A DNA stretch of 64,000 nucleotides from positions 9,779 through 73,778 of the forward strand of contig JAPUFX010000066.1 of assembly GCA_027293415.1 (NCBI GenBank). The letters are read 5' to 3'. The position numbers were made by a program, and so were the translations under genes. This document shows positions 1 to 64,000 of the stretch, one piece after another. The notes under the pieces are model-generated. The model was not told the origin of the DNA. It saw only the letters and a list, made by a program, of their open reading frames with translations, and made no database searches. The first letter of the stretch is position 1, and each line of letters opens with the position of its first letter. Origin of the DNA: Candidatus Methylomirabilota bacterium (GTDB lineage Bacteria > Methylomirabilota > Methylomirabilia > Methylomirabilales > CSP1-5).

Positions 1-1298
1 GCCGGTGCCCGGAGTGCGGGAGATGGGGCACTCTCGTGGAGGAGCGTCCCGTGGGAGACGGGCCGCGGGCGGGAGGAGTCCGCCATGCGTCCAGCACTCC
101 GCTTCCGATCACCGAGGTGCAAGGTCCCGCGCTCAGTCGAATCCCCACTGGATTTGCGGAGGTGGACCGAACCTTGGGGGGCGGGGTGATCCCGGGCTCG
201 GTGATTCTCGTCGGCGGCGACCCCGGCATCGGCAAGTCCACCCTCCTGCTTCAAGTCGCGGCCCGCATAGCGAGTCAGGGCCGCAAAGCCCTCTACGTCT
301 CGGGGGAAGAGTCGACCGAGCAGATCCGGGTCCGAGCGGAGCGGATCGGTGCCATGGCCTCCCAGCTCTATCTCGCCGCCGAGACGGGCCTCGAAGCGAT
401 CCTCGATCACGGGGAACGGATCCGGCCGGACTTCTTGGTGGTGGATTCCATTCAGACGACCTGTTCCGCGGCGCTCGAGTCACCGCCGGGCAGCATCAGT
501 CAGGTGCGCGAGATCGCAACCGGCCTCCTCACCTTGAGCAAGGAGCGGGGGATCAGTACGTGTCTTATCGGTCACGTCACCAAGGAGGGATCCTTCGCCG
601 GCCCCAAGGCTTTGGAGCACATCGTCGACACGGTGATTTATTTTGAAGGCGAGCGGCAATACACCTATCGGATTCTTCGGGTTACCAAGAACCGCTTCGG
701 CTCCACCAACGAAATCGGAGTGTTCGAGATGACCGAGGCCGGACTCACGGAGGTTGGCAATCCTTCCCGGGCCTTTCTGGCCGAACGATCCCAAGGAGTG
801 ATCGGCTCCGTGGTCGTGGCGACCATGGGGGGAACACGCCCGCTTCTGGTGGACATCCAAGCCCTGGTCGCCCCAACCCATGCCAGCGTTCCGCGGCGGG
901 TGGTGACGGGCGCCGATCTTCACCGGGTGGCAATTCTGTTGGCAGTCCTGGAAAAGCGGCTAGGGATGCCACTCTCCACCTGTGATGTGTTCGTCAATGT
1001 CGCCGGAGGGGTGCGGATCACCGAGCCGGCTGCAGACCTGGGTATCGTGGCGGCCGTGGCCAGTAGCTTCCGAAACATTCCTCTAGATGCTCACATGGTC
1101 TGCTTCGGTGAGGTCGGACTGACCGGAGAGATTCGGGCTGTCCGGCACGCGGCAAAGAGACTCCATGAGGCCCGGCAGCTCGGGTTTACCCGATGCCTTG
1201 TCCCCGAAACGAACGATGGTCGACAGGGGGAGGGAGGAGAGATAGAGGTCATTGGCTTAGGTACGGTGGACACCATGATGACCGTTCTCTTCCCGTGA
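1..1298 (+). CDS. radA: DNA repair protein RadA/Sms, 5' end outside window
   Basis: Frame 3 is open from the window edge. The first residues RCPECGRWGTLVEE are the end of the RadA zinc finger. Walker A GDPGIGKST, the KNRFG motif and a Lon-like C-terminal domain are present. The track GTG at 36 is internal. Confidence 0.95.
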   Translation, partial: RCPECGRWGTLVEERPVGDGPRAGGVRHASSTPLPITEVQGPALSRIPTGFAEVDRTLGGGVIPGSVILVGGDPGIGKSTLLLQVAARIASQGRKALYVSGEESTEQIRVRAERIGAMASQLYLAAETGLEAILDHGERIRPDFLVVDSIQTTCSAALESPPGSISQVREIATGLLTLSKERGISTCLIGHVTKEGSFAGPKALEHIVDTVIYFEGERQYTYRILRVTKNRFGSTNEIGVFEMTEAGLTEVGNPSRAFLAERSQGVIGSVVVATMGGTRPLLVDIQALVAPTHASVPRRVVTGADLHRVAILLAVLEKRLGMPLSTCDVFVNVAGGVRITEPAADLGIVAAVASSFRNIPLDAHMVCFGEVGLTGEIRAVRHAAKRLHEARQLGFTRCLVPETNDGRQGEGGEIEVIGLGTVDTMMTVLFP

Positions 1299-1313
1299 AT
1301 AGCAAAGAAAATT

Positions 1314-1342
1314 TTGACTGATTGATGGATTTTTGGTATCGT
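1314..1342 (+). promoter_or_regulatory. Candidate sigma70-type promoter for carD
   Basis: TTGACT (1314-1319), a 17-nt spacer, then TATCGT (1337-1342). It is followed by GAGGAG (1350-1355) and ATG 1362. Confidence 0.35.
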
Positions 1343-1361
1343 AGCCACAGAGGAGATCACG

Positions 1362-1853
1362 ATGCGGGAAATGTTCTCTGTCGGGAAGAAGGTCGTGTAT
1401 CCCACGCACGGGGTCGCCCTGATTGAGGCCATCGACGAAAAGGAAGTCTCGGGCTGTAGGCAGTCTTTTTATATATTACGAATGTTGGGTAACGATACCA
1501 CCATCATGATCCCGACCCATAATGCGAAGCGGGTCGGCCTCCGAGAGGTGATCGGTCGTTCGGAGATCCCACAGGTCATGGAAATTCTCCGACGGAAGGA
1601 TATCGAGATCTGCCCCAACTGGAATCGACGTTTTAAGGATAACTTGGAGCGGATCAAGTCCGGATCCCTCTACGAGATGGCATTAGTTTTCCGAAAGCTG
1701 GTCGTTCTCCAGAAGGAGCGGCATCTTTCCTTCGGCGAGAAGAAGATGCTCGAGAACGTCCGCCGGCTCATCGTCAGCGAGATCGCCCACGCCGCGGGGA
1801 TAGACCATGGAGAGGCGGACGGGATGGTCGAGAAAACCATCGCGACGGCGTGA
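1362..1853 (+). CDS. carD: CarD/CdnL-family RNA polymerase-binding transcription factor
   Basis: 163 aa. The N-terminus FSVGKKVVYPTHGVALIEAI is a CarD_TRCF-type RNAP-interacting domain. SD GAGGAG lies upstream. Confidence 0.85.
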   Translation: MREMFSVGKKVVYPTHGVALIEAIDEKEVSGCRQSFYILRMLGNDTTIMIPTHNAKRVGLREVIGRSEIPQVMEILRRKDIEICPNWNRRFKDNLERIKSGSLYEMALVFRKLVVLQKERHLSFGEKKMLENVRRLIVSEIAHAAGIDHGEADGMVEKTIATA

Positions 1854-1892
1854 GGTCGGGTGAGGGGGTGGTAGCTTCGCGGGAGGTGAATA

Positions 1893-2909
1893 GTGATATC
1901 AGCACAAGTTGTCAGGGGACTCTTCGTGGTCCTCTGCGGCCTTGTCGGCTTGGCGGCGGGATCGGTTTTCAAGTCCGAGAACCCGTATCTGCTCTTCGGT
2001 CTCGGCGGCGGGGTGGCCGCGGGCGTGGGCGCACTCCTCGTAGAGTGGGTCCTGAGACGAGTCCAGATCAAAGCCCTCATCAGCGGTATTATTGGTCTCT
2101 TTATCGGACTCTTTCTCGCCCGGTGGCTCCTCGACACTCTGGCGGTCCTCTTGGACCCCTTGGCCCAGCCGGTCCGGAGCTTCCTCGAGTTGCTCTTCAT
2201 GGTTGCCGTAGGCTACGTCGCTGCTGCAGTGGCAGTGGAGAAGGGAGGGGGACTCGGCATCCATGACCTGCTCCGTGCGGTGAAAGAGCAGCCTCGTTTC
2301 GAACGAAACAAGATCCTGGACACCTCGGTCATCATCGACGGCCGGATCGCCGACATCTGCGAGACGGGCTTCATGGAGGGGACGCTTATCATCCCTCAGT
2401 TTGTCCTCCGTGAGCTCCAGCACATCGCGGACTCTTCGGACCCGATCAAGCGGAATCGGGGACGGCGAGGATTAGACATCCTGCAAAAAATCCAGAAGAA
2501 TACCGATGTTCAGGTAAGGATCCACGACATGGACTTCCCGGACATCCGGGAGGTCGATGGCAAGTTGGTGGCTATGGCCAAAGCCCTCACGGCGAAGGTC
2601 GTAACCAACGATTTCAATTTGAATAAGGTAGCCGAACTCCATGGAGTGCCGGTGCTGAATATCAATGAACTGACGAATGCCCTCCGACCAGTGGTCCTTC
2701 CCGGCGAGGAGATCCGCATCTACGTGCTCAAGGAGGGGAAGGAGTACAACCAAGGGGTGGCATATCTGGATGATGGAACCATGGTCGTCATCGACAACGG
2801 CCGCCGGCACATCGGTCAGACCATCGATGTGTGTGTCACCTCGGTGCTCCAAACAACGGCGGGGCGGATGATTTTTTCCCGGCTCAAGGAAGAGGCCGAA
2901 GCTGCGTGA
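1893..2909 (+). CDS. Membrane-anchored PIN and TRAM domain protein (YacL-like)
   Basis: 338 aa. Hydrophobic N-terminal segments, a PIN-like core (ILDTSVIIDGRI...) and a TRAM-like C-terminus. Its position between radA and ispD matches Bacillus yacL. Confidence 0.75.
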   Translation: MISAQVVRGLFVVLCGLVGLAAGSVFKSENPYLLFGLGGGVAAGVGALLVEWVLRRVQIKALISGIIGLFIGLFLARWLLDTLAVLLDPLAQPVRSFLELLFMVAVGYVAAAVAVEKGGGLGIHDLLRAVKEQPRFERNKILDTSVIIDGRIADICETGFMEGTLIIPQFVLRELQHIADSSDPIKRNRGRRGLDILQKIQKNTDVQVRIHDMDFPDIREVDGKLVAMAKALTAKVVTNDFNLNKVAELHGVPVLNINELTNALRPVVLPGEEIRIYVLKEGKEYNQGVAYLDDGTMVVIDNGRRHIGQTIDVCVTSVLQTTAGRMIFSRLKEEAEAA

Positions 2910-2988
2910 CGTTGGAGTCCCCTGGTATCCGGCGTGAGTGATCGGCACGGGACGGGGTTTTATTTAAAGGTAGGTCGCAGAGCAGCTT

Positions 2989-3735
2989 ATGAGCGTGACG
3001 GCGATCGTGCCGGCCGCGGGCCTTGGCCGTCGAGTGGGAGGAGACGTCCCCAAGCAGTTCCGCCTCCTCAGAGGGATGCCCATCCTGACTCGGACCCTGC
3101 TGAACCTGACCACCTCGGGCCTCGTAGACAGGCTGATCTTGGTGGTGCCGCCTGGGACCGAGGACTGGTGCCAGAAAGAAATTATCACCCCCTATTCCCT
3201 TCCTCCCGTCATCGAAATTATCCCCGGAGGAGCCGAGCGGCAGGAGTCGGTCTTCCTGGGTCTGCAGAGGGCGACGGTGGGTACGGAACTCGTGGCGATC
3301 CATGACGCCGTTCGCCCGTTTATTTCATCCGATCTCCTTCGTCGGACCATCGAAGCAGCCCGGAGCTTTCGGGCAGCCGTGGCGGCGGTTCGGGCCACAG
3401 AGACGGTCAAAGTGGTGGAGAGCGGCTTCATTCAGCAGACCCCGTTCCGAGACCACCTCTGGATCGCCCAGACCCCTCAAATCTTTCAGCGAGATCTCAT
3501 CCAGGAGGGGGTGCGCCGAGCCGTGGCTGATGGGATTCATGGGACCGATGACGCCATGCTGGTAGAACGGCTCGGGGTCCCAGTCAAGGTCGTGGTGAGC
3601 TATCCTGAGAACATCAAAATTACGACCACCGAGGACCTAGAGCGGGCGGAACAGATCCTCAGCCGCTGGGAGGATGCGGGGTGCGGATCGGCATCGGTTA
3701 CGACATCCATCCCCTCGTCTCCGGACGCCCTCTGA
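2989..3735 (+). CDS. ispD: 2-C-methyl-D-erythritol 4-phosphate cytidylyltransferase
   Basis: N-terminus AIVPAAGLGRRVGGDVPKQF is the IspD signature. The 3' end overlaps ispF by 55 nt in another frame. Confidence 0.9.
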   Translation: MSVTAIVPAAGLGRRVGGDVPKQFRLLRGMPILTRTLLNLTTSGLVDRLILVVPPGTEDWCQKEIITPYSLPPVIEIIPGGAERQESVFLGLQRATVGTELVAIHDAVRPFISSDLLRRTIEAARSFRAAVAAVRATETVKVVESGFIQQTPFRDHLWIAQTPQIFQRDLIQEGVRRAVADGIHGTDDAMLVERLGVPVKVVVSYPENIKITTTEDLERAEQILSRWEDAGCGSASVTTSIPSSPDAL

Positions 3736-4157
3736 TTTTGGGGGGGGTCGAGATCCTGTACGAAAAGGGGCTCGACGGCCACTCAGACGCCGACGTCCTG
3801 ACGCATTCCGTGATCGATGCGGTGCTCGGGGCTGCGGGCGAAGGGGATATCGGTCACCACTTTGGGGTGAGTGATCCTCAATACCGCGACGTACGCAGTC
3901 TTCATCTCCTCGAGGAGAGCTGGCACCGGGTGAAAGCGAAAGGCTTCCGCATTGGCAACGTTGATGTGACGGTGGTGGCCGAAGCACCCCGTTTGGCCCC
4001 GCATCTGGCAGGCATGGCGGCCAACGTGTCCCAGGCATTAGAAGTAGAGACAGCCCGAATCAACATTAAGCCGACCACGGCTAAAGGTCTGGGCCCACTC
4101 GGATCCGGTGAGGGGATCGCCTGCCTCGCTGTTGTCCTCCTGGTGGAGGAGGGTTAA
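3681..4157 (+). CDS. ispF: 2-C-methyl-D-erythritol 2,4-cyclodiphosphate synthase
   Basis: MRIGIGYDIHPL...GHSDADVLTHSVIDA is the canonical IspF sequence. GTG start. Confidence 0.93.
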   Translation: MRIGIGYDIHPLVSGRPLILGGVEILYEKGLDGHSDADVLTHSVIDAVLGAAGEGDIGHHFGVSDPQYRDVRSLHLLEESWHRVKAKGFRIGNVDVTVVAEAPRLAPHLAGMAANVSQALEVETARINIKPTTAKGLGPLGSGEGIACLAVVLLVEEG

Positions 4158-4179
4158 AGGGCGCGCGTGAGCGAGTGGG

Positions 4180-5667
4180 ATGCGAATCTATAACACCCAA
4201 AGCCGACAAAAGGAGCTTTTCAAGCCGCTGACACCCGGGCAGGTCCGCATGTATGTCTGCGGGATTACGGCGTACGACCTCAGCCACATCGGCCATGCCC
4301 GGTCCGCGCTCGTCTTCGATGTGATCCGCCGGTACTTAGAATTCAAGGGGTACGAGGTTAGATTCATCCACAACTTCACGGATGTGGATGACAAAATTAT
4401 CAAAAAGGCGGAACAGAGGGGTGCTTCGGCAGGGGAAATATCCGAAGAGTACATCGCCGAGTACCAGAAGGATATGGAGAGGCTCGGGATCCTTCCCGCC
4501 ACGGTCGAGCCCAAGGCCACGGAGTACATTCCCCAAATGATCGCGCTGATCGAGCGACTTGTTGCCCGGGGCTTCGCCTACATCGTCGACGGCGATGTCT
4601 ATTTTGAGGTCAGGCGGTTCCCTCCGTACGGACGCCTGTCGGGGAAGAACCTTGACGAACTGCTGGCCGGCGCGCGTGTGGAGGTAGACGAGCGCAAGCG
4701 GGATCCGCACGACTTCGCGCTCTGGAAATCGGCAAAACCGGGCGAGCCATCGTGGGAGAGCCCATGGGGTCCAGGACGGCCGGGCTGGCACATCGAATGT
4801 TCGGCCATGTCGATGGAGCACCTCGGCGAGTCCTTTGACATCCATGGCGGCGGCGAAGACCTAATATTCCCGCACCACGATTGCGAGATCGCGCAGTCCG
4901 AGGCCGTGACGGACAAGCCCTTCGTCCGTTACTGGATCCATAATGGGTTCGTCCAGATCAACCAAGAGAAGATGTCCAAGTCCCTCGGTAATTTTTTTAC
5001 GGTCCGCGAGATTTTTGAAAAATCGCCGTATGGGGCTCCCGTCACGGCCGAGGCGCTCCGGTATTTTCTTGTCGGCACCCATTATCGAAGCCCGCTGGAT
5101 TTTTCCGATGACGGCTTGTGGGAGGCCAAACGTGCGCTGGACAGGTTCTACGACCTGTTTGTACGTCTTGACGAGTCGTCCGCAGCGAAAGGACCAGGGG
5201 ATAGGCTGTTACTATCGTTGCTTGAGCAGTTCGGCGGAGCGTTTCGCCAGGCAATGGATGATGACTTCAACACCCCAGCAGCTATTGCACAGCTCCAGGT
5301 TCTGCGCGGCGAGATGAACCGTTTGTTGGAGACCGGATTGTCCAAGGAGGCATGCGAAAGCGCGCGCGAGGAGTTTCGATCATTCGGTCGGGTGCTTGGT
5401 CTACTTCAGTTGTCGTTCCGAGAATGGGAGTTTGGGATCGTGGTCCGACCGCACACGGCTGATGTTGTCGTCGTGGGAGAGGAAGTGGAGCTGAGGCTAA
5501 GTAAGGAGTCTCTGACCGATGAAGAGATCGAGCGGCAGGTTGCCGAACGAAACGAAGCGCGGAGAAGAAAAGATTTCAAGAAGGCGGATGATATTCGGGC
5601 AGAGCTCGCCTCGTTCGGGATTACGATAGAGGATCGGCCAGATGGTACCAGCCGGTGGAAACGATGA
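4180..5667 (+). CDS. cysS: Cysteine--tRNA ligase
   Basis: 495 aa. HIGH-type motif (LSHIGHARS) and KMSKS are present. Confidence 0.95.
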
Positions 5668-6421
5668 CGCACGCGAGGTCATATATGGCCTCCGTGCTGT
5701 ACGGGAAGCGCTTCGAGCAGGGACCCGACCGCTTTTGCGGATTCTGGTCTTGCGACAGGATCGTCAATTTGCGGATCTCGCCCGGCTGGCTCGAACCGCG
5801 CGGATCCCCGTCCACATCGAGCCAAAGCAGGTACTAGATCGGCTCGTACCGGGAGGCAAACATCAAGGTGTTATCGGGGTCGTGGCAGCCAAGCGGTATG
5901 CCGATCCCCTGGACATCGTGCGGTACGCGCATCGACGCGGCGAGCCGCCGTTTCTCGTCATCCTGGACGGGGTGGAGGATCCGCACAATCTCGGTGCAGT
6001 GATTCGGACCGCCGAGGCCGTGGGGGTGCACGGCGTGGTTCTCCCCGAACGGCGCGCCGTCGGCCTCACGGGGACCGTAGCCAAAGCGTCAGCCGGGGCC
6101 CTGGAGCACGTTCGGGTCGCCCGGACACCCAATCTCTCGCGTGTGATCGAGAGTCTAAGGGCTGAGGGGCTTTGGATCTTTGCGCTGGATCACCGTGCTT
6201 CAAAGCCATACACGGCGCTGGACCTCACTGGTCCTATCGCGTTGGTTTTAGGAGGCGAAGGCAAAGGCATTCGGCCCGGCGTGCTGGACAAATGTGACGA
6301 TAGCGCCAGCATTCCGATGCAAGGGCGTGTCGAGTCGCTGAATGTGAGTGTTGCCGGTGCAGTCCTGATGTACGAGGTGCTCCGACAACGGATGCTTCAA
6401 GCGAAAATTCAAGAAAAGTAG
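5642..6421 (+). CDS. rlmB: 23S rRNA 2'-O-ribose methyltransferase, SpoU/TrmH family (RlmB-like)
   Basis: 259 aa. SpoU substrate-binding N-terminus (IYGLRAVREAL) and C-terminal SpoU motifs (LVLGGEGKGIR, ESLNVSVA). Overlaps the cysS end by 26 nt. Confidence 0.85.
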   Translation: MVPAGGNDDAREVIYGLRAVREALRAGTRPLLRILVLRQDRQFADLARLARTARIPVHIEPKQVLDRLVPGGKHQGVIGVVAAKRYADPLDIVRYAHRRGEPPFLVILDGVEDPHNLGAVIRTAEAVGVHGVVLPERRAVGLTGTVAKASAGALEHVRVARTPNLSRVIESLRAEGLWIFALDHRASKPYTALDLTGPIALVLGGEGKGIRPGVLDKCDDSASIPMQGRVESLNVSVAGAVLMYEVLRQRMLQAKIQEK

Positions 6422-6514
6422 CGAATATTGGCATGAGTATTGCTAAGCCGTGCTCCGCCAGCTGTAAGACGTTTTATTTCAAACCTTCCCGTGTTGAGTG
6501 GTGAAAATTACCCT

Positions 6515-6543
6515 TTACTTTTCGCTATAAGTGTATCACTATA
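6515..6543 (+). promoter_or_regulatory. Candidate promoter for the tRNA cluster
   Basis: TTACTT (6515-6520), a 17-nt spacer, then ACTATA (6538-6543), about 10 nt before the tRNA-Thr 5' end. Weak match. Confidence 0.25.
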
Positions 6544-6553
6544 GGGGATTGCG

Positions 6554-6629
6554 GCTGGCGTAGCTCAGCAGGTAGAGCAGCTGATTTGTAATCAGCGGGT
6601 CGGGGGTTCGAATCCTCTCGCCAGCTCCA
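6554..6629 (+). tRNA. tRNA-Thr (anticodon UGU)
   Basis: Acceptor stem gctggcg/cgccagc, anticodon stem gctga/tcagc with loop tt-TGT-aa, T-loop GGTTCGAATCC, and encoded CCA. Confidence 0.93.
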
Positions 6630-6709
6630 CGGAGGATGGGAGTCGAGAAATGAGCACGGAGAGCGAAGGCTTGCCCATTCGCTCTCCGCTCAGTGCGCTG
6701 GCCGAATGC

Positions 6710-6795
6710 GGGGAGATACCCAAGCGGCCAACGGGGGCAGACTGTAAATCTGCTGGCGCACGCCTACGGGGGTTCGAATCCTCCTCTCCCCACCA
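6710..6795 (+). tRNA. tRNA-Tyr (anticodon GUA)
   Basis: Acceptor stem ggggaga/tctcccc, anticodon loop ct-GTA-aa, a long variable arm, T-loop GGTTCGAATCC, and CCA. Confidence 0.92.
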
Positions 6796-6909
6796 CCATA
6801 TGAATGATTAAGAGGCAGCCCGAGGTTCTCAGGACGAGAGCACCCAAACGGGAAGGGCCATTTGGAGGCTTGAGAGCGCTGTTTCGTTCGGGGTTATACG
6901 CCTTGGGAT

Positions 6910-6984
6910 GCGGGAATAGCTCAGTGGTAGAGCGCGAGCCTTCCAAGCTCGGGGTCGCGGGTTCGAATCCCGTTTCCCGCTCCA
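6910..6984 (+). tRNA. tRNA-Gly (anticodon UCC)
   Basis: Acceptor stem gcgggaa/ttcccgc, anticodon loop ct-TCC-aa, T-loop GGTTCGAATCC, and CCA. Confidence 0.93.
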
Positions 6985-7058
6985 GCCCGTTTCCATCCCG
7001 GAAAAACGACTCACGGACGGCGGGGGCGCACGGGCCTCACCGAGGCACCTCGAGGAGG

Positions 7059-8318
7059 GTGCGTCCTTGGTGTGTGGTTATCAGCGTCGGGTTCCTCTGC
7101 ACGGGGGTTCCGTTGGCCGCCCAGGCGGTTCCGCTGGCCACTCGGGATGTCGCCACGCATAATCAACGAGGGGTGGAACTCAGTGCCAAGGGGGAGCATC
7201 GCGAGGCGATTGCCGAGTTTGAAAGAGCCTTAAGCCTCGCCCCATCCCATCCGGTGGTCCGGCGGAATCTGGCTCATGCGCACGGAAATCGTGCCGCCCT
7301 GCTGCTTCGGGAGCAGGCCTTCCAGGAGGCGGCGGATCAGTACCAGGCGGCGATTGAGCTGTCACCAAAGGAGCAACGATTTTACGTGGGGCTCGGGGTG
7401 GCTTTTCTCGCCCTCCGGGAGATGCCCCAGGCCGTGGAGGTTTTCAGGCAGGCCCGCGATCTCGACCCACAGAATGTAGAAGTCTATCGGTATCTGGGGG
7501 AGACCTATTACCGACAGGGGGATCCCAAGGAGGCAGTGAGGACCTGGGAAGAAGGGCTGAGAATCCGCCCTGGGGATCAGGAGCTCGAACGGCGTATCGC
7601 CCAAGTCGAAGGGGAACGGCAGGTTCACGAAAGGTACGAGCACCAGACCGGGCACCACTTTGCCCTCCGGTACGTGGGTGAGGTTCCCGAAGAGCTGGGT
7701 GGGGAGATCCTCGAGCTACTGGAACAGGCGTACGACGAGGTGGGGTACGACCTGAACCACTATCCCCAGGACACGGTTGAGGTCATTATCTATTCCGATG
7801 CCGACTTTCAACGGGTCACTCATCTGCCGGGATGGGTTTCTGCGGCATTTGAAGAACGGGGGAGTCGGATCCGCATTCCCATCCGGGGGATCAGGCAGGG
7901 CACAGATCTTCGAGCGCTGTTGTACCATGAATACACCCATGTGGTCATTCGGGACGTTACGGGTGGGAAGGTCCCCACCTGGTTGAATGAGGGATTGGCC
8001 CTGATAGAGCAGCGGACTCCTTTGGATGGCGCGGTCGGGACGGTCCGGCAACTGGCGGACGAGAAGAAACTCCCCTCGTTGGGTGCCCTGAATGGCTCCT
8101 TTGTGAAACTCACAGGGCCGGAGGCGAGTGTTGCCTACGCCGTCAGTTATACGGCCGCCAAATTTCTCATCGAGCGGTGGAGCCGCTGGGACGCGCAGCG
8201 ACTCCTTCGACAGCTCGGCGAGGGGTTGCCCTTTGAAGAAGCGCTGGAGGAGACCACTCGACTGACGCTACCGGAGTTCGAGCAAGAATGGCGCGAATGG
8301 CTCGTTAGGGGATATTGA
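7059..8318 (+). CDS. Secreted TPR-repeat protein with C-terminal MA-clan zinc-peptidase-like domain
   Basis: Signal-like segment WCVVISVGFLCTGVPLAAQA, TPR-like repeats, then HEYTH (HExxH) followed by NEGLA. The track ORF start 6804 runs through tRNA-Gly, so the start was moved to in-frame GTG 7059 (alternative 7074). The start is uncertain. Confidence 0.7.
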   Translation: MRPWCVVISVGFLCTGVPLAAQAVPLATRDVATHNQRGVELSAKGEHREAIAEFERALSLAPSHPVVRRNLAHAHGNRAALLLREQAFQEAADQYQAAIELSPKEQRFYVGLGVAFLALREMPQAVEVFRQARDLDPQNVEVYRYLGETYYRQGDPKEAVRTWEEGLRIRPGDQELERRIAQVEGERQVHERYEHQTGHHFALRYVGEVPEELGGEILELLEQAYDEVGYDLNHYPQDTVEVIIYSDADFQRVTHLPGWVSAAFEERGSRIRIPIRGIRQGTDLRALLYHEYTHVVIRDVTGGKVPTWLNEGLALIEQRTPLDGAVGTVRQLADEKKLPSLGALNGSFVKLTGPEASVAYAVSYTAAKFLIERWSRWDAQRLLRQLGEGLPFEEALEETTRLTLPEFEQEWREWLVRGY

Positions 8319-8412
8319 TTAAGGTGGTAATGCTTCAGGAGGAGAGTCAGAGAGAGAGATAAGGGGCCGGCAGTCCGTCTGTAGGAAACGGATCATCCCG
8401 GATCGTTCCGGG

Positions 8413-8488
<76 letters not shown>

Positions 8489-8540
8489 CAACCTTCATTC
8501 ATTCGGATGTGGATGCAGCGGGGAAAGGGGGGCATCACCC

Positions 8541-9722
8541 ATGGCGAAGCAAAAATTCGCGCGGACCAAAGAGCATGTGAACGTTGGAACCATTGGGCAC
8601 ATTGACCACGGCAAGACAACGCTGACGGCGGCCATCACGAAATGTCTGCATGCGCAGAATCCCCAGGTTCAGTTCGTCCCCTTCGACCAGATCGACAAGG
8701 CCCCGGAGGAGAAGGAGCGAGGAATCACCATCGCCATAGCCCATGTGGAGTACGAGACGGCGAAGCGGCACTACGCTCATGTCGACTGTCCAGGGCACGT
8801 GGACTACATCAAGAACATGATCACGGGGGCGGCACAGATGGACGGGGCGATCCTCGTGGTGGCGGCCAATGACGGACCGATGCCCCAGACGCGGGAACAC
8901 ATCCTGCTGGCGCGGCAGGTGAACGTCCCGAGCCTGGTGGTCTTCCTGAACAAGGTGGACATGGTAGATGACCCGGAACTCCTCGAACTCGTCGAGCTGG
9001 AGCTCCAAGAGCTGCTGAGTCATTATGGCTTTCTGGGGGACCAGATCCCGATCGTCAGGGGAAGCGCGCTCAAGGCGTTGGAGACGGGTGAATGTCAGAG
9101 CATCCTCGAGCTCATGGAGGCAGTGGATAGCTACATCCCGCTCCCCGCGCGACCGATCGATAAGCCCTTCCAGATGCCGATCGAGGATGTCTTCACCATC
9201 TCGGGCCGAGGGACTGTGGTGACCGGTCGGATAGAGCGGGGGGTCATCAAGGTGGGAGAAGAGGTCCAGATCGTGGGCATCCGGGAGACCGAGAAGACCG
9301 TGGTGACCGGGGTGGAGATGTTCCGGAAGACCCTGGACCAGGGGCAAGCGGGTGATAACGTGGGTCTGCTTTTGCGGGGGACCAAGCGGGAGGAGGTGGA
9401 GCGGGGGCAAGTAGTGGCCAAGCCCGGCTCGATCACCCCCCACATCAAGTTCCAGGCGGAGTGCTACGTCCTGACCAAGGAGGAGGGGGGACGGCACACT
9501 CCCTTCTTCTCGGGGTACCGGCCCCAGTTTTATTTCCGGACCACGGACGTGACGGGGGTCGCCAGCCTGCCAGAAGGCGTTGAGATGGTGATGCCGGGAG
9601 ACAACGTGCGCCTCAGCATAGAGCTGATCCAGCCGATCGCCCTCGAGAAGGAGCTGCGGTTTGCCATCCGGGAGGGGGGCAAGACCGTAGGCGCGGGCGT
9701 CGTGAGTGAGATGGTCGGGTAG
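8541..9722 (+). CDS. tuf: Elongation factor Tu
   Basis: 393 aa. [14 protein letters not shown] and NKVD GTPase motifs. Confidence 0.98.
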
Positions 9723-9732
9723 CAACCAGGGG

Positions 9733-9801
9733 TCTGCAGCCAGTAGCCAGCTTGGGGATCCAAAAGCTGACTGCCGAAAGCTGATGGCGGACAGCTGCCA
9801 G
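9733..9801. repeat. Heptad inverted repeat, class B (GCTGAYR words)
   Basis: Left arm ctgcagccagtagccagctt, right arm aagctgactgccgaaagctgatggcggacagctgccag. The inner helix is CAGCTT/AAGCTG. Confidence 0.6.
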
Positions 9802-9811
9802 TGAGAAGAAC

Positions 9812-9961
9812 ATGCGAGAGATCATCGCCTTAGGCTGCACGGATTGCAAGCGTCGCAACTATTCGACGACGAAAAATAAGAAAAATACACCGGACCGGCT
9901 GGAGCGGAAGAAATATTGTCGGTGGTGTCGGAAGCACACCACCCACAAAGAAGTCAGGTAG
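9812..9961 (+). CDS. rpmG: 50S ribosomal protein L33 (zinc-ribbon form)
   Basis: Hand-translated 49 aa: [49 protein letters not shown]. Below the ORF-track size cutoff. Confidence 0.9.
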
Positions 9962-10131
9962 CGGTGATGGGGAAATGGTTTCGTCCTTGCGTGCGGAGGG
10001 CTTTTATGGAGGCGACCGGGAGGGCGTCGCCGGTTACGGGGGAGGCAGCCCCCGAAGCCTTTCGCCGAAGGGTGAAAAGGGAGCTTCGCTGAGGGGTGTC
10101 GGAAGGGGGTCCTGCCCCCTCCGAGGAAGGT

Positions 10132-10207
10132 AGGCCAGTAGCTCAATTGGCAGAGCACCGGTCTCCAAAACCGGCGGTTGGGGGTTCAAGTCCCTCCTGG
10201 CCTGCCA
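10132..10207 (+). tRNA. tRNA-Trp (anticodon CCA)
   Basis: Acceptor stem aggccag/ctggcct, anticodon loop ct-CCA-aa, T-loop GGTTCAAGTCC, and CCA. Confidence 0.92.
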
Positions 10208-10212
10208 GATGA

Positions 10213-10290
10213 GTTCAGGGTTGAGAGTTCAGCGTTCAGAGCTTGGGAGCTTCGGTTCTGCTCTGAACCATGAACCGTGAACTGTGAACC
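10213..10290. repeat. Heptad inverted repeat, class A (GTTCAGR words)
   Basis: Left arm GTTCAGG GTTGAGA GTTCAGC GTTCAGA GC. Right arm GC TCTGAAC CATGAAC CGTGAAC TGTGAAC. The inner 9 bp pair perfectly. Confidence 0.8.
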
Positions 10291-10304
10291 CCGGAGGGAA
10301 GTCG

Positions 10305-10499
10305 GTGCGGGACTGGATCGGGAAGACCACCCGGTTTCTGAAGGAAGTTCGGACTGAGATGGGGAAGGTGAGTTGGCCTCCGCGCAAGCAGGTCATCGGC
10401 TCGACCGCCGTCGTCATCGTCTCGGTGTTCATTGTGTCTTTATTCTTGGGACTAGTCGACGTCATTGTTCGAACGGTCATGGCGACCGTCCTTCGTTGA
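10305..10499 (+). CDS. secE: Preprotein translocase subunit SecE
   Basis: Single C-terminal TM segment and the conserved KVSWP motif. GTG 10305 follows GGAGGG. The track start GTG 10284 lies inside the repeat arm, so it is less likely. Confidence 0.85.
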   Translation: MRDWIGKTTRFLKEVRTEMGKVSWPPRKQVIGSTAVVIVSVFIVSLFLGLVDVIVRTVMATVLR

Positions 10500-10500
10500 T

Positions 10501-11055
10501 ATGAGTGTGCATACGTTAGAACAGAAAGAACAACGGTGGTACGTGGTTCACACCTACTCGGGGTTCGAGAGCAAGGTCAAGTCGAGCATCGAGCAGAGGG
10601 CGACTACCCTGGGCCTCCGAGAAAAAATCTCGGAAATCCTGATCCCCACCGAGGATGTGGTTGAACTCAAGAAGGGGAAGAAGCGAATCGCGTCCCGCAA
10701 GTTCTTTCCCGGTTACGTCCTTATCCGGATGGAGATGTCAGATGATTTGTGGTACCTGGTCCGCAGCACCCCAAAGGTGACCGGGTTTGTCGGACCCGGG
10801 ACCCGGCCCATCCCCATCCCCGAGGAGGAAGTTGCTCACATCCGCCAGCAGGTGGAGGAAGGCGCGGAGAAGCCCAAGCATAAGGTCCAGTTTGTACGGG
10901 GCGAGGCGGTCCGGGTCATTGATGGTCCCTTTACCAACTTCACCGGCATCGTTGACGAGATTAGACCCGAGAAGGGACGGCTCAAAGTTATGGTAAGCAT
11001 CTTTGGTCGACCCACGCCGGTGGATTTAGAGTTTTTGCAAGTGGAGAAAGTATAA
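10501..11055 (+). CDS. nusG: Transcription termination/antitermination factor NusG
   Basis: WYVVHTYSGFESKV NGN domain and a KOW C-terminus. ATG 10501 comes directly after the secE stop. The track start 10465 overlaps secE. Confidence 0.93.
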   Translation: MSVHTLEQKEQRWYVVHTYSGFESKVKSSIEQRATTLGLREKISEILIPTEDVVELKKGKKRIASRKFFPGYVLIRMEMSDDLWYLVRSTPKVTGFVGPGTRPIPIPEEEVAHIRQQVEEGAEKPKHKVQFVRGEAVRVIDGPFTNFTGIVDEIRPEKGRLKVMVSIFGRPTPVDLEFLQVEKV

Positions 11056-11062
11056 AGAAAAG

Positions 11063-11138
11063 CAGTCAGCAATCAGCCGTCAGCGACCAGCAAGATCAAG
11101 AGGAAATTCAGTGCTGACAGCGGACTGCTGATGGCTGG
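11063..11138. repeat. Heptad inverted repeat, class B
   Basis: Left arm CAGTCAGCAATCAGCCGTCAGCGACCAGC. Right arm GTGCTGACAGCGGACTGCTGATGGCTGG. Confidence 0.75.
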
Positions 11139-11150
11139 AGCAGGGCGACA

Positions 11151-11576
11151 ATGGCGAAGAAAGTCGTGGCAATGGTGAAGCTGCAAGTCCCGGCAGGCAA
11201 GGCGAATCCTTCTCCGCCGGTAGGTCCGGCCCTCGGGCAGCACGGTGTGAACATCATGGAGTTCTGCAAGGCCTTTAACGCAAAGACCCAACAGCAAGAG
11301 GGGCTGATCATCCCGGCGGTGATCACCGTCTATGCCGATCGTTCTTTTACCTTTATCACCAAGACCCCGCCCACCTCTATCCTGCTGAAGCAAGCTGCGG
11401 GGATCGCGCAGGCCTCTAAGGAGCCGAACCGGGTCAAGGTAGGAAAGGTGACTCGGGCCCAGGCACAAGAGATTGCCAAGACCAAGCTCCCGGACCTCAA
11501 TGCTAATTCCCTCGATGCGGCTGTCCGGATCGTGGAGGGAACGGCCCGGAGCATGGGAATCGAAGTCGTTCCATGA
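11151..11576 (+). CDS. rplK: 50S ribosomal protein L11
   Basis: 141 aa. [34 protein letters not shown]. Confidence 0.97.
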
Positions 11577-11579
11577 ATA

Positions 11580-11744
11580 CAGCTATCAGCTGTCCACTGT
11601 CCGCAGAGAACAGCTGGAAGGCCAGGAGGCTGGGACGCTAGAACACGAGAACGGGTGGATGCCGAATTCCTTGTTTGGGTTCGTGCTTTCCAGCTTACGA
11701 GCGTTCTAGCATCCCAGCAGTTTATTACGGACTACTGATAGCTG
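11580..11744. repeat. Nested long-range inverted repeat with class B words in the rplK-rplA spacer
   Basis: Outer pair cagctatcag (11580-11589) with ctgatagctg (11735-11744). Inner pair gctgggacgctagaac (11629-11644) with gttctagcatcccagc (11703-11718), 15 of 16 complementary. Confidence 0.7.
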
Positions 11745-11766
11745 GCAGCTTTGCTGGAGGAAAGGG

Positions 11767-12477
11767 GTGGCGCAGCACTCGAAGCGATTTGCCAAGGCGG
11801 TGACGACGGTGGCGGAACGGGCGCCGCAGCCCGTCGACCTCAAGACAGCCATCTCTGTGCTCAAAGCGGTGGACTCGGCCAAGTTCAACGAGACCATGGA
11901 GGTAGCGGTGCGTCTCGGCGTGGACCCGCGGAAGGCCGATCAGATGATCCGGGGGACGGTAGTCCTTCCGCACGGGACCGGCAAATCAGTCCGGGTTCTG
12001 GTCTTTGCCAAGGGAGAAAAGGAAAAAGAGGCGCAGGAGGCAGGGGCCGACCTCGTGGGTTGCGAGGATCTGATGGAGAGGATTCAGCAGGGGTGGTTGG
12101 AATTTGACCGGGCCATTGCCACGCCTGATGTCATGGGCCAAGTGGGGAAGTTGGGAAAGATCCTGGGTCCCCGGGGGCTCATGCCCAACCCCAAAACAGG
12201 GACGGTCACCTTTGATGTCGGCCGAGCGGTCAAGGAGTTTAAGGCGGGCAAAATCGAGTACCGGGTGGATAAGGCCGGCATTATCCATGCCCCTTTTGGG
12301 AAGGTCTCTTTCTCGGAGGATCAACTGACGGAGAACGCCGCCGTCCTCCTCGAGGCCCTGGTCCGGGCAAAGCCCCCGACGAGCAAGGGGAAGTTCCTCA
12401 AAGCAATTTCCATCTCTTCGACGATGGGGCCGTCGGTTCAGGTCGACGTAGGCACCATTTCCGGGGGAGCCAAGTAG
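11767..12477 (+). CDS. rplA: 50S ribosomal protein L1
   Basis: 236 aa. GTG start after GGAGGAAAGGG. Typical L1 sequence. Confidence 0.96.
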
Positions 12478-12525
12478 GCGGTCGCAGCGGAGAGCCGCGG
12501 AGGCCTCGAACGAGTAGGGAGAGAA

Positions 12526-13071
12526 GTGATGGTTCGGGTATCAGCAAGGCGCCAGGCACGGGTAGAAGAAGTCGAGCGACTGAAGGAGAGGTTTCGGGAC
12601 GCTAAGAGTATGGTCCTGACCGATTATCGGGGCCTGACGGTCGCCGAAATCACGGCGCTCCGGCGTGCGCTGCGTGAGGCCTCTGCTGAATACCGAGTCG
12701 TGAAGAATAGCCTGGCTCAACTCGCCGCTCAAGAGTTGGGGATCGAAGAGCTTGAGCGGTACTTGAAGGGACCGACAGCCGTGGCCTTCGGCTCAGGGGA
12801 TCTGGTGGCGACGGCCAAAATCCTGACTGCCTTTTCCAAGAAGGCTCCGGTCCTTCAAGTAAAGGTGGGAGTCGTGGATGGCCAGCTCCTACCACGGGAA
12901 GAGGTTCTGGCCATGACAGAGCTTCCACCTCGCGAGGTGATGCTGGCCCGTCTCTTGGGGGTCATGGCGGCCCCGCTCAGCGGTCTCGTCACCGTGCTGT
13001 CCGGCTCTCTCCGGGGGCTTGTGGTCGGCTTGGATCAGGTCCGGCAGAAAAGAGAGGGGATCGAAGGATGA
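12526..13071 (+). CDS. rplJ: 50S ribosomal protein L10
   Basis: 181 aa in the position between rplA and rplL. Start is GTG 12526 or ATG 12529. Confidence 0.93.
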
Positions 13072-13120
13072 ATCAGAGCAACATGGAACGATCCGTGGGA
13101 AACGCCGACAGGAGGGACTT

Positions 13121-13519
13121 ATGGCACAGGGAAAAGTAACGGTCCAAGATTTTCTTGAATCCATCGACACGTGGACGATCCGGGATCTTCATGAGGCGGT
13201 CAAGGCCCTCGAGGAGAAGTACGGCATATCTGCCGCCGCTGTGGCTGCGCCGGCGGCGATGGCCCCGGGGGCTGCTGCTCCCGGCGCGGTAGCGCCTGCT
13301 GAGGAGCAAACCGAGTTTGCGGTTATCCTGGCCAGTATCGGCGAGAAGAAGATCCAGGTGATCAAGGAGGTTCGGGCCATCACTAACCTGGGTTTGAAGG
13401 AGGCCAAGGACTTGGTCGATGGTGCCCCCAAGCCGGTGAGGGAGGGCGTCTCGAAGCAGGAAGCAGAAGAGATCAAGGCCAAGTTGGAAGGGGCGGGTGC
13501 CACAATCGAGGTCAAGTAG
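13121..13519 (+). CDS. rplL: 50S ribosomal protein L7/L12
   Basis: ATG 13121 after GGAGGGA. Ala-rich hinge and C-terminus [40 protein letters not shown]. The track start 13019 is a spurious extension. Confidence 0.96.
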
Positions 13520-13620
13520 CGTTGGGCATCCCAAATTTCCCGTGGAGCCGATCCCCGGCGAACAATGTTCTCGTCTGGGGACAGTCGTGGGACCTTTCAC
13601 ACTAATGAGGTGGATATAGC

Positions 13621-16600
13621 ATGGCGGTTGCAAAGACCAAGGGGGTTGAGCAGCGGACCAGCTTCGCCAAGTTTCCAGAGATTATTGCCATTCCCAATCT
13701 GATCGATATTCAACGCCGCTCCTTTCTGCAGTTTCTGCAGATGGAGGAACCGTCAGAGCGGCGGGACGAGACCGGACTTCAAGGGGTCTTTCGCAGCGTT
13801 TTTCCCATCAGCGATTACGACGATTCGGCTTCCCTTGAGTTCGTCAAATACGATTTCGGGGAACCGAAGTACACGCCGGAGGAGTGTCGGGAAAAGGGGA
13901 TGACCTTTTCGGTCCCCCTGAAAGTTACCCTGCGCTTGGTCGTCTGGGAAAAATCGGGTAACGGGTCCCGTGGAATCCGGGATGTCAAGGAGCAGGAGGT
14001 CTACCTGGGGGAAATGCCCCTGATGAGCCAGCATGGCACCTTCACCATCAACGGGACAGAGCGCGTGGTGGTGAGCCAGCTGCACCGATCTCCCGGAGCC
14101 TTCTTCGATCACGACGCGGGTAAGACGCATAGTAGTGGGAAGATCCTCCATCACGCGCGGCTGATCCCGTACCGGGGCTCGTGGCTCGAATTCGAGTTCG
14201 ATGCCAATGACATCCTCCATGTCCGGGTAGATCGGCGGCGGAAGTTTTTCGTCACTATTCTCCTCCGGGCTATCGGTTATGGATCGAACGAAGAGATCTT
14301 CTCCCTCTTCTATGAACGGGATACGGTTCGCTTCGACGGGAGCCGCAACCAGGTCTTGGAGGGACTAAGCCCTGGGTGGCGGACCGCCAAAGATCTCACA
14401 GATCCCAAGGGGAAAGAGGTCGTCTTACACCGGGGGAAACGGATCAGCGCGGCGGCCCTCAAGGAGCTTCAGACGGCCCGGGTGAAAGAGGTCCCGATCT
14501 ACCGGGAGGATCTCGTCGGTCGGATCTTGGCCGTTGATGTCGTCGATCAGCAGACAGGAGAGGTACTCGCGGAGGCCAAGGACAAGATCGACGAAAAGAC
14601 ATTGGGCAAATTTGCTGACCGAGGGGTGCGGAAGATTCATCTCCTTCGCGGCGGCGGTGAGCGCGAGGTCTTTGAGATGCGCGAGACGATCCTCCGGGAC
14701 CCCACGAGGTCGGCGGAAGACGCCCTGGTGGAGATCTACCGGCGGATGCGTCCGGGCGATCCACCAACGCTGGAGAGTGCCCGGACGTTGCTTCACAATA
14801 TGTTTTTCAACCCACGCCGATACGATCTCTCGAAGGTGGGGCGATTTAAACTGAATAGCAAGCTTGGCATGGAGACGCCGCTCGACGTCCGGGTCCTCCA
14901 GAAAGGGGATATCGTCGCGGTGGTCCAGTACTTGCTCAACTTGAGGCACGGTGAGGGCCATGTGGACGACATCGACCATTTGGGCAACCGCCGTGTCCGG
15001 TCAGCGGGGGAACTCTTGGAGGAACAGTTCCGCATTGGCCTTTCGCGGATGGAGCGAGCAGTGCGGGAACGCATGAGCACCCAAGACGTAGAAACGCTCA
15101 TGCCCCACGATCTGGTAAATGCCAAGCCGGTCTCGGCTGCCCTGAAGGAGTTTTTCGGTTCCTCGCAGCTCTCCCAGTTTATGGACCAGACCAATCCGTT
15201 AGCCGAGCTCACGCACAAGCGGCGGCTGTCCGCCCTCGGGCCGGGTGGGCTCTCCCGGGAGCGGGCCGGGTTCGAGGTACGAGACGTCCATCCCACCCAT
15301 TACGGACGGATGTGTCCTATCGAAACCCCGGAGGGGCCGAACGTCGGGTTGATTTCCTCCCTCTCCACGTATGGCCGGGTCAATGAATTCGGCTTCATCG
15401 AAACGCCGTACCGGAAAGTCCGCGATGGCCGGGTCACGGACGAGATCGAGTATCTGACGGCCGATGTCGATGAGCGGTCCATCATCGCCCAGGCCAATGC
15501 CCAAACCGATGCCCGCGGCCGGTTAACGAATGAACGAGTGCAGGCTCGTATCGGTGGCAACTTCATCATGGCTCCACGCGAGAAGGTTGCCTTCATGGAC
15601 GTTTCCCCCAAGCAGTTGGTGGGGGTCTCTAGCGCCCTCATCCCCTTCCTCGAGCATGACGATGCCAATCGGGCCCTCATGGGGGCAAATATGCAGCGGC
15701 AGGCGGTCCCCCTCCTCCGGCCCACCGCTCCGATCGTAGGCACGGGGATGGAGTCGGTGGCGGCGCAGGACTCAGGAGCGGTGGTGATGGCCCGGCGGTC
15801 AGGGGTGGTGGAATCCGTCTCGGCGAATCGGGTTATCATCCGCGTAGACGGGGATCGGCAGGAAAAGCTTGTGGTTTCCAATATCGACATCTACGCCCTG
15901 CTGAAGTTCGAGCGGAGCAATCAGAATACCTGTATCAACCAGAATCCTGTCGTGAAGGTGGGCCAACGGGTGAAGAAGGGGCAGGTCATTGCGGACGGTC
16001 CCGCGACCCAGAACGGTGAGCTCGCGTTGGGGCAGAATGTGCTGGTTGCCTTCATGCCCTGGGGTGGCTATAACTTCGAGGACGCCATCCTGATCAGCGA
16101 GCGCTTGCTAAAAGATGACCGGTACACCTCCATCCATATCGAAGAGTTTGAAATCGAGGCCAGGGATACGAAGCTGGGGAAGGAGGACATTACCCGGGAT
16201 ATCCCCAATGTCGGCGAGGAGGCGTTGAAAGATCTGGACGAGAGTGGAATCGTCCGGATCGGGGCCGAGGTGAGGCCTGGAGATATCCTGATAGGGAAGG
16301 TCACCCCGAAGGGGGAGACGATGCTAACGCCGGAAGAGCGCCTGCTTCGCGCCATCTTCGGTGAAAAGGCTGAGGATGTCCGGGACGCCTCGCTCTATGT
16401 CCCACCGGGGATCCATGGCACCGTGGTGGAGGTGAAAGTCTTCTGTCGAAAGGGGGTGGACAAGGACGAGCGCGCCAAGTCGATCGAAGATGAGGAGATC
16501 GGCCGACTGCAGAAAGACTTCGACGACGAGATCACCATTATCGGTAACGAGCGCGACCGGCAGGTTCGGGGTCTCCTCACCGGCCGGATCGTGGGGAAGG

Positions 16601-17577
16601 ATGTGAAGGCGAGAGGAAGCCGGAAGGTTCTAGTTCCGAAGCGCAAGAAGCTGACAGCAGAACTGCTCGATAGCTTTGGTGTGTGGGAACTCCAGGAAAT
16701 CGCCAATGTCTTACCCGAAGAGATGGCCCGAGAGGTGGAGCAGGTGGTTACCACGGCCGATAATCAGATTCACGTGCTGCAGACCCTGTTGGATAATCGG
16801 ATTGCCCGTCTCCGGAAGGGGGATGAACTCGCCCCGGGCGTCTTCAAAATGGTGAAGATTTATGTGGCGATGAAACGGAAGCTCTCGGTCGGGGACAAGA
16901 TGGCCGGCCGTCATGGCAATAAAGGGGTCATCTCCAAAATTCTCCCCGAAGAGGACATGCCCTATCTCCCCGACGGGACCCCGATAGAGGTGGTCCTCAA
17001 TCCGTTAGGCGTGCCTTCCCGCATGAACGTTGGGCAGATCCTGGAGACCCACGTGGGCTGGGCCGCGAAAGCGCTGGGCCTCACTGTGGACTCCCCCGTC
17101 TTCGACGGCCCGTCGGAGAAGCAGATTAAGGACCTTTTGAAGAAAGCGGGCCTGCCCGAATCTGGGAAGACCGTCCTTTACGATGGGCGGACGGGCAAAC
17201 CGTTTCATCAACCGGTCACCGCTGGATACTTGTACCTGATGAAGCTGGCCCATTTGGTGGAGGATAAGATCCATGCCCGTTCCATCGGTCCCTATTCCCT
17301 CGTCACTCAGCAGCCGTTGGGAGGCAAGGCGCAGTTCGGCGGTCAGCGCTTTGGGGAAATGGAGGTCTGGGCGCTGGAGGCGTATGGGGCGGCCCATACG
17401 CTGCAAGAAGTCTTGACCGTCAAGTCCGATGACGTGGTGGGGCGGACGAAGATGTACGAATCGATCGTCAAGGGGGACTGCACATTGGAACCAGGACTGC
17501 CAGAGTCCTTTAATGTCTTGGTCAAGGAACTGCAGAGCCTTTGCCTGGATGTGGATCTGGTCACGGACAAGAGTTGA
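13621..17577 (+). CDS. rpoB: DNA-directed RNA polymerase subunit beta
   Basis: 1318 aa with conserved beta-subunit blocks throughout. Confidence 0.99.
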
Positions 17578-17604
17578 ACGGGGGGCTTTAAGTGGGGTCG
17601 CACA

Positions 17605-17654
17605 GGATCAGGTCAGGGCTCGGCTGCTCCTGCTCGGTTCCCGACGCCTGATCC
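17605..17654. repeat. Inverted repeat (GGATCAGG/CCTGATCC) in the rpoB-rpoC spacer, heptad-like variant
   Basis: An 8-bp perfect stem (17605-17612 with 17647-17654) flanks the gctcgg ctgctcc tgctcgg direct repeats. Confidence 0.5.
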
Positions 17655-17689
17655 GTAAGTGCTACGCACGATAAAGGGAGGAGAAGCGA

Positions 17690-20600
17690 GTGGATAAGTT
17701 TTTCGGGTTTTTCGACGAAAAGCCCATCGACCCTACGAGTTTCAAGGGCATCCGGATTGGGCTGGCTTCGCCAGAGAAGATCCGTTCCTGGTCCCATGGC
17801 GAGGTAAAGAAGCCGGAGACGATCAACTACCGGACTTTCAAGCCGGAGCGGGACGGGCTCTTCTGCGCCAAGATCTTCGGCCCCACCAAGGACTGGGAGT
17901 GTAACTGTGGCAAGTTTAAGGGGATCAAGCATCGAAACGTCGTCTGTGATAAGTGCGGGGTAGAGGTCATCCGGTCCAAGGTGCGGCGCCAGCGCCTGGG
18001 ACATATCGAGCTGGCCTCCCCCGTCGTCCATATTTGGTTCTTTAAATCGATTCCCTCACGGATCGGCTATCTCCTGAACATGTCCCTTCGAGATCTGGAG
18101 AAGGTCCTCTACTTCGAGGAGTATGTGGTTATGGATCCGGGGAACACCCCCCTCAAGCTCAATGAACTCCTGAACGAGGACCGGTATCGGAAGCTCCAGG
18201 AAGAGTACGGGGATGGTTTTAAGGTGGGATTGGGGGCCGAGGCCATTCGGACCATCATGAGGCGGTTGGACATTCGGAAGCTGGCAGAGGAGTTGCGGGC
18301 CAAGATGCAGCAGGAGACCTCCCAGCAGGCCCGGAAGAAAATCGTGAAGCGTCTCCGGATCATGGATGCCTTCCTGACATCGGGGAACAAGGCCGAGTGG
18401 ATGATCCTCGAGGTGATCCCAGTGCTCCCTCCGGAACTCAGGCCTTTGGTTCCGCTGGATGGGGGCCGTTTTGCCACATCCGATCTGAACGACCTCTACC
18501 GTCGGGTCATCAACCGGAATAATCGGTTGAAGCGACTCATGGAGCTTCGGGCCCCCGATATCATCATCCGCAATGAAAAGCGGATGCTCCAAGAGGCAGT
18601 GGACGCCCTTTTCGACAACGGGAGGCGAGGGCGGGCCTTGAAGGGTCAGAACAATCGTCCGCTCAAGTCCCTCTCCGATATGCTGAAGGGGAAGCAGGGC
18701 CGGTTTCGCCAGAACCTCTTGGGGAAGCGTGTGGATTATTCCGGCCGCTCGGTCATCGTGGTGGGGCCGGAACTCAAACTCCACCAGTGCGGTTTGCCAA
18801 AGAAGATGGCCCTGGAGCTGTTCAAGCCGTTTGTTTTTCGGAAGCTGCTCCAACAGCATGAAACCGTCACCACTATCAAGAGCGTCAAGAAGCTGGTCGA
18901 GAAGGGTCGTCCAGAAGTGTGGGACGCCCTGGAGGAGGTGATCCGCGAGCATCCCGTCCTGCTGAACCGGGCCCCGACACTGCATCGCCTAGGGATCCAG
19001 GCCTTCGAGCCCATGCTGGTGGAGGGAGAGGCCATCAAGATCCATCCCCTCGTCTGCGCCGCCTTCAACGCCGACTTCGACGGAGACCAGATGGCGGTCC
19101 ATGTGCCGCTGTCGTTCGAGGCACAATTGGAGGCTCGGGTCCTGATATGGGCGCCTCACAATATCTTTTCTCCGGCCAATGGCACCCCGTTGGCCGCGCC
19201 GACCCAGGATATCGTGCTCGGCCTCTACTATCTCACCAAAGCCCGGAACGATGAAAAGGGGGAAGGGAAAGTCTTTGGCTCGATGGAGGAGGCCCGCGCT
19301 GTCTACGATGCTGAGGAGGTGGGGCTCCATGCCCGGGTCAAGCTGCGGTGGGATGGGGAGATGATCGATACCACGGTGGGGTGTGTTCTCTTCAACGAGA
19401 TCCTCCCCCGGCAGCTCCGGTTTATCAACCAGGAGATGAGTAAGCGAGAACTCGCCCGGTTGATCTCGCAGTGTTTTTACATCCTGGGCAACGCCGAGAC
19501 GGTGGAGCTCTTGGATAACCTGAAGGACCTGGGCTTCCGGTATGCCACGTTAGCCGGCATCTCTATTGGGATCGATGATCTGCACATCCCCTCGCGGAAA
19601 GAGGAGATCATCGAGATGGCCCGGAAGGAGGTTATCAAGATCGAGCAGGAGTACCTGGACGGTCTGATCACCAAAGGGGAACGCTACAACAAGATTATCG
19701 ACATCTGGACCCAGGTGTCAGAGCGGGTCTCCGAGGAGCTCTTCCGGGAGATCGAAGGGATGAAGGATGGAGAGTTCAACCCGGTCTTCATGATGGCCGA
19801 TTCCGGCGCACGGGGGAGCAAGCAGCAGATTCGGCAACTGGCCGGGATGCGGGGCCTCATGGCGAAGCCCTCAGGGGAGATCATCGAGACCCCGATCACG
19901 AGTAACTTCCGGGAGGGCCTGACGGTGCTCCAGTACTTCATCTCGACCCACGGGGCCCGGAAAGGGTTGGCCGATACGGCGCTCAAGACCGCCGACTCTG
20001 GCTATCTCACGCGGCGGTTGGTGGATGTGGCCCAGGATGTTCTCGTCAACGTGCGGGATTGTGGCAGCCCCAACGGAATCTGGGTGACCGCCCTGGTGGA
20101 GGCAGGAGAGATCATCCAGCCGCTCCGGGATCGGATCCTGGGTCGGGTTGCGCTGGATGATGTGACCGATCCGTTCACCGGTGAGACCATCCTCGAGGCC
20201 AATTTGGAGATGACGGAACCGCTGGCGGCTCGGATCGAAGAGGCCGGCATCGACAGAGTGAAGATTCGATCGGTCCTCACGTGTGAGGCCAGGCGAGGGA
20301 CGTGTATCATGTGCTATGGCCGGAACCTGGCAACCGGTCGGTTGGTCGAGCTCGGAGAGGCCGTGGGGGTGTTGGCCGCCCAGTCTATTGGCGAGCCGGG
20401 GACGCAGCTCACCATGCGGACGTTCCACATCGGCGGTACCGCAACCCGTCTGGCGGAGCAGACCACCCTGGAAAATAAGTTTGCGGGGACTGTACAGTTT
20501 CACACTGTCCGGACGGTCCGAAACGCTGCCGGGGATCTGGTCGTCATGAACAGGAATGGCTCCATGTCTATCGTGGACGAAAAGGGGCGCAAAAAGGAGG

Positions 20601-21817
20601 TCTATCAGGTCGTCTACGGGGCCCGATTGAAGGTGCAGGACGGCAAACAGGTGGCCTCGGGCACGACGTTGGCAGAATGGGATCCCTTCGCCTCGGTGAT
20701 TCTCTCGGAGGCCTCTGGCCGGGTGGTGGTCAAGGATGTCATCGAGGGGGTGACGATGAACGAAGAGGTGGATGAGGTCACCGGGCTGGCTCAACGGGTG
20801 ATTGTGGAGCACGGCAAGGAAGACCTCCAGCCCCGGGTCTCGGTGAAAGACAAGAAAGGGGCCACGCTCTTCCGGACGCTCCTGCCGGTCGGCGCCCACC
20901 TCATGGTGCAAGATGCTCAAGCGATCTCCGCTGGCGATGCCGTCGTCAAGATCCCTCGGGAGACGGCCAAGACCAAGGACATTACCGGGGGTCTCCCACG
21001 GGTCGCGGAGCTCTTTGAGGCCCGGCGGCCCCGCGAGGCGGCCGTTATCTCGGAGGTCGACGGCCGGGTGGGCTTTGCCGGCATGGCGAAAGGGATGCGG
21101 AAGATCGTCATCCACACCGAGGGCGGTGAGACCCGGGAGTATCTCATCCCTCGGGGTAAGCATATCAACGTGCTCGAGGGGGATGAGATCAAGGCTGGGG
21201 AGGCTCTGATGGATGGACCCATCAATCCCCACGATATCTTGGACGTCCTCGGAGATCAGGAGCTGCAGCGCTACCTGGTCAACGAGGTTCAGGAGGTGTA
21301 TCGCCTTCAGGGGGTCAACATTAACGATAAGCACATTGAGGTCATCGTGCGCCAGATGCTGAAGCGGGTGCGCATCGAGACGGTTGGTGACACCAACTTC
21401 CTCGTGGGAGAACACGTGGACAAGCACCTATTCCTTGAAGAAAACCAGAGGGTCTTGGCTGCCGGGGGAGCCCCCGCCACCGCCAAACCGCTCCTCTTGG
21501 GCATCACCAAGGCTTCCCTGTCCACGGATAGTTTCATGTCCGCTGCATCTTTCCAGGAGACCACCAAGATCCTCACCGAAGCCGCCATCAATGGCGCCTG
21601 GGACGAGCTGCGCGGCCTCAAGGAAAACGTCATCATGGGCCGCCTGATTCCAGCGGGCACGGGGATGTCGTGGTACCGTGAAACGACCGTTAGTGCTCCG
21701 GAGACTTCAACAGAGGTCGAGGAAGGTCAGCATCCTTCCGGCGGAGTGATCGCGGCGACGGAACTCATGAAGATCGATGCGGAAAAATCGCTTGACAATG
21801 GGAGAGATGACGTTTAA
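17690..21817 (+). CDS. rpoC: DNA-directed RNA polymerase subunit beta'
   Basis: 1375 aa. NADFDGDQM catalytic motif and zinc-binding Cys cluster. GTG start after AGGGAGGAG. Confidence 0.99.
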
Positions 21818-21856
21818 TTTGTGGAGGTTTAGGGAGAATTTAGTCGAGGTTTGGCA

Positions 21857-22234
21857 GTGCCGACGATTAACCAGCTAGTTCGCAAGGGACGAGAGCCGAT
21901 ACGGAAGAAGGAAAAGGCCCCCGCCCTCCAGGGCTCGCCTCAGAAACGGGGGGTCTGCATCCGTGTCTACACGAGTACCCCCAAGAAGCCGAACTCGGCC
22001 CTCCGAAAGGTGGCTCGGGTACGCTTGACCAATGGGATTGAGGTAACCACTTACATTCCGGGGATTGGACATAACCTGCAGGAACACTCCATCGTTCTGA
22101 TCCGCGGAGGACGGGTGAAAGACCTACCTGGCGTCCGGTATCATGTGATCCGTGGGACCCAGGACACCGCCGGGGTCCAGGATCGCCGGCAAGGGCGGTC
22201 CCTTTACGGGGCAAAAAGGCCCAAGTCGAGTTGA
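21857..22234 (+). CDS. rpsL: 30S ribosomal protein S12
   Basis: GTG 21857 gives the canonical [12 protein letters not shown]-terminus. The track TTG 21851 adds 2 residues. Confidence 0.95.
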
Positions 22235-22240
22235 TCGGAT

Positions 22241-22292
22241 GCGGCACTGAGAGGCTCCTCTCCTCGACCCCTCGGTGCCGCTTTTCGTTTTT
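22241..22292 (+). terminator. Terminator-like hairpin plus T-tract between rpsL and rpsG (possible attenuator or S7 operator)
   Basis: gcggcactgagagg (22241-22254) pairs with cccctcggtgccgc (22268-22281), 12 of 14 complementary. It is followed by ttttcgttttt. Confidence 0.45.
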
Positions 22293-22322
22293 GGCGGCAA
22301 TTGGTGAATTGAAGGTGAGTGA

Positions 22323-22793
<471 letters not shown>

Positions 22794-22862
22794 AAAGGCC
22801 CCCATCCCGTCTGAGCATTGGGAGAGGGGCCTTCGATGTGTAAGCAGAGGGAGTGAGACAGG

Positions 22863-24941
22863 GTGACGGTTAAGGTAGCCAAGGATCGCATTCGAAATAT
22901 CGGGATTATGGCCCACATCGATGCGGGGAAGACGACCACCACCGAACGCGTCCTTTACTATACCGGGAGGACGCACCGAATGGGCGAGGTGGATAGCGGA
23001 TCCGCAGAGATGGATTGGATGGAGCAGGAGAAAGAGCGAGGGATCACTATCACGTCCGCCTCCACCACCTGCTTCTGGCGCGATTATCAAATCAATATTA
23101 TCGATACCCCAGGGCACGTCGACTTCACTGTAGAGGTCGAGCGGTCGCTCCGGGTCCTGGACGGGGCTGTGATGATCTTCGATGCGGTTGCTGGGGTGGA
23201 ACCGCAGTCAGAGACGGTCTGGCGGCAGGCGGACAAGTATCACGTGCCTCGCGTCGCGTTCGTCAACAAAATGGACCGGGTTGGGGCTGACTTCTTCATG
23301 TCGGTGGGGTCCATCGCCGAGCGGCTCGGGGCGCATCCAGTGCCGATGCAGCTCCCACTAGGACAGGAGGCGAGCTATGCTGGCGTCATCGATTTGATCC
23401 GGATGCAAGCCATCGTCTGGGAGGAGGAGTCCTTAGGGGCCGAGTTTCAGATGAGAGAGATTCCTTCGGAGTGTACGGATCAGGCCCTGCAGTACCGCGA
23501 AAAGCTCCTGGAGGCGGTCGCGGAACAGGACGAGTCCTTGCTTCGCAAGTATGTCGAGGGGCGGGAGATCTCGGAACAGGAAATTCGGGCGGCGATCCGT
23601 AAGGCAACATTGGCCCTGAAAATCACACCGGTCATCTGTGGGGCCTCTTTCAGAAATAAGGGAGTTCAACCCTTGCTGGACGCGGTTGTGGATTATCTAC
23701 CCTCGCCCGTGGATCTCCCTCCGGTCACCGGGGTGAATCCCAAGACGGGTGAGGAAGAGAAACGATCGCCGGTCGATGAGGAACCACTGGCCGCTTTGGC
23801 CTTCAAGCTCGTGGCTGACCCCTACGTCGGTCAGCTCTGTTATTTTCGGGTGTATTCCGGAACCATGGAGTCCGGCACCTCCGTCTATAATCCCACCAGG
23901 CGGGTTCGAGAACGGATCGGCCGCCTCCTCCGAATGCACGCCAACAAGCGCGAAGAGGTGAAGAGCGTTCAGGCGGGGAACATCGCCGCTGCCGTCGGCC
24001 TGAAAAGTGCCAAGACGGGTGATACCCTGTGCAATGAAGGTCACCAGATCTTGCTTGAGGCCATTGAGTTTCCGACGCCGGTCCTTTCGGTGGCCATCGA
24101 GCCCAAGACCAAAGAGGGGGCCGAAAGACTTTCCCTCGCACTTCAGGCCTTGGCCAATGAGGATCCCACGTTCCAGACCCGGGGGGACGAGGAGACCGGC
24201 CAGACCATCATTTCTGGCATGGGAGAACTTCACCTCGAGATCATCGTGGATCGCCTCCTCCGGGAGTTCAAGGTGGAAGCCAACGTCGGGCGGCCTCAGG
24301 TGGCTTACCGCGAGACCATCACGCGTCCAGTCGAGGTGGAAAAGAAGTTCGTCCGGCAGACCGGAGGCCGGGGGCAGTACGCCCATGTCTACCTTCACGT
24401 GGAGCCCCAGCAGGCTGGGAGTGGCTTTCGGTTTGAGAAGAAGATTGTGGGAGGGGCGATCCCCCGGGAGTTCATCCCGGCAGTAGAGAAGGGGGTCCGG
24501 GAGGCAGCCGAGAGCGGGATGCTGGCCGGCTATCCGGTGGTCGACATCACGGTGACGCTGACCGACGGATCCTACCATGAGGTAGACTCCTCCGATCTGG
24601 CGTTCAAGATTGCCGGCTCCATGGCTTTCAAGGACGCGGTAAAGCAGGGCCACCCGATCCTCCTCGAGCCGGTGGTGCAGGTGGACGTTGTGGTGCCGGA
24701 GGAGTTTCTCGGCGAGGTGATCAGGGATTTGAACTCTCGGCGGGGTCGGGTTGTGGGGATCGAGACGCGGCCGGCGGCTCGGGTTGTGCGGGCGGAGGTT
24801 CCCCTGGCTACCATGTTTGGTTACGCAACCGATATGAGGTCGGCAACCCAGGGCCGGGCAACCTACACCATGCAGTTCGCTCGCTACGAGCCGCTCCCTG
24901 GAAGTCTTGCCGAGGAGATCATGGGGCGGGTGGCCAGTTGA
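22863..24941 (+). CDS. fusA: Elongation factor G
   Basis: 692 aa. [14 protein letters not shown] and NKMD motifs. Sits in the str-operon position. Confidence 0.97.
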
Positions 24942-24989
24942 ACGCCCCCTTTTTCTCAGATGGCGACCACAGTAATTTCCATTGCGATT

Positions 24990-25033
24990 TCAGCAGCCCA
25001 GCCCATGAAGTTGACTGCTTGTAGCTGACGGCG
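24990..25033. repeat. Degenerate class B-like word run in the fusA-rpsJ spacer
   Basis: tcagcagcccagc ... gactgcttgtagctgacggcg. Only weak arm complementarity. Confidence 0.3.
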
Positions 25034-25052
25034 GAGGACGGAGAGCCCAGGG

Positions 25053-25361
25053 ATGGAAGCGGAACGGATTCGGATACGGCTGAAGGCTTACGACCACCGG
25101 ATTTTGGATCAGTCCGCGAAGGAGATCGTAAGCACGGCCGAGCGAACAGGGGCAGGGGTTTCGGGACCTATTCCCCTTCCGACGAAGATCAGCCGGTACA
25201 CGGTCCTCCGCTCCCCGCACGTGGATAAGAAGTCGCGGGAACAGTTTGAGATCCGCATTCATGTCCGCCTTTTGGATATCCTGCGGCCCACGCCTCAGAC
25301 GGTGGATGCCCTCATGCGGTTGGACTTGCCGGCGGGGGTTGATGTTGAAATCAAACTCTAG
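25053..25361 (+). CDS. rpsJ: 30S ribosomal protein S10
   Basis: 102 aa. [14 protein letters not shown]. Confidence 0.97.
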
Positions 25362-25362
25362 T

Positions 25363-25452
25363 GTCCACAGTCCAAAGTCCAAGGTCGAAAAAGAGCAAAA
25401 CACCTGGTGACTTTGGACGTTGGACATTGGGCATCAGACAGACGTTGGACAT
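25363..25452. repeat. Heptad inverted repeat, class C (GTCCAAN words)
   Basis: Left arm GTCCACA GTCCAAA GTCCAAG GTC. Right arm GACTTTG GACGTTG GACATTG, plus an extra GACGTTGGACAT at 25441-25452. Confidence 0.8.
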
Positions 25453-25458
25453 TTCGTC

Positions 25459-26148
25459 ATGCAGATGGGTATTGGATTGCTCGGTAGGAAAGTAGGGATG
25501 ACCCAGATCTTTGATCAAGGGGGACGGGCCGTTCCCGTCACCGTGGTGGAGGCCGGCCCCTGTACCGTCGTCCAAAAGAAGGGTCTGGAAAAGGATGGCT
25601 ACGAGGCGGTCCAGCTCGGCTACCTTCCGGAAAAGCCAAAGCGCGTCCGCAAACCGATGAGCGGTCACTTCGGTAAAGGCAAGGTACCCCCCTTGCGGCA
25701 TCTTCAGGAGATGCGACTTCATTCGGCAGCCGAGTATCAGGTGGGCCAGACCCTGACGGTCGGCCTCTTTGCAGAAGGGGAAGAGGTCGTGGTGACCGGG
25801 ACGTCGAAGGGGCGGGGTTTCCAGGGCGGCGTGAAACGCTGGGGCTACCGGGGTGGCGCGAAGAGTCACGGATCCATGTTCCACAGGGCGGTGGGGTCGA
25901 TCGGTGCTTCTTCCTATCCCTCGCGAGTGTTTAAGGGCCACCATATGCCCGGGCGCATGGGGGGAGAGCGGGTGACGATCCGGGGACTCCATGTGGTCCG
26001 GCGGGATTCTGATCGAAACCTCCTGCTAATTCGTGGAGCGCTCCCCGGACCTCAGGGCGGTCTACTTACTGTTCGCAAGACGGGCAAGGCGGCCCTTGGC
26101 AGCGAACCGACGACGCCCCCGGAGAGAACTGCCGGGTCGAAAGCATAA
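25459..26148 (+). CDS. rplC: 50S ribosomal protein L3
   Basis: GLLGRKVGMTQIF N-terminus. Start is ATG 25459 or 25465. The track start 25420 lies in the repeat. C-terminal extension of about 20 aa. Confidence 0.93.
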   Translation: MQMGIGLLGRKVGMTQIFDQGGRAVPVTVVEAGPCTVVQKKGLEKDGYEAVQLGYLPEKPKRVRKPMSGHFGKGKVPPLRHLQEMRLHSAAEYQVGQTLTVGLFAEGEEVVVTGTSKGRGFQGGVKRWGYRGGAKSHGSMFHRAVGSIGASSYPSRVFKGHHMPGRMGGERVTIRGLHVVRRDSDRNLLLIRGALPGPQGGLLTVRKTGKAALGSEPTTPPERTAGSKA

Positions 26149-26188
26149 CCCGGCGGGACGTGGATGCCTCAGCGCTGAGAGAGTAACG

Positions 26189-26818
26189 ATGACTCGGGTT
26201 CTTGACGTGGTAAACCCACAAAACGAGAAGGTGGACGAGGTCGTCCTGTCTGAGGCCGTGTTTGGAGTTCCGGTCAAAGGGCACCTCCTTCACGAGGCCG
26301 TCCGGTGGCAGCGGGCAAGACAGCGGCGGGGAACTGCCTCGACGAAAGGGCGTTCCGAGGTCTCGGGAGGTGGGAGGAAGCCATGGCGTCAGAAGGGGAC
26401 CGGTCGAGCGCGAGCGGGGAGCAACCGTTCACCCCTGTGGCGACACGGGGGTATCAGCCATGGCCCGAAACCAAGGGATTGGAGTTTTCGCTTCCCGAAG
26501 GCACTCAGACGGGACGCCCTGCGCACCGCTCTCTCCACCAAGATCGCGGCGCGAGAGGTTCGGATCCTAGAAGACTTAACCATGGATCGGCCTAGTACGA
26601 AGACCTTCCAGAGTCTGCTAAAGGGTCTCGGCATTACCGGCAAGGTATTGGTGGTGACTTCTCAGAGGGAGGAGGCAGTGGAGAAGTCTGCCCGGAACCT
26701 CCCGCGGGTCAAGGTTCTCCTTGCCCAGGGAGTGAACGTCTCCGATGTGTTGAACGCTGACGCTATCCTGTTCACCCGCGAGGCGCTCGTCAAGGTCGAG
26801 GAGGCCCTGACTCCATGA
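26189..26818 (+). CDS. rplD: 50S ribosomal protein L4
   Basis: ATG 26189 gives a 209-aa L4 (MTRVLDVVNPQNEKV...). The track start 26033 overlaps rplC. Confidence 0.93.
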   Translation: MTRVLDVVNPQNEKVDEVVLSEAVFGVPVKGHLLHEAVRWQRARQRRGTASTKGRSEVSGGGRKPWRQKGTGRARAGSNRSPLWRHGGISHGPKPRDWSFRFPKALRRDALRTALSTKIAAREVRILEDLTMDRPSTKTFQSLLKGLGITGKVLVVTSQREEAVEKSARNLPRVKVLLAQGVNVSDVLNADAILFTREALVKVEEALTP

Positions 26819-27102
26819 GGGAGCCGCACCAGATCGTCCGTCGACCTGTTGTGACCGAGAAGGGGACGGCCCTGAAAGAGCATAACAAGTACCTCTTTGA
26901 GGTGGATCGGCGGGCCAACAAGGTCCAGATCAGACAGGCGGTGGAGGCCCTCTTTAACGTAAAGGTTGCCGCCGTCCATACCGTGGCCATGCGAGGGAGA
27001 GTGAAACGCCTCGGGCGATTTGTGGGACGCACCTCAGATTGGAAGAAAGCCATTGTAACCCTCAGCGAGGGGCACAGCATCGAGCTCTTTGAAGGCGTTT
27101 AG
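26815..27102 (+). CDS. rplW: 50S ribosomal protein L23
   Basis: 95 aa. ATGA overlap with the rplD stop. Confidence 0.95.
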   Translation: MREPHQIVRRPVVTEKGTALKEHNKYLFEVDRRANKVQIRQAVEALFNVKVAAVHTVAMRGRVKRLGRFVGRTSDWKKAIVTLSEGHSIELFEGV

Positions 27103-27186
27103 CAACTGGCAATCTGCTGTCTGCTATCTAGCTCTTCTCAAGGAAATGTTGACTGCTGATGGCTGACAGCTGGCAGCTGAAGAGCG
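27103..27186. repeat. Heptad inverted repeat, class B
   Basis: Left arm GCAACTG GCAATCT GCTGTCT GCTATCT AGC. Right arm GCTGATG GCTGACA GCTGGCA GCTGAAG AGC. Starts directly after the rplW stop. Confidence 0.75.
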
Positions 27187-27192
27187 GAAGAT

Positions 27193-28032
27193 ATGGGAAT
27201 TAAAAATTACAAGCCGACTTCATCCGGCCGTCGATTCCAGTCGGTGGCCACATTTGATGAGCTCACGAGGAAGCGGCCAGTCAAGGGTCTCGTGGCTTCC
27301 CTCCGCAGGAGGGGTGGGCGCAATGACCAGGGCCGGATGACGGTACGCCACCAGGGGGGAGGGCATAAGCGAAGGTACCGTCTTGTCGATTTCAGGCGAG
27401 ATAAGGTTGGTATTCCGGCGAAGGTCGCCAGCGTCGAGTACGACCCGAATCGCTCAGCGCGAATTGCTCTTTTGCATTACGCGGATGGTGAGAAGCGTTA
27501 CATCTTGGCTCCCGGTGGACTCGAGGTCGGCGCGCAGGTCATGTCCGGCCCCCAAGCTGAGATCAGCGTGGGGAATGCCCTGCCGCTCAGGGTCATTCCA
27601 CTCGGGTCGGTGGTTCACAATATCGAGCTTTCGCAGGGCAAAGGGGGACAACTCTGTCGGAGCGCGGGAGCCTCGGCGCAACTGATGGCGAGGGAGGAAA
27701 ATCGAGCCCTCCTCAAGCTCCCGTCGGGGGAGGTCCGGAAGGTTCACGTGGATTGCCTAGCCACCCTCGGCCAGGTGGGCAACATCGAGCACGAGAATGT
27801 CACCTTGGGTAAGGCGGGGCGCGCTCGTTGGCTCGGCATCCGGCCATCGGTGCGGGGGGTGGCGATGAACCCGCACGATCACCCGTTAGGAGGGGGTGAG
27901 GGCAAGAGTGCAGGGGGCCGACATCCATGCACCCCTTGGGGAAAGCCGACCAAGGGCTACAAAACACGCCAGAAGAGAAAATGGTCTGACCGCGAGATTG
28001 TCACTCGGCGTACTCGCCGTAAGCGGAAGTGA
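27193..28032 (+). CDS. rplB: 50S ribosomal protein L2
   Basis: 279 aa. [15 protein letters not shown] with a conserved C-terminal region. Confidence 0.98.
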
Positions 28033-28054
28033 TTCACCGCCGGAGGTAGTTTCG

Positions 28055-28339
28055 ATGGGGCGATCGTTAAAGAAGGGACCGTACATCGATCCCAAGCTGC
28101 TGAAAAAGATTGAAGACATGAATCGGACGCGGGACCACCGTGTCATCAAGACCTGGTCCCGCCGATCGACTATCACCCCGGAGTTCGTGGGCCATACGCT
28201 GGCGGTGCATAACGGGAAGAAGTTCATTCCAATCTATGTGACCGAGAACATGGTAGGCCACAAGCTGGGTGAGTTCTCCCCCACCCGGACCTTCCGAGCA
28301 CACAGCGGGCGCACGGCCAAGACGACCGCCTTAAAGTGA
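28055..28339 (+). CDS. rpsS: 30S ribosomal protein S19
   Basis: ATG 28055 after [24 protein letters not shown]. Confidence 0.96.
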
Positions 28340-28416
28340 GGAGGGAAGGCCTTCACCGGCGAGGCGAATATGGCTGAGATGTGTCGCGGGGTGGACAACG
28401 GACGGCGGGAGCGAGC

Positions 28417-28761
28417 ATGGAGACGCGGGCGGTCCTCAAATTTGTGAGAGTGCCACCCCGGAAGGCTCGACTGGTCGTCGATCTCATCCGGGGTCAGGAT
28501 GTGGGGCAGGCCCTGACCATTGTCCGCTATACCCCGAAGCGGGCGGCCCGAATCGTCGAGAAGCTGTTGAGGTCCGCCATGGCCAATGCGCAACATAACC
28601 ATGGCGTGCGGGATGTGGAGCGCCTGTTTGTAAAGGCCGCCACGGTTGACGAGGGCCCTCGGGGGAAGCGGTGGGTACCCAGGGCGATGGGAAGGGCAAC
28701 TCCGATACAAAAACGGACCAGTCATATTACCATTGTGCTAGAGGAACGTCCGGCTTCATAG
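28417..28761 (+). CDS. rplV: 50S ribosomal protein L22
   Basis: ATG 28417. [26 protein letters not shown]. Confidence 0.94.
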
Positions 28762-28775
28762 ATTGGGGGCGAGAC

Positions 28776-29489
28776 ATGGGACAAAAAGTCCATCCCGAGG
28801 GATTTCGATTGGGGTACATCAAGACCTGGAAATCGCGGTGGTTCGCGACCAGGGCGTATGCAGATCAGCTCCACGAAGACCTCAAGATCCGTCGGCACCT
28901 CAAGGAGAGACTGTACCACGCCGGCGTCTCCCGCATCGAGTTTGAGCGCAAAGCAAATCAGCTCCGCATCATCGTTCGAGCCGCGCGCCCCGGCATCATC
29001 ATCGGCAGAAAAGGTTCCGAGGTCGACAAGATTCGCCAAGAGCTTGCGGCCATGACCGATAAGGAGCTTCAACTCGACATCACCGAAGTCCGGAAGGCGG
29101 AGACCAACGCGCAGTTGGTAGCGGAGGCCACGGCGGCCCAGCTGGAGAGGCGGGTGGCCTTCCGTCGAGCCATGAAAAGGGCGGTCCAGTCCGCCATCCG
29201 GTTGGGGGCGCAGGGGGTGAAGATCATGGTCTCGGGGCGGCTGGGGGGGGCGGAGATTGCCCGGACCGAATGGTACCGGGAGGGGCGGGTTCCCCTCCAT
29301 ACCCTTCGGGCCGACATCGATTACGGCTTTGCCGAGGCGAGGACGAGCTATGGAAGGATTGGAGTCAAGACATGGATCTTTCACGGGGAGGTCATACCCG
29401 AGGCCGTGGCGGAAGGGGAAAGGCCCACGGTCCCAGACGTCCGTGAGGAGAGGCAGCGGCGCCGAAGAAAGGGTGTCGCTGAGAAGTAG
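28776..29489 (+). CDS. rpsC: 30S ribosomal protein S3
   Basis: ATG 28776. [24 protein letters not shown]. Arg-rich C-terminal tail. Confidence 0.96.
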
Positions 29490-29498
29490 GAGCCGTCG

Positions 29499-29924
29499 AT
29501 GTTGATGCCCAAGCGGACCAAGTATCGGAAACAGCAGCGAGGGCGGACAAAAGGGAAAGCGAAAGGGGGCACCGCGCTTGCCTTTGGTGAGTACGGCCTG
29601 AAGGCCCTGGAGCCAGCCTGGGTGACCAACCGCCAGATTGAGGCAGCCCGGCGGTCCATTACCAGGTATGTGAAAAGAGGCGGCAAGTTGTGGATTCGGA
29701 TCTTCCCAGACAAACCGCTCACGGCCAAGCCGGCGGAGACTCGGATGGGAAAGGGGAAGGGTGCAGTGGAGGGCTGGGTTGCGGTCGTGAAGCCAGGTCG
29801 GATTCTTTACGAGATGAAGGGGGTTAGTGAAGCCGAGGCTCGGGAGGCGCTGCGTCTGGCGGCTCACAAGTTACCTATTGCCACGAAGTTCGTCACGCGG
29901 TCCAAGGGGACACTGGGCGAATGA
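29499..29924 (+). CDS. rplP: 50S ribosomal protein L16
   Basis: 141 aa. [16 protein letters not shown]. Confidence 0.97.
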
Positions 29925-30139
29925 AAGTCAGGGATCTCCGGGAGATGACCACTGAGGAACTCCACCAAAAGCGGGGTGATGTCAGAGAGGATCTCTTCCG
30001 TCTGAGGATGCGGAAGGCCGTGGCGCAGTTGGAGAATCCCATACGCCTTCGCCAGCTCCGACGAGATGTTGCTCGGATCGAGACCCTCCTGCGAGAGCGG
30101 GAACGGGGCCAGGACCGGGGTCCCGAGGAGTCGGGGTAG
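29921..30139 (+). CDS. rpmC: 50S ribosomal protein L29
   Basis: 72 aa. ATGA overlap with rpl[13 protein letters not shown]. Confidence 0.93.
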
Positions 30140-30140
30140 A

Positions 30141-30401
30141 ATGATGCAGCAGCGCAGCCGGCGGAAGGTGTTCACGGGGACCGTGGTCAGCGACCGGATG
30201 CAGAAAACGGTGGTGGTGTCTGTTGAGCGGTCTTTCCGGCACCCCAAGTATAACAAGCTGTTGCGCCGTCGGACCAAGCTGAAGGCCCACGACGAAGAGC
30301 AGAAATGCCGGGTTGGGGACAAGGTCAGGATCATGGAGACCCGTCCCCTGAGCCGAGACAAACGATGGCGTATCATCGAGGTCGTCCAAAAGGCCGTATG
30401 A
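30141..30401 (+). CDS. rpsQ: 30S ribosomal protein S17
   Basis: ATG 30141 comes 1 nt after the rpmC stop. [22 protein letters not shown]. Confidence 0.94.
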
Positions 30402-30453
30402 GATATGTGTGGTGCGCATCGCGCACTGAGAGGCGCGACGGCAGGAATCGATC

Positions 30454-30822
30454 ATGGTTGGGCTCAGGACAATTCTGGATGTGGCAGACAACTCGGGGGC
30501 CAAGCGGATCTCCGTCATCAAGGTCCTCGGAGGTTCCGCGAAACGGTATGGGCGAATCGGGGATGTCATCGTGGCGAACGTCAAGGAGGCCCTCCCTGAG
30601 GGATCGGTGAAGAAGGGAGATGTGGTCCGGGCGGTGGTGGTCCGGACGGCGAAGGAAGTCAGGCGTACCGACGGGTCTCACATTAAGTTCGACCGGAATG
30701 CGGCGGTCCTGATCAACGAGCAAAACAATCCCCTTGGGACCCGGATCTTCGGCCCCGTCGCTCGCGAGCTTCGAGAGAAGCAGTTTATGAAAATCATCTC
30801 GTTGGCCCCAGAGGTGGTCTGA
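30454..30822 (+). CDS. rplN: 50S ribosomal protein L14
   Basis: 122 aa. [19 protein letters not shown]. Confidence 0.97.
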
Positions 30823-30870
30823 GGGGGCTCAGATTTAACGGCTGGGAACAGGAAAAGGTCAGGGGACAAC

Positions 30871-31200
30871 ATGGCGGTGCGGACGGTGCTTCCGATTCGG
30901 AAGAATGATCTGATCATGGTCATGGCTGGAAAGGATAGGGGGAAGAGGGGGAAAGTTTTGAGAGTCAATCCGAAAGCTGGAACGGTGGTGGTCGAACGGA
31001 TCAATGTCGTGAAGCGACACACCCGTCCCGGAGGGGTGAGCCAGCAGGGAGGGATTATCGAGAAGGAGTCTCCCCTTCACGTCTCCAACGTCATGGTCAT
31101 CTGTTCCCATTGTGACCGACCAGTTCGAACCGGGCACAGCTTCCTCGCCGATGGGAAAAAGGTTCGGGTCTGTAAACAGTGTGGCGAGGCCGTGGATTAG
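30871..31200 (+). CDS. rplX: 50S ribosomal protein L24
   Basis: 109 aa with a KOW motif ([16 protein letters not shown]). Confidence 0.94.
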
Positions 31201-31210
31201 GGAGAAGGCG

Positions 31211-31825
31211 ATGGCGGAAACGGCGAAAAAGAAGGGCGAAAAGGCGCCGAAACCTGAGGCAAAGTCTCCGGCTGCCCCCAAGTCTCCGTCCCGGCTTCGA
31301 GAGCGGTATCATCGAGAGATGGTTCCCGCCCTCATGAAGCGGTTCGGATTCAAGAACCTCTTTCAAGTTCCCCGCCCTGTGAAGGTGATCATCAACATGG
31401 GGCTGGGCGAAGCGGTGGGGAATATCAAGGTCATTGATAGTGCCGTCGGGGAGCTGGCGACCATCACCGGGCAGCGGCCCGTGGTGACCCGGGCCAAGAA
31501 ATCAGAGGCGGGCTTCAAGCTCCGAACCGGGATGCCCATCGGCTGTAAGGTGACTCTCCGGGGGGATCGGATGTACGAGTTCTTGGACCGGTTTCTGAAT
31601 ATTGCTCTGCCGAGGATCCGGGACTTTCGGGGCGTCTCCCCTCATTCATTTGACGGACGCGGCAATTATGCGTTGGGAGTCAAAGAGCAGGTCATCTTCC
31701 CCGAGATTAAGTACGACAAGGTCGATATGGTCCGGGGGATGGATGTCTGCATCCACACCACTGCCCAAAACGATGAGGAGGCCCGCGCCCTGCTGGAGCA
31801 ACTTGGATTTCCTTTTCGGTCCTGA
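31211..31825 (+). CDS. rplE: 50S ribosomal protein L5 with a Lys/Pro/Ala-rich N-terminal extension
   Basis: ATG 31211 after GGAGAAGG. An extension of about 25 aa ([25 protein letters not shown]) precedes the conserved [19 protein letters not shown] core. No later in-frame start precedes the conserved region. Confidence 0.92.
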
Positions 31826-31837
31826 GGGAGGGGGAGT

Positions 31838-32023
31838 GTGGCAAAAAAAGCCCTCGTGGTGAAGGCGCAGCGGGCGCCAAAGTTTCGGGTGCGGCAGTAT
31901 CACCGGTGTCGGATCTGTGGCCGCCCCCGGGGCTATCTCAGACGGTTCGCCATGTGCCGGGTCTGCTTCCGGCACTTGGCCCTCCGGGGAGAGGTTCCCG
32001 GTGTTGTCAAGGCCAGTTGGTAA
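31838..32023 (+). CDS. rpsZ: 30S ribosomal protein S14, type Z (zinc-binding)
   Basis: 61 aa. [20 protein letters not shown]. Confidence 0.95.
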
Positions 32024-32030
32024 CTTGCCA

Positions 32031-32117
32031 GTTCAGAGTTCATGGTTCACAGTTCAGGGTCGGGTGAGCACGATGACCTTGTACAAGTCCCTGAATCATG
32101 CACCGTAAACCCTGAAC
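32031..32117. repeat. Heptad inverted repeat, class A
   Basis: Left arm GTTCAGA GTTCATG GTTCACA GTTCAGG GTC. Right arm CCTGAAT CATGCAC CGTAAAC CCTGAAC. Confidence 0.8.
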
Positions 32118-32128
32118 GGAGTAGCTCA

Positions 32129-32524
32129 ATGTTGACCGATCCGATTGCCGATATGCTTACTCGCCTGCGGAACGCAAACGCGGCAGGGCACGAGAAAGTG
32201 GATATCCCGTTGTCGCGGCTCAAGGTGGAGATTGCGCGGATCCTGAAGAAAGAGGGTTTCGTCAAAGGCTATAAGGTCATCGATCAAGACATACAAGATA
32301 TTCTTCGGGTCTATCTGAAGTACGGTTCCGGCAACGAGCGGGTCCTCCGCGGGATTACCCGGACCAGTAAGCCGGGGCTCCGGGTCTACGCCCGGTCCCG
32401 CAAGATTCCCCGAGTCCTGAGCGGCATGGGGATTGCGATCATCTCTACCTCCAAGGGGATCATGACCGATCGGGAGGCGCGGAACCAAGGAGTAGGAGGC
32501 GAGGTTCTCTGCCACGTCTGGTAA
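32129..32524 (+). CDS. rpsH: 30S ribosomal protein S8
   Basis: ATG 32129. [16 protein letters not shown]. The track start 32042 lies within the repeat. Confidence 0.96.
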
Positions 32525-32528
32525 CGAC

Positions 32529-32597
32529 AGTCCGACGTCCACAGTCCAAGGTCCAACGTCGGTAATGGGAAAGGTCCTGTGACTTTGGACTTCGGAC
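32529..32597. repeat. Heptad inverted repeat, class C
   Basis: Left arm AGTCCGAC GTCCACA GTCCAAG GTCCAAC GTC. Right arm GGTCCTGT GACTTTG GACTTCG GAC. Confidence 0.8.
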
Positions 32598-32614
32598 CCT
32601 TTAGGGTGATTACG

Positions 32615-33154
32615 ATGTCGCGGGTTGGCCGGCTGCCCATTTCCATCCCGAGTGATGTTCAGGTCTCCGTGCTCAACGGTTCCGTTGAAGTGCAGGGGCC
32701 AAATGGGCAGCTCGTGCTAGATGTGCACCCGGTCATCCGTGTCCGTGTAGAAGATGGAAAAGTTCTCTGCGACCGTTCGACTGATCAAAAACCCCACCGG
32801 GCCCTCCACGGGCTTACGCGGGCGCTGATCGCGAATATGATCCGAGGGGTGACCCAAGGATTTGAGAAGAAGCTGGAGCTGGCCGGCGTCGGTTATCGCG
32901 CTCAGGTCCAGGGTCAGACGCTTACGTTGAGCCTCGGGTATACGAACCCCGTGGTATACATGGTGCCTCCCGATATCAAGGCAACCGTGGAGGGCACGAC
33001 GCTGATCACGGTCTCCGGGATTGACAAGCAACGTGTGGGGGAAGTCGCCGCCAAGATCCGGGGCTTGCGGCCCCCGGAACCGTATAAGGGGAAGGGGGTC
33101 AAGTATGTGGGTGAGCGGATCCGTCGCAAAGCCGGAAAGGCCGGGGCGAAGTAG
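32615..33154 (+). CDS. rplF: 50S ribosomal protein L6
   Basis: ATG 32615. MSRVGRLPISIPSDVQV. Confidence 0.95.
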   Translation: MSRVGRLPISIPSDVQVSVLNGSVEVQGPNGQLVLDVHPVIRVRVEDGKVLCDRSTDQKPHRALHGLTRALIANMIRGVTQGFEKKLELAGVGYRAQVQGQTLTLSLGYTNPVVYMVPPDIKATVEGTTLITVSGIDKQRVGEVAAKIRGLRPPEPYKGKGVKYVGERIRRKAGKAGAK

Positions 33155-33162
33155 AGGGAGTT

Positions 33163-33537
33163 GTGAGCACGATTGATTGGACGAAGAAGCGGCTTGCCCG
33201 GCGGAGACGGCATCGGCGAGTGCGGAAAAGGGTCGTTGGCGTGCCTGATCAGCCTCGCCTGTCGATTTTCAAGTCTCGCCGCCATATCTACGCACAGATC
33301 ATCAACGATTTGGAGGGGCGGACGCTAGCGGCCGCTTCCACCGTCTCACCGGAATTCAAGGGCAAGGGGGGAAATCGGACAAAGGCCGATGCCGCCAAGG
33401 TCGTAGGGGAGATCCTGGCGGACAAGGCCCTCAAGCACGAGATCCGGCGAGTGGTCTTCGACCGGGGCGGGTACAAATTCCATGGACGGGTCAAGGCCTT
33501 GGCGACCGGGGCCCGGGAAAAGGGATTGACCTTCTGA
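33163..33537 (+). CDS. rplR: 50S ribosomal protein L18
   Basis: 124 aa. GTG start after GAGGGAG. C-terminus YKFHGRVKALATGAREKGLTF. Confidence 0.95.
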   Translation: MSTIDWTKKRLARRRRHRRVRKRVVGVPDQPRLSIFKSRRHIYAQIINDLEGRTLAAASTVSPEFKGKGGNRTKADAAKVVGEILADKALKHEIRRVVFDRGGYKFHGRVKALATGAREKGLTF

Positions 33538-33549
33538 TGGAGGAGGTTT

Positions 33550-34089
33550 GTGGCGACCGAACAAATCAATAGCCAAGCCTTGAACCTGGTCGAACGCGTC
33601 ATCCACATTAACCGCGTGGGAAAGGTGGTCAAGGGTGGCCGCCGCTTCAGCTTCAGCGCCTTGGTCACGGTAGGGGACCAGGCGGGGCACGTAGGGCTCG
33701 GACTGGGAAAGGCCCACGAAGTTCCGGAAGCGATTCGGAAGGGGATCGAGGCAGCCAAGAAACGCCTGATCAAGGTTCGACTCAAGGGGCGGACAATTCC
33801 TCACAGGATCCTCGGGAAGTACGGGGCAGGGCTCGTCCTGATGAAGCCGGCCTCGGAGGGGACCGGGATTGTGGCGGGTGGTGCCGCGCGAGCGGTCTTC
33901 GAGGCGGCTGGTGTTCAGAACATTCGGGCGAAGTCTTTAGGCAGCGCCAATCCCCACAATGTGGCCAAGGCGACCATGGCCGGTCTCCAGGCTCTTCGTT
34001 CTCCCGATGAGATCGGCTTGCTCCGGGGAAAGAAAGGGGAAGAGGCTGAGGAGGGACTGGGAGTGTCCGATGAGACTTCACGAGCTTAG
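33550..34089 (+). CDS. rpsE: 30S ribosomal protein S5
   Basis: 179 aa. GTG start after [28 protein letters not shown]. Short acidic C-terminal extension. Confidence 0.96.
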
Positions 34090-34519
34090 CCCGGCTCCTG
34101 GCTCGCGAAAGAAGCGAAAGCGGGTGGGGCGGGGCCCGGGATCAGGACACGGGCAGACTTCGGGCCGGGGGGACAAGGGGCAGAAGGCCCGGTCGGGGGT
34201 GAGTATCCCACCCTGGTTTGAAGGAGGCCAGATGCCGCTCACCCGGCGCCTTCCAAAGCGGGGCTTTCGGAATCGCTTTCGAAAGGAGTTTGCCATCGTC
34301 AATCTCCGGGATCTGGATCGGATCGAAGCCGGGACGACGGTCACTCCTCTTCTCCTCCTGGAACGAGGTCTCATCAAGGGGGTAAAGGACGGGGTCAAGG
34401 TTCTGGGAGATGGAAATCTTTCGCATCCCGTCACGGTGGAGGCGCACCGCTTTTCTGAGGCTGCCCTCCGTAAGATCGACGCCGCAGGAGGGGCGGTCAA
34501 GGTAATCGAGGAGCCATGA
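34070..34519 (+). CDS. rplO: 50S ribosomal protein L15
   Basis: ATG 34070. [28 protein letters not shown]. Overlaps the rpsE end by 20 nt, leaving no room for rpmD. Confidence 0.94.
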
Positions 34520-35823
34520 GCGACTTCGCCAATATCTTCAAAGTCCCCGAACTCAGGAAGCGCCTCCTCTTCACCGGCCTGATCCTTATCGTCTACCGCA
34601 TCGGGGCGCACATCCCTACCCCTGGTATCGATGCGGCGGCATTGGGTGATATCTTCGCCAGGGCTGGCGGCACGCTCTTTGGCTTCTTCGATCTCTTCTC
34701 CGGTGGGGCATTACGGCGCGCCAGTATCTTCGCCCTCGGGATCATGCCCTATATCGATGCCTCGATCATTCTTCAGCTCTTGGCGGTGGTCGTTCCGTAT
34801 ATCGAGCGGCTCCAAAAAGAGGGGGCCGAGGGGCGGAAAAAGATTACCATGTATACCCGGTACGGGACGGTCCTCATCGCCGTGATCCAGGGGATGGGCA
34901 TTGCCATCGGGCTGGAGGGGATCACCGCGGAATCGGGGGCGCTGGTCGTGCCCAATCCCGGCTGGGGCTTTCGCATCATGACCACCCTGACCCTGACCGC
35001 CGGCAGCATCCTTCTGATGTGGTTGGGAGAGCAGATTTCAGAGCGGGGGATCGGCAATGGGATCTCACTTCTCATCTTTGCCGGAATCATCGTGAACCTT
35101 CCCTCGGCAATTTACCTTTCCTTCCAACTCATCCGGACCGGTGAGATGAAGGCCTACGTTTTCCTCTTTATCATAGTCGTTATGGTCGTAGTGGTGGCCG
35201 GGGTGGTCATTATGACGTTAGGCCAGCGGCCTATTCCAGTCCAGTATGCCAAACGGGTCGTTGGCAGGAGGGTATACGGAGGACAGGCAACACATATCCC
35301 CTTACGGGTGAACACGGCCGGCGTGATCCCTGTCATTTTCGCCGCTTCAATCATCGTGTTGCCGGCGACGGTGGCCCAGTTTATCGCGCATCCCTGGATG
35401 CAGTCGGTGGCGCAGGTACTCTCGCCGGGGTCGATCAGTTACTTTGCGCTCTACGGCGGGAGTATCATTTTCTTCACCTACTTCTATACCGCTATCATCT
35501 TTAACCCCGCCGATGTCGCGGAAAACTTGAAAAAATACGGGGGCTTCGTCCCAGGTATCCGCCCGGGCGCGAGGACGGCGGAGTATGTTGAAAAGGTGCT
35601 CGACCGGGTCACCTTCGTCGGGGCCATCTACCTGGCGCTGATCTCCATTTTTCCGGAAGTCCTGATCATGTGGGCGAATGTCCCCTTCTTCTTCGGCGGG
35701 ACCTCCCTGCTCATCGTGGTCGGCGTCGCTTTGGATACCGCGCAGCAGATCGAGGCCCATCTCGTGATGCGCCACTATGAAGGGTTCCTCAAGAAGGGAA
35801 AGATGAAGGGGCGAACCTTCTGA
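34516..35823 (+). CDS. secY: Preprotein translocase subunit SecY
   Basis: 435 aa polytopic membrane protein. ATGA overlap with rplO. Confidence 0.97.
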
Positions 35824-35866
35824 AACTTGAAGGCGGTGGTTTTTTCGATATGCTAAGAGTTTAGGC

Positions 35867-36511
35867 ATGCAAGTCATCCTCCTCGGCCCTCCCGGGGCGG
35901 GCAAGGGGACCCAAGCCAAGATGCTGACCGAGCAATATGGGGTTCCCCAGATCTCCACCGGGGATATCCTGCGGGCCGCTGTGACTGCGGGGACTCCTCT
36001 CGGGAAAGAGGCCAAGACGTACATGGACCGGGGGGCGTTGGTCCCGGACGAGGTCGTGATCGGTATCGTCCGCGACCGCCTGACCGAGTCTGACTGTCAG
36101 GCAGGGTATCTTCTCGACGGTTTTCCCCGGACCGTGGCGCAAGCGGAGGCGCTGACGCGCATGCTGAAAGAGTTGGGGACGTCACTCCCCACCGTAGTGA
36201 GCCTCGACGTAACAGAAGAGGAATTGATCCGCCGCCTCGCCGGACGGCGAACGTGCCAGGCCTGTGGAGAACCCTTTCATGTGGAATTTCATCCTCCTCG
36301 GGTTGGCGGCATTTGTGACAAGTGCAGCGGGAATCTCATCCAACGGGACGATGATCAGGAAGAGACGGTCCGTCGGCGCCTCCAGGTCTATCGCGAGCAG
36401 ACCGAGCCGCTGATCGGGTATTATCAGAGGCAGGGACGGTTGAAGACGGTCAAGGGGCTGGGAGACACGGGAGACATCTTTGCACGGATATCGAGGGTCC
36501 TTGAAGGGTGA
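35867..36511 (+). CDS. adk: Adenylate kinase (zinc-lid type)
   Basis: [11 protein letters not shown]-loop. Lid sequence CQACGEPFH...CDKCSG. Confidence 0.96.
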
Positions 36512-37301
36512 GACGGTCAAACTGCCGCTCCGCAGTCCCATAGAGTACAAAGCACTGTGGGAGGTGGATCGTATAGGTCAGGCCAGCCGGCTCGTTGCCG
36601 AGGCGTTGTTGGCCCTCCGGGAGGAGAGCCAACCCGGGGTGAAGACGGCAGAACTCGATCGTTTTGCCGAGGCCTTTCTCCTCGAACGGGGAGCGCAAGC
36701 TGCCTTCAAGGGATACCGGGGTTATCCGTGTACCGTGTGCACCTCGGTAAACGAAGAGGTAGTGCACGGTCTTCCCTCCGAGCGCAGGCTTCAGGAAGGA
36801 GAGATCGTGAGTTTAGACCTTGGGGCGATTGTGGAAGGGTATTATGGAGATGCGGCGCTGACCGTTCCTGTCGGGGAAATTTCTCCAGAAGCGAGGCGAC
36901 TCCTCGAGGTCACCCGCGAGGCACTGCACCGCGGGATCGCGGCAGCGGTGTCTGGTCAGCACCTGACAGATATCTCCCATGCGATTCAGACTCACGTGGA
37001 GGCTGATGGCTTCTCGGTGGTTCGGATCTTCGTTGGGCATGGAATTGGGCGGGCCCTACACGAAGAGCCTCAAATCCCCAACTTTGGCCCCCCGGGTCGT
37101 GGGCCACTCCTGAAGCCTGGAATGGTTCTGGCCATTGAACCCATGGTGAATGCCGGGACCCACGAGGTGACCATCCTCGAGGATCGATGGACCGCGGTGA
37201 CCCAGGATGGTTCGCTGTCTGCCCACTTTGAGCACACGATTGTCATCACCGAAAAGGGCCCCGAAATTCTCACCCGTTCCGAAACGGGAGAAACTTGGTA
37301 G
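36480..37301 (+). CDS. map: Type I methionine aminopeptidase
   Basis: Conserved metal ligands ([24 protein letters not shown]). The start is uncertain: TTG 36480 or TTG 36501, both overlapping the adk end. Confidence 0.9.
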
Positions 37302-37308
37302 GAGGTCG

Positions 37309-37602
37309 ATGCGCAAGAGGTCCGCTGGACAGCGCAGAAAGAGGTCCGCTGGACAGCGCAAAAAGAAGTCCGCTGGACAAACCCAAAAGAAGGAAGAGGC
37401 GATCGAGGTCGAAGGGACCGTGGTCGAGCCCTTGCCGAACGCCATGTTTCGGGTGGAGTTCGAGACGGGCCACAAAGTGCTGGCCCACATATCGGGGAAG
37501 ATGCGGATGCATTTTATCCGGATCCTCCCGGGGGATAAAGTTATTGTGGAGCTCAGTCCCTACGATCTGAGCCGAGGTCGCATCATTTATCGCCATAAGT
37601 AG
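37309..37602 (+). CDS. infA: Translation initiation factor IF-1 with a repeat-encoded basic N-terminal extension
   Basis: ATG 37309 after AGGAGGT. The conserved core is [68 protein letters not shown]. It is preceded by [28 protein letters not shown]. No in-frame start lies closer to the core. Confidence 0.9.
37315..37386 (+). repeat. 24-bp tandem repeat x3 inside the infA 5' coding region
   Basis: Copy 1: aagaggtccgctggacagcgcaga. Copy 2: aagaggtccgctggacagcgcaaa. Copy 3: aagaagtccgctggacaaacccaa. Confidence 0.9.
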
Positions 37603-37604
37603 TT

Positions 37605-37677
37605 GTCGGCTGTCAGCAGTCCGCAGTCAGCTTTGACCCGCGATAGTAATTGCTGACAGCTGATGGTTGACAGCAGG
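37605..37677. repeat. Heptad inverted repeat, class B
   Basis: Left arm GTCGGCT GTCAGCA GTCCGCA GTCAGCT. Right arm GCTGACA GCTGATG GTTGACA GCAGG, running into the rpmJ SD AGGAGG. Confidence 0.8.
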
Positions 37678-37685
37678 AGGCTGAA

Positions 37686-37799
37686 GTGAAGGTGCGGGCG
37701 TCGGTAAAACGAATCTGTGAGAAGTGCAAGGTAATCAAGCGGAAAGGGGTTGTCCGGATCGTCTGCGAAAACCCTCGACACAAACAGCGACAGGGCTAG
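37686..37799 (+). CDS. rpmJ: 50S ribosomal protein L36 (zinc form)
   Basis: Hand-translated 37 aa: [40 protein letters not shown] start after AGGAGG. Below the ORF-track cutoff. Confidence 0.92.
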
Positions 37800-37863
37800 C
37801 GCAGACAGAAGACCGATGACCGTCGTAACCGGGTCGTCGATCAACGGATGACGAGGAGGACAA

Positions 37864-38235
37864 ATGGCGCGAATCGCAGGCGTGGATCTTCCGCGCGAGA
37901 AACGGCTGGAGGTGGCTCTCACTTACATCTTTGGGATCGGTCGCTCGTCTTCTCGCAGGATCCTGAGTGAGGCCAATGTCAGCACTGATGTGCGCGTGAA
38001 GAACTTGACCGAAGATGAGGTGAATCGCATTCGGCGGGTGATCGAGGAACAGTTTAAGGTCGAGGGAGACCTCCGTCGAGATGTGGGCATGAACATCAAG
38101 CGACTTATGGACATCGGCAGCTACCGGGGTCTCAGACATCGACGGGGGCTTCCGGTCCGGGGCCAGCGGACTCATACGAATGCCCGGACCCGGAAAGGCC
38201 CTCGCCGCACGGTAGGTGCCCGGCGGAAGAGGTAG
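37864..38235 (+). CDS. rpsM: 30S ribosomal protein S13
   Basis: 123 aa. [14 protein letters not shown]. Confidence 0.97.
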
Positions 38236-38245
38236 GAGGGAAACC

Positions 38246-38650
38246 ATGGCGGCAACGCGACGACGGGGAGGGGCCCGGGCCGTTCCCAAGAGGGAGGCCA
38301 AGAACATCACACAAGGAGTCGCCCATGTCCAGGCCACCTTCAATAATACCATCGTGACCATTACCGACCCGCAGGGGAATGTGGTGACCTGGGCCAGTGC
38401 CGGCAGTGTGGGCTTCAAGGGGTCACGAAAGAGTACTCCTTTTGCTGCTCAGACTGCCGCGGAGAATGCGGCTCAGAAAGCCATGTCGCATGGGATGAGA
38501 GAGGTGAGGGTCTATGTGAAGGGCCCGGGGGCTGGTCGGGAGGCGGCGATCCGAGCACTGCAGGCAGCGGGACTCGAGATTACGACGATCAAAGATGCGA
38601 CGCCCGTTCCGCACAATGGCTGCCGCCCGCCGAAGCGTCGGAGGGTATGA
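38246..38650 (+). CDS. rpsK: 30S ribosomal protein S11
   Basis: ATG 38246 after [24 protein letters not shown]. Confidence 0.96.
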
Positions 38651-38668
38651 CGGGAAGGAGTCTCAACT

Positions 38669-39298
38669 GTGGCACGATATACCGGTTCTGTTTGTAAACT
38701 GTGTCGACGGGAAGGATTGAAACTGTTCCTGAAAGGGGACCGGTGCTTCAGTCCCAAGTGTGCCATTGAGAAGCGCAACTACCCCCCGGGCGAGCACGGA
38801 CAACGGCGTGTGAAGAAGGTAACTGACTATGGGCTTCAGCTGCGCGAAAAGCAAAAGATGAAGCGGGTTTACAGCATCTTGGAGCGGCAATTCCGCAACT
38901 ATTTCCATATGGCCGAGCGACAGAAAGGAATGACCGGGGAGAATCTTCTCCGCTTGTTGGAGCGGCGGCTGGATAATGTGGTCTACCGTGTAGGCTTTGC
39001 CTCGTCTCGGGTTGAGGCTCGCCAGATCGTCAGACATGGTCACCTCTTGGTGAATGGCCGGAGGGTAGACATTCCTTCCTATCTGGTTCGGCCTGGAGAC
39101 CACGTGCAGGTCTCGGACAAAAGTCGTGAAATGCTGGCGATCAAGGCGGCCTTGGAGGGGGTCAAGAAGCGGGAACTTCCCTCCTGGCTTGAGTTGGATC
39201 CCCAGGCCATGCGGGGTGTGGTCCGGGCCCTCCCTGCTCGGGAAGATATCGTCATTCCGGTCCAAGAGCAGTTGGTGGTGGCCCTGTATTCTAAATAG
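38669..39298 (+). CDS. rpsD: 30S ribosomal protein S4
   Basis: 209 aa. [19 protein letters not shown] start. Confidence 0.97.
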
Positions 39299-39351
39299 CG
39301 CCGCGTAGCGCACAAGTCCCCCTTGGGGCGGGGACACGGAGGTTGTCGTTG

Positions 39352-40341
39352 ATGCTGCAAAAAGTAAAAGGTTTTCACAAGCCGAAGGGGCTAGAGTGTG
39401 AGCTCGAGACCTTGACGAGTACTTACGGGAAGTTCATTGCCGAGCCATTGGAACGGGGATTCGGCCAGACCTTGGGGAACTCCCTGCGCCGGATCCTCCT
39501 CTCCTCCATCGAGGGGGGGGCGGTGACCACGGTCCGGATCGCGAGTGTCCACCATGAGTTTTCCACCATCCCTGGTGTGAAGGAAGACGTAACCGATCTT
39601 ATCCTGAATATCAAAGGCCTCCGCGTCAAGATGGCAGTGGAGGGGCCGAAGACTCTACACCTGAAGGCCACCGGCCCGGGAGAGGTCCGGGCTTCCCAGA
39701 TTGTGTCCGATGCCGAGGTGGAGATTGTGGACCCCAACTTTTATATTGCAACTCTCGACAAAGATGGGCAGTTGCAGATGGAGATTGAGGTGGGCAGGGG
39801 GCGGGGTTACGCTTCTGCAGAGCGGAACAAGCGGGAGAATCAACCTGTGGATGTTATCGCCGTCGATTCAGTCTTCTCTCCCATCGTTCGGGTCAACTAC
39901 CAGGTGGAAGATACGCGGGTGGGTCACGCCACCGATTATAACAAGCTGACCCTCGAGGTCTGGACCGATGGAAGTATACTGCCGAAAGAGGCGGTGGTCT
40001 CTGCGGCCCGGATCCTCAAAGATCATCTCAACATCTTCAGCACCTTTGATGAGAGAGATGAGGAGCCGGAGCGGGTGGCGGATGCGGAGAAAGAGCGCCT
40101 CGTTGAATATCTGGCCCGAAGCGTGGATGAGTTGGAACTCTCTGTCCGCTCGGCCAACTGTCTCAAGAATTCCGATATTCAATATATCTGGCAGCTGGTT
40201 CAAAAGAGCGAGGCCGAGATGCTCAAGACCAAGAACTTCGGGCGGAAATCCTTGAACGAGATCAAAGAGATCTTATCCGGAATGGACCTCCATTTCGGGA
40301 TGAACCTTGACAACATTCCCGGCGGTCCCTGGTCAGCCTAA
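39352..40341 (+). CDS. rpoA: DNA-directed RNA polymerase subunit alpha
   Basis: ATG 39352 lies 9 nt after GGAGG (the track TTG 39343 is the alternative). Alpha NTD and CTD ([12 protein letters not shown]). Confidence 0.96.
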
Positions 40342-40374
40342 GAGGAGGACCGACGAAGGTTGAGGGGATAACGG

Positions 40375-40803
40375 ATGCGGCATCGGAAACTTCGAAGGAA
40401 GCTCGGACGGACTTCGGCTCATCGAGAGGCCTTGCTGCGCAACCTGACGACTTCTCTGCTTCTCTATGAGAAGATCATCACGACTGTCGCTAAGGCCAAG
40501 GAGCTTCGCAAGATCGCGGAGCGGATGATCACGCTGGCCAAACGAAATGATCTGCACGCCCGCCGACAAGCGGCAGACGTAATCCAGAATGAGCGGGTGT
40601 TGAAGAAGCTCTTTGAGACCATCGGCGAGCGGTACCGGGGGCGCAACGGGGGCTACACCCGAATTACCAAGCTCGAGTATCGGGTGGGGGATGGGGCCCC
40701 CCTGGCTGCGGTCGAACTGGTGGGCGCTGAGGTGAGCCCTGAGGTGGCGGCCAAGCGCGGGAAGAAGGAGAAAAAGAAAGAGAAACAAGCCGCTTCCCCC
40801 TAA
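40375..40803 (+). CDS. rplQ: 50S ribosomal protein L17 with a Lys-rich C-terminal tail
   Basis: 142 aa. [24 protein letters not shown]. Tail is [16 protein letters not shown]. Confidence 0.96.
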
Positions 40804-40820
40804 CCCCTTTCGCCACGAGT

Positions 40821-40857
40821 AGCCCTGGAACAACTACGGTTTCAGGGCTTTTCTTTT
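40821..40857 (+). terminator. Rho-independent terminator after rplQ
   Basis: Stem agccctg / cagggct with a 14-nt loop, followed by TTTTCTTTT. Confidence 0.7.
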
Positions 40858-40869
40858 GCCCGGCCTGTG

Positions 40870-41334
40870 CTACTCCTCCTCTATTGTGCCAGTGTACTCG
40901 ATGGCGATCCCCCGCCGTACGCTCTGCGAGGCAGGACACCCCTTCTCATGGATTTCGATCGCCCGCTCAGCGTCCGAACGTTTTCCCTGAGGAACCTTCA
41001 CGTGATAGCGCACGCTGATCTTGGTGATCAGCGGGTGCCCATCGACGTTTTCAATAGAGCCCTCGACCTCTGACCAGAGTTTATCCGGGTGCGTCGGAAT
41101 CTTCCGCGCCGCTAGCGCCACGGCTAGCGTGCCCGTCATTCAGCCCGCCACAGCAGAAATCACGTGATCGAGCGTGGTCGGCAAATCCTCTTCCGGCTCC
41201 ACCCCGTAAAATTTCTTGATCCCGCCGTGGATCCCGTAGTGCACCGGCTCCGTGAATGACTCGATGTAGGCTCGCCGGACCGGCCCTTTGTCTTTGAAGA
41301 TCTTGGTCTTCGAGGTGTGGATCAGTTCTCCCAT
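40870..41334 (-). CDS. OsmC/YhfA-family protein with an in-frame TGA at the conserved Cys position (candidate selenoprotein; track ORFs 41140..41334 and 40870..41139 joined)
   Basis: The two adjacent same-frame minus ORFs read ...DHVISAVAG-TGA-MTGTLAVALAARK... . The second family Cys is present in HEKGCPASQS. A strong SD AGGAGG precedes ATG 41334. The joined length of 154 codons fits the family. Confidence 0.6.
41108..41132 (-). promoter_or_regulatory. SECIS-like mRNA hairpin downstream of the in-frame UGA
   Basis: The mRNA reads UGA AUG ACG GGC A CGCUAGC CGUGGC GCUAGCG GC. A 7-bp perfect stem plus 2 extra pairs starts about 11 nt after the UGA, with G and U in the 6-nt apical loop. Confidence 0.45.
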
Positions 41335-41561
41335 GGTCTCCTCCTGTCTTCAGCGGGGGTCAAACGATCTGCGGGGTGCTTTGCTGGTGGATTTCTACCA
41401 CCGTGTTGGGCGTGGACAAGGTACCAGGCAGGAGTCACCCGCGTCAAGGCAAACATGGTTTTAATTTTTCCCTTTACACCACGACAGGCTGTGTGCTACC
41501 TAGAAGCCCGGGGATTTCCTGCCTGCATCATCAGGTGATGCTGATCATGGGGGGGGATTCC

Positions 41562-43649
41562 ATGAAGGCTTACGAAATCACGCAGATCCGGAATGTGGGG
41601 ATCGTTGCCCATGGACAGGAGGGAAAGACCTCCTTGACGGAGGCAATCCTCTTTGACACCGGGGCGCTGACCCGCCTTGGACGAGTAGAAGAAGGGAATA
41701 CCGCGACCGACTTTGACGAGGGTGAGATCAAGCGGGGGATCAGTATCAGCTCGGCCGTCGCCTTCTGTGAGTGGAAGGGGGTCAAGGTGAATCTCATCGA
41801 TACCCCCGGCTTCTCCAACTTTCTTCCCGACACCCGGATGTGCCTGCGCGTGGCGGATATCGCCCTCATCCTGGTCAGTGCGGTGGACGGGATCAAGGTC
41901 CAGACAGAAAAGGTCTGGGGATATGCGGAGGAGTATGGCCTGCCGGGTGTCTTCTTTGCGAACAAAATGGATCGGGAACGGGCGGATCTTTTTCGTACGG
42001 TCGAGGATATTCGAAAAGGCTTGCATCCCGCAGCCATCCCCTTGCAAATCCCCATAGGGGCCGAGGCTGGCTTCCGCGGGGTGGTGGATCTGTTGGCGAT
42101 GAAGGCGTACACCTTCCAGACCGACGGATCGGGAAAGTTCAAGGAGGAGGAGATACCGGCCGAGCTCAAGGACCGGGCGGGAGAGCTCCAGCATACGCTC
42201 GTTGAGGCGGTGGCGGAGTCGGAAGATAGCTTGCTTGAGCGCTATCTCGAGAGTGGCACGCTGAGCCCCGAAGAGCTGCGGACCGGCATCCGACGGGCTA
42301 TCGCCGCCAGGAAACTCTTCCCCGTCCTTTGCGGGTCGGCGTTAAAGAACATCGGCATCCAGCCTCTACTCGATGTCTTAATCGATATCTGCCCCTCTCC
42401 CTTGGATCGGCCGCTGGTGGAGGGAAAAGACACGAAGTCAAAGGAACGGGTTTCACGGGAGGCGCGGCCAGATGCACCGCTCACGGCGTTGATCTTTAAG
42501 ACCATTGGGGATCCTTACGCCGGCAAGATCAGCGTTTTCCGGGTGTATGCCGGCCGACTGAGTACCGATAGTAGTGTGTATAACGCCGTCAAAGAGACGA
42601 GAGAGCGGATCGGACAGGTATCGCTCCTTCGGGGAAAGCACCAGGTCCCCGTCGACGAAGTGGGCCCGGGAGACATCGGAGCTGTGGTAAAGCTGAAGGA
42701 GACTAGTACAGGGGATACGCTTGCCGACGAAAAATCTTCCATCCTGCTCGACCCCCTCCCTGTGCCCACACCCCTGATTTCTTACGCCATCGCTCCCAAG
42801 TCCAAAGGAGATGAGGAAAAACTGTCTGGGGCCTTAAGCCGCCTCCTGGAAGAGGACCCTAGCCTTAAGGTGAGCCGGGACCAGCAGACCAAGGAGACCA
42901 TTATCTCCGGAATGGGGAAGGTCCACTTGGAGGTGGCGGTGGAACGACTCAAGCGGAGGTTCGGCGTAGACGTCGCCATGAAGACCCCTCGTGTACCGTA
43001 CAAGGAGACGATCCGGGGGACCGCCTCCGTGCAGGGGAAATACAAAAAACAAACGGGGGGCCGTGGACAATACGGCGACTGCTGGATCAAGCTCGAGCCC
43101 ATGCCGCGGGGTGAGAAATACGAATTTGCCAATCAGATCGTCGGCGGGGTGATCCCCAGACAATACATCCCGGCCGTGGAGAAGGGGGTCGTGGAGGCGA
43201 TGGAACGAGGGGTCTTGGCCGGCTATCCCGTGACCGGCGTCAAGGTGAGCCTCTATGATGGATCGTTCCATTCAGTGGACTCTTCGGAGATGGCCTTTAA
43301 GATCGCCGGCTCCATGGCCTTGAAGAAGGGGGTTCAACAGGCCACCCCCATCCTTCTCGAACCGATTATGGCGGTCGAGGTGAGCGCCCCCGACGATGCG
43401 ATCGGGGATGTGATCGGCGATCTCAATTCTCGGCGGGGGCGGGTCATGGGGGTAGAGGGCAGGAGCAAGGGCCAGGTCATCAAGACGCTCGTCCCTCTCG
43501 CGGAAATGCTGGAGTATGCCCCCCAGCTGCGTTCCCTGACCGCAGATCGGGGAGACTACACCATGGAGTTTTCGCATTACGAGGAAGTTCCGGCCCACAT
43601 CCAGGAAAAGCTGGTGGCCGAGGCCAAGCAGGAAGAAAAAGGGGCCTAA
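41562..43649 (+). CDS. Elongation factor G paralog (EF-G2-like translational GTPase)
   Basis: ATG 41562. 695 aa with G motifs AHGQEGKTS, DTPGF and NKMD, and EF-G domains II-V. Clearly diverged from the str-operon fusA. The track start 41376 is a spurious extension. Confidence 0.85.
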   Translation: MKAYEITQIRNVGIVAHGQEGKTSLTEAILFDTGALTRLGRVEEGNTATDFDEGEIKRGISISSAVAFCEWKGVKVNLIDTPGFSNFLPDTRMCLRVADIALILVSAVDGIKVQTEKVWGYAEEYGLPGVFFANKMDRERADLFRTVEDIRKGLHPAAIPLQIPIGAEAGFRGVVDLLAMKAYTFQTDGSGKFKEEEIPAELKDRAGELQHTLVEAVAESEDSLLERYLESGTLSPEELRTGIRRAIAARKLFPVLCGSALKNIGIQPLLDVLIDICPSPLDRPLVEGKDTKSKERVSREARPDAPLTALIFKTIGDPYAGKISVFRVYAGRLSTDSSVYNAVKETRERIGQVSLLRGKHQVPVDEVGPGDIGAVVKLKETSTGDTLADEKSSILLDPLPVPTPLISYAIAPKSKGDEEKLSGALSRLLEEDPSLKVSRDQQTKETIISGMGKVHLEVAVERLKRRFGVDVAMKTPRVPYKETIRGTASVQGKYKKQTGGRGQYGDCWIKLEPMPRGEKYEFANQIVGGVIPRQYIPAVEKGVVEAMERGVLAGYPVTGVKVSLYDGSFHSVDSSEMAFKIAGSMALKKGVQQATPILLEPIMAVEVSAPDDAIGDVIGDLNSRRGRVMGVEGRSKGQVIKTLVPLAEMLEYAPQLRSLTADRGDYTMEFSHYEEVPAHIQEKLVAEAKQEEKGA

Positions 43650-43660
43650 CGAAATTCCCC

Positions 43661-43689
43661 TTGCCTCTGGTTGGATGCTGTACTATATT
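43661..43689 (+). promoter_or_regulatory. Candidate promoter of the rimP-nusA-infB operon
   Basis: TTGCCT (43661-43666), a 17-nt spacer, then TATATT (43684-43689). Confidence 0.3.
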
Positions 43690-43702
43690 CAGGGGGAGAA
43701 AA

Positions 43703-43730
43703 GTGGGCAATAGCCCACTTTCTTATTTTC
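43703..43730 (+). terminator. Intrinsic terminator hairpin (EF-G2 terminator and/or rimP leader attenuator)
   Basis: GTGGGC aata GCCCAC followed by TTTCTTATTTTC. It ends 15 nt before the rimP ATG. Confidence 0.7.
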
Positions 43731-43744
43731 TGGGGACGGGAAAG

Positions 43745-44212
43745 ATGTCTACGGTCGATCTGGTTGTAGAGCGAGTCCGAACCGTTGCCCTTCCCCTGAT
43801 AGAAAGCCAGGGGATGACGCTGGTGGACGTGGAATTTCGTCGGGAAGCACGGGGTTGGGTGCTTCGACTGTACCTGGACCGGCCGGAGGGGGTCACACTG
43901 GAGAACTGCAGCGAGGTCAGTGCGCAGCTCTCTGACCTCTTGGACGTGGAAGGGCTCATCGAGCATCCTTATAGCTTGGAAGTTTCCTCAGCCGGATTGA
44001 ACCGCGTTCTCAAGACGCCGCAGGATTTCATGCGATTTGCTGGCCGGTTGGCCCGGCTCGAGACCGCGGCTCCTATCGGCGGGCAGCGACGGTTCCGTGG
44101 CCGATTAGAGGGATACCGGGAGGGCATGGTGATCTTGCGACAGGCCGAGGGACCGACGCTTCTTCTACCCTTAGAGGCGATTGTGAAGGCCCGGCTTGAG
44201 GTCGAACTATAG
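43745..44212 (+). CDS. rimP: Ribosome maturation factor RimP
   Basis: ATG 43745. 155 aa. Position upstream of nusA. LVDVEFRREARGWVLRLYLD. Confidence 0.88.
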   Translation: MSTVDLVVERVRTVALPLIESQGMTLVDVEFRREARGWVLRLYLDRPEGVTLENCSEVSAQLSDLLDVEGLIEHPYSLEVSSAGLNRVLKTPQDFMRFAGRLARLETAAPIGGQRRFRGRLEGYREGMVILRQAEGPTLLLPLEAIVKARLEVEL

Positions 44213-44217
44213 TGTCA

Positions 44218-44280
44218 GTCTAAGGTCCAACGTCCAAGGTCCAACGGTACGGCACCATGTAACATAGACGTTGGACCTTT
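44218..44280. repeat. Heptad inverted repeat, class C
   Basis: Left arm GTCTAAG GTCCAAC GTCCAAG GTCCAAC GGT. Right arm GACGTTGGACCTTT. Confidence 0.78.
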
Positions 44281-44296
44281 CGTGAGAGGGAGACGA

Positions 44297-45703
44297 ATGG
44301 CGCTAGATCTAATCCAGGTTATCGAGCAGATCGGACGAGAGAAAGGGATCGAACGAGAGGTGCTCATCGATGCCGTTGGGGCGGCGATCTTGTCCGCGTC
44401 TCGGAAAACCTTGGGGACTTTGTCGGAGTACCGGGTTGACTTTGATCAGGCCTCCGGGCGGTTTATTCTGTACAAGGTAAAGAAGATCGTGGAAGAGGTG
44501 ACGAATCCACGGACCGAGATGACGCTTGAAGAGGCCCGTCGGCATCAGCCAGATCTTGAACTCGGGGGTGAGTTCCGGACTGAGGTCGAACCTCCCGGCT
44601 TTGGCCGGATCGCCGCCCAAACCGCAAAGCAGGTGATCATTCAGCGGGTCCGAGAGGCGGAACGAGACAGCATCTACCAGAGCTTCAAGAACCGCGAAGG
44701 AGAACTGATTACCGGAATCGTCCAGCGGGTGGTAAAGAGTAATGTGATCGTTAATGTGGGTAAGGCGGAAGCAATTCTTCCTCCTCGGGAGCAGCTTTCA
44801 CGAGAGGATTATCGCCCTGGTGACCGGATCCGAGCCTACATCGTAGAGGTCAAGAAGGGAACACGGGGGGCTACCGTGCTCCTGTCGCGCAGCCATCCGG
44901 GGATGTTGTTGAGGCTCTTCGAGATCGAGGTTCCGGAGGTCGAGGAAGGGATTGTAGAGATCAAGGGGGTGGCTCGGGAACCGGGGGAGCGGGCTAAGAT
45001 CGCCGTCATCTCCCGTGACAGCAACGTCGACCCGGTGGGGGCTTGCGTAGGCTACCGGGGTTCCCGAGTCCAGGCGATCGTCCGGGAGTTGGGAGGCGAG
45101 AAGATCGATATCATCCCCTGGCAAGAAAGTCCGGCGAATTTCGTGCGGAATGCACTGGCCCCCGCTCAGGTGGAGTCCGTCACGGCGGATGAGTCAAGCC
45201 GCGCGCTGCATGTGCTGGTGGCGGACGAGCAGCTGTCCCTAGCCATCGGAAGACGCGGGCAGAATGCCCGCCTGGCAGCCAAGCTGGTGGGGTGGAGGGT
45301 GGACATCAAGAGTCGTGCTGAGCTTGCTCGAGAGACAGAGCAAAAAGCGAGGCAAGCTCGGGCCACCCTTGATGAGCTGGCAAGAGTCCCCGGGGTTGGC
45401 CCCAGCATCGCGGGGCGATTGGTTGAGGCCGGCTTTGAGACGCTCGATCGACTGGTGCAGGCGTCCGCGGAGGACCTGATGGCCGTCAAAGGCATCGGGC
45501 CTCGGACGGCCGACATGATCGTCACGGCCATTCAAGAACTCTTGTCCCGTCCCGCGCCGGCGAAGGAGCCAGCCGCGATCACCGAGGGAGTCCTACCTGA
45601 GGAGGAAACCGTCGGGGAAGGGGAAGCCACCGAGGAGGAGAAGGTCGTCGTGGAGGAGGAAATCCTCCAGCAGCAGCAGGCCGTCGAGCCGGAGATCGCG
45701 TAA
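44297..45703 (+). CDS. nusA: Transcription termination/antitermination factor NusA
   Basis: ATG 44297 after GAGGGAG. S1 and KH domains, a C-terminal HhH region and an acidic tail. Confidence 0.95.
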   Translation: MALDLIQVIEQIGREKGIEREVLIDAVGAAILSASRKTLGTLSEYRVDFDQASGRFILYKVKKIVEEVTNPRTEMTLEEARRHQPDLELGGEFRTEVEPPGFGRIAAQTAKQVIIQRVREAERDSIYQSFKNREGELITGIVQRVVKSNVIVNVGKAEAILPPREQLSREDYRPGDRIRAYIVEVKKGTRGATVLLSRSHPGMLLRLFEIEVPEVEEGIVEIKGVAREPGERAKIAVISRDSNVDPVGACVGYRGSRVQAIVRELGGEKIDIIPWQESPANFVRNALAPAQVESVTADESSRALHVLVADEQLSLAIGRRGQNARLAAKLVGWRVDIKSRAELARETEQKARQARATLDELARVPGVGPSIAGRLVEAGFETLDRLVQASAEDLMAVKGIGPRTADMIVTAIQELLSRPAPAKEPAAITEGVLPEEETVGEGEATEEEKVVVEEEILQQQQAVEPEIA

Positions 45704-46276
45704 ATGACTGCGGTCTCACGAGCGACTCCAGAGCGAACCTGCGTGGGTTGTGGGCGGAGACGAGAACAGGAGGAACTCGTTCGGTTCAGTGGCGGTCCGG
45801 CTGGGCTGCGCGCGTATCTGGAGAGGGGGGAAGGACGGGGAGCGTATCTCTGTCCCGACGCTGGATGCCTGGAACGGACGGTGAGGCGGAAGGCATTACA
45901 GCGAGCTCTTGGAGCGGAACTCGGCCCGTTGAGTGTTCAGCAGCTTCGGGAGTCGATCCAACAGGCAGTCCTTCAGAAGGTCCAAAGGCTCCTCGGCCTG
46001 GCTCGAAGAGCCAAAAGAGTCGTAGCGGGCTCCAGGGCGGTTTCGCGAGCGCTGCAGGCAGATAGAATTCGACTTCTCCTATTAAGTCGGGATATCTTGC
46101 CGCAAGGGGAAAAACAATTTCGGGTTGAGGCAAAGAGGCGTGGGGCTGCTATAGTGACTTTGTTCTCCCGGGATGAGCTGGGAGCGCCACTCGGCGGTCC
46201 GCGAGAAGTGGTCGGGATTTTAGATGGGAGCTTTGCCCATGGCATCCTCCAGGCCGTGCGGTACTGGATCCCGTGA
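45704..46276 (+). CDS. Fusion of YlxR/DUF448 RNA-binding domain and L7Ae/YlxQ-like domain
   Basis: The N-terminus [19 protein letters not shown] is the DUF448 signature. The C-terminal half ([34 protein letters not shown]...) is L7Ae-like. It sits between nusA and infB. Confidence 0.75.
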
Positions 46277-46326
46277 ACGACGGGGAGTGGCGGCCGGACG
46301 AGGAGCAGGAAGGGGAGGTGGTAGGC

Positions 46327-48753
46327 GTGAGTAAGATCCGGGTATTCGAGCTGGCCAAGGAGCTTGGCCTCTCCAACATAGAGGTCATCGAGCGCCTGGC
46401 AAAGGCGGGAGTCTCTGTAAAGAGCCACAGTAGCTCGGTGGACGAGGCGGCAGCCCGGGTAGTCTTATCAAAGCCAGGGGTCCGCGAAGAAAAGGTGGTA
46501 AAGAAGATAGCGAAGGAGAAACTTGCCCGAAAGCCGCCCGCGAAAGCTGAGGTAGCCAAGCGGGAAAAGGTGTCTGTTGAGGCAAAGCCTACCCCTGAGC
46601 GAAAAGTGGCAGCGAGACCGATCCCTGCGCCGCCTAGTCCGGCCCCAGAGGTGGAGACCAAGCCGAAGTCTCCGCCGACAGCGGTGAAGCGTCCCAGGGA
46701 GAAGGCCTCTCCCCGGCCCCCGGCCCGAGAGAAAGAGACGGTGGCCGTGAAGCCCAGACCTGCCACGGCGCCGCCCAAGCCGGCCGCACCACCCACACCT
46801 CCTTCGGAGGTAAAGCGTCCCCCAGTTGGGGTTCATCCTCCAGGGACTCCTGTAATAGAAAAGAGGGCTCCGGTGGCGGAACCGCCGTCCCGAGTGACGG
46901 CAGAACCGGCAGCGCCGACCGTCCCGGCCCCGCCGAAGGCGCCCGAGGTCACGGAACCGGTGAGCCCCCCGCTTGCCAAGGTAATCAAGATTCCTGAAAC
47001 GATCACCGTGAAGGAGTTCAGCGAGAAACTCGGCACTAGCCCCAGTGAGATCATTAAGAAGTTGATGAAGATGGGGATCATGGCCACCGTCAACCAGAAC
47101 CTGAATCCCGAACTGGTGAAGCAGGTTGCGGCTAAGATGGGTTTTGATGTGGAGATGGCCCCGGTTGAAGAGGTCGTCGCCGAAGTCGAGGACCCAACCC
47201 AACTCCGCTCCAGGCCACCCGTGGTGACGGTCATGGGGCATGTCGATCACGGGAAAACCTCTCTACTGGACGCCATCCGGCATACCGACGTCATTGCTGA
47301 AGAGGTGGGAGGAATCACTCAGCATATCGGTGCATATGAGGTGGAGCTCCCCCCGGACACTTCGGAAAAGTTTCCCGGTGGTCGCGTGGTCTTTCTAGAT
47401 ACCCCTGGGCATGAAGCCTTCACCTCGATGCGGGCGCGGGGGGCACGTGTGACCGATGTGGTGGTGTTAGTCGTGGCCGCCGATGACGGGGTGATGCCCC
47501 AGACCGTTGAGGCCATAAATCATGCCAAGGATGCGAATGTTCCGATTCTGGTCGCCATTAACAAGATCGACAAGCCGGACGCGGACCCCAACCGGGTGAA
47601 GCAGCAGCTGTCCGAATATGGGCTCATCCCGGAGGAGTGGGGGGGACAAACCATCTTTGTTGAAGTCTCTGCCAAAAATCGACTCGGTATCGAGGATCTC
47701 TTGGAAATGCTCCTCCTGCAGGCAGAGATCATGGAGCTGAAGGCGAATCCTTTCAAGCCGGCGAGAGGAGTGGTGGTCGAGGCGAAACTCGACCGGGGCC
47801 GGGGTCCGGTGGCCACCGTGCTCGTTCAACAGGGGACGCTCAGGATCGGGGATGTGTTCGTGGTCGGCAGTCGGTATGGGCGTGTCCGAGCCTTGTTCAG
47901 CGACAAAGGGCAAAAAGTTCAAGAGGTCGGCCCCGCGACCCCGGTGGAGATCTTGGGTCTCTCCGGTGTTCCGGGCGCCGGGGATGCCTTCGGCGCGGTC
48001 GCTGACGAGCGGAAGGCCCGGCAGGTAGCCTTGATCCGCCAGCAGCAGCAGCGGGACGATGTATTTGCCGCCCAACGCCGCCTGACGCTCGACGACCTGC
48101 ATGATCGGATCAGGAAGGGGGAGGTGAAGGAGCTCCGGCTGGTCCTCAAAGGGGACGTCCAGGGCTCCATCGAGCCGGTTAGGGAGTCACTGGAGCGGTT
48201 GAGCTCCCCAGAAATCAAGTTGAGGGTGATCCACTCAGGCGTGGGAGGGGTGAGTGAGTCAGATGTCATGCTTGCCTCCGCCTCGAATGCGATCATTCTC
48301 GGTTTCAATGTGCGCCCTGATCCGAAGGCCCAAAGGCTGGCGGGACAGGCGGCGGTGGAAATGCGGCTGTACACGGTCATCTACGATGCGGTCGCCGAGA
48401 TCAGGAAGGCGATGGAAGGGATGCTGGAGCCCCACTATGTCGAGCGGGGCATGGGTCGGGCCGAAGTCCGGGCTACTTTCAGCGTCCCCAAGCTCGGGAC
48501 GGTTGCCGGCTGCTACGTCAGCGATGGGAAGATCCTTCGGGATAGCGCCATGCGCCTTATCCGCGATAGCCGGGTCATCCATGAAGGGAAGATTGCCTCG
48601 CTCCGCCGCTTCAAAGAAGATGTCCGTGAAGTCCAGAGCGGCTATGAGTGTGGCATCGGTTTGCTGAACTTCAGCGATATCAAGGCGGGAGACATCATCG
48701 AGGTGTTCGAGCTGGTCCCCGTAGCCCCCAAGCTGCAACCGACCCATAATTGA
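46327..48753 (+). CDS. infB: Translation initiation factor IF-2
   Basis: GTG 46327 after GGAGGTG gives [13 protein letters not shown], the canonical IF-2 N-terminus. Pro/Ala/Lys-rich linker. [14 protein letters not shown] and NKID motifs. The track start 46273 is a possible alternative. Confidence 0.95.
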
Positions 48754-48762
48754 GGACGACCC

Positions 48763-48797
48763 GTTCACTGAGATTGGTGAACAGGCCATGCTGAACC
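48763..48797. repeat. Mini class A-like hairpin (GTTCAC/GTGAAC plus CTGAACC)
   Basis: gttcac tgagattg gtgaac, followed by ctgaacc 8 nt downstream. Confidence 0.4.
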
Positions 48798-48804
48798 GGG
48801 GGCA

Positions 48805-49110
48805 ATGATGGTTGTGGGAACCTGTCGGCTAGAGCTCAGGATCCCTCACACCTCTTCGCTGAAGGGGAAGAGGCAGGTCCTGCGCAGCATTAAGGATCGG
48901 GTGCGGAGTCGGTTCAACGTTTCCATCGCCGAAGTGGGCTATCTCGAGGAATGGCAGCGGGCGACGTTAGCCGTGGCCTGCGTGAGCAACGAGGCCAAGA
49001 GGGTAGATGAGGTGCTGAACAAGGTGGTCGATCTCATTGAAGGACACGGGTTAGCCCTGCTCGTGGATTACGACATTGATGTCGTCGTCCACGGTGACGG
49101 GTTTGCCTGA
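48805..49110 (+). CDS. DUF503 (YlxP-like) protein
   Basis: 101 aa. Position between infB and rbfA. GTCRLELRIPHTSSLKGKRQV. Confidence 0.8.
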   Translation: MMVVGTCRLELRIPHTSSLKGKRQVLRSIKDRVRSRFNVSIAEVGYLEEWQRATLAVACVSNEAKRVDEVLNKVVDLIEGHGLALLVDYDIDVVVHGDGFA

Positions 49111-49140
49111 AGTCGAGGGGGGGACTTTCCGAAAGGGTCT

Positions 49141-49503
49141 GTGGCGATGTCGCGGGCAGCACGAGTGGGGGATCTGTTGAAAGAGGAGATCAGTGACCTC
49201 CTGCTGCGCAACATCAGGGATCCTCGGATCGGGTTCGTGACCATCACCGAGGTGCATGTGAGTGCCGATCTCCGGCATGCCCGAGTCTATTTCGTGACTC
49301 ACGAGGGCGGTGAGGAGCAACAGCGTACCCTGGAAGGGTTGGAAAGTGCTCGCGGCTACCTCCGGGGTGAGCTCGGACGACGCCTCCACCTCCGGTACGC
49401 TCCGGATCTGAGTTTCACCGTGGACGAGACCTTGGATCACAGTTTCAAGATCCGGGAGATCCTCAAGTCCTTGGAGACAGAGGTCAAGCTGGATGAGGAG
49501 TGA
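49141..49503 (+). CDS. rbfA: Ribosome-binding factor A
   Basis: 120 aa. RVGDLLKEEISDLLL...ITEVHVSADLRHARVYF. Start is GTG 49141 or ATG 49147. Confidence 0.92.
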   Translation: MAMSRAARVGDLLKEEISDLLLRNIRDPRIGFVTITEVHVSADLRHARVYFVTHEGGEEQQRTLEGLESARGYLRGELGRRLHLRYAPDLSFTVDETLDHSFKIREILKSLETEVKLDEE

Positions 49504-50491
49504 TCTTCAAAAGATCGTGACAGCCCTGCAGAGTACTGCCTCAGTGGCCATCCTCTCGCACATCCATCCGGAAGGAGATACTATCGGCTCCGCATTAGGA
49601 TGCCATCTCACGTTGAAGGCTTTGGGAAAGGAGGTGGCCACCTTTAACCCAGATCCGGTTCCGAAGAACCTGCGCGGCTTGCCGGGGGCAGGTGAGGTGA
49701 TCCAGGCAGACCGGCTGCTCCGTTCCTTTGACTGTTATCTTGCCGTGGATGCCACGGACCCCGGGCGCCTGGGCGGGTTGCTCAGCGGGGTGGCAACCGG
49801 AAGTCTGGTGATCAATATCGACCACCACATCAGCAATACCCGCTTTGGGACGTATAACTGGGTGGATCCGGAAGCTGCAGCCACTGGCGAGATGATCTAT
49901 CACCTGATCGAGGAGATGGGAACTCCTCTTTCCCGCGAGATTGCCACCAACCTCTATGTCGCAATCCTGACCGATACCGGCTCCTTTCACTATGCCAATA
50001 CCACCCCACGGGCCCTTCGCGTGGCGGCAGCGCTGATTGAAGCCGGGGTCGTTCCCCAAAAGGTGGCGGACCTGCTTTTTGATCAGTGCGAGGTTGAGGA
50101 GCTCCTTCTCCTGGGAACTCTCCTCACGAAAATGCAGCTCTCGTCCGATGGGGTAGTGGCGTGGATGGAGGTGACTCAGCAAATGCTGGAGCAGGAGGGG
50201 CTTGGGAAGGATGCCTTGGAAGGTCTGATCAACTACCCCCGTTCGATCAAGGGAGTGGCAGTCGCCTTGCTCTTCAAGGAGGAGGCCCAGGAGGCGGTGC
50301 GGGTCAGTCTCCGATCGAAAGGGGACGTGGACGTGGCGGCCGTGGCCAAAGCCTTCCAGGGAGGCGGGCATAAGAATGCTGCCGGCTGTACCCTGATCGG
50401 CCCGCTGCCGGAGGTTCGGGAGCGTGTCTTCGGGGAGATCCGTCGGGTTGTTACAGTGACGGGAGACGAATCTGCTGATGGCAAGGGCTGA
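49493..50491 (+). CDS. nrnA: DHH/DHHA1 phosphoesterase (NrnA-like oligoribonuclease/pAp phosphatase)
   Basis: SHIHPEGDTIGS, IDHH and GGGHKNAAG motifs. Confidence 0.85.
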   Translation: MRSDLQKIVTALQSTASVAILSHIHPEGDTIGSALGCHLTLKALGKEVATFNPDPVPKNLRGLPGAGEVIQADRLLRSFDCYLAVDATDPGRLGGLLSGVATGSLVINIDHHISNTRFGTYNWVDPEAAATGEMIYHLIEEMGTPLSREIATNLYVAILTDTGSFHYANTTPRALRVAAALIEAGVVPQKVADLLFDQCEVEELLLLGTLLTKMQLSSDGVVAWMEVTQQMLEQEGLGKDALEGLINYPRSIKGVAVALLFKEEAQEAVRVSLRSKGDVDVAAVAKAFQGGGHKNAAGCTLIGPLPEVRERVFGEIRRVVTVTGDESADGKG

Positions 50492-51443
50492 AGGCCGAGA
50501 GATCTACGGGGTTCTCAATATCAATAAATCGGCAGGGATGACCTCCCATGACGTGGTAGATGCCGTGCGACGGCTGTACCACGTCCGAAAGGTCGGACAT
50601 ACGGGGACATTGGATCCTCGGGGGACCGGCGTCCTTCCCTTGTGTCTGGGCCGGGCCACAAAAATTGCTCAATTCCTCACCACCGCCGACAAGGAGTACG
50701 AGATAGTGGTCCATCTCGGGGTGGCCACCGATACGCAGGATGCCGATGGCAAGGTCATTGGCGAGGCGGAGGTCCGAGTGACGCGGGAGGAGGTGGAACG
50801 GGCCCTGACGGGTTTTGTGGGGGAAATTCAGCAAGTCCCCCCCCTCTTCTCAGCGAAACGGGTACGGGGAGAGCGCCTGTACAAGCTGGCCCGCCGCGGA
50901 GAGGACGTTCCGCGGCAACCCGTGACGATTCAGATCTATGGCATACGTCTCATCTCCTTCAATTCCCCTTTTGTGGGGCTCTGGGTTCACTGCAGCAAGG
51001 GGACCTACGCACGAACACTCTCCGATGATCTGGGAAAGAGGCTGGGCTGTGGCGCCCACCTGTACAGCCTGGTCCGGATTCGGGCGGGGCGCTTCGAGCT
51101 GAAGGATGCCCTGAGCCTGAGCGACCTCACGGTCTTGGTGGCGGCTGGCCGGGGGGAGGAACCGCTCATCACCGTCGAGGAGGCTCTCGGCCACATCCCG
51201 GCAGTGCGGATCTTACCTGAAGCTTCCCACCTTATTCTCCATGGCTCGCCGGTCACCGCTGCGCAAGTGGTCAGTGTTCCCTCGGAGATAAAAAGGGGGG
51301 TGCTGGTCCGGGTTTTGGGGTTCCGGCGGCAACTCTTGTCGCTGGCCACAGCCACGGTAGACGCGGCGGACTTTACCCGGGTGGACCCACGCCGGGCAGT
51401 CCTGACACCGGTTCGGGTTTTCAGTTCTCCTCAAAGCCATTAA
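50478..51443 (+). CDS. truB: tRNA pseudouridine(55) synthase
   Basis: GVLNINKSAGMTSHDVV...GHTGTLDP catalytic Asp motif. Confidence 0.94.
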   Translation: MARAEGREIYGVLNINKSAGMTSHDVVDAVRRLYHVRKVGHTGTLDPRGTGVLPLCLGRATKIAQFLTTADKEYEIVVHLGVATDTQDADGKVIGEAEVRVTREEVERALTGFVGEIQQVPPLFSAKRVRGERLYKLARRGEDVPRQPVTIQIYGIRLISFNSPFVGLWVHCSKGTYARTLSDDLGKRLGCGAHLYSLVRIRAGRFELKDALSLSDLTVLVAAGRGEEPLITVEEALGHIPAVRILPEASHLILHGSPVTAAQVVSVPSEIKRGVLVRVLGFRRQLLSLATATVDAADFTRVDPRRAVLTPVRVFSSPQSH

Positions 51444-51447
51444 GACC

Positions 51448-52422
51448 ATGGAGATCATTCGCGACATCGCAAACGTGGGGAAGAGATCCTTTCCGCACGT
51501 AGCGGCCGCCATTGGCACCTTTGACGGGGTCCACGCCGGTCACCAGCGGATCATTCGCCGAGTGGTTGAACGATCCCGGGAGGTGGGGGGGACGGGGGTC
51601 GCCTTCACCTTCATCAACCACCCGCTGGAGATCCTTGACCCGGGACGGGCTCCAAAGCTTATTACCCCCTCCCCGATCAAGGAACGCGTCCTCAGGGCCC
51701 TCGGGGTGGACTTGATGGTCGCCATCCCCTTTACGGAAGCCTTGGCAGACATGGAGGCAGAAGCCTTCGTCGTGGACATCCTCCGGAAGAGACTGCAAGT
51801 GGAGTTTCTCTGCATGGGATTTGATTTCGGCTTCGGCAGGAGTCGTCAGGGGACGCCGGAATTTCTCAACACGCTGGCAAAGGACCTCGGGTTTCAGGTC
51901 GAGGTGGTCCCGCCGATTACAGTCGATGGGACGGTCGTGAAATCGGCCGTCATCCGGGATCTGTTGCAGCGAGGGAAGGTGGGTGAGGCAGCCCAGTATC
52001 TCACCCGACCTTACGCCGTATTTGGCGAAATCGTCCCCGGCGTAGGCAGAGGGAAAGACCTGGGATTTCCGACGGCCAATTTGGCCCCATCTCAGCACTT
52101 TCTCATCCCTGATGGGGTCTACGCGGGTCGGGCCTACATCGGAGGACGGGGGTGCGATACGGCAATCAACGTCGGCATGGCCCCCACATTCGGGGACCGA
52201 GAGCGCCGCGTGGAAGCCCATCTCCTGGACATTCAAGAAGATCGGGCGCCCGCGTATGGACAAGCCGTGGTTGTCAGTTTCTGGGAGCGGATCCGAGATG
52301 AGGTCCGATTCGCCTCTCCTGAGGAGTTAAAAGCCCAGGTGGCGCGGGACATTCGGCGGGCCAGAGAGATCCTCAGCCAGCCTGCTATCGAGGATCCGGC
52401 AGATTGGGCTTTACAGGAGTAG
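51448..52422 (+). CDS. ribF: Bifunctional riboflavin kinase / FMN adenylyltransferase
   Basis: 324 aa. IGTFDGVHAGHQ N-terminal motif and a C-terminal riboflavin kinase domain. Confidence 0.94.
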   Translation: MEIIRDIANVGKRSFPHVAAAIGTFDGVHAGHQRIIRRVVERSREVGGTGVAFTFINHPLEILDPGRAPKLITPSPIKERVLRALGVDLMVAIPFTEALADMEAEAFVVDILRKRLQVEFLCMGFDFGFGRSRQGTPEFLNTLAKDLGFQVEVVPPITVDGTVVKSAVIRDLLQRGKVGEAAQYLTRPYAVFGEIVPGVGRGKDLGFPTANLAPSQHFLIPDGVYAGRAYIGGRGCDTAINVGMAPTFGDRERRVEAHLLDIQEDRAPAYGQAVVVSFWERIRDEVRFASPEELKAQVARDIRRAREILSQPAIEDPADWALQE

Positions 52423-52467
52423 GGTCCTATGTTACCATCCGTCTCGGTTGGGAGAGGGGTTAAGGTC

Positions 52468-52737
52468 GTGGCAAAGGATCTGGCCAGAAAACAGGAGGTA
52501 GTGCAAGACTATCACCTTCATGACCGTGATACCGGCTCGCCAGAAGTCCAGGTTGCCCTTCTCACCACGCGGATCGAATATTTAAGCCAGCACCTGACCC
52601 TCCACAAGAAGGACCACCATTCCCGTCGGGGTCTGCTCAGAATGGTGGGCCGTCGACGGAAGCTCCTCGATTATCTGAAAAGTAAGGATGTGGAGCGATA
52701 TCGGAAGCTCATCCAACGACTGGGGATTCGTCGCTAG
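52468..52737 (+). CDS. rpsO: 30S ribosomal protein S15
   Basis: GTG 52468 gives 89 aa. [37 protein letters not shown]. The track start 52429 is an extension. Confidence 0.94.
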
Positions 52738-52778
52738 CGAACCCGTATTCTCTCGTGGGCGTTTTCCCACGGCGTGGT

Positions 52779-52824
52779 GCCCGCGACAGATGGCAGCGTC
52801 GAGGTCATCTTTCGCGGGCTTTTT
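52779..52824 (+). terminator. Terminator-like hairpin in the rpsO-pnp spacer
   Basis: gcccgcga (52779-52786) pairs with tcgcgggc (52812-52819), followed by TTTTT. It is preceded by a small hairpin, cgtggg cgtttt cccacg (52754-52771). Confidence 0.5.
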
Positions 52825-52855
52825 CACATAAATTCGGAAGGAGATACTCAAAACG

Positions 52856-55042
52856 ATGGTCGAATGCGTACAGATAGAGATCGATGGACGACAGTTCTCT
52901 CTCGAGGCAGGCCGGGTGGCCCGTCAGTCGAACGGGGCGGTCTGGGTTCGCTATGGGGATACGGTGGTCTTGGTCACGGCAGTGGCCGCGAAGCAGCCCC
53001 GGGAGGGGATCGACTTTTTCCCTCTGACTGTGGATTACCAGGAGCGGGCCTACGCTGCCGGGATGATCCCCGGGGGATTTTTCAAGCGGGAAGGTCGACC
53101 CCGGGATCAGGAGACCATCGCCGCTCGACTGATTGATCGGCCCATCCGTCCGCTCTTCCCCAAGGGCTTCCGCCGCGATGTTCAGATCATCGCGACCGTC
53201 CTCTCTGCTGACCAGGAAAACGACCCTGATGTGCTCGCCATGGTGGGGGCCTCGGCGGCCCTGACCATCTCGCCCATTCCCTTCTTGGGTCCGATCGGTG
53301 CCGTTCGGATCGGGCGCGCGCGCGGCCGGCTCATTCCGAATCCTACCTACAAACAGGTGGAGGAGTCGGACTTGGACATGGTGATCGCCGGGACGAAGGA
53401 GACGGTGGTCATGGTCGAGGTCGGGGCCAAGGAGGTACCGGAGAGCGTCGTCCTCGAAGCGATTGCCTTTGGCCAAGAGGCGATTGTCGAGATCGTCCGG
53501 ATGCAAGAAGCCTTGGCCGCAGTGGTGGGGCAGCCCAAAATCCCTTTCACTCCACCCACGGTCGATCCCGCCTTACTGGAGCGGGTGTCGGGGCTTTTTC
53601 GGGAACACATTCGGGGGCTGGCGATCCTCCATGATAAGGAGGCCCAGCAGGCCCGGCGGGAGCAGATCGCTGAGGAAACTCTGCAGGCTTTCTCCGGTGA
53701 ACCACCGGAGGTCCAGCTTCAGGTAAAGCAGATCTTGGAGAAAATCGAGCGGGAGGAGATGCGGCGGCTGATCCTAGAAGAGGGACGCCGGGCCGACGGT
53801 CGGCGCTCCGAGGAGGTCCGGCCGATCACCTGTGAGGTCGGGCTCCTGCCCCGGGCGCACGGCTCCGCCCTCTTTACCCGGGGTCAGACCCAAGCGCTGG
53901 TCACCACGACGTTAGGGACATCCGAGGACGTCCAACGTCTGGACAGCATCGAAGGGGAGGGATTCAAACGTTTCATGCTCCACTACAACTTCCCCCCGTT
54001 TAGCGTCGGGGAGGTCCGGTTTCTCCGGGGCCCCGGCCGTCGGGAGATCGGTCACGGGGCCCTGGCCGAAAGCGCCCTGCTTGCCGTCCTCCCCAGTCCT
54101 GAAGAGTTCCCGTACACCATCCGGATCGTCTCTGACATCCTGGAGAGTAATGGCTCCTCCTCCATGGCCTCGGTGTGTGGAGCGACGTTAGCGCTTATGG
54201 ACGCCGGGGTTCCCATTAAGTCGGCCATGGGGGGGGTGGCCATGGGATTGGTGATGGAAGGGGGAAAATCTGCGATCCTCACCGACATCCTGGGGCAGGA
54301 AGACCATCTCGGGGATATGGACTTCAAGGTGGCCGGAACACGGAAAGGGGTGACGGCACTGCAGATGGATATGAAAGTCCAGGGAGTCACGGCGGCCTTG
54401 ATGGGTGAGGCCTTAGAACGCGCCCGAGAGGCGCGGATGCAGGTCCTGGATGAGATGGAGAAAACGTTGGCCCAACCCCGCCCCAGCCTCTCCATCTATG
54501 CTCCGCGCTTGATCACCGTGAAGATCCCGGTGGACAAAATCCGCGAGGTGATAGGCCCCGGGGGCAAGGTCATCCGGGGCATCATCGAGGAGACCGGGTG
54601 CAAGATCAACGTCTCGGACGATGGCACGGTGGAAATCGCGTCCACGGACGAAGCGGCAGCGGAGAAGGCCCTGGCCATTGTGAACCGGATTGTCGAGGTG
54701 CCGGAGGTTGGAAAGATTTACACGGGGAAGGTGAAGCGGATCATGGACTTTGGCGCCTTCGTGGAGATCCTTCCAGGGACCGATGGCCTCCTCCACATCT
54801 CCCAGATCGCTGAGCATCGGATCAAGCAGGTTCAGGATGTCCTCTCCGAGGGAGATGAGTTGAGCGTCAAGGTAATCGAGATCGACCCATCCGGGAAGAT
54901 CCGTCTCAGTCGGAAGGAGGTCCTGCAGGCGCAGGGGGAACCGTCGGCGGTGGATCAGAAAGAGGAAAGGCCGCCTCCGCGCATGGAATGGGGGTCCAGC
55001 GGCCAGCGAGAAATGCCGCCCGGGAGCGAGGGGAGACGGTAG
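52856..55042 (+). CDS. pnp: Polyribonucleotide nucleotidyltransferase (PNPase)
   Basis: 728 aa. Two RNase PH domains, KH and S1 domains, and a C-terminal extension. Confidence 0.97.
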   Translation: MVECVQIEIDGRQFSLEAGRVARQSNGAVWVRYGDTVVLVTAVAAKQPREGIDFFPLTVDYQERAYAAGMIPGGFFKREGRPRDQETIAARLIDRPIRPLFPKGFRRDVQIIATVLSADQENDPDVLAMVGASAALTISPIPFLGPIGAVRIGRARGRLIPNPTYKQVEESDLDMVIAGTKETVVMVEVGAKEVPESVVLEAIAFGQEAIVEIVRMQEALAAVVGQPKIPFTPPTVDPALLERVSGLFREHIRGLAILHDKEAQQARREQIAEETLQAFSGEPPEVQLQVKQILEKIEREEMRRLILEEGRRADGRRSEEVRPITCEVGLLPRAHGSALFTRGQTQALVTTTLGTSEDVQRLDSIEGEGFKRFMLHYNFPPFSVGEVRFLRGPGRREIGHGALAESALLAVLPSPEEFPYTIRIVSDILESNGSSSMASVCGATLALMDAGVPIKSAMGGVAMGLVMEGGKSAILTDILGQEDHLGDMDFKVAGTRKGVTALQMDMKVQGVTAALMGEALERAREARMQVLDEMEKTLAQPRPSLSIYAPRLITVKIPVDKIREVIGPGGKVIRGIIEETGCKINVSDDGTVEIASTDEAAAEKALAIVNRIVEVPEVGKIYTGKVKRIMDFGAFVEILPGTDGLLHISQIAEHRIKQVQDVLSEGDELSVKVIEIDPSGKIRLSRKEVLQAQGEPSAVDQKEERPPPRMEWGSSGQREMPPGSEGRR

Positions 55043-55044
55043 CC

Positions 55045-56301
55045 ATGACTCCCCGTGGCGTCTATCGGAAGGAGGTCCTCGATAACGGCCTCGTCATCCT
55101 GACCGAAAGGATGCCGGAGGTGCAGTCCATCTCCATCGGGGTCTGGATCCCGGTGGGCTCTCGGAAGGAGGAGGAGAGGCAGGCGGGGATCTCCCATTTT
55201 ATCGAGCACATGCTCTTCAAGGGAACAGAGAGGCGGAGCGCCGAAGAGATTGCGGCCGCTATTGATTCTGTCGGGGGGATCCTGGACGCCTTCACTAGCC
55301 GGGAGTACACCTGCTACTATGCCAAGGTTCTAGGTGAGCACCTCCCCCTGGCCGTGGACATCCTCGCAGATCTCGTCCTCCACTCCCGCTTCGACCCAGC
55401 AGACGTTGAGAAGGAGCGGGCGGTGATCCTCCAAGAAATCAAGATGGTGGAGGACGATCCCGACGATCAGATCCACGATCTCTTCATGCAGACCATTTGG
55501 GCGGACCATCCGTTGGGTCGCCCCATCCTTGGCCGACATGAGACTCTCAGCCAGATCGGGCGGGACGAGATGGCAAAGTTTATGGACGACTCCTACCGAC
55601 CCGACCAGGCAATCATCTCTGCGGCCGGTGGTTTGGACCATCAGAGCTTGGTGGATCTCGTAGTGGCCGCCTTTGGGGACTGGGAAGGCCGCTCGCATCC
55701 GGGTCCCAGTTCACCCCCCATCTCGCGTGTGACCACGGTCAATGAGGATCGGGATCTTAGCCAGGTCCACCTCTGCCTGGGCGTGAAAGGACTCGCCTAT
55801 GTGCATCGGGACCGGTATACCTTCTCGATCCTTAATACGATACTGGGGGGTGGAATGAGCTCCCGTCTTTTCCAGGAGATCCGGGAGAAACGAGGACTCG
55901 TGTATTCCATCTACTCCTATACCGCCTCGTATCGTGATGGAGGCCTGCTGGTGGTCTATGCGGGAACCAGCAACGACCACTATCAGGAGGTGGTTGACCT
56001 CATCCAAGATAAGTTCCGGCAGATCCGGGATGAGCCGGTGGATCCCAAGGAGTTCAGGCGCGCCAAGGAACAGCTCAAGGGCAATCTCCTGCTCGGCCTC
56101 GAGAGCACGAGTAGCCGGATGACCAGGCTCGGAAAGATGTACATGTATCACAACCGCTGCTTCGGGTTGGAGGAGATCATCCAGGGGATCGAGGAAGTGA
56201 CCCCGGAGCGGCTGCAGCAGCTTACCCACTCCCTCCTTGATGGGGGGGCGTGCACGTTGGCGTCCATCGGCCGCATTCTTCAGCCCTCTCATCTATCCTG
56301 A
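55045..56301 (+). CDS. M16-family zinc peptidase (pitrilysin-like)
   Basis: ATG 55045 comes 2 nt after the pnp stop. HFIEHMLFKG is the inverted HxxEH zinc motif. Confidence 0.88.
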   Translation: MTPRGVYRKEVLDNGLVILTERMPEVQSISIGVWIPVGSRKEEERQAGISHFIEHMLFKGTERRSAEEIAAAIDSVGGILDAFTSREYTCYYAKVLGEHLPLAVDILADLVLHSRFDPADVEKERAVILQEIKMVEDDPDDQIHDLFMQTIWADHPLGRPILGRHETLSQIGRDEMAKFMDDSYRPDQAIISAAGGLDHQSLVDLVVAAFGDWEGRSHPGPSSPPISRVTTVNEDRDLSQVHLCLGVKGLAYVHRDRYTFSILNTILGGGMSSRLFQEIREKRGLVYSIYSYTASYRDGGLLVVYAGTSNDHYQEVVDLIQDKFRQIRDEPVDPKEFRRAKEQLKGNLLLGLESTSSRMTRLGKMYMYHNRCFGLEEIIQGIEEVTPERLQQLTHSLLDGGACTLASIGRILQPSHLS

Positions 56302-56373
56302 CGCCCTGAGGGGTCCTCGTTCCTGCGGGTGGCCCCCACATTCCGTTCTGCCACGGATGGAAAGTACTCAGCG

Positions 56374-57666
56374 ATGATTCGCCGCTACAGCCTTCCCCGA
56401 ATGGCCGCGATCTGGGAGCCCGAGCACCAGTTTCAGGTATGGCTACGGATCGAGGTCCTTGCCTGTGAGGCGTGGGCGCAACTCGGAAAGATCCCTAGCC
56501 AGGCTCTTGAGGAGATCAAGGCCCGGGCTGCCTTTGATATCAGGCGGATCGAGGAAGTAGAGCAGACCGTTCGTCATGAGGTCGTGGCGTTTCTTACTGC
56601 CGTGGGCGAGCGGGTCGGTCAGCCGAGCTGCTACATCCATTTTGGCCTGACCTCTTCCGACATCATGGATACTGCCTTGGCCTTCCAGCTCCAAGAGGCA
56701 GCGGAGATCATTTTGGAGGACCTGGACGCCCTGCTTGGGACCCTCAAGAGCGTGGCCAGGACCCACAAGCAGACGGTCATGGTCGGCCGGACCCATGGGG
56801 TGCATGCCGAGCCGATCACCTTCGGTCTCAAGGTGGCTCGCTGGTACAGCGAGATGCTCCGAAACCGGGAGCGGCTTGAGCAAGCCAAGGAAGCCGTTGG
56901 CTACGGCAAAGTCTCGGGGGCGGTAGGGACCTACGCCCATCTCCCCCCCTCCATCGAGGCATACGTCTGTGAGAAGTTGGGGCTGAAACCGGAGCCGATT
57001 TCGAGCCAGATCGTCCCCCGGGACCGGCATGCCCAGTTCCTTGGAACGCTGGCGATCGTCGGAGCTACGTTGGATAACATCGCCACCGAGATCCGCCACT
57101 TGCAGCGAACGGAGGTGTCAGAGGCCGCAGAGCCCTTCACGGAAGGCCAGAAGGGATCCTCGGCCATGCCGCACAAGAAGAACCCCGTGACCTGTGAGCA
57201 GATCTCGGGGTTGAACCGGGTCCTTCGGGCGAATGCCATCGCAGCCCTGGAGAATATCCCTCTGTGGCACGAACGGGACATCAGCCATTCCTCGGTGGAG
57301 CGGGTCATCCTGCCCGACTCCACCATCCTGCTCGATTACCTGCTCACGAAGATGCGGGAGGTGTTGGAAGGGCTGCAGGTGTATCCTCAACAGATGGAAC
57401 GGAACCTCCAGAGAACACATGGACTCCTCTTCTCCCAGCGAGTCCTCTTGGCGCTGACCGAGAAAAGGGTCTCTCGAGAGGTTGCCCACCACCTCGTGCA
57501 GCGGAATGCCATGAAGGCCTGGGAGGGGGAAGTGGATTTTCAGGCCCTCTTGTCGAAGGATGCAGAGGTCACCCAGTACCTTTCGGCAGACGAGATCGCG
57601 AGCTGTTTCGATCTCAAACCGTACCTGGAGCATGTGGACACCATCTTTTCCCGATTGGCCCTGTAA
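56374..57666 (+). CDS. purB: Adenylosuccinate lyase
   Basis: ATG 56374. MIRRYSLPRMAAIWEPE. The SSAMPHKKNP signature is present. Confidence 0.95.
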   Translation: MIRRYSLPRMAAIWEPEHQFQVWLRIEVLACEAWAQLGKIPSQALEEIKARAAFDIRRIEEVEQTVRHEVVAFLTAVGERVGQPSCYIHFGLTSSDIMDTALAFQLQEAAEIILEDLDALLGTLKSVARTHKQTVMVGRTHGVHAEPITFGLKVARWYSEMLRNRERLEQAKEAVGYGKVSGAVGTYAHLPPSIEAYVCEKLGLKPEPISSQIVPRDRHAQFLGTLAIVGATLDNIATEIRHLQRTEVSEAAEPFTEGQKGSSAMPHKKNPVTCEQISGLNRVLRANAIAALENIPLWHERDISHSSVERVILPDSTILLDYLLTKMREVLEGLQVYPQQMERNLQRTHGLLFSQRVLLALTEKRVSREVAHHLVQRNAMKAWEGEVDFQALLSKDAEVTQYLSADEIASCFDLKPYLEHVDTIFSRLAL

Positions 57667-57676
57667 GGGGGGGATC

Positions 57677-58390
57677 ATGGAGCGGCGCGGGAAGATCTAT
57701 GAGGGTAAAGCCAAGATCCTCTACGAGACCGACAACCCGGATTTGGTGATCCAGTACTTCAAGGATGAGGCGACGGCATTTAACGCCCAGAAGCGGGGGA
57801 TCATTGAACGGAAGGGGATCTACAACAACCGGATCTCGTCGGTCCTCTTCGAGTATTTAGGGAAACAGCGGGTCCGGACCCACTTCGTGCAGCAGCTATC
57901 CGACCGGGAGATGTTGGTCAAGCGACTCGAGATCATCAAGATCGAAGTTGTGATAAGGAATATGAGTGCCGGGAGTCTGTCCAAGCGCCTGGGCCTCGAG
58001 GAGGGTATGCCTCTCGCGGAGCCGGTCCTTGAGTTCTTTTACAAGAATGACGTCCTCAACGACCCCCTGATCAACGACGATCACGTTCGGCTTCTGAACC
58101 TTGCTACCCCGCAAGAGGTAACAGCCCTCCGAAAACGGGCCCTCCTGGTCAACCACCACCTCCGGGAGTTCCTTGATAAGTGTGATTTGATCCTGGTGGA
58201 CTTCAAGCTCGAGTTTGGGCGCCATCACGGGCAGATCTTGCTCGGCGATGAGATTACACCTGATGGGTGCCGCCTCTGGGATAAGCAGACCCTCGAGAAG
58301 ATGGACAAGGATCGATTCCGCAGAGATCTCGGCAAGGTGGAAGAGGCGTACCAGGAGGTGTACCGTCGTATCTGCGGCGACGGGGCGTAG
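57677..58390 (+). CDS. purC: Phosphoribosylaminoimidazole-succinocarboxamide synthase
   Basis: ATG 57677. IYEGKAKILYETDNPDLVIQYFKDEATAFN. Confidence 0.95.
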   Translation: MERRGKIYEGKAKILYETDNPDLVIQYFKDEATAFNAQKRGIIERKGIYNNRISSVLFEYLGKQRVRTHFVQQLSDREMLVKRLEIIKIEVVIRNMSAGSLSKRLGLEEGMPLAEPVLEFFYKNDVLNDPLINDDHVRLLNLATPQEVTALRKRALLVNHHLREFLDKCDLILVDFKLEFGRHHGQILLGDEITPDGCRLWDKQTLEKMDKDRFRRDLGKVEEAYQEVYRRICGDGA

Positions 58391-58513
58391 GGGGCGGTTC
58401 GGGAAAGGCCTCCTCATCGTCCTCTCCTCCCTCCGAGGTCGGCCTTCCCCTCACCGCTGACGCGGTACTAGCAGCGGTCCACTTGAGGCATTGGAGTAAT
58501 TGGAGTAATTTGG

Positions 58514-58536
58514 TGACAGCTGATCGCTGACAGCTC
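58514..58536. repeat. Class B word run (single arm) before purS
   Basis: tgacagc tgatcgc tgacagc tc, immediately upstream of the purS SD GGGAG. The 9-nt tandem ttggagtaa x2 at 58491-58508 lies next to it. Confidence 0.5.
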
Positions 58537-58546
58537 GGGAGACTGA

Positions 58547-58795
58547 ATGATTCGGGCAAAGGTATACGTGACACTCAAGAGGGGCGTGCTTGATCCACAG
58601 GGCGAGACGGTCAGGGGGGCGCTCGAGACGCTGGGGTTTGCGGAGGTGCAGGATGTTCGGATTGGCAAGTTTATGGTGATCACCCTCAATGCGGTGAATC
58701 GGGAAGACGCCACGAAAAGTGTAGAAGAAATGTGCAAGAAGCTCCTGGCCAACCCGGTCATCGAAGACTACCGCTTCGAGTTGGAGGAAGGGTAG
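58547..58795 (+). CDS. purS: Phosphoribosylformylglycinamidine synthase subunit PurS
   Basis: 82 aa. VYVTLKRGVLDPQGETV. Confidence 0.93.
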   Translation: MIRAKVYVTLKRGVLDPQGETVRGALETLGFAEVQDVRIGKFMVITLNAVNREDATKSVEEMCKKLLANPVIEDYRFELEEG

Positions 58796-59506
58796 GTGCG
58801 ATTCGCGATTATCGTCTTTCCCGGATCCAACTGCGAGCTGGATTGCCAGTGGGTGCTCCACAAGGTCCTGGGGCAAGAGGCAGAGCTCGTCTGGCATAAG
58901 GAAAAGGACCTGAAGGGTTACGATTGCCTGGTCTTGCCGGGGGGGTTTGCCCATGGGGATTATCTCAGAACGGGGGCCGTCGCGCGTTTCTCCCCGATCA
59001 TGAAAGCGGTAGAGCAGCACGCTCGGGGGGGCGGATTGGTGCTCGGGATCTGCAACGGATTTCAAGTTCTCTGCGAGGCCGGACTCCTCCCCGGCGTCCT
59101 GCTCAGAAACACCAGCCTGAACTTTATCTGTCGGGATGTGTACATGCGCGTGGAGACCCCGGAGACACCCTTCACGGCCACCTGCACCGCACGGCAGGTC
59201 CTGCGCGTCCCCATCAACCACAATGAGGGACGGTATTATGCGGATGCCGAGACCCTGGCACGCCTGAAAGACAACGGCCAGGTGGTGTTCCGGTATGTGA
59301 ATTCGGCAGGCGAAATTTCGGATGAGGCGAACCCGAATGGGTCGTTGGACCATATCGCCGGTGTCTGTAACGGACAGAGAAACGTCCTTGGGCTGATGCC
59401 GCACCCTGAGCGGGCGGCGGAAACAGTGCTTGGATCCGCGAGCGGCCGGATCCTTTTTGAGTCGATCATCAGCTCCGGTCAAGCCCTCTCTTCCACCAGT
59501 CGGTGA
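58796..59506 (+). CDS. purQ: Phosphoribosylformylglycinamidine synthase subunit PurQ (glutaminase)
   Basis: 236 aa. FPGSNCE...GICNGFQ catalytic Cys, and HPE at the C-terminus. Confidence 0.95.
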   Translation: MRFAIIVFPGSNCELDCQWVLHKVLGQEAELVWHKEKDLKGYDCLVLPGGFAHGDYLRTGAVARFSPIMKAVEQHARGGGLVLGICNGFQVLCEAGLLPGVLLRNTSLNFICRDVYMRVETPETPFTATCTARQVLRVPINHNEGRYYADAETLARLKDNGQVVFRYVNSAGEISDEANPNGSLDHIAGVCNGQRNVLGLMPHPERAAETVLGSASGRILFESIISSGQALSSTSR

Positions 59507-59509
59507 CGC

Positions 59510-61735
59510 ATGAAAGAACCCGCGATTACCCAAGAAACCATCGCCGCGCACAGTTTGACGCACGAGGAGTACCAGCGTATCCTCGAAATTCTGGGGCGCG
59601 AACCCACCTTTACGGAGTTAGGGATCTTCTCGGTCATGTGGTCCGAGCACTGTAGCTACAAGAGCTCCAAGGTCCATCTTCAGCACTTTCCCACCTCCGG
59701 GCCCAGGATCTTGCAAGGGCCGGGGGAAAATGCCGGGGTGGTCGACCTGGGGGAGGGGCTCACAGCCGTCTTTAAGATGGAAAGCCATAATCATCCTTCG
59801 TACATCGAGCCCTACCAAGGAGCGGCGACAGGGGTGGGTGGAATCATCCGGGACATCTTCACCATGGGGGCGCGTCCGATCATGCTCTTAGACTCCCTTC
59901 GTTTCGGCCCCCTGACCGAGGCCAAGAACCGGTATCTCATGGGTGGGGTGGTGGCAGGGATCTCCGGATACGGGAATGCGGTGGGAGTTCCCACCGTGGG
60001 AGGTGAAGTGGTCTTTGCCGACTGCTACAGCCATAACCCGCTCGTGAACGTGCTCTGTTTAGGGATCGCTCCCATCGATAAGCTCTTCTTTGCGCACGCC
60101 GGGGGGATCGGGAATCCAGTGATCTATGTAGGGGCAAAGACGGGTCGGGACGGGATCCACGGCGCGACGATGGCCTCGGAGACCTTTGACGAGAAGAGTG
60201 AGGAGCGCCGCCCCACCGTGCAGGTTGGCGATCCGTTCCGCGAGAAACTCTTGATCGAGGCCTGCCTGGAACTCATGCAGACTGATACGCTGGTTGGTGT
60301 GCAGGACATGGGAGCGGCCGGCCTCACCTGCTCGAGTTGCGAAATGGCCAGCCGGGGTGGGACCGGCGTCGAAATCGATATCCAGCTCGTTCCGCGCCGG
60401 GAAGAGGGGATGAGCCCGTACGAGGTAATGCTCTCTGAATCGCAGGAACGGATGCTGCTGGTGGTCCGCCAGGGGGCCGAGGCGACCGTTCGCGAGATCT
60501 TTGCCAAGTATGATCTCGACGCAGTGGTCGTGGGCCGGGTGACGGGCGATGGAGTAATGCGGGTGCGGGAGGGAAAACGCACCGTGGCCTCGATCCCGGT
60601 GAAGGCACTCGTGGACGATGCCCCTGTGTACCACCGACCACTGACCCGGCCCGCCTGGCAGGATGACATTCAGCGCCTGAACGTCGACGATATCCCCCTG
60701 CCTCGCGACTATGGAGACGTGCTCTTGCAACTGTTGGCCTCCCCGACCATCGCGTCGAAGGCCATGGTGTGGGAGCAGTATGATCACATGCTCTTTTTGA
60801 ACACGGTGGTTGGACCAGGCTCTGATGCGGTCGTGCTCCGACTCAAAGGGACAGAGAAAGGCATCGCGGTATCCACTGATGGGAACGGGCGATACACCTT
60901 CTTGGATCCCTTCACGGGGGGGATGATTGCTGTGGCCGAAGCGGCCCGGAACGTGGTGGCAAGCGGCGGCGAGCCCGTCGCCATCACTAACTGTCTCAAC
61001 TTCGGTGACCCGACGCGTCCCGAGATCTCCTGGCAGTTCGCCGAGGCGGTTCGCGGGATGGCGGCTGCCTGCCGCATCTTGCAGACACCGGTCACCGGAG
61101 GGAATGTGAGCTTTTACAATGAGACCATGGGAAAGGCCGTCTTCCCTACACCGATCGTGGGGATGCTGGGCATCTTGGCCCACATCTCGCACGCCACTAC
61201 CCAGACCTGGAAGGAGACCGGGGACGTAGTGGTCCTCTTGGGCGAGACACGCGAGGAGTTGGGGGGGAGTGAATATCTGAAGGTCTGCCATGGGATGGTG
61301 CAGGGCCGACCACCGACCGTGGACCTGGAGTTAGAGCGCCGGGTCCAGGGATGCTGTTTGGAAGCGATCCGGGCCGGACTGGTTCGCTCTGCCCATGACT
61401 GCTCAGACGGGGGGCTCGCGGTGACTTTAGCCGAAGGGTGCGTCAGCAATCCCGATAAGCCGATCGGCGTCGACGTAAACCTGGCGGATTCCCTCCGTCC
61501 GGATGCGCTCCTTTTTGGCGAGAGCCAGTCCCGGATACTTCTCTCCCTCCGGGAGGCGGACTTGAATAGGGTCCAGGCGATCGCCGACCACTATGGGGTG
61601 GCGGTCACTCTGATAGGGCGGACGGGCGGCTCCCGATTCATCTGCAAGGGGCAAACGTTTCATCTGGACCTGCCGCTCTCCCTTCTCGATCAGGCTTGGC
61701 GCGGAGCCGTTCCCACCTACTTCGGACAGCGTTGA
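59510..61735 (+). CDS. purL: Phosphoribosylformylglycinamidine synthase subunit PurL
   Basis: 741 aa. ESHNHPS motif. Confidence 0.96.
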
Positions 61736-61745
61736 CGGAGGAGGC

Positions 61746-63044
61746 ATGAAGACCATCAATATCGGCCTCGTGGGTTTCGGGACGGTCGGAGTCGGGGTAG
61801 TGAGGCTGTTCCAGGACCAGGCCGTGCTGCTCGAGCGACGTGTGGGGGCGCGACTCCTGGTCAAGCGGATCGCCGATATCGACCTCGCGAGGGTGCGAGA
61901 CGTGGAGGTGGATCCTAATGTCCTTACCTCGGATGCGCGAGAGGTCACCGAGGATAAGACAATCGACATCGTGATCGAGCTCATCGGGGGTACCACAGTG
62001 GCTCGCGACGTGGGGCTTGCGGCGCTGAGGAATGGGAAGCACTTGGTCACGGCCAACAAAGCCCTCCTCGCCACCCACGGCCTCGAGCTGTTTAGGGCAG
62101 CGGCCGAACACCGAGTCGATTTAGGATTTGAGGCCAGCGTCTGCGGCGGGATCCCGATCATCCGGGCGGTCCGAGAGGGTCTCGTTGCCAACCGAATCCT
62201 CTCCATTACCGGAATTGTGAACGGTACCTGCAACTATATCCTCACGAAAATGACGGAACTTGGAGCTCCGTTCGCAGAGGTCCTCGAAGAGGCCCAGGTC
62301 AAGGGATACGCCGAGGCAGATCCGTCGCTTGACATCGACGGCATTGATACTGCCCACAAGCTCCAGATCCTCGCCTCGATAGCCTATGGGGGCACCGTGG
62401 ACTTTGATGCCATCCATATCGAGGGGATCCGCGAGGTCGACCCCGCGGATATCCAGTATGCAAAGGAGCTGGGATACCGGATCAAGCTGTTAGCCATCGC
62501 CAAAGAGGCCGATGGCAAGGTCGAGGTACGGGTTCACCCCACCTTGGTCCCCGAAGACCACCTGCTTGCCCCAGTCGGGGGGGTCTATAACGCCGTCTAT
62601 ATCGTGGGTGACGCCACCGGATCCTTGATGTTTTCCGGAAGGGGAGCCGGGCAGATGCCGACGGCCAGCGCCGTCGTCAGCGACGTTGTCGAGATCGCCC
62701 AGAACATCCTCCATGGGCGCCCGTCGAGACCATCGCATGTCCGTGAGATCGCCGGTGAGGGCTTGAGGATTCGACCCATGGAGCAGGTCCGGACCCGGTA
62801 CTACCTGCGGGTGATGGCTGTCGACAAGCCGGGAGTTCTCTCAAAGGTCTCGGGGATCCTTGGAGAGCACGACATCTCTATCGCTTCAGTGATCCAGAAG
62901 GGGCGGCATGCCAAAGCAAGTGTCCCAGTCGTCATGATGACCCACGAGGCGGTGGAGGGAGCGATGCAAAAAGCTCTTGGAGGGATCAAGGCCCTCGATG
63001 CGGTGACGGGGAAGACGATCTGCATCCGTGTCGAGGAAGCCTGA
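61746..63044 (+). CDS. hom: Homoserine dehydrogenase
   Basis: 432 aa. NAD-binding N-terminus GLVGFGTVG, catalytic domain and a C-terminal ACT domain. Confidence 0.94.
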   Translation: MKTINIGLVGFGTVGVGVVRLFQDQAVLLERRVGARLLVKRIADIDLARVRDVEVDPNVLTSDAREVTEDKTIDIVIELIGGTTVARDVGLAALRNGKHLVTANKALLATHGLELFRAAAEHRVDLGFEASVCGGIPIIRAVREGLVANRILSITGIVNGTCNYILTKMTELGAPFAEVLEEAQVKGYAEADPSLDIDGIDTAHKLQILASIAYGGTVDFDAIHIEGIREVDPADIQYAKELGYRIKLLAIAKEADGKVEVRVHPTLVPEDHLLAPVGGVYNAVYIVGDATGSLMFSGRGAGQMPTASAVVSDVVEIAQNILHGRPSRPSHVREIAGEGLRIRPMEQVRTRYYLRVMAVDKPGVLSKVSGILGEHDISIASVIQKGRHAKASVPVVMMTHEAVEGAMQKALGGIKALDAVTGKTICIRVEEA

Positions 63045-63047
63045 TAA

Positions 63048-63158
63048 GTTCACGGTTCAGAGTTCAGAGTTGAGAGTGCAGAGTGCAGAGTTCAGGGAAA
63101 GGATAACACCTTTTTTTTGCTGTTTCAGCGCTGAACCCTGAACCATGAACCCTGAACG
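63048..63158. repeat. Heptad inverted repeat, class A (largest copy)
   Basis: Left arm GTTCACG GTTCAGA GTTCAGA GTTGAGA GTGCAGA GTGCAGA GTTCAGG. The centre contains a T8 run. Right arm GCTGAAC CCTGAAC CATGAAC CCTGAAC. Confidence 0.85.
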
Positions 63159-63162
63159 AAGT

Positions 63163-64000
63163 ATGGAGTTTGGCGTGAGGTGGCACGGCGTTATACATCG
63201 GTATCGGGATTATTTACCGGTGACGGAAAAAACCCCAGTAATCACCCTCCAGGAGGGAAACACCCCCCTGATTCGGGCGGACCGCCTCGGGGAAGCCCTG
63301 GATTCCCGGGTTGAGCTCTTTCTGAAGTTCGAAGGTGCGAATCCCACCGGTTCCTTCAAAGACCGCGGGATGACAGTTGCCATCAGCAAAGCGTTGGAAG
63401 AAAAGATGACCGCGGTCGTCTGCGCCTCTACGGGGAACACCTCCGCTTCGGCTTCCGCGTACGCCGCCCGGGCCGGGTGCCGTGCCTATGTCGTGGTCCC
63501 CAAGGGCAACGTCGCCATGGGGAAGATCTCGCAGGCCCTGGTGCACGGCGCGAGGCTCATCCCGCTGCAGGGCAACTTCGACGAGGCCTTCGAGATCGTC
63601 AAGGAAATCTCAGAAAAGTATCCGGTCGCCTTGGTCAATTCGATTAATCCCTTCCGCATCGAGGGGCAGAAGACGGCTGCTTTCGAGGTCTGCGAGCAAC
63701 TCGAGAGAAGCCCGGACCGTGTGTTTATCCCGGTCGGAAATGCCGGGAATATCAGCGCGTACTGGAAGGGCTTTCGGGAGTACCGAGAGGCGGGACGGAT
63801 TCAGGGCCTTCCCCGGATGATTGGCTGGCAGGCTGAGGGGGCCGCGCCGATAGTGCGAGGAGCGGTGGTGAAGCATCCCGAAACGGTCGCGTCGGCGATT
63901 CGCATCGGCAACCCCGCCAACTGGTCTATGGCGCGGGCAGCCATCGAAGAGTCCCAGGGGGAGATCGGGCTCGTGTCGGATGCCGAGATCCTCGACGCCT
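63163..64000 (+). CDS. thrC: Threonine synthase, 3' end outside window
   Basis: Frame 1 is open to the window end, so it is absent from the ORF track. Hand translation gives [36 protein letters not shown]...[15 protein letters not shown], including the PLP-Lys motif. GTG 63175 is an alternative start. Confidence 0.9.

Follow-up and report, generated by a model that had tools for sequence, protein, structure and literature searches.

The spacer between infA and rpmJ in the 64,000-nt stretch of DNA analysed here (hereafter the window) carries four GTCAG-type heptamers opposite three complementary GCTGAC-type heptamers, and the second of these arrays runs up to the Shine-Dalgarno (SD) sequence of rpmJ. 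This arrangement raises the question of whether such repeats are targeted to ribosome-binding sites (RBSs) or come to lie beside them for another reason. Working from the letters of the sequence, the initial annotation had proposed that the right arms of the repeats end at or inside the SD of the next gene, that formation of the stem or a shift in its register could occlude or expose the RBS, and that the elements would in this way set translation ratios inside polycistronic mRNAs. We found that the SD proximity is real but explained by geometry; of greater interest is how these spacers, located in essential operons, turn over at the strain level.

The infA-rpmJ spacer extends from 37603 to 37685. 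Its left arm starts 1 nt past the infA stop codon (TAG, 37600-37602), and the last base of the predicted stem, 37674, immediately adjoins the SD. The unit that follows the right arm, GCAGGAG, bears the rpmJ SD, and the segment from the SD to the start codon keeps the 7-nt phase of the right arm (GCAGGAG GCTGAAG). Folding of the spacer predicts a stem of ~23-28 bp with an energy of -36 to -38 kcal/mol; compared with shuffled sequences, the z-score of this fold is only modest (-1.9). The loop is unique, being common to no other copy. A comparison of the focal spacer with Rfam returned only a chance-level match to mir-30 (19 bits, against a threshold of 50 bits), and at the gathering threshold the 64 kb contain only 5 tRNAs among Rfam families.

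The window comprises rpoBC, the str, S10, spc and alpha operons, nusA-infB, and pnp and pur genes; each of these lies on the + strand. Its methionine aminopeptidase is 81% identical to that of NC10 bacterium CSP1-5, and the matches next in rank come from other Methylomirabilota.

Thirteen heptamer arrays of this type were counted in the window, and their main cores are GTCAG, GTTCA and GTCCA (Table 1); beside these three core types, the rpmJ-rpsM spacer has an additional, smaller hairpin of GACCG type. TRF placed arrays with a period of 7 nt, each of 2.9-7 copies, at 12 intergenic sites, and gave just two 2-copy chance matches of that period outside intergenic spacers. The loops, the order of the units and the length are different in all 13 copies; the recurring part is limited to the 5-nt cores. 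As stated in the initial annotation, the same proximity to the SD occurs at rplA, rplK, purS, rpsH and nusA, and the sequences quoted for these genes are correct. A terminator scan from 24.6 to 44.5 kb called none of the six heptamer hairpins, while one clear intrinsic terminator, with an ordinary GC stem and a U-tract, follows rplQ (40821-40849). The idea that the right arms provide stop codons in three frames, through a TGA every 7 nt, was discarded: it is true for only 7 of the 13 elements, and the GTCCA type does not have it.

Table 1. Heptamer-array elements of the window, with the position of the next SD or start codon relative to each of them.
Spacer or segment	Positions	Strand	Arrays	SD and start codon of the next gene
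tuf-rpmG	9723-9800	+	imperfect GTCAG/GCTGAC-type inverted arrays	7-nt phase continues as far as the ATG at 9812
tRNA-Trp to secE	10213-10289	+	GTTCAG x4 opposite CTGAAC-type x4	SD GGAGGG begins 4 nt past the arm
nusG-rplK	11063-11140	+	CAGTCAG-type x4 opposite GCTGACA GCGGACT GCTGATG GCTGGAG	SD GGAG within the final unit
rplK-rplA	11580-11755	+	heptamer arms at ~11580-11606 and 11727-11755 around a separate inner stem-loop	SD GGAGG at 11756-11760
fusA-rpsJ	24988-25052	+	weak left arm; right-type array GTTGACT GCTTGTA GCTGACG GCGGAGG ACGGAGA	array passes through two SD-like units and reaches the rpsJ ATG
rpsJ-rplC	25361-25451	+	GTCCA-type arms overlapping the rpsJ stop codon; right array larger than left	array ends 7 nt ahead of the ATG; no clear SD
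rplW-rplB	27103-27180	+	degenerate left arm opposite GTTGACT GCTGATG GCTGACA GCTGGCA	
rpsN-rpsH	32030-32117	+	GTTCA x4 opposite degenerate CTGAAC-type units	SD GGAG (32118-32121) immediately 3' of the arm
rpsH-rplF	32527-32597	+	GTCCA-type arms	
infA-rpmJ, left arm	37603-37631	+	TTGTCGG CTGTCAG CAGTCCG CAGTCAG C	
infA-rpmJ, loop	37632-37651	+	TTTGACCCGCGATAGTAATT	
infA-rpmJ, right arm	37652-37674	+	GCTGACA GCTGATG GTTGACA GC	
infA-rpmJ, SD and start of rpmJ	37675-37688	+		SD AGGAGG (37675-37680), 5-nt gap, GTG start at 37686
rpmJ-rpsM	37800-37863	+	smaller hairpin of GACCG / CGGTC-type heptamers	hairpin ends at SD GAGGAGG
rimP-nusA	44218-44279	+	GTCCAA x3 opposite GACGTTGGACC	SD GAGAGGGAG 5 nt downstream of the array GACGTTGGACC
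purC-purS	58512-58539	+	orphan right-type array GGTGACA GCTGATC GCTGACA GCTCGGG, without left partner	SD GGGAG overlaps the end of the array
hom-thrC	63047-63157	+	GTTCAG-type x7 opposite CTGAAC x4; longest copy of the window	

The SD side and the stop-codon side were compared in 33 element-bearing spacers annotated by homology, 13 from the window and 20 from the NC10 relatives L001-L003. The last paired base lies a median of 3 nt from the first base of the SD, and the main helix likewise starts a median of 3 nt from the upstream stop codon; the two sets of gaps show no asymmetry (Wilcoxon p=0.42). Together, the hairpin and the SD-to-start segment make up 93% of the spacer. The arrays end a median of 13 nt ahead of the start codon, and once the hairpin is subtracted a median of 16 nt is left, which equals the length of an ordinary spacer. 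Moreover, element-free versions of the same junctions have spacers mostly of ~10-35 nt, and the infA-rpmJ spacer measures 1 to ~60 nt in most of 73 genomes. In the full set of 81 genomes, the median spacer is ~10-30 nt at most junctions between ribosomal-protein genes.

The same picture is given by the periodicity of the spacers. The lag-7 signal is 0.56 in the first 14 nt past the stop codon and 0.63 at positions -28 to -15, where other lags give ~0.2; in the last 14 nt it drops to 0.325, near background (other lags give ~0.25, and controls 0.27), indicating that the arms as a rule end at the SD and not inside it. The limits of an element are the upstream stop codon and, at its other end, the SD with the start codon. 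Since the element is the whole spacer, its right end can only sit beside the SD, and the equal gaps on both sides, the degree to which the spacer is filled and the short element-free spacers indicate that SD adjacency is a boundary effect and not targeting. The initial annotation was right in that all the strings it quoted are present and that the right arms come close to the SD, but their ending inside it is not the general rule. It had also proposed to judge the regulatory role by comparing the distances from arm ends to start codons with random placement; within spacers the two are indistinguishable, so that the proposal fails by its own measure.

Even if the adjacency is geometrical, the stem could still influence access to the RBS. 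For this, we examined accessibility by thermodynamic folding of the naked RNA from the stop codon to +15, a calculation that ignores ribosomes, RNases and co-transcriptional folding. Pairing of the SD with the 5' half of the spacer has a median probability of 0.01 over the 33 spacers; the value is 0.15 for the focal element and reaches 0.4 or more in only 6 cases, which speaks against the occlusion of the SD by the stem. The SD is present throughout, rpsJ-rplC being the one exception, with a median anti-SD duplex energy of -6.8 kcal/mol. In folds of the spacer alone, the median cost of freeing the SD together with the start codon is 1.7 kcal/mol, and for the focal spacer it is 0.0 kcal/mol.

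Element-preceded RBSs are also predicted to be more open than the other RBSs of the window, with a cost of 6.2 versus 8.5 kcal/mol for opening the segment from the SD to +15 (p=0.003). When the native left half of the spacer was compared with shuffled ones, opening of this segment was 2.7 kcal/mol cheaper with the native half, in 29 of the 33 cases (p=1e-6), whereas shuffling the left half in control genes had no effect (-0.15, p=0.18). Deletion of the left half likewise raises the predicted opening cost. In the predicted folds, right-arm units that lack a partner pair with the RBS and the left arm absorbs them, so that the stem would expose the RBS instead of occluding it. In these models, then, the stem does alter RBS accessibility, as had been suggested, but in the opposite direction, and it is predicted to act as passive insulation of the RBS. 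It should be noted that the sense strand folds more stably than the antisense strand, by 1.9 kcal/mol; we considered this asymmetry as a sign of selection at the RNA level and rejected it, given that the excess is no larger than that of coding controls (2.5 kcal/mol).

Near-identical contigs (97-99.5% DNA identity) are available in several public assemblies, and their comparison reveals that the elements grow, shrink and are replaced on a strain-level timescale. Differences of a single 7-nt unit (+7 nt) were observed at rpsH-rplF, nusG-rplK, rplK-rplA and rpsN-rpsH. For example, the right arm of rpsH-rplF has one extra ATTGGAC unit in strains L201 and L202, and in L201 the right arm of rpsN-rpsH is homogenised to five CCTGAAC units. 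All four unit indels are located in the right, SD-proximal arm, although the sample is small. The rpmJ-rpsM spacer goes from 64 nt to 113 nt in L201.

The largest change affects the focal junction. An unrelated 75-nt hairpin of GTCCA type stands in place of the infA-rpmJ spacer in L201 and L204, which are independent assemblies; the exchanged segment starts immediately past the stop codon and extends up to rpmJ codon 2, so that the SD becomes an AGGAC unit and the GTG start becomes ATG, while the flanking coding sequence is nearly identical. With this replacement, the predicted cost of opening is 7.5-10.2 kcal/mol, compared with 2.9 kcal/mol for the spacer of the window. By comparison, single-unit indels shift it by 0-2 kcal/mol, and two right-arm substitutions at infA-rpmJ in L202 and L203 raise it from 2.9 to 4.6 kcal/mol.

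At a larger distance, the orthologous junctions of L001 and L002 have the same core at infA-rpmJ, rpsN-rpsH and rplW-rplB and a different core at rpsH-rplF and rimP-nusA, and an element is missing at rplB-rpsS in the window and at rimP-nusA in L002. Gain and loss, resizing by 7 nt and outright replacement between strains that are 97-99.5% identical, as well as the jumps in opening cost, all speak against a calibrated stoichiometry device for essential ribosomal proteins. From these sequence comparisons, the turnover would fit a hypermutable repeat, and the suggested role in setting translation ratios is not borne out.

The elements are not limited to this lineage. In a sampling of operon-rich regions, a strict detector found hairpins in 47 of 467 long ribosomal-protein operon spacers (81 genomes), versus 0.15 in shuffled sequences. 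The positives are clustered in a few genomes (Methylomirabilota, Acidobacteriota, Nitrospirota, Desulfobacterota-like MAGs and others), and the unit sequences differ by lineage; the CTGA/TCAG core was seen in NC10 (GCTGAC, CTGAAC) and in Acidobacteriota (AACTGA). The most frequent junction is infA-rpmJ (9), followed by rpmJ-rpsM (6), rpsN-rpsH (4) and rpsH-rplF (4). In the acidobacterial locus L059, four junctions have a common conserved central core together with heptamer arms, which makes this a true dispersed family. A metagenome scan for four or more GTTCA units showed such arrays to be common, mostly as long direct arrays and in a minority as inverted pairs. These metagenome arrays come from many unrelated organisms, and some are telomere-like; they are not usable as a hairpin census.

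Our literature search found no description of these elements in NC10/Methylomirabilota. They belong, however, to the heptamer-SSR (simple-sequence-repeat) or paired-array kind. Heptamers are over-represented in bacteria and are their most abundant long SSR class, for which slippage was proposed (Mrazek 2007, in the summaries given by PMC4679880 and PMC4692102). As in long simple-sequence repeats (LSSRs), whose units measure 1-11 nt, the units of the NC10 elements stand head to tail above chance and their number is polymorphic between close strains. Like heptamer LSSRs and the cyanobacterial STRR heptamers, they are tandem, intergenic 7-nt units, sporadic across genomes, with a variation in unit number that is attributed to slippage; unlike either, the NC10 arrays are foldable inverted pairs that take up the intercistronic gaps of essential operons over the exact length between stop codon and SD. 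GGGAATC and GGGGAYT heptamers of Xanthomonas and Nostoc are intergenic, vary extensively in length and sequence between close relatives at the same junction and occasionally form inverted pairs (Rehm et al. 2015, PMC4692102). They differ in being G-rich, quadruplex-prone and mostly direct, and their description includes no packing between stop codon and SD.

In Geobacter metallireducens, paired tandem hepta- and octanucleotide arrays (classes 1-3) were interpreted as binding sites of global regulators (Aklujkar et al. 2009, PMC2700814); some of the pairs are intra-operonic, e.g., between proB and proA, and G. sulfurreducens does not have them (PMC2700814). The layout given in the figure legends of that paper, two opposite-strand arrays of 3-5 tandem units at a variable distance, is also that of the NC10 elements. 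Both are genome-specific paired arrays, some of them inside operons, and the class 3 unit MTYCTGA contains the CTGA of the NC10 right arms. In contrast, the unit sequences differ, and the Geobacter sites are read as DNA-binding, with no described relation to stop codon or SD and no described strain turnover. Of the three Geobacter units (GTTGCTYN, TCTCCGTS and MTYCTGA), the search of the window covered MTYCTGA and found it nowhere in tandem, the cores of the window being by reading GTCAG, GTTCA and GTCCA.

Among the comparable cases that we found, experimental dissection is limited to hmw1A of H. influenzae, where an (ATCTTTC)n repeat in the 5'-UTR forms a hairpin arm, and RNase III cleavage and repeat-number-dependent expression were demonstrated (PMC12721329). 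The other arm of that hairpin is a G-rich non-repeat region, and the system is a single locus for a phase-variable surface protein (PMC12721329). In the predicted folds of the NC10 spacers, a heptamer SSR likewise forms an arm of a long hairpin 5' of a start codon, and its transcription would follow from its position in the operon; cleavage and dependence on repeat number were shown for hmw1A, whereas the NC10 hairpins are known from predicted folds.

Direct TAACTGA repeats occur in marine Beggiatoaceae, cyanobacteria and Bacteroidetes a few nt 5' of starts, including internal junctions of ribosomal-protein operons (MacGregor 2015, PMC4679880). They were proposed to act in translation and mostly stand in place of a canonical RBS, and one case in 170 is inverted (PMC4679880). 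The NC10 arrays resemble them in being heptamer arrays near start codons within ribosomal-protein operons, but differ from these single-unit direct repeats in having at least 3 cores, arranged as inverted pairs, and normally an SD. On both strands of the window, TAACTGA is found at 3 isolated sites, none of them tandem. We therefore rejected membership of the TAACTGA network, given that there is no tandem TAACTGA and that the arrays end a median of 13 nt ahead of the start codon and are accompanied by an SD.

REP/BIME and REPIN elements are extragenic imperfect palindromes that occur in operons, fold in the mRNA and stabilise upstream segments; REPs are fixed sequences of 20-40 nt, have GTAG or CGTC as their conserved head and are mobilised by RAYT. 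Unlike these, the NC10 elements have no fixed sequence and no such head, and have an internal 7-nt periodicity. This class was rejected, since loops, unit order and length differ in 13 of 13 copies and the left arms start, by reading, with TTGTCGG, GTTCAGG, CAGTCAG, GTCCACA, etc. An RBS-sequestering hairpin or translational operator was also rejected, since the SD is mostly unpaired with the 5' half and the structure is replaced, resized or absent in relatives.

How, then, should these elements be understood? That the stem or its alternative 7-nt registers mask and unmask the SD, and in this way set or vary how much adjacent cistrons are translated relative to each other, perhaps as a phase-variable dial turned by the gain and loss of units, seems to us unlikely. 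The SD is indeed drawn into a predicted stem extension in 6 of the 33 spacers (e.g., 0.76 at infA-rpmJ of L001, 0.76 at rplN-rplX of L002 and 0.50 at rpsN-rpsH of the window), and SD-bearing units can stand in the phase of the array (GCTGGAG at rplK and at rplB and rpmJ of L001; GCAGGAG at infA-rpmJ). The confinement of the unit indels to right arms and the right-arm substitutions of L202 and L203 that raise the opening cost point the same way, and there are precedents both in hmw1A, whose expression scales with a heptamer SSR in a hairpin arm (PMC12721329), and in the TAACTGA repeats just 5' of starts (PMC4679880). Nevertheless, the SD hardly pairs with the left half, in the median spacer as in the focal one, unit indels move the predicted opening cost little, and the left arm lowers this cost and does not raise it; moreover, the geometry is symmetric about the spacer, and the same junction is element-free in close relatives with equal stoichiometric needs. 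We find it similarly improbable that the elements are selected hairpins for RNA processing or stability, i.e., RNase III substrates or 3'-exonuclease barriers that divide the long operon mRNA into segments differing in stability, as do T7 intercistronic sites, REP/BIME stabilisers or the hmw 5'-UTR hairpin. Against such hairpins, presence or absence differs between relatives; the arms are often unequal (rpsJ-rplC) or one of them is missing (purS, and rpmJ-rpsM in L002 and L201), and the excess of sense over antisense stability does not go beyond the compositional bias of coding controls. What speaks for them is that the stems have 20-37 predicted pairs with small internal loops, that the elements are strictly within operons and not terminator-like, that the hmw precedent joins a heptamer-SSR hairpin, RNase III and a change in repeat number, and that infA-rpmJ keeps a hairpin even after its replacement.

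Two further explanations treat the elements as DNA copies or as binding sites. MITE-, REP- or REPIN-like small mobile elements, which a transposase would copy and which would survive in spacers only where they miss the SD, would account for related genomes having different cores at one junction, for the swapping of a whole spacer and for the conserved central core at four junctions of the acidobacterial locus. We judge this very unlikely, because no two copies of the window are alike in loop, unit order or length beyond their 5-nt cores, neither a conserved terminal tetranucleotide nor a target duplication is visible, single-unit indels suggest slippage, and an inspection of the 64 kb short of an ORF scan showed no transposase. 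Arrays of protein-binding sites, recognised either in DNA (by IHF/HU-type proteins or unknown global regulators, as suggested for the G. metallireducens pairs) or in RNA (by S1, Csp or CsrA-type proteins, as suggested for the TAACTGA repeats), appear extremely improbable: at least 3 unrelated cores coexist in the window and are interchangeable at one junction, and a 7-bp period is mismatched to the helical repeat of DNA. These two observations stand against a layout that matches the paired sites of G. metallireducens, with 3-5 tandem 7-9-nt units per strand at a variable distance (PMC2700814), and against the recurrence of the CTGA/TCAG core in NC10, Acidobacteriota (AACTGA), Geobacter (MTYCTGA) and Beggiatoa (TAACTGA).

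The reading that we favour, with somewhat better than even confidence, is that these are spacer-filling, hypervariable heptamer simple-sequence-repeat hairpins, which pair with themselves and provide passive insulation rather than a switch. Each element has 7-nt units in tandem and, after them, a tandem array of complementary units, and the two arrays occupy nearly the whole untranslated gap between two cistrons. Replication slippage would be the source of the 7-nt indels, and recombination or template switching may be that of the whole-spacer replacements, with selection probably fixing only the stop codon and the SD-to-start segment among the flanking positions; with only these held fixed, contact with the SD is a boundary effect. 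Once transcribed within the polycistronic mRNA, the paired arrays would form an imperfect stem-loop of 20-35 bp, whose base may return the stop codon and the next RBS to roughly the spacing that they have without an element, and the stem would lock up right-arm units that could otherwise pair with the RBS. It would be the hairpin form that makes the insert tolerable in essential operons, and its effect on translation would be passive insulation, with no switch.

Several observations sit less easily with spacer-filling hairpins of this kind. Slippage covers the unit indels but not the complementary array found beside almost every array, for which a survival filter may be envisaged, only self-pairing inserts persisting. 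Whole-spacer replacement is left without a mechanistic account. Moreover, the recurrence at infA-rpmJ (9 genomes, several phyla) and the hairpin retained there after replacement could mean positive selection for a structure at this junction, and the location of all four unit indels in the right arm, small as the sample is, runs contrary to pure neutrality.

A broader and, in our opinion, doubtful extension is that inverted heptamer arrays represent a general, multi-phylum route by which hypermutable repeats enter essential operons. A complementary partner would be needed for persistence, the folded insert would be a built-in insulator that restores a short stop-to-RBS distance and leaves the RBS accessible, and the formation or resizing of the arrays may need transcription and RNase III, as in hmw. 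If this extension is true, the intercistronic spacers of ribosomal-protein operons would be the fastest-evolving sequence in these genomes.

If the boundary-effect reading holds, an element that fills its spacer will always seem to be targeted to the RBS, and the stop-codon side should be checked before regulation is inferred. Here, spacers of the most conserved operons are wholly rebuilt between strains that are 97% identical, with even the SD and the start codon swapped. This turnover constitutes a natural experiment that can show what degree of RBS variation is tolerated by ribosomal-protein operons, and the elements offer a route to understanding why bacteria favour heptamers as long repeat units, a question open since 2007.

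In the acidobacterial ribosomal-protein operon L059, heptamer hairpins occupy several junctions. Three of these (infA-rpmJ, rpsH-rplF and rpsK-rpsD) share their heptamer arms, which are of the CAGTT type, and likewise their centre, which is conserved: CAGTTCAAAG...GGCACTGAG...CTTTGAACTG. Because arms and centre are both shared, the copies at these three junctions are a true dispersed repeat family; in this the NC10 copies differ, as they do not form such a family.

Within the window, the arms of the rpsJ-rplC element are unequal, with about seven units on the right and four on the left. The rplC ATG lies 7 nt past the end of the right array, and no recognisable Shine-Dalgarno sequence precedes rplC in this spacer (the most stable anti-SD duplex has -3.0 kcal/mol). 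A small heptamer hairpin of GACCG/CGGTC units makes up the rpmJ-rpsM spacer. Here the Rfam model Alpha_RBS (S4-binding site) gave a weak, sub-threshold match (15.7 vs 38 bits, E=0.2), which falls where an Alpha_RBS site is expected. In the near-identical strain (L201), the same spacer measures 113 nt instead of 64 nt, having gained four GTTCA units whose complementary partner is nearly missing. A perfect 9-nt repeat, ATTGGAGTA, present in 2.3 copies, stands just 5' of the orphan right-type heptamer array in purC-purS. Ordinary hairpins lacking heptamer repeats were found in three further spacers, that of rpsL-rpsG being followed by a T-run.

The 5' end of infA carries about three copies of a 24-nt tandem repeat; the encoded RKRSAGQR repeats precede the canonical N-terminus of IF1. 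GTCC...GGAC, the motif seen in the spacer elements, also occurs in the repeat unit. The repeat is absent from two NC10 relatives (L002 and L003). Gene callers differ on the infA start (97 vs 66 aa). Past the rplQ terminator lie two short opposite-strand genes, one of the OsmC family, and after this pair a second EF-G-like GTPase gene adjoins rimP-nusA. The longest ORF call of the TPR/peptidase_MA gene overlaps tRNA-Gly; its true start must be further downstream, and called lengths in relatives are 414-464 aa.

Features and their positions
Feature	Window	Other locus
Heptamer hairpins, L059		2524-2586, 5468-5551, 11042-11122, 12134-12214
TPR/peptidase_MA gene	6804-8318	
tRNA-Gly	6910-6984	
rpoB-rpoC ordinary hairpin	17600-17660	
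rpsL-rpsG ordinary hairpin	22240-22300	
rpsG-fusA ordinary hairpin	22795-22833	
rpsJ-rplC right-array region	25405-25465	
infA 24-nt repeat	37315-37392	
rpmJ-rpsM spacer	37800-37896	L201 10115-10227
Two short genes	40870-41334 (-)	
EF-G-like GTPase gene	41376-43649	
purC-purS 9-nt repeat	58490-58510	

In five metagenome contigs (L081, L103, L113, L179 and L194), some long GGTTCAG arrays are intermixed with TTTAGGG/TTGGGG-like units at contig ends; these look like eukaryotic telomere-type repeats and not bacterial spacers.

A CTGA/TCAG core was found repeatedly in heptamer units of unrelated lineages: in the right arms of the window, in loci L059, L070, L075 and L077, and in the literature. Units bearing CTGA include GCTGAC and CTGAAC in NC10 and AACTGA in Acidobacteriota, and those published comprise MTYCTGA in Geobacter (PMC2700814) and TAACTGA in Beggiatoa (PMC4679880). 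Repeated at a 7-nt period, this core places TGA in all three frames, as seen in 7 of the 13 right arms in the window.

Follow-up and report, generated by a model that had tools for sequence, protein, structure and literature searches.

OsmC is a two-Cys peroxidase of organic hydroperoxides, and Ohr is reduced by lipoylated proteins. OsmC-like selenoproteins have been catalogued since 2005, when a survey of the Sargasso Sea described an 'OsmC-like protein' selenoprotein family, assigned to COG1765, from three sequences with a UxxT motif and a predicted SECIS element (Zhang, Fomenko & Gladyshev 2005, PMC1088965); what we report here does not overturn current understanding. The family was encountered again in the GOS survey (PMC2398784) and is listed in two reviews. 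Members of NF041052, the 'OsmC-related (seleno)protein' model, that the reviews name include MCS5647933.1 and MBR72571.1. Both surveys bear out the statement, in an earlier sequence-only reading of the DNA analysed here, that OsmC-like proteins figure in metagenomic selenoproteomes. Our literature search found no paper that mentions NF041052, and neither deep-Sep nor Peng 2016 mentions OsmC or NC10. A further parallel is offered by Sec-peroxiredoxins (TxxU) and glutathione peroxidases (UxxT), in which, as we propose for the protein below, selenocysteine (Sec) is the peroxidatic residue and its selenolate the nucleophile, and for which Cys orthologues likewise exist (PMC1088965); their thioredoxin fold, however, is unrelated to the OsmC fold.

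The host phylum has its own selenoprotein record. A 2026 review describes one Methylomirabilota MAG in which 63 selenoproteins are predicted. A 2026 paper on Sec-type [NiFeSe] hydrogenases places these enzymes in nine phyla, Methylomirabilota among them; over all the Sec-type genomes, selABCD was detected in about 90%. Since OsmC-like selenoproteins are known and Methylomirabilota are reported to be heavy users of Sec, neither the phenomenon nor the phylum in which we describe it is surprising.

The window, by which we mean the whole 64-kb stretch of DNA that was analysed, carries on its minus strand two open reading frames (ORFs) that abut in the same frame, 41140..41334 (64 aa) and 40870..41139 (89 aa). 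The sequence-only reading had taken this pair, parted by a single TGA, as one candidate selenoprotein gene split by ORF calling. The ORF list and the minus-strand sequence (...GTG GCG GGC TGA ATG ACG GGC ACG CTA GCC GTG GCG CTA GCG...) agree with it on the layout: the TGA at 41140-41142 is the sole interruption of a joined 154-codon frame running from 41334 to 40870. With Cys placed at codon 65, the joined protein scores 48.6 bits on the Pfam OsmC model PF02566 (cutoff 27.5). The one strong Shine-Dalgarno (SD) element had been placed before ATG 41334; it is there (Table 1), and the window sequence holds nothing comparable ahead of codon 66. We consider it very probable that the two ORFs are one gene of Candidatus Methylomirabilis (NC10), encoding a 154-residue OsmC-type thiol/selenol peroxidase in which the UGA at codon 65 specifies Sec. 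Conservation of the UGA, its pairing with Cys, dN/dS values and a downstream hairpin all support the selenoprotein proposal.

Table 1. Features of the OsmC-like locus and its 3' flank, in window positions
Feature	Position	Strand	Remarks
Complete OsmC-like gene, predicted selenoprotein	40870..41334	-	154 codons plus TAG stop at 40872-40870
In-frame UGA, codon 65, predicted to be read as selenocysteine	41140..41142	-	aligns with the peroxidatic Cys of OsmC
Second Cys, TGT codon 133	40936..40938	-	invariant; aligns with the resolving Cys of OsmC
Shine-Dalgarno element AGGAGGAG	41338..41345	-	ends 3 nt upstream of ATG 41334-41332
bSECIS-type hairpin CGCUAGC-CGUGGC-GCUAGCG	41110..41129	-	7-bp stem, 6-nt apical loop, G at loop position 2
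GC-rich terminator-like hairpin, 11 bp	40821..40849	.	consensus scan only; between the 3' ends of rplQ and the OsmC-like gene

Searches with phmmer and with a family profile gave 1UKK, 1QWI and 1NYE, all of them OsmC, as the best structure matches, followed by Ohr. In the alignments with 1UKK and 1QWI, U65 falls opposite their first catalytic Cys (AAHA[G/A]CFSMAL) and C133 opposite their second ([E/A]GCPVS); in the OsmC/Ohr hydroperoxide reductases these are the peroxidatic and resolving cysteines. The downstream residue that the earlier reading had picked out as the second family Cys is this C133. The Cys homologue P0002, modelled with AlphaFold2 (pLDDT 81, pTM 0.76), has OsmC topology, and the top Foldseek matches to the model were E. 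coli and Thermus OsmC, together with Ohr, at probability 1.0. The fold is thus that of OsmC, with both catalytic positions aligned. YhfA (1ML8) was absent from the PDB profile matches and ranked 26th by fold; the closest solved relatives are OsmC proper, and YhfA is not among them.

The OsmC proteins of E. coli (1QWI/1NYE) and T. thermophilus (1UKK) are the best match in both sequence and fold, and share with the window protein the helix-Cys arrangement and a GCP(A/V)S motif. Identity to them is about 18-20%, and the score on the OsmC model TIGR03562 is 29.4 bits, below its cutoff of 85.8. Unlike OsmC, the window protein has a conserved and distinct 50-residue N-terminal region (MGELIH...RRAYIE...HGGIKKFYG), and Sec would take the place of Cys. 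Ohr (TIGR03561) is alike in fold and in its two-Cys arrangement but is a weaker match than OsmC, at 19.5 bits against a cutoff of 88.85 (profile E = 0.047). The catalogued OsmC-like selenoproteins (COG1765/YhfA, pfam02566, NF041052) resemble the window protein in their PF02566 domain, in the UGA at the first redox Cys position, in a bSECIS hairpin within the coding region and in having Cys homologues. On NF041052, however, the window protein falls short of the 95-bit cutoff, at 19.5 bits. Its clade carries U[ML]TGT where the catalogued family has UxxT, shows no UxxT/YhfA-like affinity, and is found in phyla of soil and groundwater instead of marine plankton.

Within the assembly collection, 54 blocks record an identical 89-aa product, and the synteny of the window is common to the four contigs shown, each from a different assembly and each with that same product. 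The TGA-containing gene is therefore neither a chance arrangement nor a one-off. An orthologue scan with one genome per species returned 80 loci, 56-97% identical at the protein level, from Methylomirabilota, Rokuibacteriota, Nitrospinota, Acidobacteriota (Terriglobia, Bryobacterales, Blastocatellia), Armatimonadota and unclassified MAGs. By tblastn, residues 1-154 aligned in a single frame in 80/80 loci; codon 65 was TGA in 79 of them and TGC in one. Counted over distinct orthologues (56-99% identity), codon 65 is TGA in 81/82 and TGC in 1/82, and this TGA is the only internal stop in 81/82 distinct genes. In a protein search, the matches comprised about 110 clusters (90% identity) whose members, 89-92 aa long, begin exactly at Met/Leu66 and are named 'OsmC family protein' by their sources, as well as a handful of full-length proteins.

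The coding sequence on either side of the TGA evolves under similar constraint. Median dN/dS (Nei-Gojobori, about 1,700 pairs) was 0.22 ahead of the TGA (codons 1-64) and 0.28 beyond it (codons 66-154), indels among orthologues were in-frame only, and there were no frameshifts. The start codon is ATG in 77/81 genes. A single frame is constrained on both sides of a conserved UGA. Decay of the gene, which the earlier reading had itself raised, is excluded by these values. The same observations bear on the possibility that the TGA arose through faulty sequencing or assembly: TGA lies one base from TGC or TGT, and point variants of this codon do exist, as shown by a GGA in the related contig L087, yet neither an error nor a pseudogene can produce an identical split product in 54 collection blocks, a TGA held in orthologues down to 56% identity, and an intact frame with no extra stops. 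We regard both as effectively refuted.

Public annotation calls two ORFs at this locus, and in the window an ATG follows the TGA directly, as it does in 46/82 orthologues. These features would suit a split gene, in which ribosomes terminate at the TGA and reinitiate at the ATG next to it, and polypeptides of 64 and 89 aa assemble an OsmC-like fold that lacks the first catalytic residue. We judge such an arrangement highly unlikely. Codon 66 is ATG in 46 of the 82 genes, CTG in 30, CTC in 4 and CTA in 2; it thus encodes Leu in 36, and CTC and CTA are not start codons. SD matches of at least 5 nt were found upstream of codon 1 in 63/79 orthologues, and upstream of codon 66 in none of the 79 checked. 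The frequency of Leu66 and the absence of an SD before it argue that translation does not restart there. Because Met and Leu also alternate at position 66 in the uninterrupted Cys forms, the ATG of the window is best read as just a Met codon. A split would, moreover, remove precisely the peroxidatic residue.

A genome-wide reassignment of the genetic code was considered and rejected. TGA is the commonest terminator in the window, where it ends 34/55 long ORFs, and it also ends 22/82 of the orthologues themselves; as TGA is an ordinary stop in both settings, the code has not been reassigned.

If the UGA specifies Sec, Cys should be found in its place among homologues, and the sequence-only reading had suggested an alignment to see whether it is. 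Cys does fall exactly opposite the TGA in the full-length homologues P0002 and P0004-P0009. At the DNA level, codon 65 of the Cys forms is TGT in L085, L086 and L089 and TGC in L065. An exhaustive profile search of 1.84 billion representatives (50% identity) gave 270 clusters with E values of 1e-10 or lower. In the top 150 of these 270, 62 representatives that span the site have Cys65, and 49 of the 62 also have C133; about 27 begin exactly at 66 and about 22 end at 63-65. The four Cys forms group together in the neighbour-joining tree, as a single clade nested among the Sec forms. Sec and Cys codons are paired at the catalytic position.

Published criteria for bacterial SECIS (bSECIS) elements specify an apical loop of 3-9 nt with a G in its first two positions and the pattern N1-G-[G/U]-N-N2, a stem of 4-16 bp, a distance of 16-37 nt from the UGA and an energy of -7.5 kcal/mol or lower (PMC13188914). 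The loop of the window hairpin begins 17 nt past the UGA and the energy is -10.4 kcal/mol; the hairpin falls within every one of these limits, loop pattern included. A bSECIS-compliant hairpin lies downstream of the TGA in 78/80 Sec genes; the share among synonymous resamplings is 19%, and at other anchor positions within these genes it is 6%. On this count too the selenoprotein proposal held.

These hairpins follow three designs, each restricted to particular clades. The first (D1), with its loop at +21, is that of the window, Methylomirabilota and Rokuibacteriota; the second (D2), with its loop at +24, belongs to Bryobacterales; and the third (D3), with its loop at +29/30 and the form GCGCGC-UGGAA-GCGCGC, is found in Nitrospinota, other Acidobacteriota and others. 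Two of the pairs in D3 have changed in a compensatory manner (GC<->AU in six sequences, CG<->UA in one), and D3 is 88.8% paired, compared with at most 66% in slid controls. For D1, 97% of cells are paired among 34 clade sequences, with changes that are only wobble-compatible (CTA->CTG) and no double-sided compensatory change among the 34. In each of the three designs, taken in order, the codons that form the hairpin have a lower synonymous codon entropy than the remainder of the gene: 0.53 vs 1.02 (p = 0.008), 0.11 vs 1.06 (p = 2e-5) and 0.49 vs 1.18 (p = 0.018). Both Leu codons in the stem of the window hairpin are CTA, a triplet that accounts for 2.8% of the Leu codons in the window. The SECIS-compliant hairpin is under RNA-level selection. 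The presence of three non-homologous designs around a fixed UGA suggests turnover of the SECIS inside a conserved coding sequence.

Total folding energy was a poorer guide than geometry. For the 48 nt past the UGA, the minimum free energy (MFE) of the window differed significantly from that of synonymous resamplings (z = -2.1), and the family-wide median against synonymous controls was z = -0.6, like that of control regions. Total MFE is thus uninformative across the family, and the explicit test of bSECIS geometry was used instead.

A compliant hairpin is also present in 2/4 true Cys-type genes (Fisher p = 0.01, Sec vs Cys). These are the TGT genes L085:913-1383 (P0004) and L086:23-487 (P0007), which carry a D3-like, SECIS-compliant hairpin (GCGCUGGAAGCGC). 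Either these genes have undergone recent Sec/Cys conversion, or the encoded peptide GALEAR favours the hairpin; in the latter case, switching from Cys to Sec could be made easy. Because two of the four Cys forms comply and GALEAR partly predisposes the sequence to this fold, the hairpin alone is no clean discriminator between the two classes.

DNA alone cannot tell insertion of Sec from insertion of Cys, and some Sec-using phyla are reported to have a tRNA, tRNA-ReC (selC*), that decodes UGA as Cys with the help of a downstream SECIS (PMC13582414). Were a tRNA of this type to decode the UGA, in a SECIS-dependent manner, as Cys or as a mixture of Sec and Cys, or were a near-cognate tRNA to read through it as Trp, the finished product would be an ordinary OsmC with Cys or Trp at this position. 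We think this improbable. Such tRNAs are uncommon, occurring in about 2% of non-UXXU Sec-type genomes, with none reported for Methylomirabilota (PMC13582414), and a Trp at the position of the peroxidatic Cys would inactivate the enzyme. The UGA has, furthermore, been kept across many phyla though TGC and TGT are one mutation away, which is the classical signature of Sec. We infer that the residue inserted is Sec, and not Cys via tRNA-ReC.

A few database entries have other residues at position 65. The 'W' of P0003/L088 is a TGA translated under another genetic code, as confirmed in the DNA, and the database proteins P0123 and P0168 likewise have W. P0143, P0162 and P0174 have R ('AGRMTGT'), which could reflect CGA/AGA variants or frameshifted calls. 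P0001 (L087:657-1121), from a single 1.3-kb metagenome contig, has GGA (Gly) at codon 65 and keeps the D1 hairpin; L087 nests among the Sec forms, nearest L031, and its GGA could be a TGA->GGA mutation, an inactive allele or an assembly error. In P0077, a full-length protein of 159 aa from a 16.9-kb contig, residues from about 50 to 72 are replaced by an Arg-rich stretch (GSPGRRRRRLTDGQYGRRAGC), as if the frame had shifted twice, locally, on either side of the Sec site, whether in the assembly or in the gene call.

With UGA decoded as Sec, expression and catalysis would be expected to proceed as follows. Translation would begin at ATG 41334 behind the strong SD. At the UGA, the hairpin 11-30 nt downstream, with its loop CGUGGC, would recruit the SelB-GTP-Sec-tRNA(Sec) complex, which would outcompete RF2 so that Sec is inserted. 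The product would take the OsmC fold, and the U65 selenolate would attack a hydroperoxide to give a selenenic acid, which C133 would resolve as a selenenylsulfide; a thiol or lipoyl reductant would then regenerate the enzyme. Selenium insertion, SelB binding, peroxidase activity, substrate and reductant are all put forward here as predictions.

More tentatively, we propose that the window protein and its orthologues may form a second Sec lineage of the OsmC superfamily, apart from the UxxT lineage of COG1765/NF041052, from which model scores and the published motif set it off; on this proposal we lean slightly towards doubt. Such a lineage would be OsmC-proper-like, with a U[ML]TGT motif and the conserved 50-residue N-terminal extension, would span at least five soil and groundwater phyla, and would have rebuilt its SECIS in at least three positions and sequences around a fixed UGA. 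Its absence from annotation models would account for the hundreds of entries that stand as 64-aa and 89-aa fragments.

NCBI, JGI and ENA records, and gene callers, divide the gene between a hypothetical protein of 64 aa and an 'OsmC family protein' of 89 aa, and some records translate its TGA as Trp. As a consequence of these split or mistranslated records, peroxide defence and the selenoproteome are under-counted in Methylomirabilota, Rokuibacteriota, Nitrospinota and Acidobacteriota. Several hundred entries would be put right by a profile built for this purpose, with U at position 65. Nitrite-dependent methane oxidisers make O2 internally, and therefore plausibly face peroxide stress; to these organisms our analysis would add a predicted selenium-dependent hydroperoxide reductase. 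The three SECIS designs around one fixed UGA also provide a natural series for studying SECIS turnover in coding sequence.

Contigs of four other assemblies match the window at 99.4-99.5% identity, and a MAG named Candidatus Methylomirabilis sp. does so at 96.8%. Assemblies with this locus include GCA_036475795.1, GCA_044240385.1, GCA_044231025.1 and that of Ca. Methylomirabilis sp. MAG-BB-18 (contig JAAXQN010000114.1); the TGA form is also present in complete-chromosome MAGs, such as OZ240237.1 and OZ244973.1. The OsmC-like gene lies between the tuf/rpoBC/S10/spc/alpha ribosomal-protein region and a divergently transcribed EF-G paralogue, beyond which the window continues with rimP-nusA-ylxR-infB, truB, ribF, pnp and purine genes. 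It is convergent with rplQ (the OsmC-like gene ends at 40870 on the minus strand, rplQ at 40803 on the plus strand), and the terminator-like hairpin between them may terminate both transcripts; its T-run is on the plus strand only, and for the minus-strand gene we therefore infer its role. The synteny with rplQ and the EF-G paralogue is confined to the genus Methylomirabilis (L005-L008). Across phyla the flanking genes differ, and no conserved neighbour there hints at a reductase partner.

Pfam annotation of 20 neighbouring or large ORFs identified the EF-G paralogue, RimP, NusA, YlxR, IF-2, an NrnA-like protein, TruB, RibF, PNPase, an M16 peptidase, pur genes, Hom, CysS and others; SelA, SelB and SelD were found neither in the 64-kb window nor in the fetched loci. 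ARAGORN found no tRNA-Sec in the window or in any fetched locus, and an Rfam search of the window gave just five ordinary tRNAs, none of them tRNA-Sec. The other TGA-split candidates in the window were shadow ORFs and ordinary consecutive operon genes.

According to the earlier reading, the window has no minus-strand gene besides the OsmC-like one; this is plausible, since the other long minus-strand ORF tested (58451-59563, 370 aa) has no Pfam match and shadows a purQ-like gene. This ORF overlaps the plus-strand purQ-like glutamine amidotransferase at 58796-59506 and is probably a GC-rich shadow ORF. On the plus strand, the 504-aa ORF at 6804-8318 overlaps tRNA-Gly (6910-6984) inside a tRNA-Thr/Tyr/Gly/Thr cluster upstream of tuf, and is almost certainly spurious. 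The EF-G paralogue at 41376-43649 (plus strand), with a probable start at about 41547, is a second EF-G-family GTPase with all five EF-G domains, additional to the fusA of the str operon (22863-24941); it diverges from the selenoprotein gene at a distance of about 210 bp.

Follow-up and report, generated by a model that had tools for sequence, protein, structure and literature searches.

Does the in-frame TGA that splits the OsmC-family gene described here encode selenocysteine, and does the hairpin that follows it in the mRNA serve as the SECIS element for its recoding? The gene lies in a window of 64,000 nucleotides, by which we mean the whole stretch of DNA that was analysed, from a Candidatus Methylomirabilota bacterium. 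It stands as a lone minus-strand gene between rplQ and an EF-G paralogue, a placement common to its closest relatives only. The rest of the window is given over to housekeeping genes (tRNAs, rpoB/C, ribosomal-protein operons, rpoA and rplQ, as well as the EF-G paralogue, nusA, infB, cysS and others). From the comparisons presented below we judge, with a probability of about 85%, that the hairpin is a functional bacterial SECIS element within the coding region of a gene for an OsmC-family thiol peroxidase. The features concerned are the following, numbered by their positions in the window.

40870..41334, minus strand: predicted OsmC-family selenoprotein gene, 154 codons, with an in-frame TGA at codon 65
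41334-41332 and 40872-40870, minus strand: start codon (ATG) and stop codon of the OsmC-family gene
41340..41345, minus strand: Shine-Dalgarno-like AGGAGG, 5 nt upstream of the ATG at 41334
41140..41142, minus strand: in-frame UGA, the predicted selenocysteine codon, residue 65
41108..41132, minus strand: predicted SECIS hairpin, with a 7-bp core helix (41129-41123 / 41116-41110)
41117..41122, minus strand: apical loop CGUGGC, in which G41121 and U41120 are the predicted SelB contact
40936..40938, minus strand: TGT for Cys133, the second (resolving) active-site Cys, in a GCP motif

Two open reading frames, of 64 and 89 codons, share a single frame with nothing but the TGA between them. When they are joined, with Cys put at the TGA, the 154-residue product matches the Pfam OsmC family PF02566 with 48.6 bits (cut-off 27.5), and the match extends over residues 51-147, spanning the TGA. 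In alignments with the OsmC structures 1UKK and 1QWI, their first catalytic Cys falls at residue 65 and their second (in GCPVS) at Cys133, which is invariant in the family alignments. The two-Cys active-site pattern of the OsmC/Ohr proteins is thus present with one member in each half of the domain, the predicted Sec at residue 65 and Cys133, and the predicted peptide spanning residue 65 is AVAG-U-MTGTLAVALAAR. Measured against the window gene, codons 1-64 have a dN/dS of 0.13 and codons 66-153 one of 0.16, with dS at ∼1.3-1.4. Both halves of the gene are under purifying selection, and the low ratios on either side of the TGA argue that both are translated in this frame. The AGGAGG sequence ahead of the ATG at 41334 further supports a start at the upstream reading frame and not at the ATG that follows the TGA. 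No second selenoprotein gene is evident in the window; a scan for TGA-split reading frames gave 113 candidates, which on inspection looked like spurious open frames or adjacent genes.

On the minus-strand mRNA, the sequence around the codon reads ...GCG GGC UGA AUG ACG GGC ACG CUA GCC GUG GCG CUA GCG GCG CGG AAG, and the hairpin segment itself codes for Thr-Leu-Ala-Val-Ala-Leu-Ala (TLAVALA). The 5' arm of the core stem, CGCUAGC (41129-41123), pairs with the 3' arm, GCUAGCG (41116-41110), and the helix is extended by the pairs G41132-C41108 and C41131-G41109 across a bulged A41130. The minimum-energy fold from RNAfold is exactly this stem-loop, including the bulge. Stem, loop, coordinates and the two G-C pairs across the bulged A had all been described in the original prediction, and the sequence and the fold bear each of them out. 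Its distances call for some adjustment. The base of the helix had been placed ∼11 nt after the UGA, whereas the core stem begins 10 nt and the extended helix 7 nt past that codon. For the G and U of the loop the prediction gave 22-23 nt, which is right when counted from the U of the UGA and corresponds to 19-20 nt past the codon. The suggested likeness to the geometry of the E. coli fdhF element stands, G and U being nucleotides 22 and 23 here and G23 and U24 in fdhF.

The consensus for bacterial SECIS (bSECIS) elements of Zhang and Gladyshev, restated in Fig. 2 of PMC13188914, describes a loop of 3-9 nt, a stem of 4-16 bp, a spacing of 16-37 nt from UGA to loop and an energy of ≤ -7.5 kcal/mol, with a G in the first two loop positions and, as a rule, a G or U directly after it (pattern N1-G-[G|U]-N-N2-N). 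The window hairpin falls within every one of these limits, with a spacing of 17 nt, a loop of 6 nt, 7 bp and a core energy of -10.4 kcal/mol. Its loop, CGUGGC, fits the pattern with C·G as N1/N2 and GU at positions 2-3. The test applied here and to the relatives is a stricter re-implementation of the consensus, distinct from the bSECISearch program, that accepts uninterrupted stems only and so rejects E. coli fdhF, which has a bulge in its stem. The Rfam models SECIS_2 (RF01988) and SECIS_3 (RF01989) gave no match at E ≤ 10 in 40800-41400. As E. coli fdhF, used as a positive control, scores 87.1 bits on SECIS_2, this negative at the window is real, and the models are gene-family-specific. Comparison with bacterial SECIS models, one of the checks named in the original prediction, therefore comes out divided: the hairpin is outside Rfam's gene-specific SECIS families and fits the generic structural consensus.

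Genes for selA, selB, selD and tRNA-Sec were not found in the 64-kb window by tRNA and Rfam scans and by Pfam searches of ten large ORFs, so that the Sec competence of the organism is something that we infer from its phylum; in one Methylomirabilota MAG, 63 selenoprotein genes have been predicted (PMC13188914).

The stretch after the UGA is GC-rich, codes for a peptide rich in Ala, Leu, Gly and Arg, and is intrinsically prone to form hairpins. When the window sequence is judged by itself, chance is a serious competitor. Dinucleotide shuffles of 61 nt give z = -1.2, with 22 of 200 shuffles folding equally well, and in the long ORFs of the window a hairpin that passes the bSECIS model follows 7% of codon positions and an equally stable one follows 1.4%. 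Synonymous recodings of the window peptide rarely reach the minimum free energy of the 27-nt segment (-14.9 kcal/mol; 0.2% of recodings) and rarely recreate the same 7-bp helix (0.75%), and some model-compliant, equally stable hairpin appears in 6-9% of them. The re-implemented, simplified model alone is passed by 25-31% of recodings of the window's own peptide and by ∼20-30% of those of Sec-form peptides, and the codon-driven baseline obtained from recoding is 10-32%. One hairpin taken alone is weak evidence here, and it is the comparative data that carry the case for a SECIS element. The remark in the original prediction that the palindromic stem could be fortuitous is accordingly fair for the single sequence; for the family, as shown below, it does not hold. 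An origin of the two GCTAGC palindromes as restriction sites was also considered and rejected, since GCTGGC occurs in about half of the relatives and is still paired through G·U.

A protein search returned ∼400 relatives. About 12 are full-length, most of them with Cys at the aligned position, and the others are C-terminal fragments of 89-90 residues that start directly after the TGA. The 89-residue reading frame has been annotated by public gene callers in hundreds of genomes as 'OsmC family protein', and among the annotations found the names given to this subfamily are of the OsmC type, attached to fragments of 89 residues, and none marks a selenoprotein. At the DNA level, 160 related loci were compared, consisting of the best 80 from reference genomes and 80 metagenome loci fetched with a Cys-form query. 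TGA is present at this codon in 144 of them (about 90%): in 80/80 of the best reference-genome loci, and in 64/80 of the metagenome loci, where 16/80 have TGT or TGC. The record titles of the TGA-containing reference loci name Methylomirabilota/NC10, Rokubacteria, Acidobacteria including Bryobacterales, Nitrospinota, Tectomicrobia and Anaerolineae. In 17 Cys-form homologous loci the UGA aligns with TGT or TGC. Among the rarer states, one apparent Trp homologue (P0003) was rejected, being really a TGA translated with a Trp code. The GGA of a Gly homologue (P0001) is genuine and was seen on one contig only; the related contig L161, a Gly variant with GGA at this codon, retains the hairpin.

The strongest signs of selection on the RNA come from relatives that have the same local peptide as the window, which we treat as one hairpin class (63 unique relatives). 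Their divergence notwithstanding, the helix is complete in 48/63 and complete except for its outermost pair in 60/63, and over the 64 unique sequences of the class 95% of pair cells are standard pairs. In the loop, G22 never varies, and 63/63 relatives have G or U at position 23; the U itself is not conserved, being G in about half of them. Synonymous positions in the stem follow the pairing. Both stem Leu codons of the window are CTA, which makes up 3% of Leu codons there, and across 58 sequences the third positions of these two codons are A or G, opposite U, in 56/58 and 58/58, with the rare CTA in about half. Thr69, in the stem, is ACG in 55/58 sequences, whereas the non-stem Thr67 is ACC in 39/58, and Ala73 is GCG in 57/58 against a general preference for GCC. 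In 40 unique full genes the stem codons have a third-position entropy of 0.65 bit, while 52 conserved degenerate codons elsewhere in the gene have 1.30 bit (p = 4.5e-4). Third positions in the stem thus keep to the base that pairs, even where codon preference in general would favour another. Covariation, which the original prediction had named as a check, is absent from this class: no two-sided compensatory change was found in it, the only changes being A/G opposite U, which are compatible with the helix and say no more than that.

Compensatory changes do occur elsewhere in the family. Many Acidobacteria, Nitrospinota and others have a different hairpin, GCGCGC-UGGAR-GCGCGC, which lies 8 nt further downstream and is 96.7% paired. 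Two of its pairs show two-sided changes, C-G to U-A in one (L051) and G-C to A-U in the other (L060, L073 and L162), the latter with a G-U intermediate. A third hairpin, CUGUCAGG-GGC-CCUGGCAG, with GGC at its apex, is found in the Bryobacterales. In all three hairpins the apical closing pair is followed by G-(G/U)-N, the consensus motif, and the conserved apical G is at nucleotide 22, 24 or 30, within the 16-37 nt spacing range. Covariation in the family is therefore seen in two pairs of the alternative GCGCGC class and not in the class to which the window belongs.

Comparison of Sec and Cys forms provides a further test. The simplified model is passed by 108 of 115 unique TGA forms (94%) and by 5 of 17 Cys forms (∼29%), the latter a count that leaves out P0002, the sole Cys form with the window's exact local peptide (MTGTLAGALAARK); no further Cys form of this kind came up when proteins were searched a second time. 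The Cys-form rate is about that of the codon-driven recoding baseline. Against the synonymous-recoding null, Sec forms have a mean z of -1.53 and Cys forms one of -0.24 (p = 3.6e-4), for sequences that are not phylogenetically independent. Among the Cys forms, one clade, L081-L089, and L165 retain a passing hairpin. The clade is 75-82% identical to the Sec forms L093-L095 and its hairpin is a weakened version of theirs, GGC...CGC having become GGU...CGU; the minimum free energy of the whole segment does not separate this clade from its nearest Sec forms. The weakened hairpin fits a relic of a recent change from Sec to Cys; equally, it shows that the peptide favours hairpins. The contrast between TGA and Cys forms that the original prediction had named as a check appears in the family as a whole and is blurred in this one clade.

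Several other explanations have to be set against the SECIS reading. The hairpin might be a by-product of the Thr-Leu-Ala-x-Ala-Leu-Ala peptide in a GC-rich genome, generated by repeated GCN and CUN codons and without a recoding role, with any Sec insertion using another determinant. In five of the seven core pairs, one or both bases do lie at a first or second codon position that is fixed, and the unexceptional shuffle score, the high pass rates of recodings and of arbitrary coding positions, the hairpins retained in some Cys forms and in the Gly variant L161, and the lack of compensatory covariation in the window's class are all as this explanation would have it. It does not account for the double use of a rare Leu codon, or for stem third positions that defy codon preference and whose entropy is half that found elsewhere in the gene. 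Nor does it explain why an exact helix expected in under one recoding in a hundred is kept in three-quarters of the class at dS > 1, why nearly all Sec forms pass the model while Cys forms stay at the baseline, or why clades with another local peptide have evolved other hairpins with the same apical motif. We regard it as unlikely. A conserved RNA structure with some role other than SelB binding, such as mRNA stability, a ribosomal pause for folding of the active-site helix, or slowed termination at the UGA, would draw equally on the synonymous constraint, which shows selection on a structure and not what the structure does. Yet the structure tracks the TGA, being near-universal in Sec forms and at baseline in Cys forms. 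It also matches bacterial SECIS elements in position, in size and in its apical G-(G/U) motif, and three different helices in three clades converge on that motif within the same spacing range, so that such a role appears very unlikely.

The TGA could also be a true stop, giving polypeptides of 64 and 89 residues, the second made by re-initiation at the AUG of UGAAUG, with the hairpin perhaps modulating the coupling. In the window an ATG does directly follow the TGA, and the annotation of the 89-residue frame in so many genomes agrees with this. Outside the window's class, however, the codon after the TGA is CTG, CTT, CTC or CTA in 23/40 unique Sec forms, and the Cys forms have TTG, CTG or CTA there, which points to a conserved Met/Leu residue and not a start codon; the presence of CTN in place of ATG in many lineages argues against re-initiation. 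The internal ATG, moreover, has no Shine-Dalgarno sequence, in contrast to the upstream start with its AGGAGG; the TGA falls exactly where Cys homologues and OsmC structures have the catalytic Cys; and the OsmC domain spans both halves. Separate translation of the halves is highly improbable on this evidence. A pseudogene, or a TGA produced by an assembly or sequencing error, has the slightest claim of all and a negligible probability: single-base variation at the codon does exist, as the GGA of the related contig L161 shows, but the TGA recurs in independently assembled loci (144 in all) from several phyla, the frame contains no other stop, and the dN/dS ratios are low on both sides. We conclude that the pseudogene, sequencing-error and two-polypeptide readings of the TGA are effectively excluded.

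The SECIS reading thus draws its support from comparative data, namely the conservation of the TGA, the constraint on the stem, the contrast between Sec and Cys forms and the three alternative hairpins. Most of the checks made on the SECIS-like character assigned in the original prediction favour it, the Rfam models and covariation in the window's own class being exceptions; constraint at the synonymous sites of the stem, in the Thr69, Ala73 and Leu codons and in the halved third-position entropy, is among those that agree. A plausible course of events can be drawn from the sequence. Translation would start at the ATG at 41334, behind the AGGAGG ribosome-binding site. With the ribosome at UGA65, the hairpin 10 nt downstream would still be folded and would present its apical C-G-U-G-G-C loop, to which SelB, with GTP and Sec-tRNASec, is predicted to bind through its C-terminal winged-helix domain. 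SelB would in this way bring Sec-tRNASec to the A site, outcompeting release factor 2, and the UGA would be read as selenocysteine. The ribosome would then melt the hairpin and translate it as Thr-Leu-Ala-Val-Ala-Leu-Ala. The expected product is a 154-residue OsmC-like protein with Sec65 standing where the first active-site Cys would be and with Cys133 as the partner thiol. SelB binding, Sec insertion and peroxidase activity are steps that we infer.

In a wider setting, the locus may represent an uncatalogued OsmC subfamily in which Sec is the dominant state and in which different codons have given rise to the SECIS element anew on at least three occasions, a proposal we hold tentatively, with the odds a little short of even. 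If it is true, the subfamily offers a natural series in which the tolerance of SelB for altered spacings and helices could be studied. Nothing changes in how selenocysteine recoding is understood; both the mechanism and the type of family are already known. The consequences are more immediate for annotation: the locus would be entered as one 154-residue selenoprotein in place of an 89-residue OsmC fragment, as would hundreds of soil and groundwater entries, and a Sec-dominant, peroxidase-like family would be added to phyla whose selenoproteomes have recently been reported as very large. The alternative hairpins of orthologous genes, three in all, indicate that a SECIS element within coding sequence is replaceable so long as its apical motif is kept. 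The hairpin-prone peptide, for its part, shows that SECIS calls from single sequences are unreliable in GC-rich genomes.

Comparison with known systems places the window hairpin, as a probable SECIS element, with the generic bacterial type. Like those of the bSECIS consensus, none of whose criteria it violates, it is a stem-loop directly 3' of a Sec UGA within the coding sequence. With E. coli fdhF it shares the geometry, a hairpin ∼10-11 nt after the UGA and GU in the apical loop, but neither sequence nor covariance-model similarity. The loop is CGUGGC (6 nt) in the window and GGUC in fdhF, and the unpaired base is A13 at the foot of the core helix in the former and a bulged U17 in the latter. 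The replacement of the loop U by G in about half of the window's class is a further departure from fdhF.

At the protein level, work on the Sargasso Sea published in 2005 described OsmC-like selenoproteins of COG1765 that have the motif UxxT and a predicted SECIS element (PMC1088965). This Sargasso Sea/GOS family (COG1765 YhfA-like, NF041052) has in common with the window protein both a Sec at the first active-site Cys and a predicted bSECIS (PMC1088965, PMC9312934). The window protein has the local motif U-M-T-G-T in place of UxxT, and against the NCBIfam model NF041052 (OsmC_like_Se) it scores 19.5 bits (E = 7e-4), below the cut-off of 95; taken together, these differences assign it to a different OsmC subfamily. 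Its scores against the subfamily models TIGR03562 and TIGR03561 also fall far below their cut-offs. The window protein resembles characterised OsmC proteins only weakly (E about 1e-5) and has UGA as the codon for the first Cys position, but it shares with the OsmC/Ohr thiol peroxidases (PF02566; 1UKK, 1QWI and 1NYE) the OsmC domain itself and both catalytic Cys positions.

Among loci of related OsmC genes, the clade L081-L089, which carries Cys in place of Sec, is 75-82% identical to the Sec forms L093-L095 and L098 and retains a weakened copy of their hairpin in which two G-C pairs have become G-U, and in the more distant Cys clade L090-L101 the hairpin is lost. This pattern across the Cys clades looks like a gradual decay of a SECIS following replacement of Sec by Cys. 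At another locus, L161 (ENA contig k141_1497368), a close homologue with 76% identity, the Sec codon position is occupied by GGA (Gly; L161:849-851) rather than TGA, and the hairpin downstream is wholly intact. Possible explanations for the GGA codon are an error in sequencing and a mutation that changed the catalytic residue very recently.

RNAfold predicts a further structure immediately downstream of the SECIS-like hairpin in the window, at nt 34-52 after the UGA, which is without conservation in most relatives:

41091-41109, minus strand: small second hairpin (GGCGCGG AAGA UUCCGACGC)

In public databases, the protein entry P0003 has Trp at the Sec position, whereas the DNA has TGA (L162:373-375); the gene caller apparently applied a genetic code in which TGA stands for Trp. 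Other family members are mostly annotated as fragments of 89-90 residues, with the ATG that follows the TGA as their start codon.

Within a long block of plus-strand genes, the OsmC gene alone lies on the minus strand, and it is flanked there by two features:

40821-40849, plus strand: 11-bp hairpin followed by TTTCTTTT, between rplQ and the convergent OsmC gene, just 3′ of rplQ
41559-43649, plus strand: second EF-G-type GTPase gene, oriented divergently to the OsmC gene and encoding the complete set of EF-G domains

The GTPase gene is additional to the ORF at 22863-24941, which from its position is taken to be fusA. The placement of the OsmC gene as the lone minus-strand gene here is common only to the closest relatives (L001-L003, L155 and, in part, L012). 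The hairpin, which gives a weak look-alike match to ctRNA_p42d (E=0.088, far from reaching the gathering score), is probably the intrinsic terminator of rplQ.

Elsewhere in the window, one further ORF is surrounded by housekeeping genes:

1893-2909, plus strand: 338-residue ORF with a PIN domain, between a KaiC/AAA-ATPase-domain gene and ispD

We read the adjoining KaiC/AAA-ATPase-domain gene as RadA-like.

Follow-up and report, generated by a model that had tools for sequence, protein, structure and literature searches.

Heptanucleotide repeats are the most over-represented long simple repeats in bacteria, and what is understood of their role and turnover comes from a few contingency genes of pathogens. 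In the 5' untranslated region of Haemophilus influenzae hmw1A, ten ATCTTTC repeats serve as the left arm of a hairpin that has a fixed right arm and is cleaved by RNase III, and it has been demonstrated experimentally that expression falls as the number of repeats rises (PMC12721329). A paired arrangement has been described in Geobacter metallireducens, where the sites of classes 1-3 consist of 3-5 tandem repeats of 7-9 nt, paired on opposite strands at a variable distance, for example between proB and proA; several word classes occur in the one genome and are absent from the sister species, and binding of a global regulator was the role speculated for them (Aklujkar et al. 2009, PMC2700814). 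Furthermore, repeated heptanucleotides are known from the Beggiatoaceae (TAACTGA; PMC4679880), from Xanthomonas and Nostoc (GGGAATC / GGGGAYT; PMC4692102) and from Calothrix PCC 7601, for which three repetitive heptanucleotides are cited in PMC4692102; the sense in which long simple sequence repeats (SSRs) form a class is that of Mrazek 2007, as summarised in PMC4679880. Finally, the REP, BIME and REPIN elements are short hairpin repeats mobilised by RAYT transposases (PMC3116915, PMC3733652), a REP being a palindrome of 20-40 bp that is tagged by GTAG or CGTC at one of its ends (PMC3733652).

Here we describe an element, designated E10, which fills the spacer between hom (homoserine dehydrogenase) and thrC (threonine synthase), both on the + strand, in a stretch of 64 kb of DNA (hereafter the window) from an uncultured, methane-oxidising Candidatus Methylomirabilota bacterium (candidate division NC10). 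E10 is a heptanucleotide SSR arranged as an inverted-array hairpin, of a kind that is widespread but poorly described. We consider it probable that this heptanucleotide VNTR hairpin is remodelled by slippage and is transcribed as an intercistronic stem-loop, with at most a generic role in the RNA.

The hom reading frame (61746..63044, +), whose called orthologs carry the Pfam domains NAD_binding_3, Homoserine_dh and ACT, encodes a protein identical to P0130 of an NC10 MAG, and its best matches are from MAGs of the Methylomirabilis group. The stop codon TGA (63042-63044) is followed by an in-frame TAA (63045-63047), and E10 (63048..63158, +) starts 3 nt past the hom stop codon and ends 6 nt ahead of the thrC Shine-Dalgarno sequence. 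The ribosome-binding site and start of thrC occupy 63165..63177 (+), with GGAG at 63165-63168 and a likely GTG start at 63175-63177, spaced by 6 nt; relatives have ATG at the place of this GTG, and the gene called downstream has a PALP domain. Gene callers place the start at an ATG within the right arm of E10 (63145), a choice against which the comparison with relatives argues. A scan of 62700-63500 revealed no promoter-like or terminator-like sites, so that E10, lying between co-directional genes, is probably transcribed within the hom-thrC mRNA. Searching the whole window with Rfam at gathering thresholds returned five tRNAs only and no family at E10, and a permissive search of 62900-63300 gave nothing beyond chance-level matches (E of at least 2.2), all outside E10.

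A previous reading of this DNA, made from the sequence only, had reported seven drifting heptads on the left, four CTGAACC-type heptads on the right and a T8 run at 63111-63118, and all of these are present as claimed. The left (5') arm (63048..63096, +) consists of GTTCACG, GTTCAGA, GTTCAGA, GTTGAGA, GTGCAGA, GTGCAGA and GTTCAGG, and the right (3') arm (63131..63158, +) of CTGAACC, CTGAACC, ATGAACC and CTGAACG. Tandem Repeats Finder recovered both as period-7 arrays, the left at 63047-63095 with 7.0 copies, 83% matches and a score of 63, and the right at 63131-63157 with 3.9 copies and 90% matches; like a heptanucleotide SSR or VNTR, E10 is built of head-to-tail 7-nt units over a length greater than expected by chance. 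The basal left-arm units (63048..63068, +) are those with which the right arm pairs in the minimum-energy fold, and unit 1 is found in every allele. Further along the arm stand two units of GTGCAGA (63076..63089, +), a word that contains the palindrome TGCA and that has expanded elsewhere, other strains having up to 15 copies. The centre (63097..63130, +) contains GGAAAGG, which together with the T run makes up an apical stem, and GCTGTTTCAGCG, which may be a degenerate additional right-arm unit.

The arms are complementary in several registers, and a repeat finder reported inverted-repeat pairs spanning 27-33 nt at 74-81% complementarity. Folded as RNA, the region gave -45.7 kcal/mol on the + strand (z -4.15, 0/200 shuffles as good) and a near-equal -44.5 kcal/mol on the - strand (z -5.27); in 7/10 elements of this kind the sense strand was the more stable by a few kcal/mol. 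Forcing the short arm to pair with left units 1-4, 2-5, 3-6 or 4-7 gave -44.7, -37.5, -33.6 or -32.4 kcal/mol, respectively. All four alternative registers are thus stable, but unequally so, and the outermost, which is that of the minimum-energy fold, is clearly preferred. The design of the hairpin is that of a paired 5-nt core with 1-2 mismatched linker positions in every 7 nt.

The T8 run does lie in the central part, where it had been assigned to a loop, but the predicted fold leaves no open loop at that point, as the run is paired with GGGAAAGG. This bears on the idea of intrinsic termination or attenuation by E10 in the hom-thrC spacer, which could draw on the stable stem-loop and the eight consecutive T residues. 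In a terminator the T run would follow a G+C-rich stem; here it is inside the hairpin, and it is polymorphic in length among strains (T8, TCT7, TCT9). Moreover, the scan for terminators around E10 was empty, and sibling elements stand between ribosomal-protein genes that must be co-transcribed. Termination by E10 is accordingly the least credible of the readings that we weighed, to the point of being nearly dismissed.

Strains carrying the hom-thrC spacer were obtained through the cluster members of the nearest hom homolog, and same-species contigs through exact-protein look-ups; the latter aligned to the window at 99.1-99.9% DNA identity. The strains that supplied the spacer alleles have a hom protein 3-4 residues from that of the window and, where measured, DNA that is 99.3-99.6% identical (99.3-99.4% in L181 and L191). 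Nine complete alleles, from the window and eight contigs of different metagenome samples, could be compared. Their left arms have 5, 5, 7, 7, 9, 10, 14, 18 and 18 units in seven distinct unit orders, with the proviso that counts above ~14 may be inaccurate because these are short-read assemblies. The right arm consists of the identical four units in 9/9 alleles, and the outer stem is present in every one. E10 is therefore a VNTR in the usual sense, with strain differences in copy number that come in whole units. Collapsed assembly cannot account for the alleles of 5, 7, 9 and 10 units, because the order of their unique units differs. The unit that expands is GTGCAGA, present in 1-2 copies in the short alleles and in up to 15 in the long ones, and eight further contigs break inside the GTGCAGA run.

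These alleles clearly favour replication slippage, which the sequence-only reading had proposed from the unequal arms. E10 changes by whole 7-nt units and one arm at a time, as fits slipped-strand mispairing, and the suggestion that the arms expand and contract independently is borne out by the variable left and fixed right arm, as well as by exact 7-nt indels confined to one arm in three other elements of the window, given below. The "gradual drift" of the words, however, is not slow decay: a single variant, GTGCAGA, has been amplified, and GTTGAGA and GTGCAGR recur in other elements.

Why this unit should be the unstable one is suggested by its folding as single-stranded DNA. The energies are -8.8 kcal/mol for (GTGCAGA)8, -8.0 for its complement and 0 for both (GTTCAGA)8 and (GTTGAGA)8, so that GTGCAGA is the sole self-folding unit among those of E10. 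GTGCAGA is not complementary to the right arm, and its expansion is therefore independent of pairing between the arms. A sister lineage, with 97.1-97.8% identity to the window over the aligned flanks, has at hom-thrC an interrupted hairpin of GTCCAAA, GTCCAAC and GTCCAAG, which is identical in 8 complete contigs from different samples. Instability is thus tied to an unbroken succession of one unit, arrays with interruptions being stable at this site, and the current instability of E10 is driven by its run of identical, self-folding GTGCAGA units. In the classical picture, self-structured and uninterrupted repeats are the unstable ones, and the behaviour of the GTGCAGA run matches it.

Variation of this extent next to a ribosome-binding site raises the question of whether E10 is a tunable cis-regulatory RNA of the hmw1A type, in which RNase III would cut the hairpin and the number of units would set the expression of thrC or hom, giving heritable and reversible variants. 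The resemblance is considerable: the heptad SSR forms the 5' arm of a long, imperfect stem with periodic mismatches close to a gene start, the 3' arm does not vary and lies right against the ribosome-binding site of thrC, and the strain variation is large. However, the allele RNAs are all predicted to keep the basal stem and to fold the GUGCAGA run into a side branch of its own, so that the stem beside the ribosome-binding site is unaffected by unit number. Furthermore, it is not obvious what two housekeeping genes of biosynthesis, thrC and hom, would gain from phase variation, and similar hairpins are found between ribosomal-protein genes, where variable expression would harm. Lastly, the sister lineage has a stable hairpin at this very site and more distant relatives have none. 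By analogy with hmw1A such tuning is conceivable, but we think it improbable and prefer the slippage-remodelled stem-loop with, at most, a generic role.

E10 is not alone in the window. The word GTTCAGRGTTCAGR, allowing <=2 mismatches, occurs 20 times against 1.89 expected, and there are 14 arrays of period 7, where 100 dinucleotide shuffles gave 0.62 +/- 0.85; the periods 4, 5, 8, 10 and 11 have 0-1 arrays each. All 14 detected period-7 arrays are intergenic. In total there are at least 12 heptad hairpins in the 64 kb, usually with ~4 units per arm and mostly inside ribosomal-protein and transcription operons; their gene neighbours were assigned from the called genes of related contigs. The main unit words are GTTCAGR (complement YCTGAAC, in the opposite arm), GTCCAAS and GTCAGCN, in each of which a 5-nt core is conserved and 2 positions are variable. 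Placement is uniform, the left arm beginning 0-8 nt past the upstream stop codon or tRNA end and the right arm ending 14-22 nt ahead of the next start codon, where it adjoins the Shine-Dalgarno sequence. A hairpin of word and then complement reads alike on both strands, and the reverse arrangement, TGAAC...GTTCA, was never seen.

All of the elements are listed on the + strand. The GTTCA-type words are shared with E10 by E1 (10210..10295; GTTCAGR, 4+4 units), which lies between a tRNA (10132-10204) and secE, and by E6 (32028..32117; GTTCANR, 4+4 units), between rpsN and rpsH. GTCCAA-type words make up E4 (25362..25441; GTCCAAN / TTGGACN), between rpsJ and rplC, E7 (32529..32600; GTCCAAN, 4+2 units), between rpsH and rplF, and E9 (44215..44281; GTCCAAS, 4 units on the left and ~2 on the right), between rimP and nusA. 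GTCAGCN is the word of E2 (11061..11135; GTCAGCN / GCTGACN), between nusG and rplK, and of E8 (37603..37685), between infA and rpmJ; a GTAG beside E8 belongs to the conserved end of infA. Four elements are of other make: E3 (11579..11765), between rplK and rplA, in which outer CAGCTNT-type heptads enclose a long inner inverted repeat without heptad period; E5 (27103..27182; CTGCTNT / GCTGANN), between rplW and rplB; E11 (37800..37863), a weaker hairpin of GACCGAT / ATCGGTC between rpmJ and rpsM; and E12 (58455..58535), which is in a divergent intergenic region and whose GCTGACA-type arrays immediately precede the ribosome-binding site of purS.

Three resemblances of these words were considered and set aside. 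The right arms of GTTCAGR and GTCAGCN elements have TGA every 7 nt and could be taken for an all-frame stop-codon insulator, but GTCCAAS elements are without a stop codon. The similarity of the word to the tRNA T-loop (GTTCRA) is a resemblance only, the flanking genes being those of core operons. The core sites of integron attC are GTTRRRY / RYYYAAC. Here too the likeness goes no further than resemblance: the order of the motifs is the opposite one, and the flanking genes again belong to core operons.

Whole-unit change is a property of the siblings as well. Over 28 kb compared in 5-7 strains, and leaving aside one divergent stretch of one strain, the only internal indels >1 nt were three exact 7-nt events, all of them in heptad elements: one strain is without one right-arm unit of E1, one strain has an additional right-arm unit TGCTGAC in E2, and the right arm of E7 has 2 or 3 units, the third being found in four strains. 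SNP density was 7.5/kb in the elements, 9.4/kb in coding sequence and 8.6/kb in other spacers. Since the value for the elements is in line with those for coding sequence and other spacers, their excess mutability is specific to whole-unit changes.

Beyond the species, the heptad hairpin is kept at hom-thrC in species of the Methylomirabilis group whose hom is 64-93% identical, with 2+5, 4+4, 4+6-7 and 3-4+8 or more units; in more distant members of the phylum the hom-thrC spacers examined are short, with no heptads or hairpin. Three close relatives have a common left arm but 7, 4 and 4 right units. Words in these relatives include GTTCAYG, GTCCGAC, GTTCAAC, GTCGAGA and CGATTTT, and across species the words of the two arms co-vary (GTTCA/TGAAC, GTCCA/TGGAC, CGATTTT/AAAATCG). 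The quality of the hairpin is uneven: of 13 orthologous spacers, 8 are much more stable than their shuffles (z -3.5 to -6.3), whereas 5 are no more stable or marginally so (z -0.55 to -2.9), and the right arm is almost lost in three related contigs (L087, L088, L102), the last two observations arguing for weak or no selection on pairing. The evidence for selection on pairing is mixed, and we therefore favour a tolerated, self-renewing stem-loop over a dedicated regulator.

Elements also exchange their words, and come and go, over short distances. At hom-thrC, GTTCAGR in the window stands against GTCCAAN at 97-98% identity, and the whole spacer differs, centre included. At infA-rpmJ (E8), GTCAGCN is replaced by GTCCAAN at 97.2-97.7% identity with unrelated centres, and at rpsH-rplF (E7) GTCCAAN is replaced by GTTCAGA at 86% identity. 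In L176, also at 86% identity, E4 is absent, leaving an rpsJ-rplC spacer of 12 nt, and an additional element is found between rplB and rpsS. One relative has four GTTCA-type units added to the left arm in the E11 spacer, and E12 differs by ~40 nt between two close relatives. At hom-thrC, identity is 97.8% where the flank is hom and drops to 92.7% where it is thrC, so homologous recombination with a more divergent lineage may explain the swap of words there. Additionally, multi-unit strings are common to different loci: 24 nt in E5 and the E12 insertion of L081, and 20 nt in the left arm of E10 and the rpmJ-rpsM spacer of L207, compared with a background in which the longest inter-locus match is <=13 nt. 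As the 20-24-nt strings include variable positions of the unit, they hint that arms may have been copied between loci. Slippage alone leaves unexplained the few words common to unrelated spacers in one genome, these strings, and the replacement of whole spacers at 97-98% identity.

The same observations could be read as the work of a REPIN- or MITE-like non-autonomous mobile element, its arms copied by a transposase or by ectopic gene conversion and slippage being secondary. A few words recur in many spacers of one genome, elements are present or absent between species (E4; rplB-rpsS in L176), whole spacers are replaced at 97-98% identity, the 20- and 24-nt identities link loci, and in G. metallireducens IS elements stand at fixed distances from comparable paired repeats (PMC2700814). 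Yet copies with the same word have neither centre nor flank in common, unlike REPINs and MITEs: the centres of E1, E6 and E10 are unrelated, and their longest common string, of 14 nt, is in the arms. E10 is flanked by TGATAA|GTTCACG and CTGAACG|AAGTAT, with no GTAG or CGTC tag, no target duplication was found, and no transposase is near the elements within the 64-kb window. Moreover, centres are conserved in orthologous spacers in spite of a change of word: that of S8-L6 (rpsH-rplF) is conserved between the window and L176, and those of several hom-thrC hairpins are recognisably homologous, including a T7-containing centre in L086, which argues for change in place. We therefore give mobility as the primary process a minor share of our belief and retain slippage at resident arrays as the preferred process.

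A further reading, put forward for G. metallireducens, would make the elements arrays of sites bound by a protein that is multimeric or nucleoid-associated (IHF/HU, or a global regulator not yet known). The architecture does match that of the Geobacter class 1-3 sites, and the units have conserved 5-nt cores with 2 variable positions. Against this, one genome has no fewer than three to four unrelated words, the words of the same spacer differ at 97-98% identity, and a single array mixes GTTCAGA, GTTGAGA and GTGCAGA; this variety and turnover speak against recognition by a sequence-specific DNA-binding protein. Unit counts of 5 to 18 give no hint of constraint, and the elements are inside operons beside ribosome-binding sites, not at promoters. 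We find this analogy hard to sustain and rate it as very improbable; a role for E10 as a sequence-specific regulator of any kind is unlikely.

In the account that we prefer, E10 would be co-transcribed within the hom-thrC message and would fold into a long, imperfect RNA stem-loop, the foot of which would bring the hom stop codon near the thrC ribosome-binding site. Such folding could make an insertion of 100-200 nt harmless within the operon, and a generic role of intercistronic hairpins, as an exonuclease barrier or an RNase III substrate, is possible. The words turn over quickly between relatives, one route being amplification of variant units and another, probably, the transfer of arms from locus to locus and lineage to lineage by copying or recombination.

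The design and its placement from stop codon to ribosome-binding site were also found in Nitrospirota, in Geobacteraceae, including the isolate genome of Geomonas oryzae, and in other Desulfobacterota. Recurrence between essential ribosomal-protein genes in three phyla implies that the elements are either remarkably tolerated in the highest-expressed operons or contribute to mRNA processing. A bolder proposition, which we regard as speculative and on balance doubtful, is that inverted heptad-array hairpins are a distinct intercistronic class spanning Methylomirabilota, Nitrospirota and Desulfobacterota, renewed by slippage, exchanging arms and read as RNA (e.g. by RNase III), with unit number tuning the output of genes in core operons. 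If true, free-living bacteria that are not pathogens would have, inside their operons, a counterpart of contingency loci. More immediately, E10 is an unusually clean natural experiment, with one arm of 5-18 units, the other fixed and near-identical flanks, and the hom-thrC spacer provides a high-resolution strain marker for Methylomirabilis populations, as well as a predictable breakpoint in short-read assemblies.

Set beside the described systems, the family shares with REP, BIME and REPIN elements the occurrence of multi-copy hairpins in operon spacers, in genome-specific families, for which, in the case of REPs, stabilisation of mRNA has been proposed. It departs from them in that the whole sequence of a REP is conserved and tagged, whereas here only a 7-nt word is common and slippage acts on whole units. 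The heptads of cyanobacteria, Beggiatoaceae and Xanthomonas are, like the present ones, intergenic, often directly ahead of start codons and in ribosomal-protein operons, and their arrays also vary in length and sequence between close relatives at the same spacer. Those arrays, however, are almost all direct and on one strand, with few inverted pairs (169 direct sets and 1 indirect set in the Beggiatoaceae genome), whereas two inverted arrays are the rule here.

The Geobacter sites have the paired-repeat architecture that E10 has as well, but their unit consensuses, GTTGCTYN, TCTCCGTS(Y) and MTYCTGA, are not those of GTTCAGR, GTCCAAS and GTCAGCN, and class 3 (MTYCTGA) has only the CTGA/TCAG core in common with YCTGAAC. 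They were described as alignments, without strain copy-number data and without a reading as hairpin or RNA.

With hmw1A/hmw2A the comparison goes further. RNase III cleavage and the effect on expression are experimental results for hmw1A, whereas E10 is known from its sequence and predicted folds. The hmw genes encode a surface adhesin at a classical contingency locus, whereas E10 adjoins housekeeping genes and has many siblings in core operons, and the right arm of hmw is a G-rich tract, whereas that of E10 is an inverted array of its own unit. In both, nevertheless, a variable 7-nt SSR forms the left arm and a fixed sequence the right arm of a long, imperfect hairpin in non-coding DNA just upstream of a gene, and, judged by this analogy of design, the Haemophilus hmw1A heptad hairpin is the closest tested analogue of E10.

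Within the heptad arms of the window, Tandem Repeats Finder revealed several cases in which a 14-nt period outscored the 7-nt period (window positions 10211-10241, 11061-11092, 32031-32060, 32527-32555 and 44218-44246). The longer period scores higher because two unit variants alternate, e.g. GTCCAAG GTCCAAC, and this pattern suggests that slippage or duplication by two units also takes place in these arms.

Other spacers carry more complex or more degenerate arrangements. The rplK-rplA spacer holds E3, a composite hairpin of 190 nt (11579-11765) with heptads in its outer arms and, inside them, a long inverted repeat that lacks the 7-nt period, so that the whole looks like one hairpin nested within another; in the assembly of one scaffold (L170) this region is duplicated and gapped. 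E12, a GCTGACA-type element (58455-58535), occupies the divergent intergenic region upstream of purS, where a 40-nt insertion separates two close relatives. Two strains have long contigs that seem to stop near this point (~58.5-58.7 kb). The fusA-rpsJ spacer (24942-25052) is ~54 nt longer than its counterpart in a relative of 86% identity (L176). Degenerate CAGCNNC and GCTGACN units are found in the extra part, which is probably a decayed heptad element located where the S10 leader would sit.

A repeat of a different period lies between map and infA, where ~3 tandem copies of a 24-nt unit, AAGAGGTCCGCTGGACAGCGCAAA, span 37315-37392 and share the reading frame of a longer version of the infA ORF (37207-37602). 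If translated, this ORF would provide IF-1 with a K/R-rich N-terminal extension, RKRSAGQ x3. The infA start is called differently by gene callers (66 vs 97 residues), and the differences between strains in the repeat region are SNPs.

The spacer between hom and thrC (63042-63176), which harbors E10, was compared together with its flanks with four contigs of the sister lineage (L081, L082, L201 and L206). Identity was 97.3-97.9% on the hom side, upstream of the spacer, and 92.6-92.9% on the thrC side, downstream of it; because identity to the sister lineage falls in this way, the spacer likely coincides with a homologous-recombination boundary. In strains of the window's own species, a phage-type integrase gene is located 3' of thrC on the opposite strand, ~1.5 kb past the window end (L181, 5802-6929; L182, 5767-6876), which places a putative integrated element next to the hom-thrC operon in these strains.

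Inverted heptad-array hairpins with lineage-specific words also fill the slot between stop codon and next ribosome-binding site in contigs of Nitrospirota (L016, L019, L020), Geobacteraceae (L033, L041, L053, L061, including a Geomonas oryzae isolate) and Desulfobacterota (L027, L059, L068), as well as in L069. Their words include GCGGAAT, GTTCTAC, GTGCGAC, TCAGCNN and AGTTTGG, and differ between L033 and L053 at apparently the same gene pair. Single arrays of ~20 units occur in L053 and L059.

Many unrelated heptad words, among them GTTCAGA, GTCAGCA, MTYCTGA, TAACTGA and TCAGCNN (the last in L068), have a TCAG/CTGA core in common, in a comparison that took in six hairpins of the window (E1, E2, E5, E6, E8 and E10) and Geobacter and Beggiatoaceae repeats from the literature. 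Additionally, GTTCRA is similar to the tRNA T-loop, and E1 lies directly 3' of a tRNA. The shared core and the T-loop likeness could be fortuitous, or they could hint at the mechanism.
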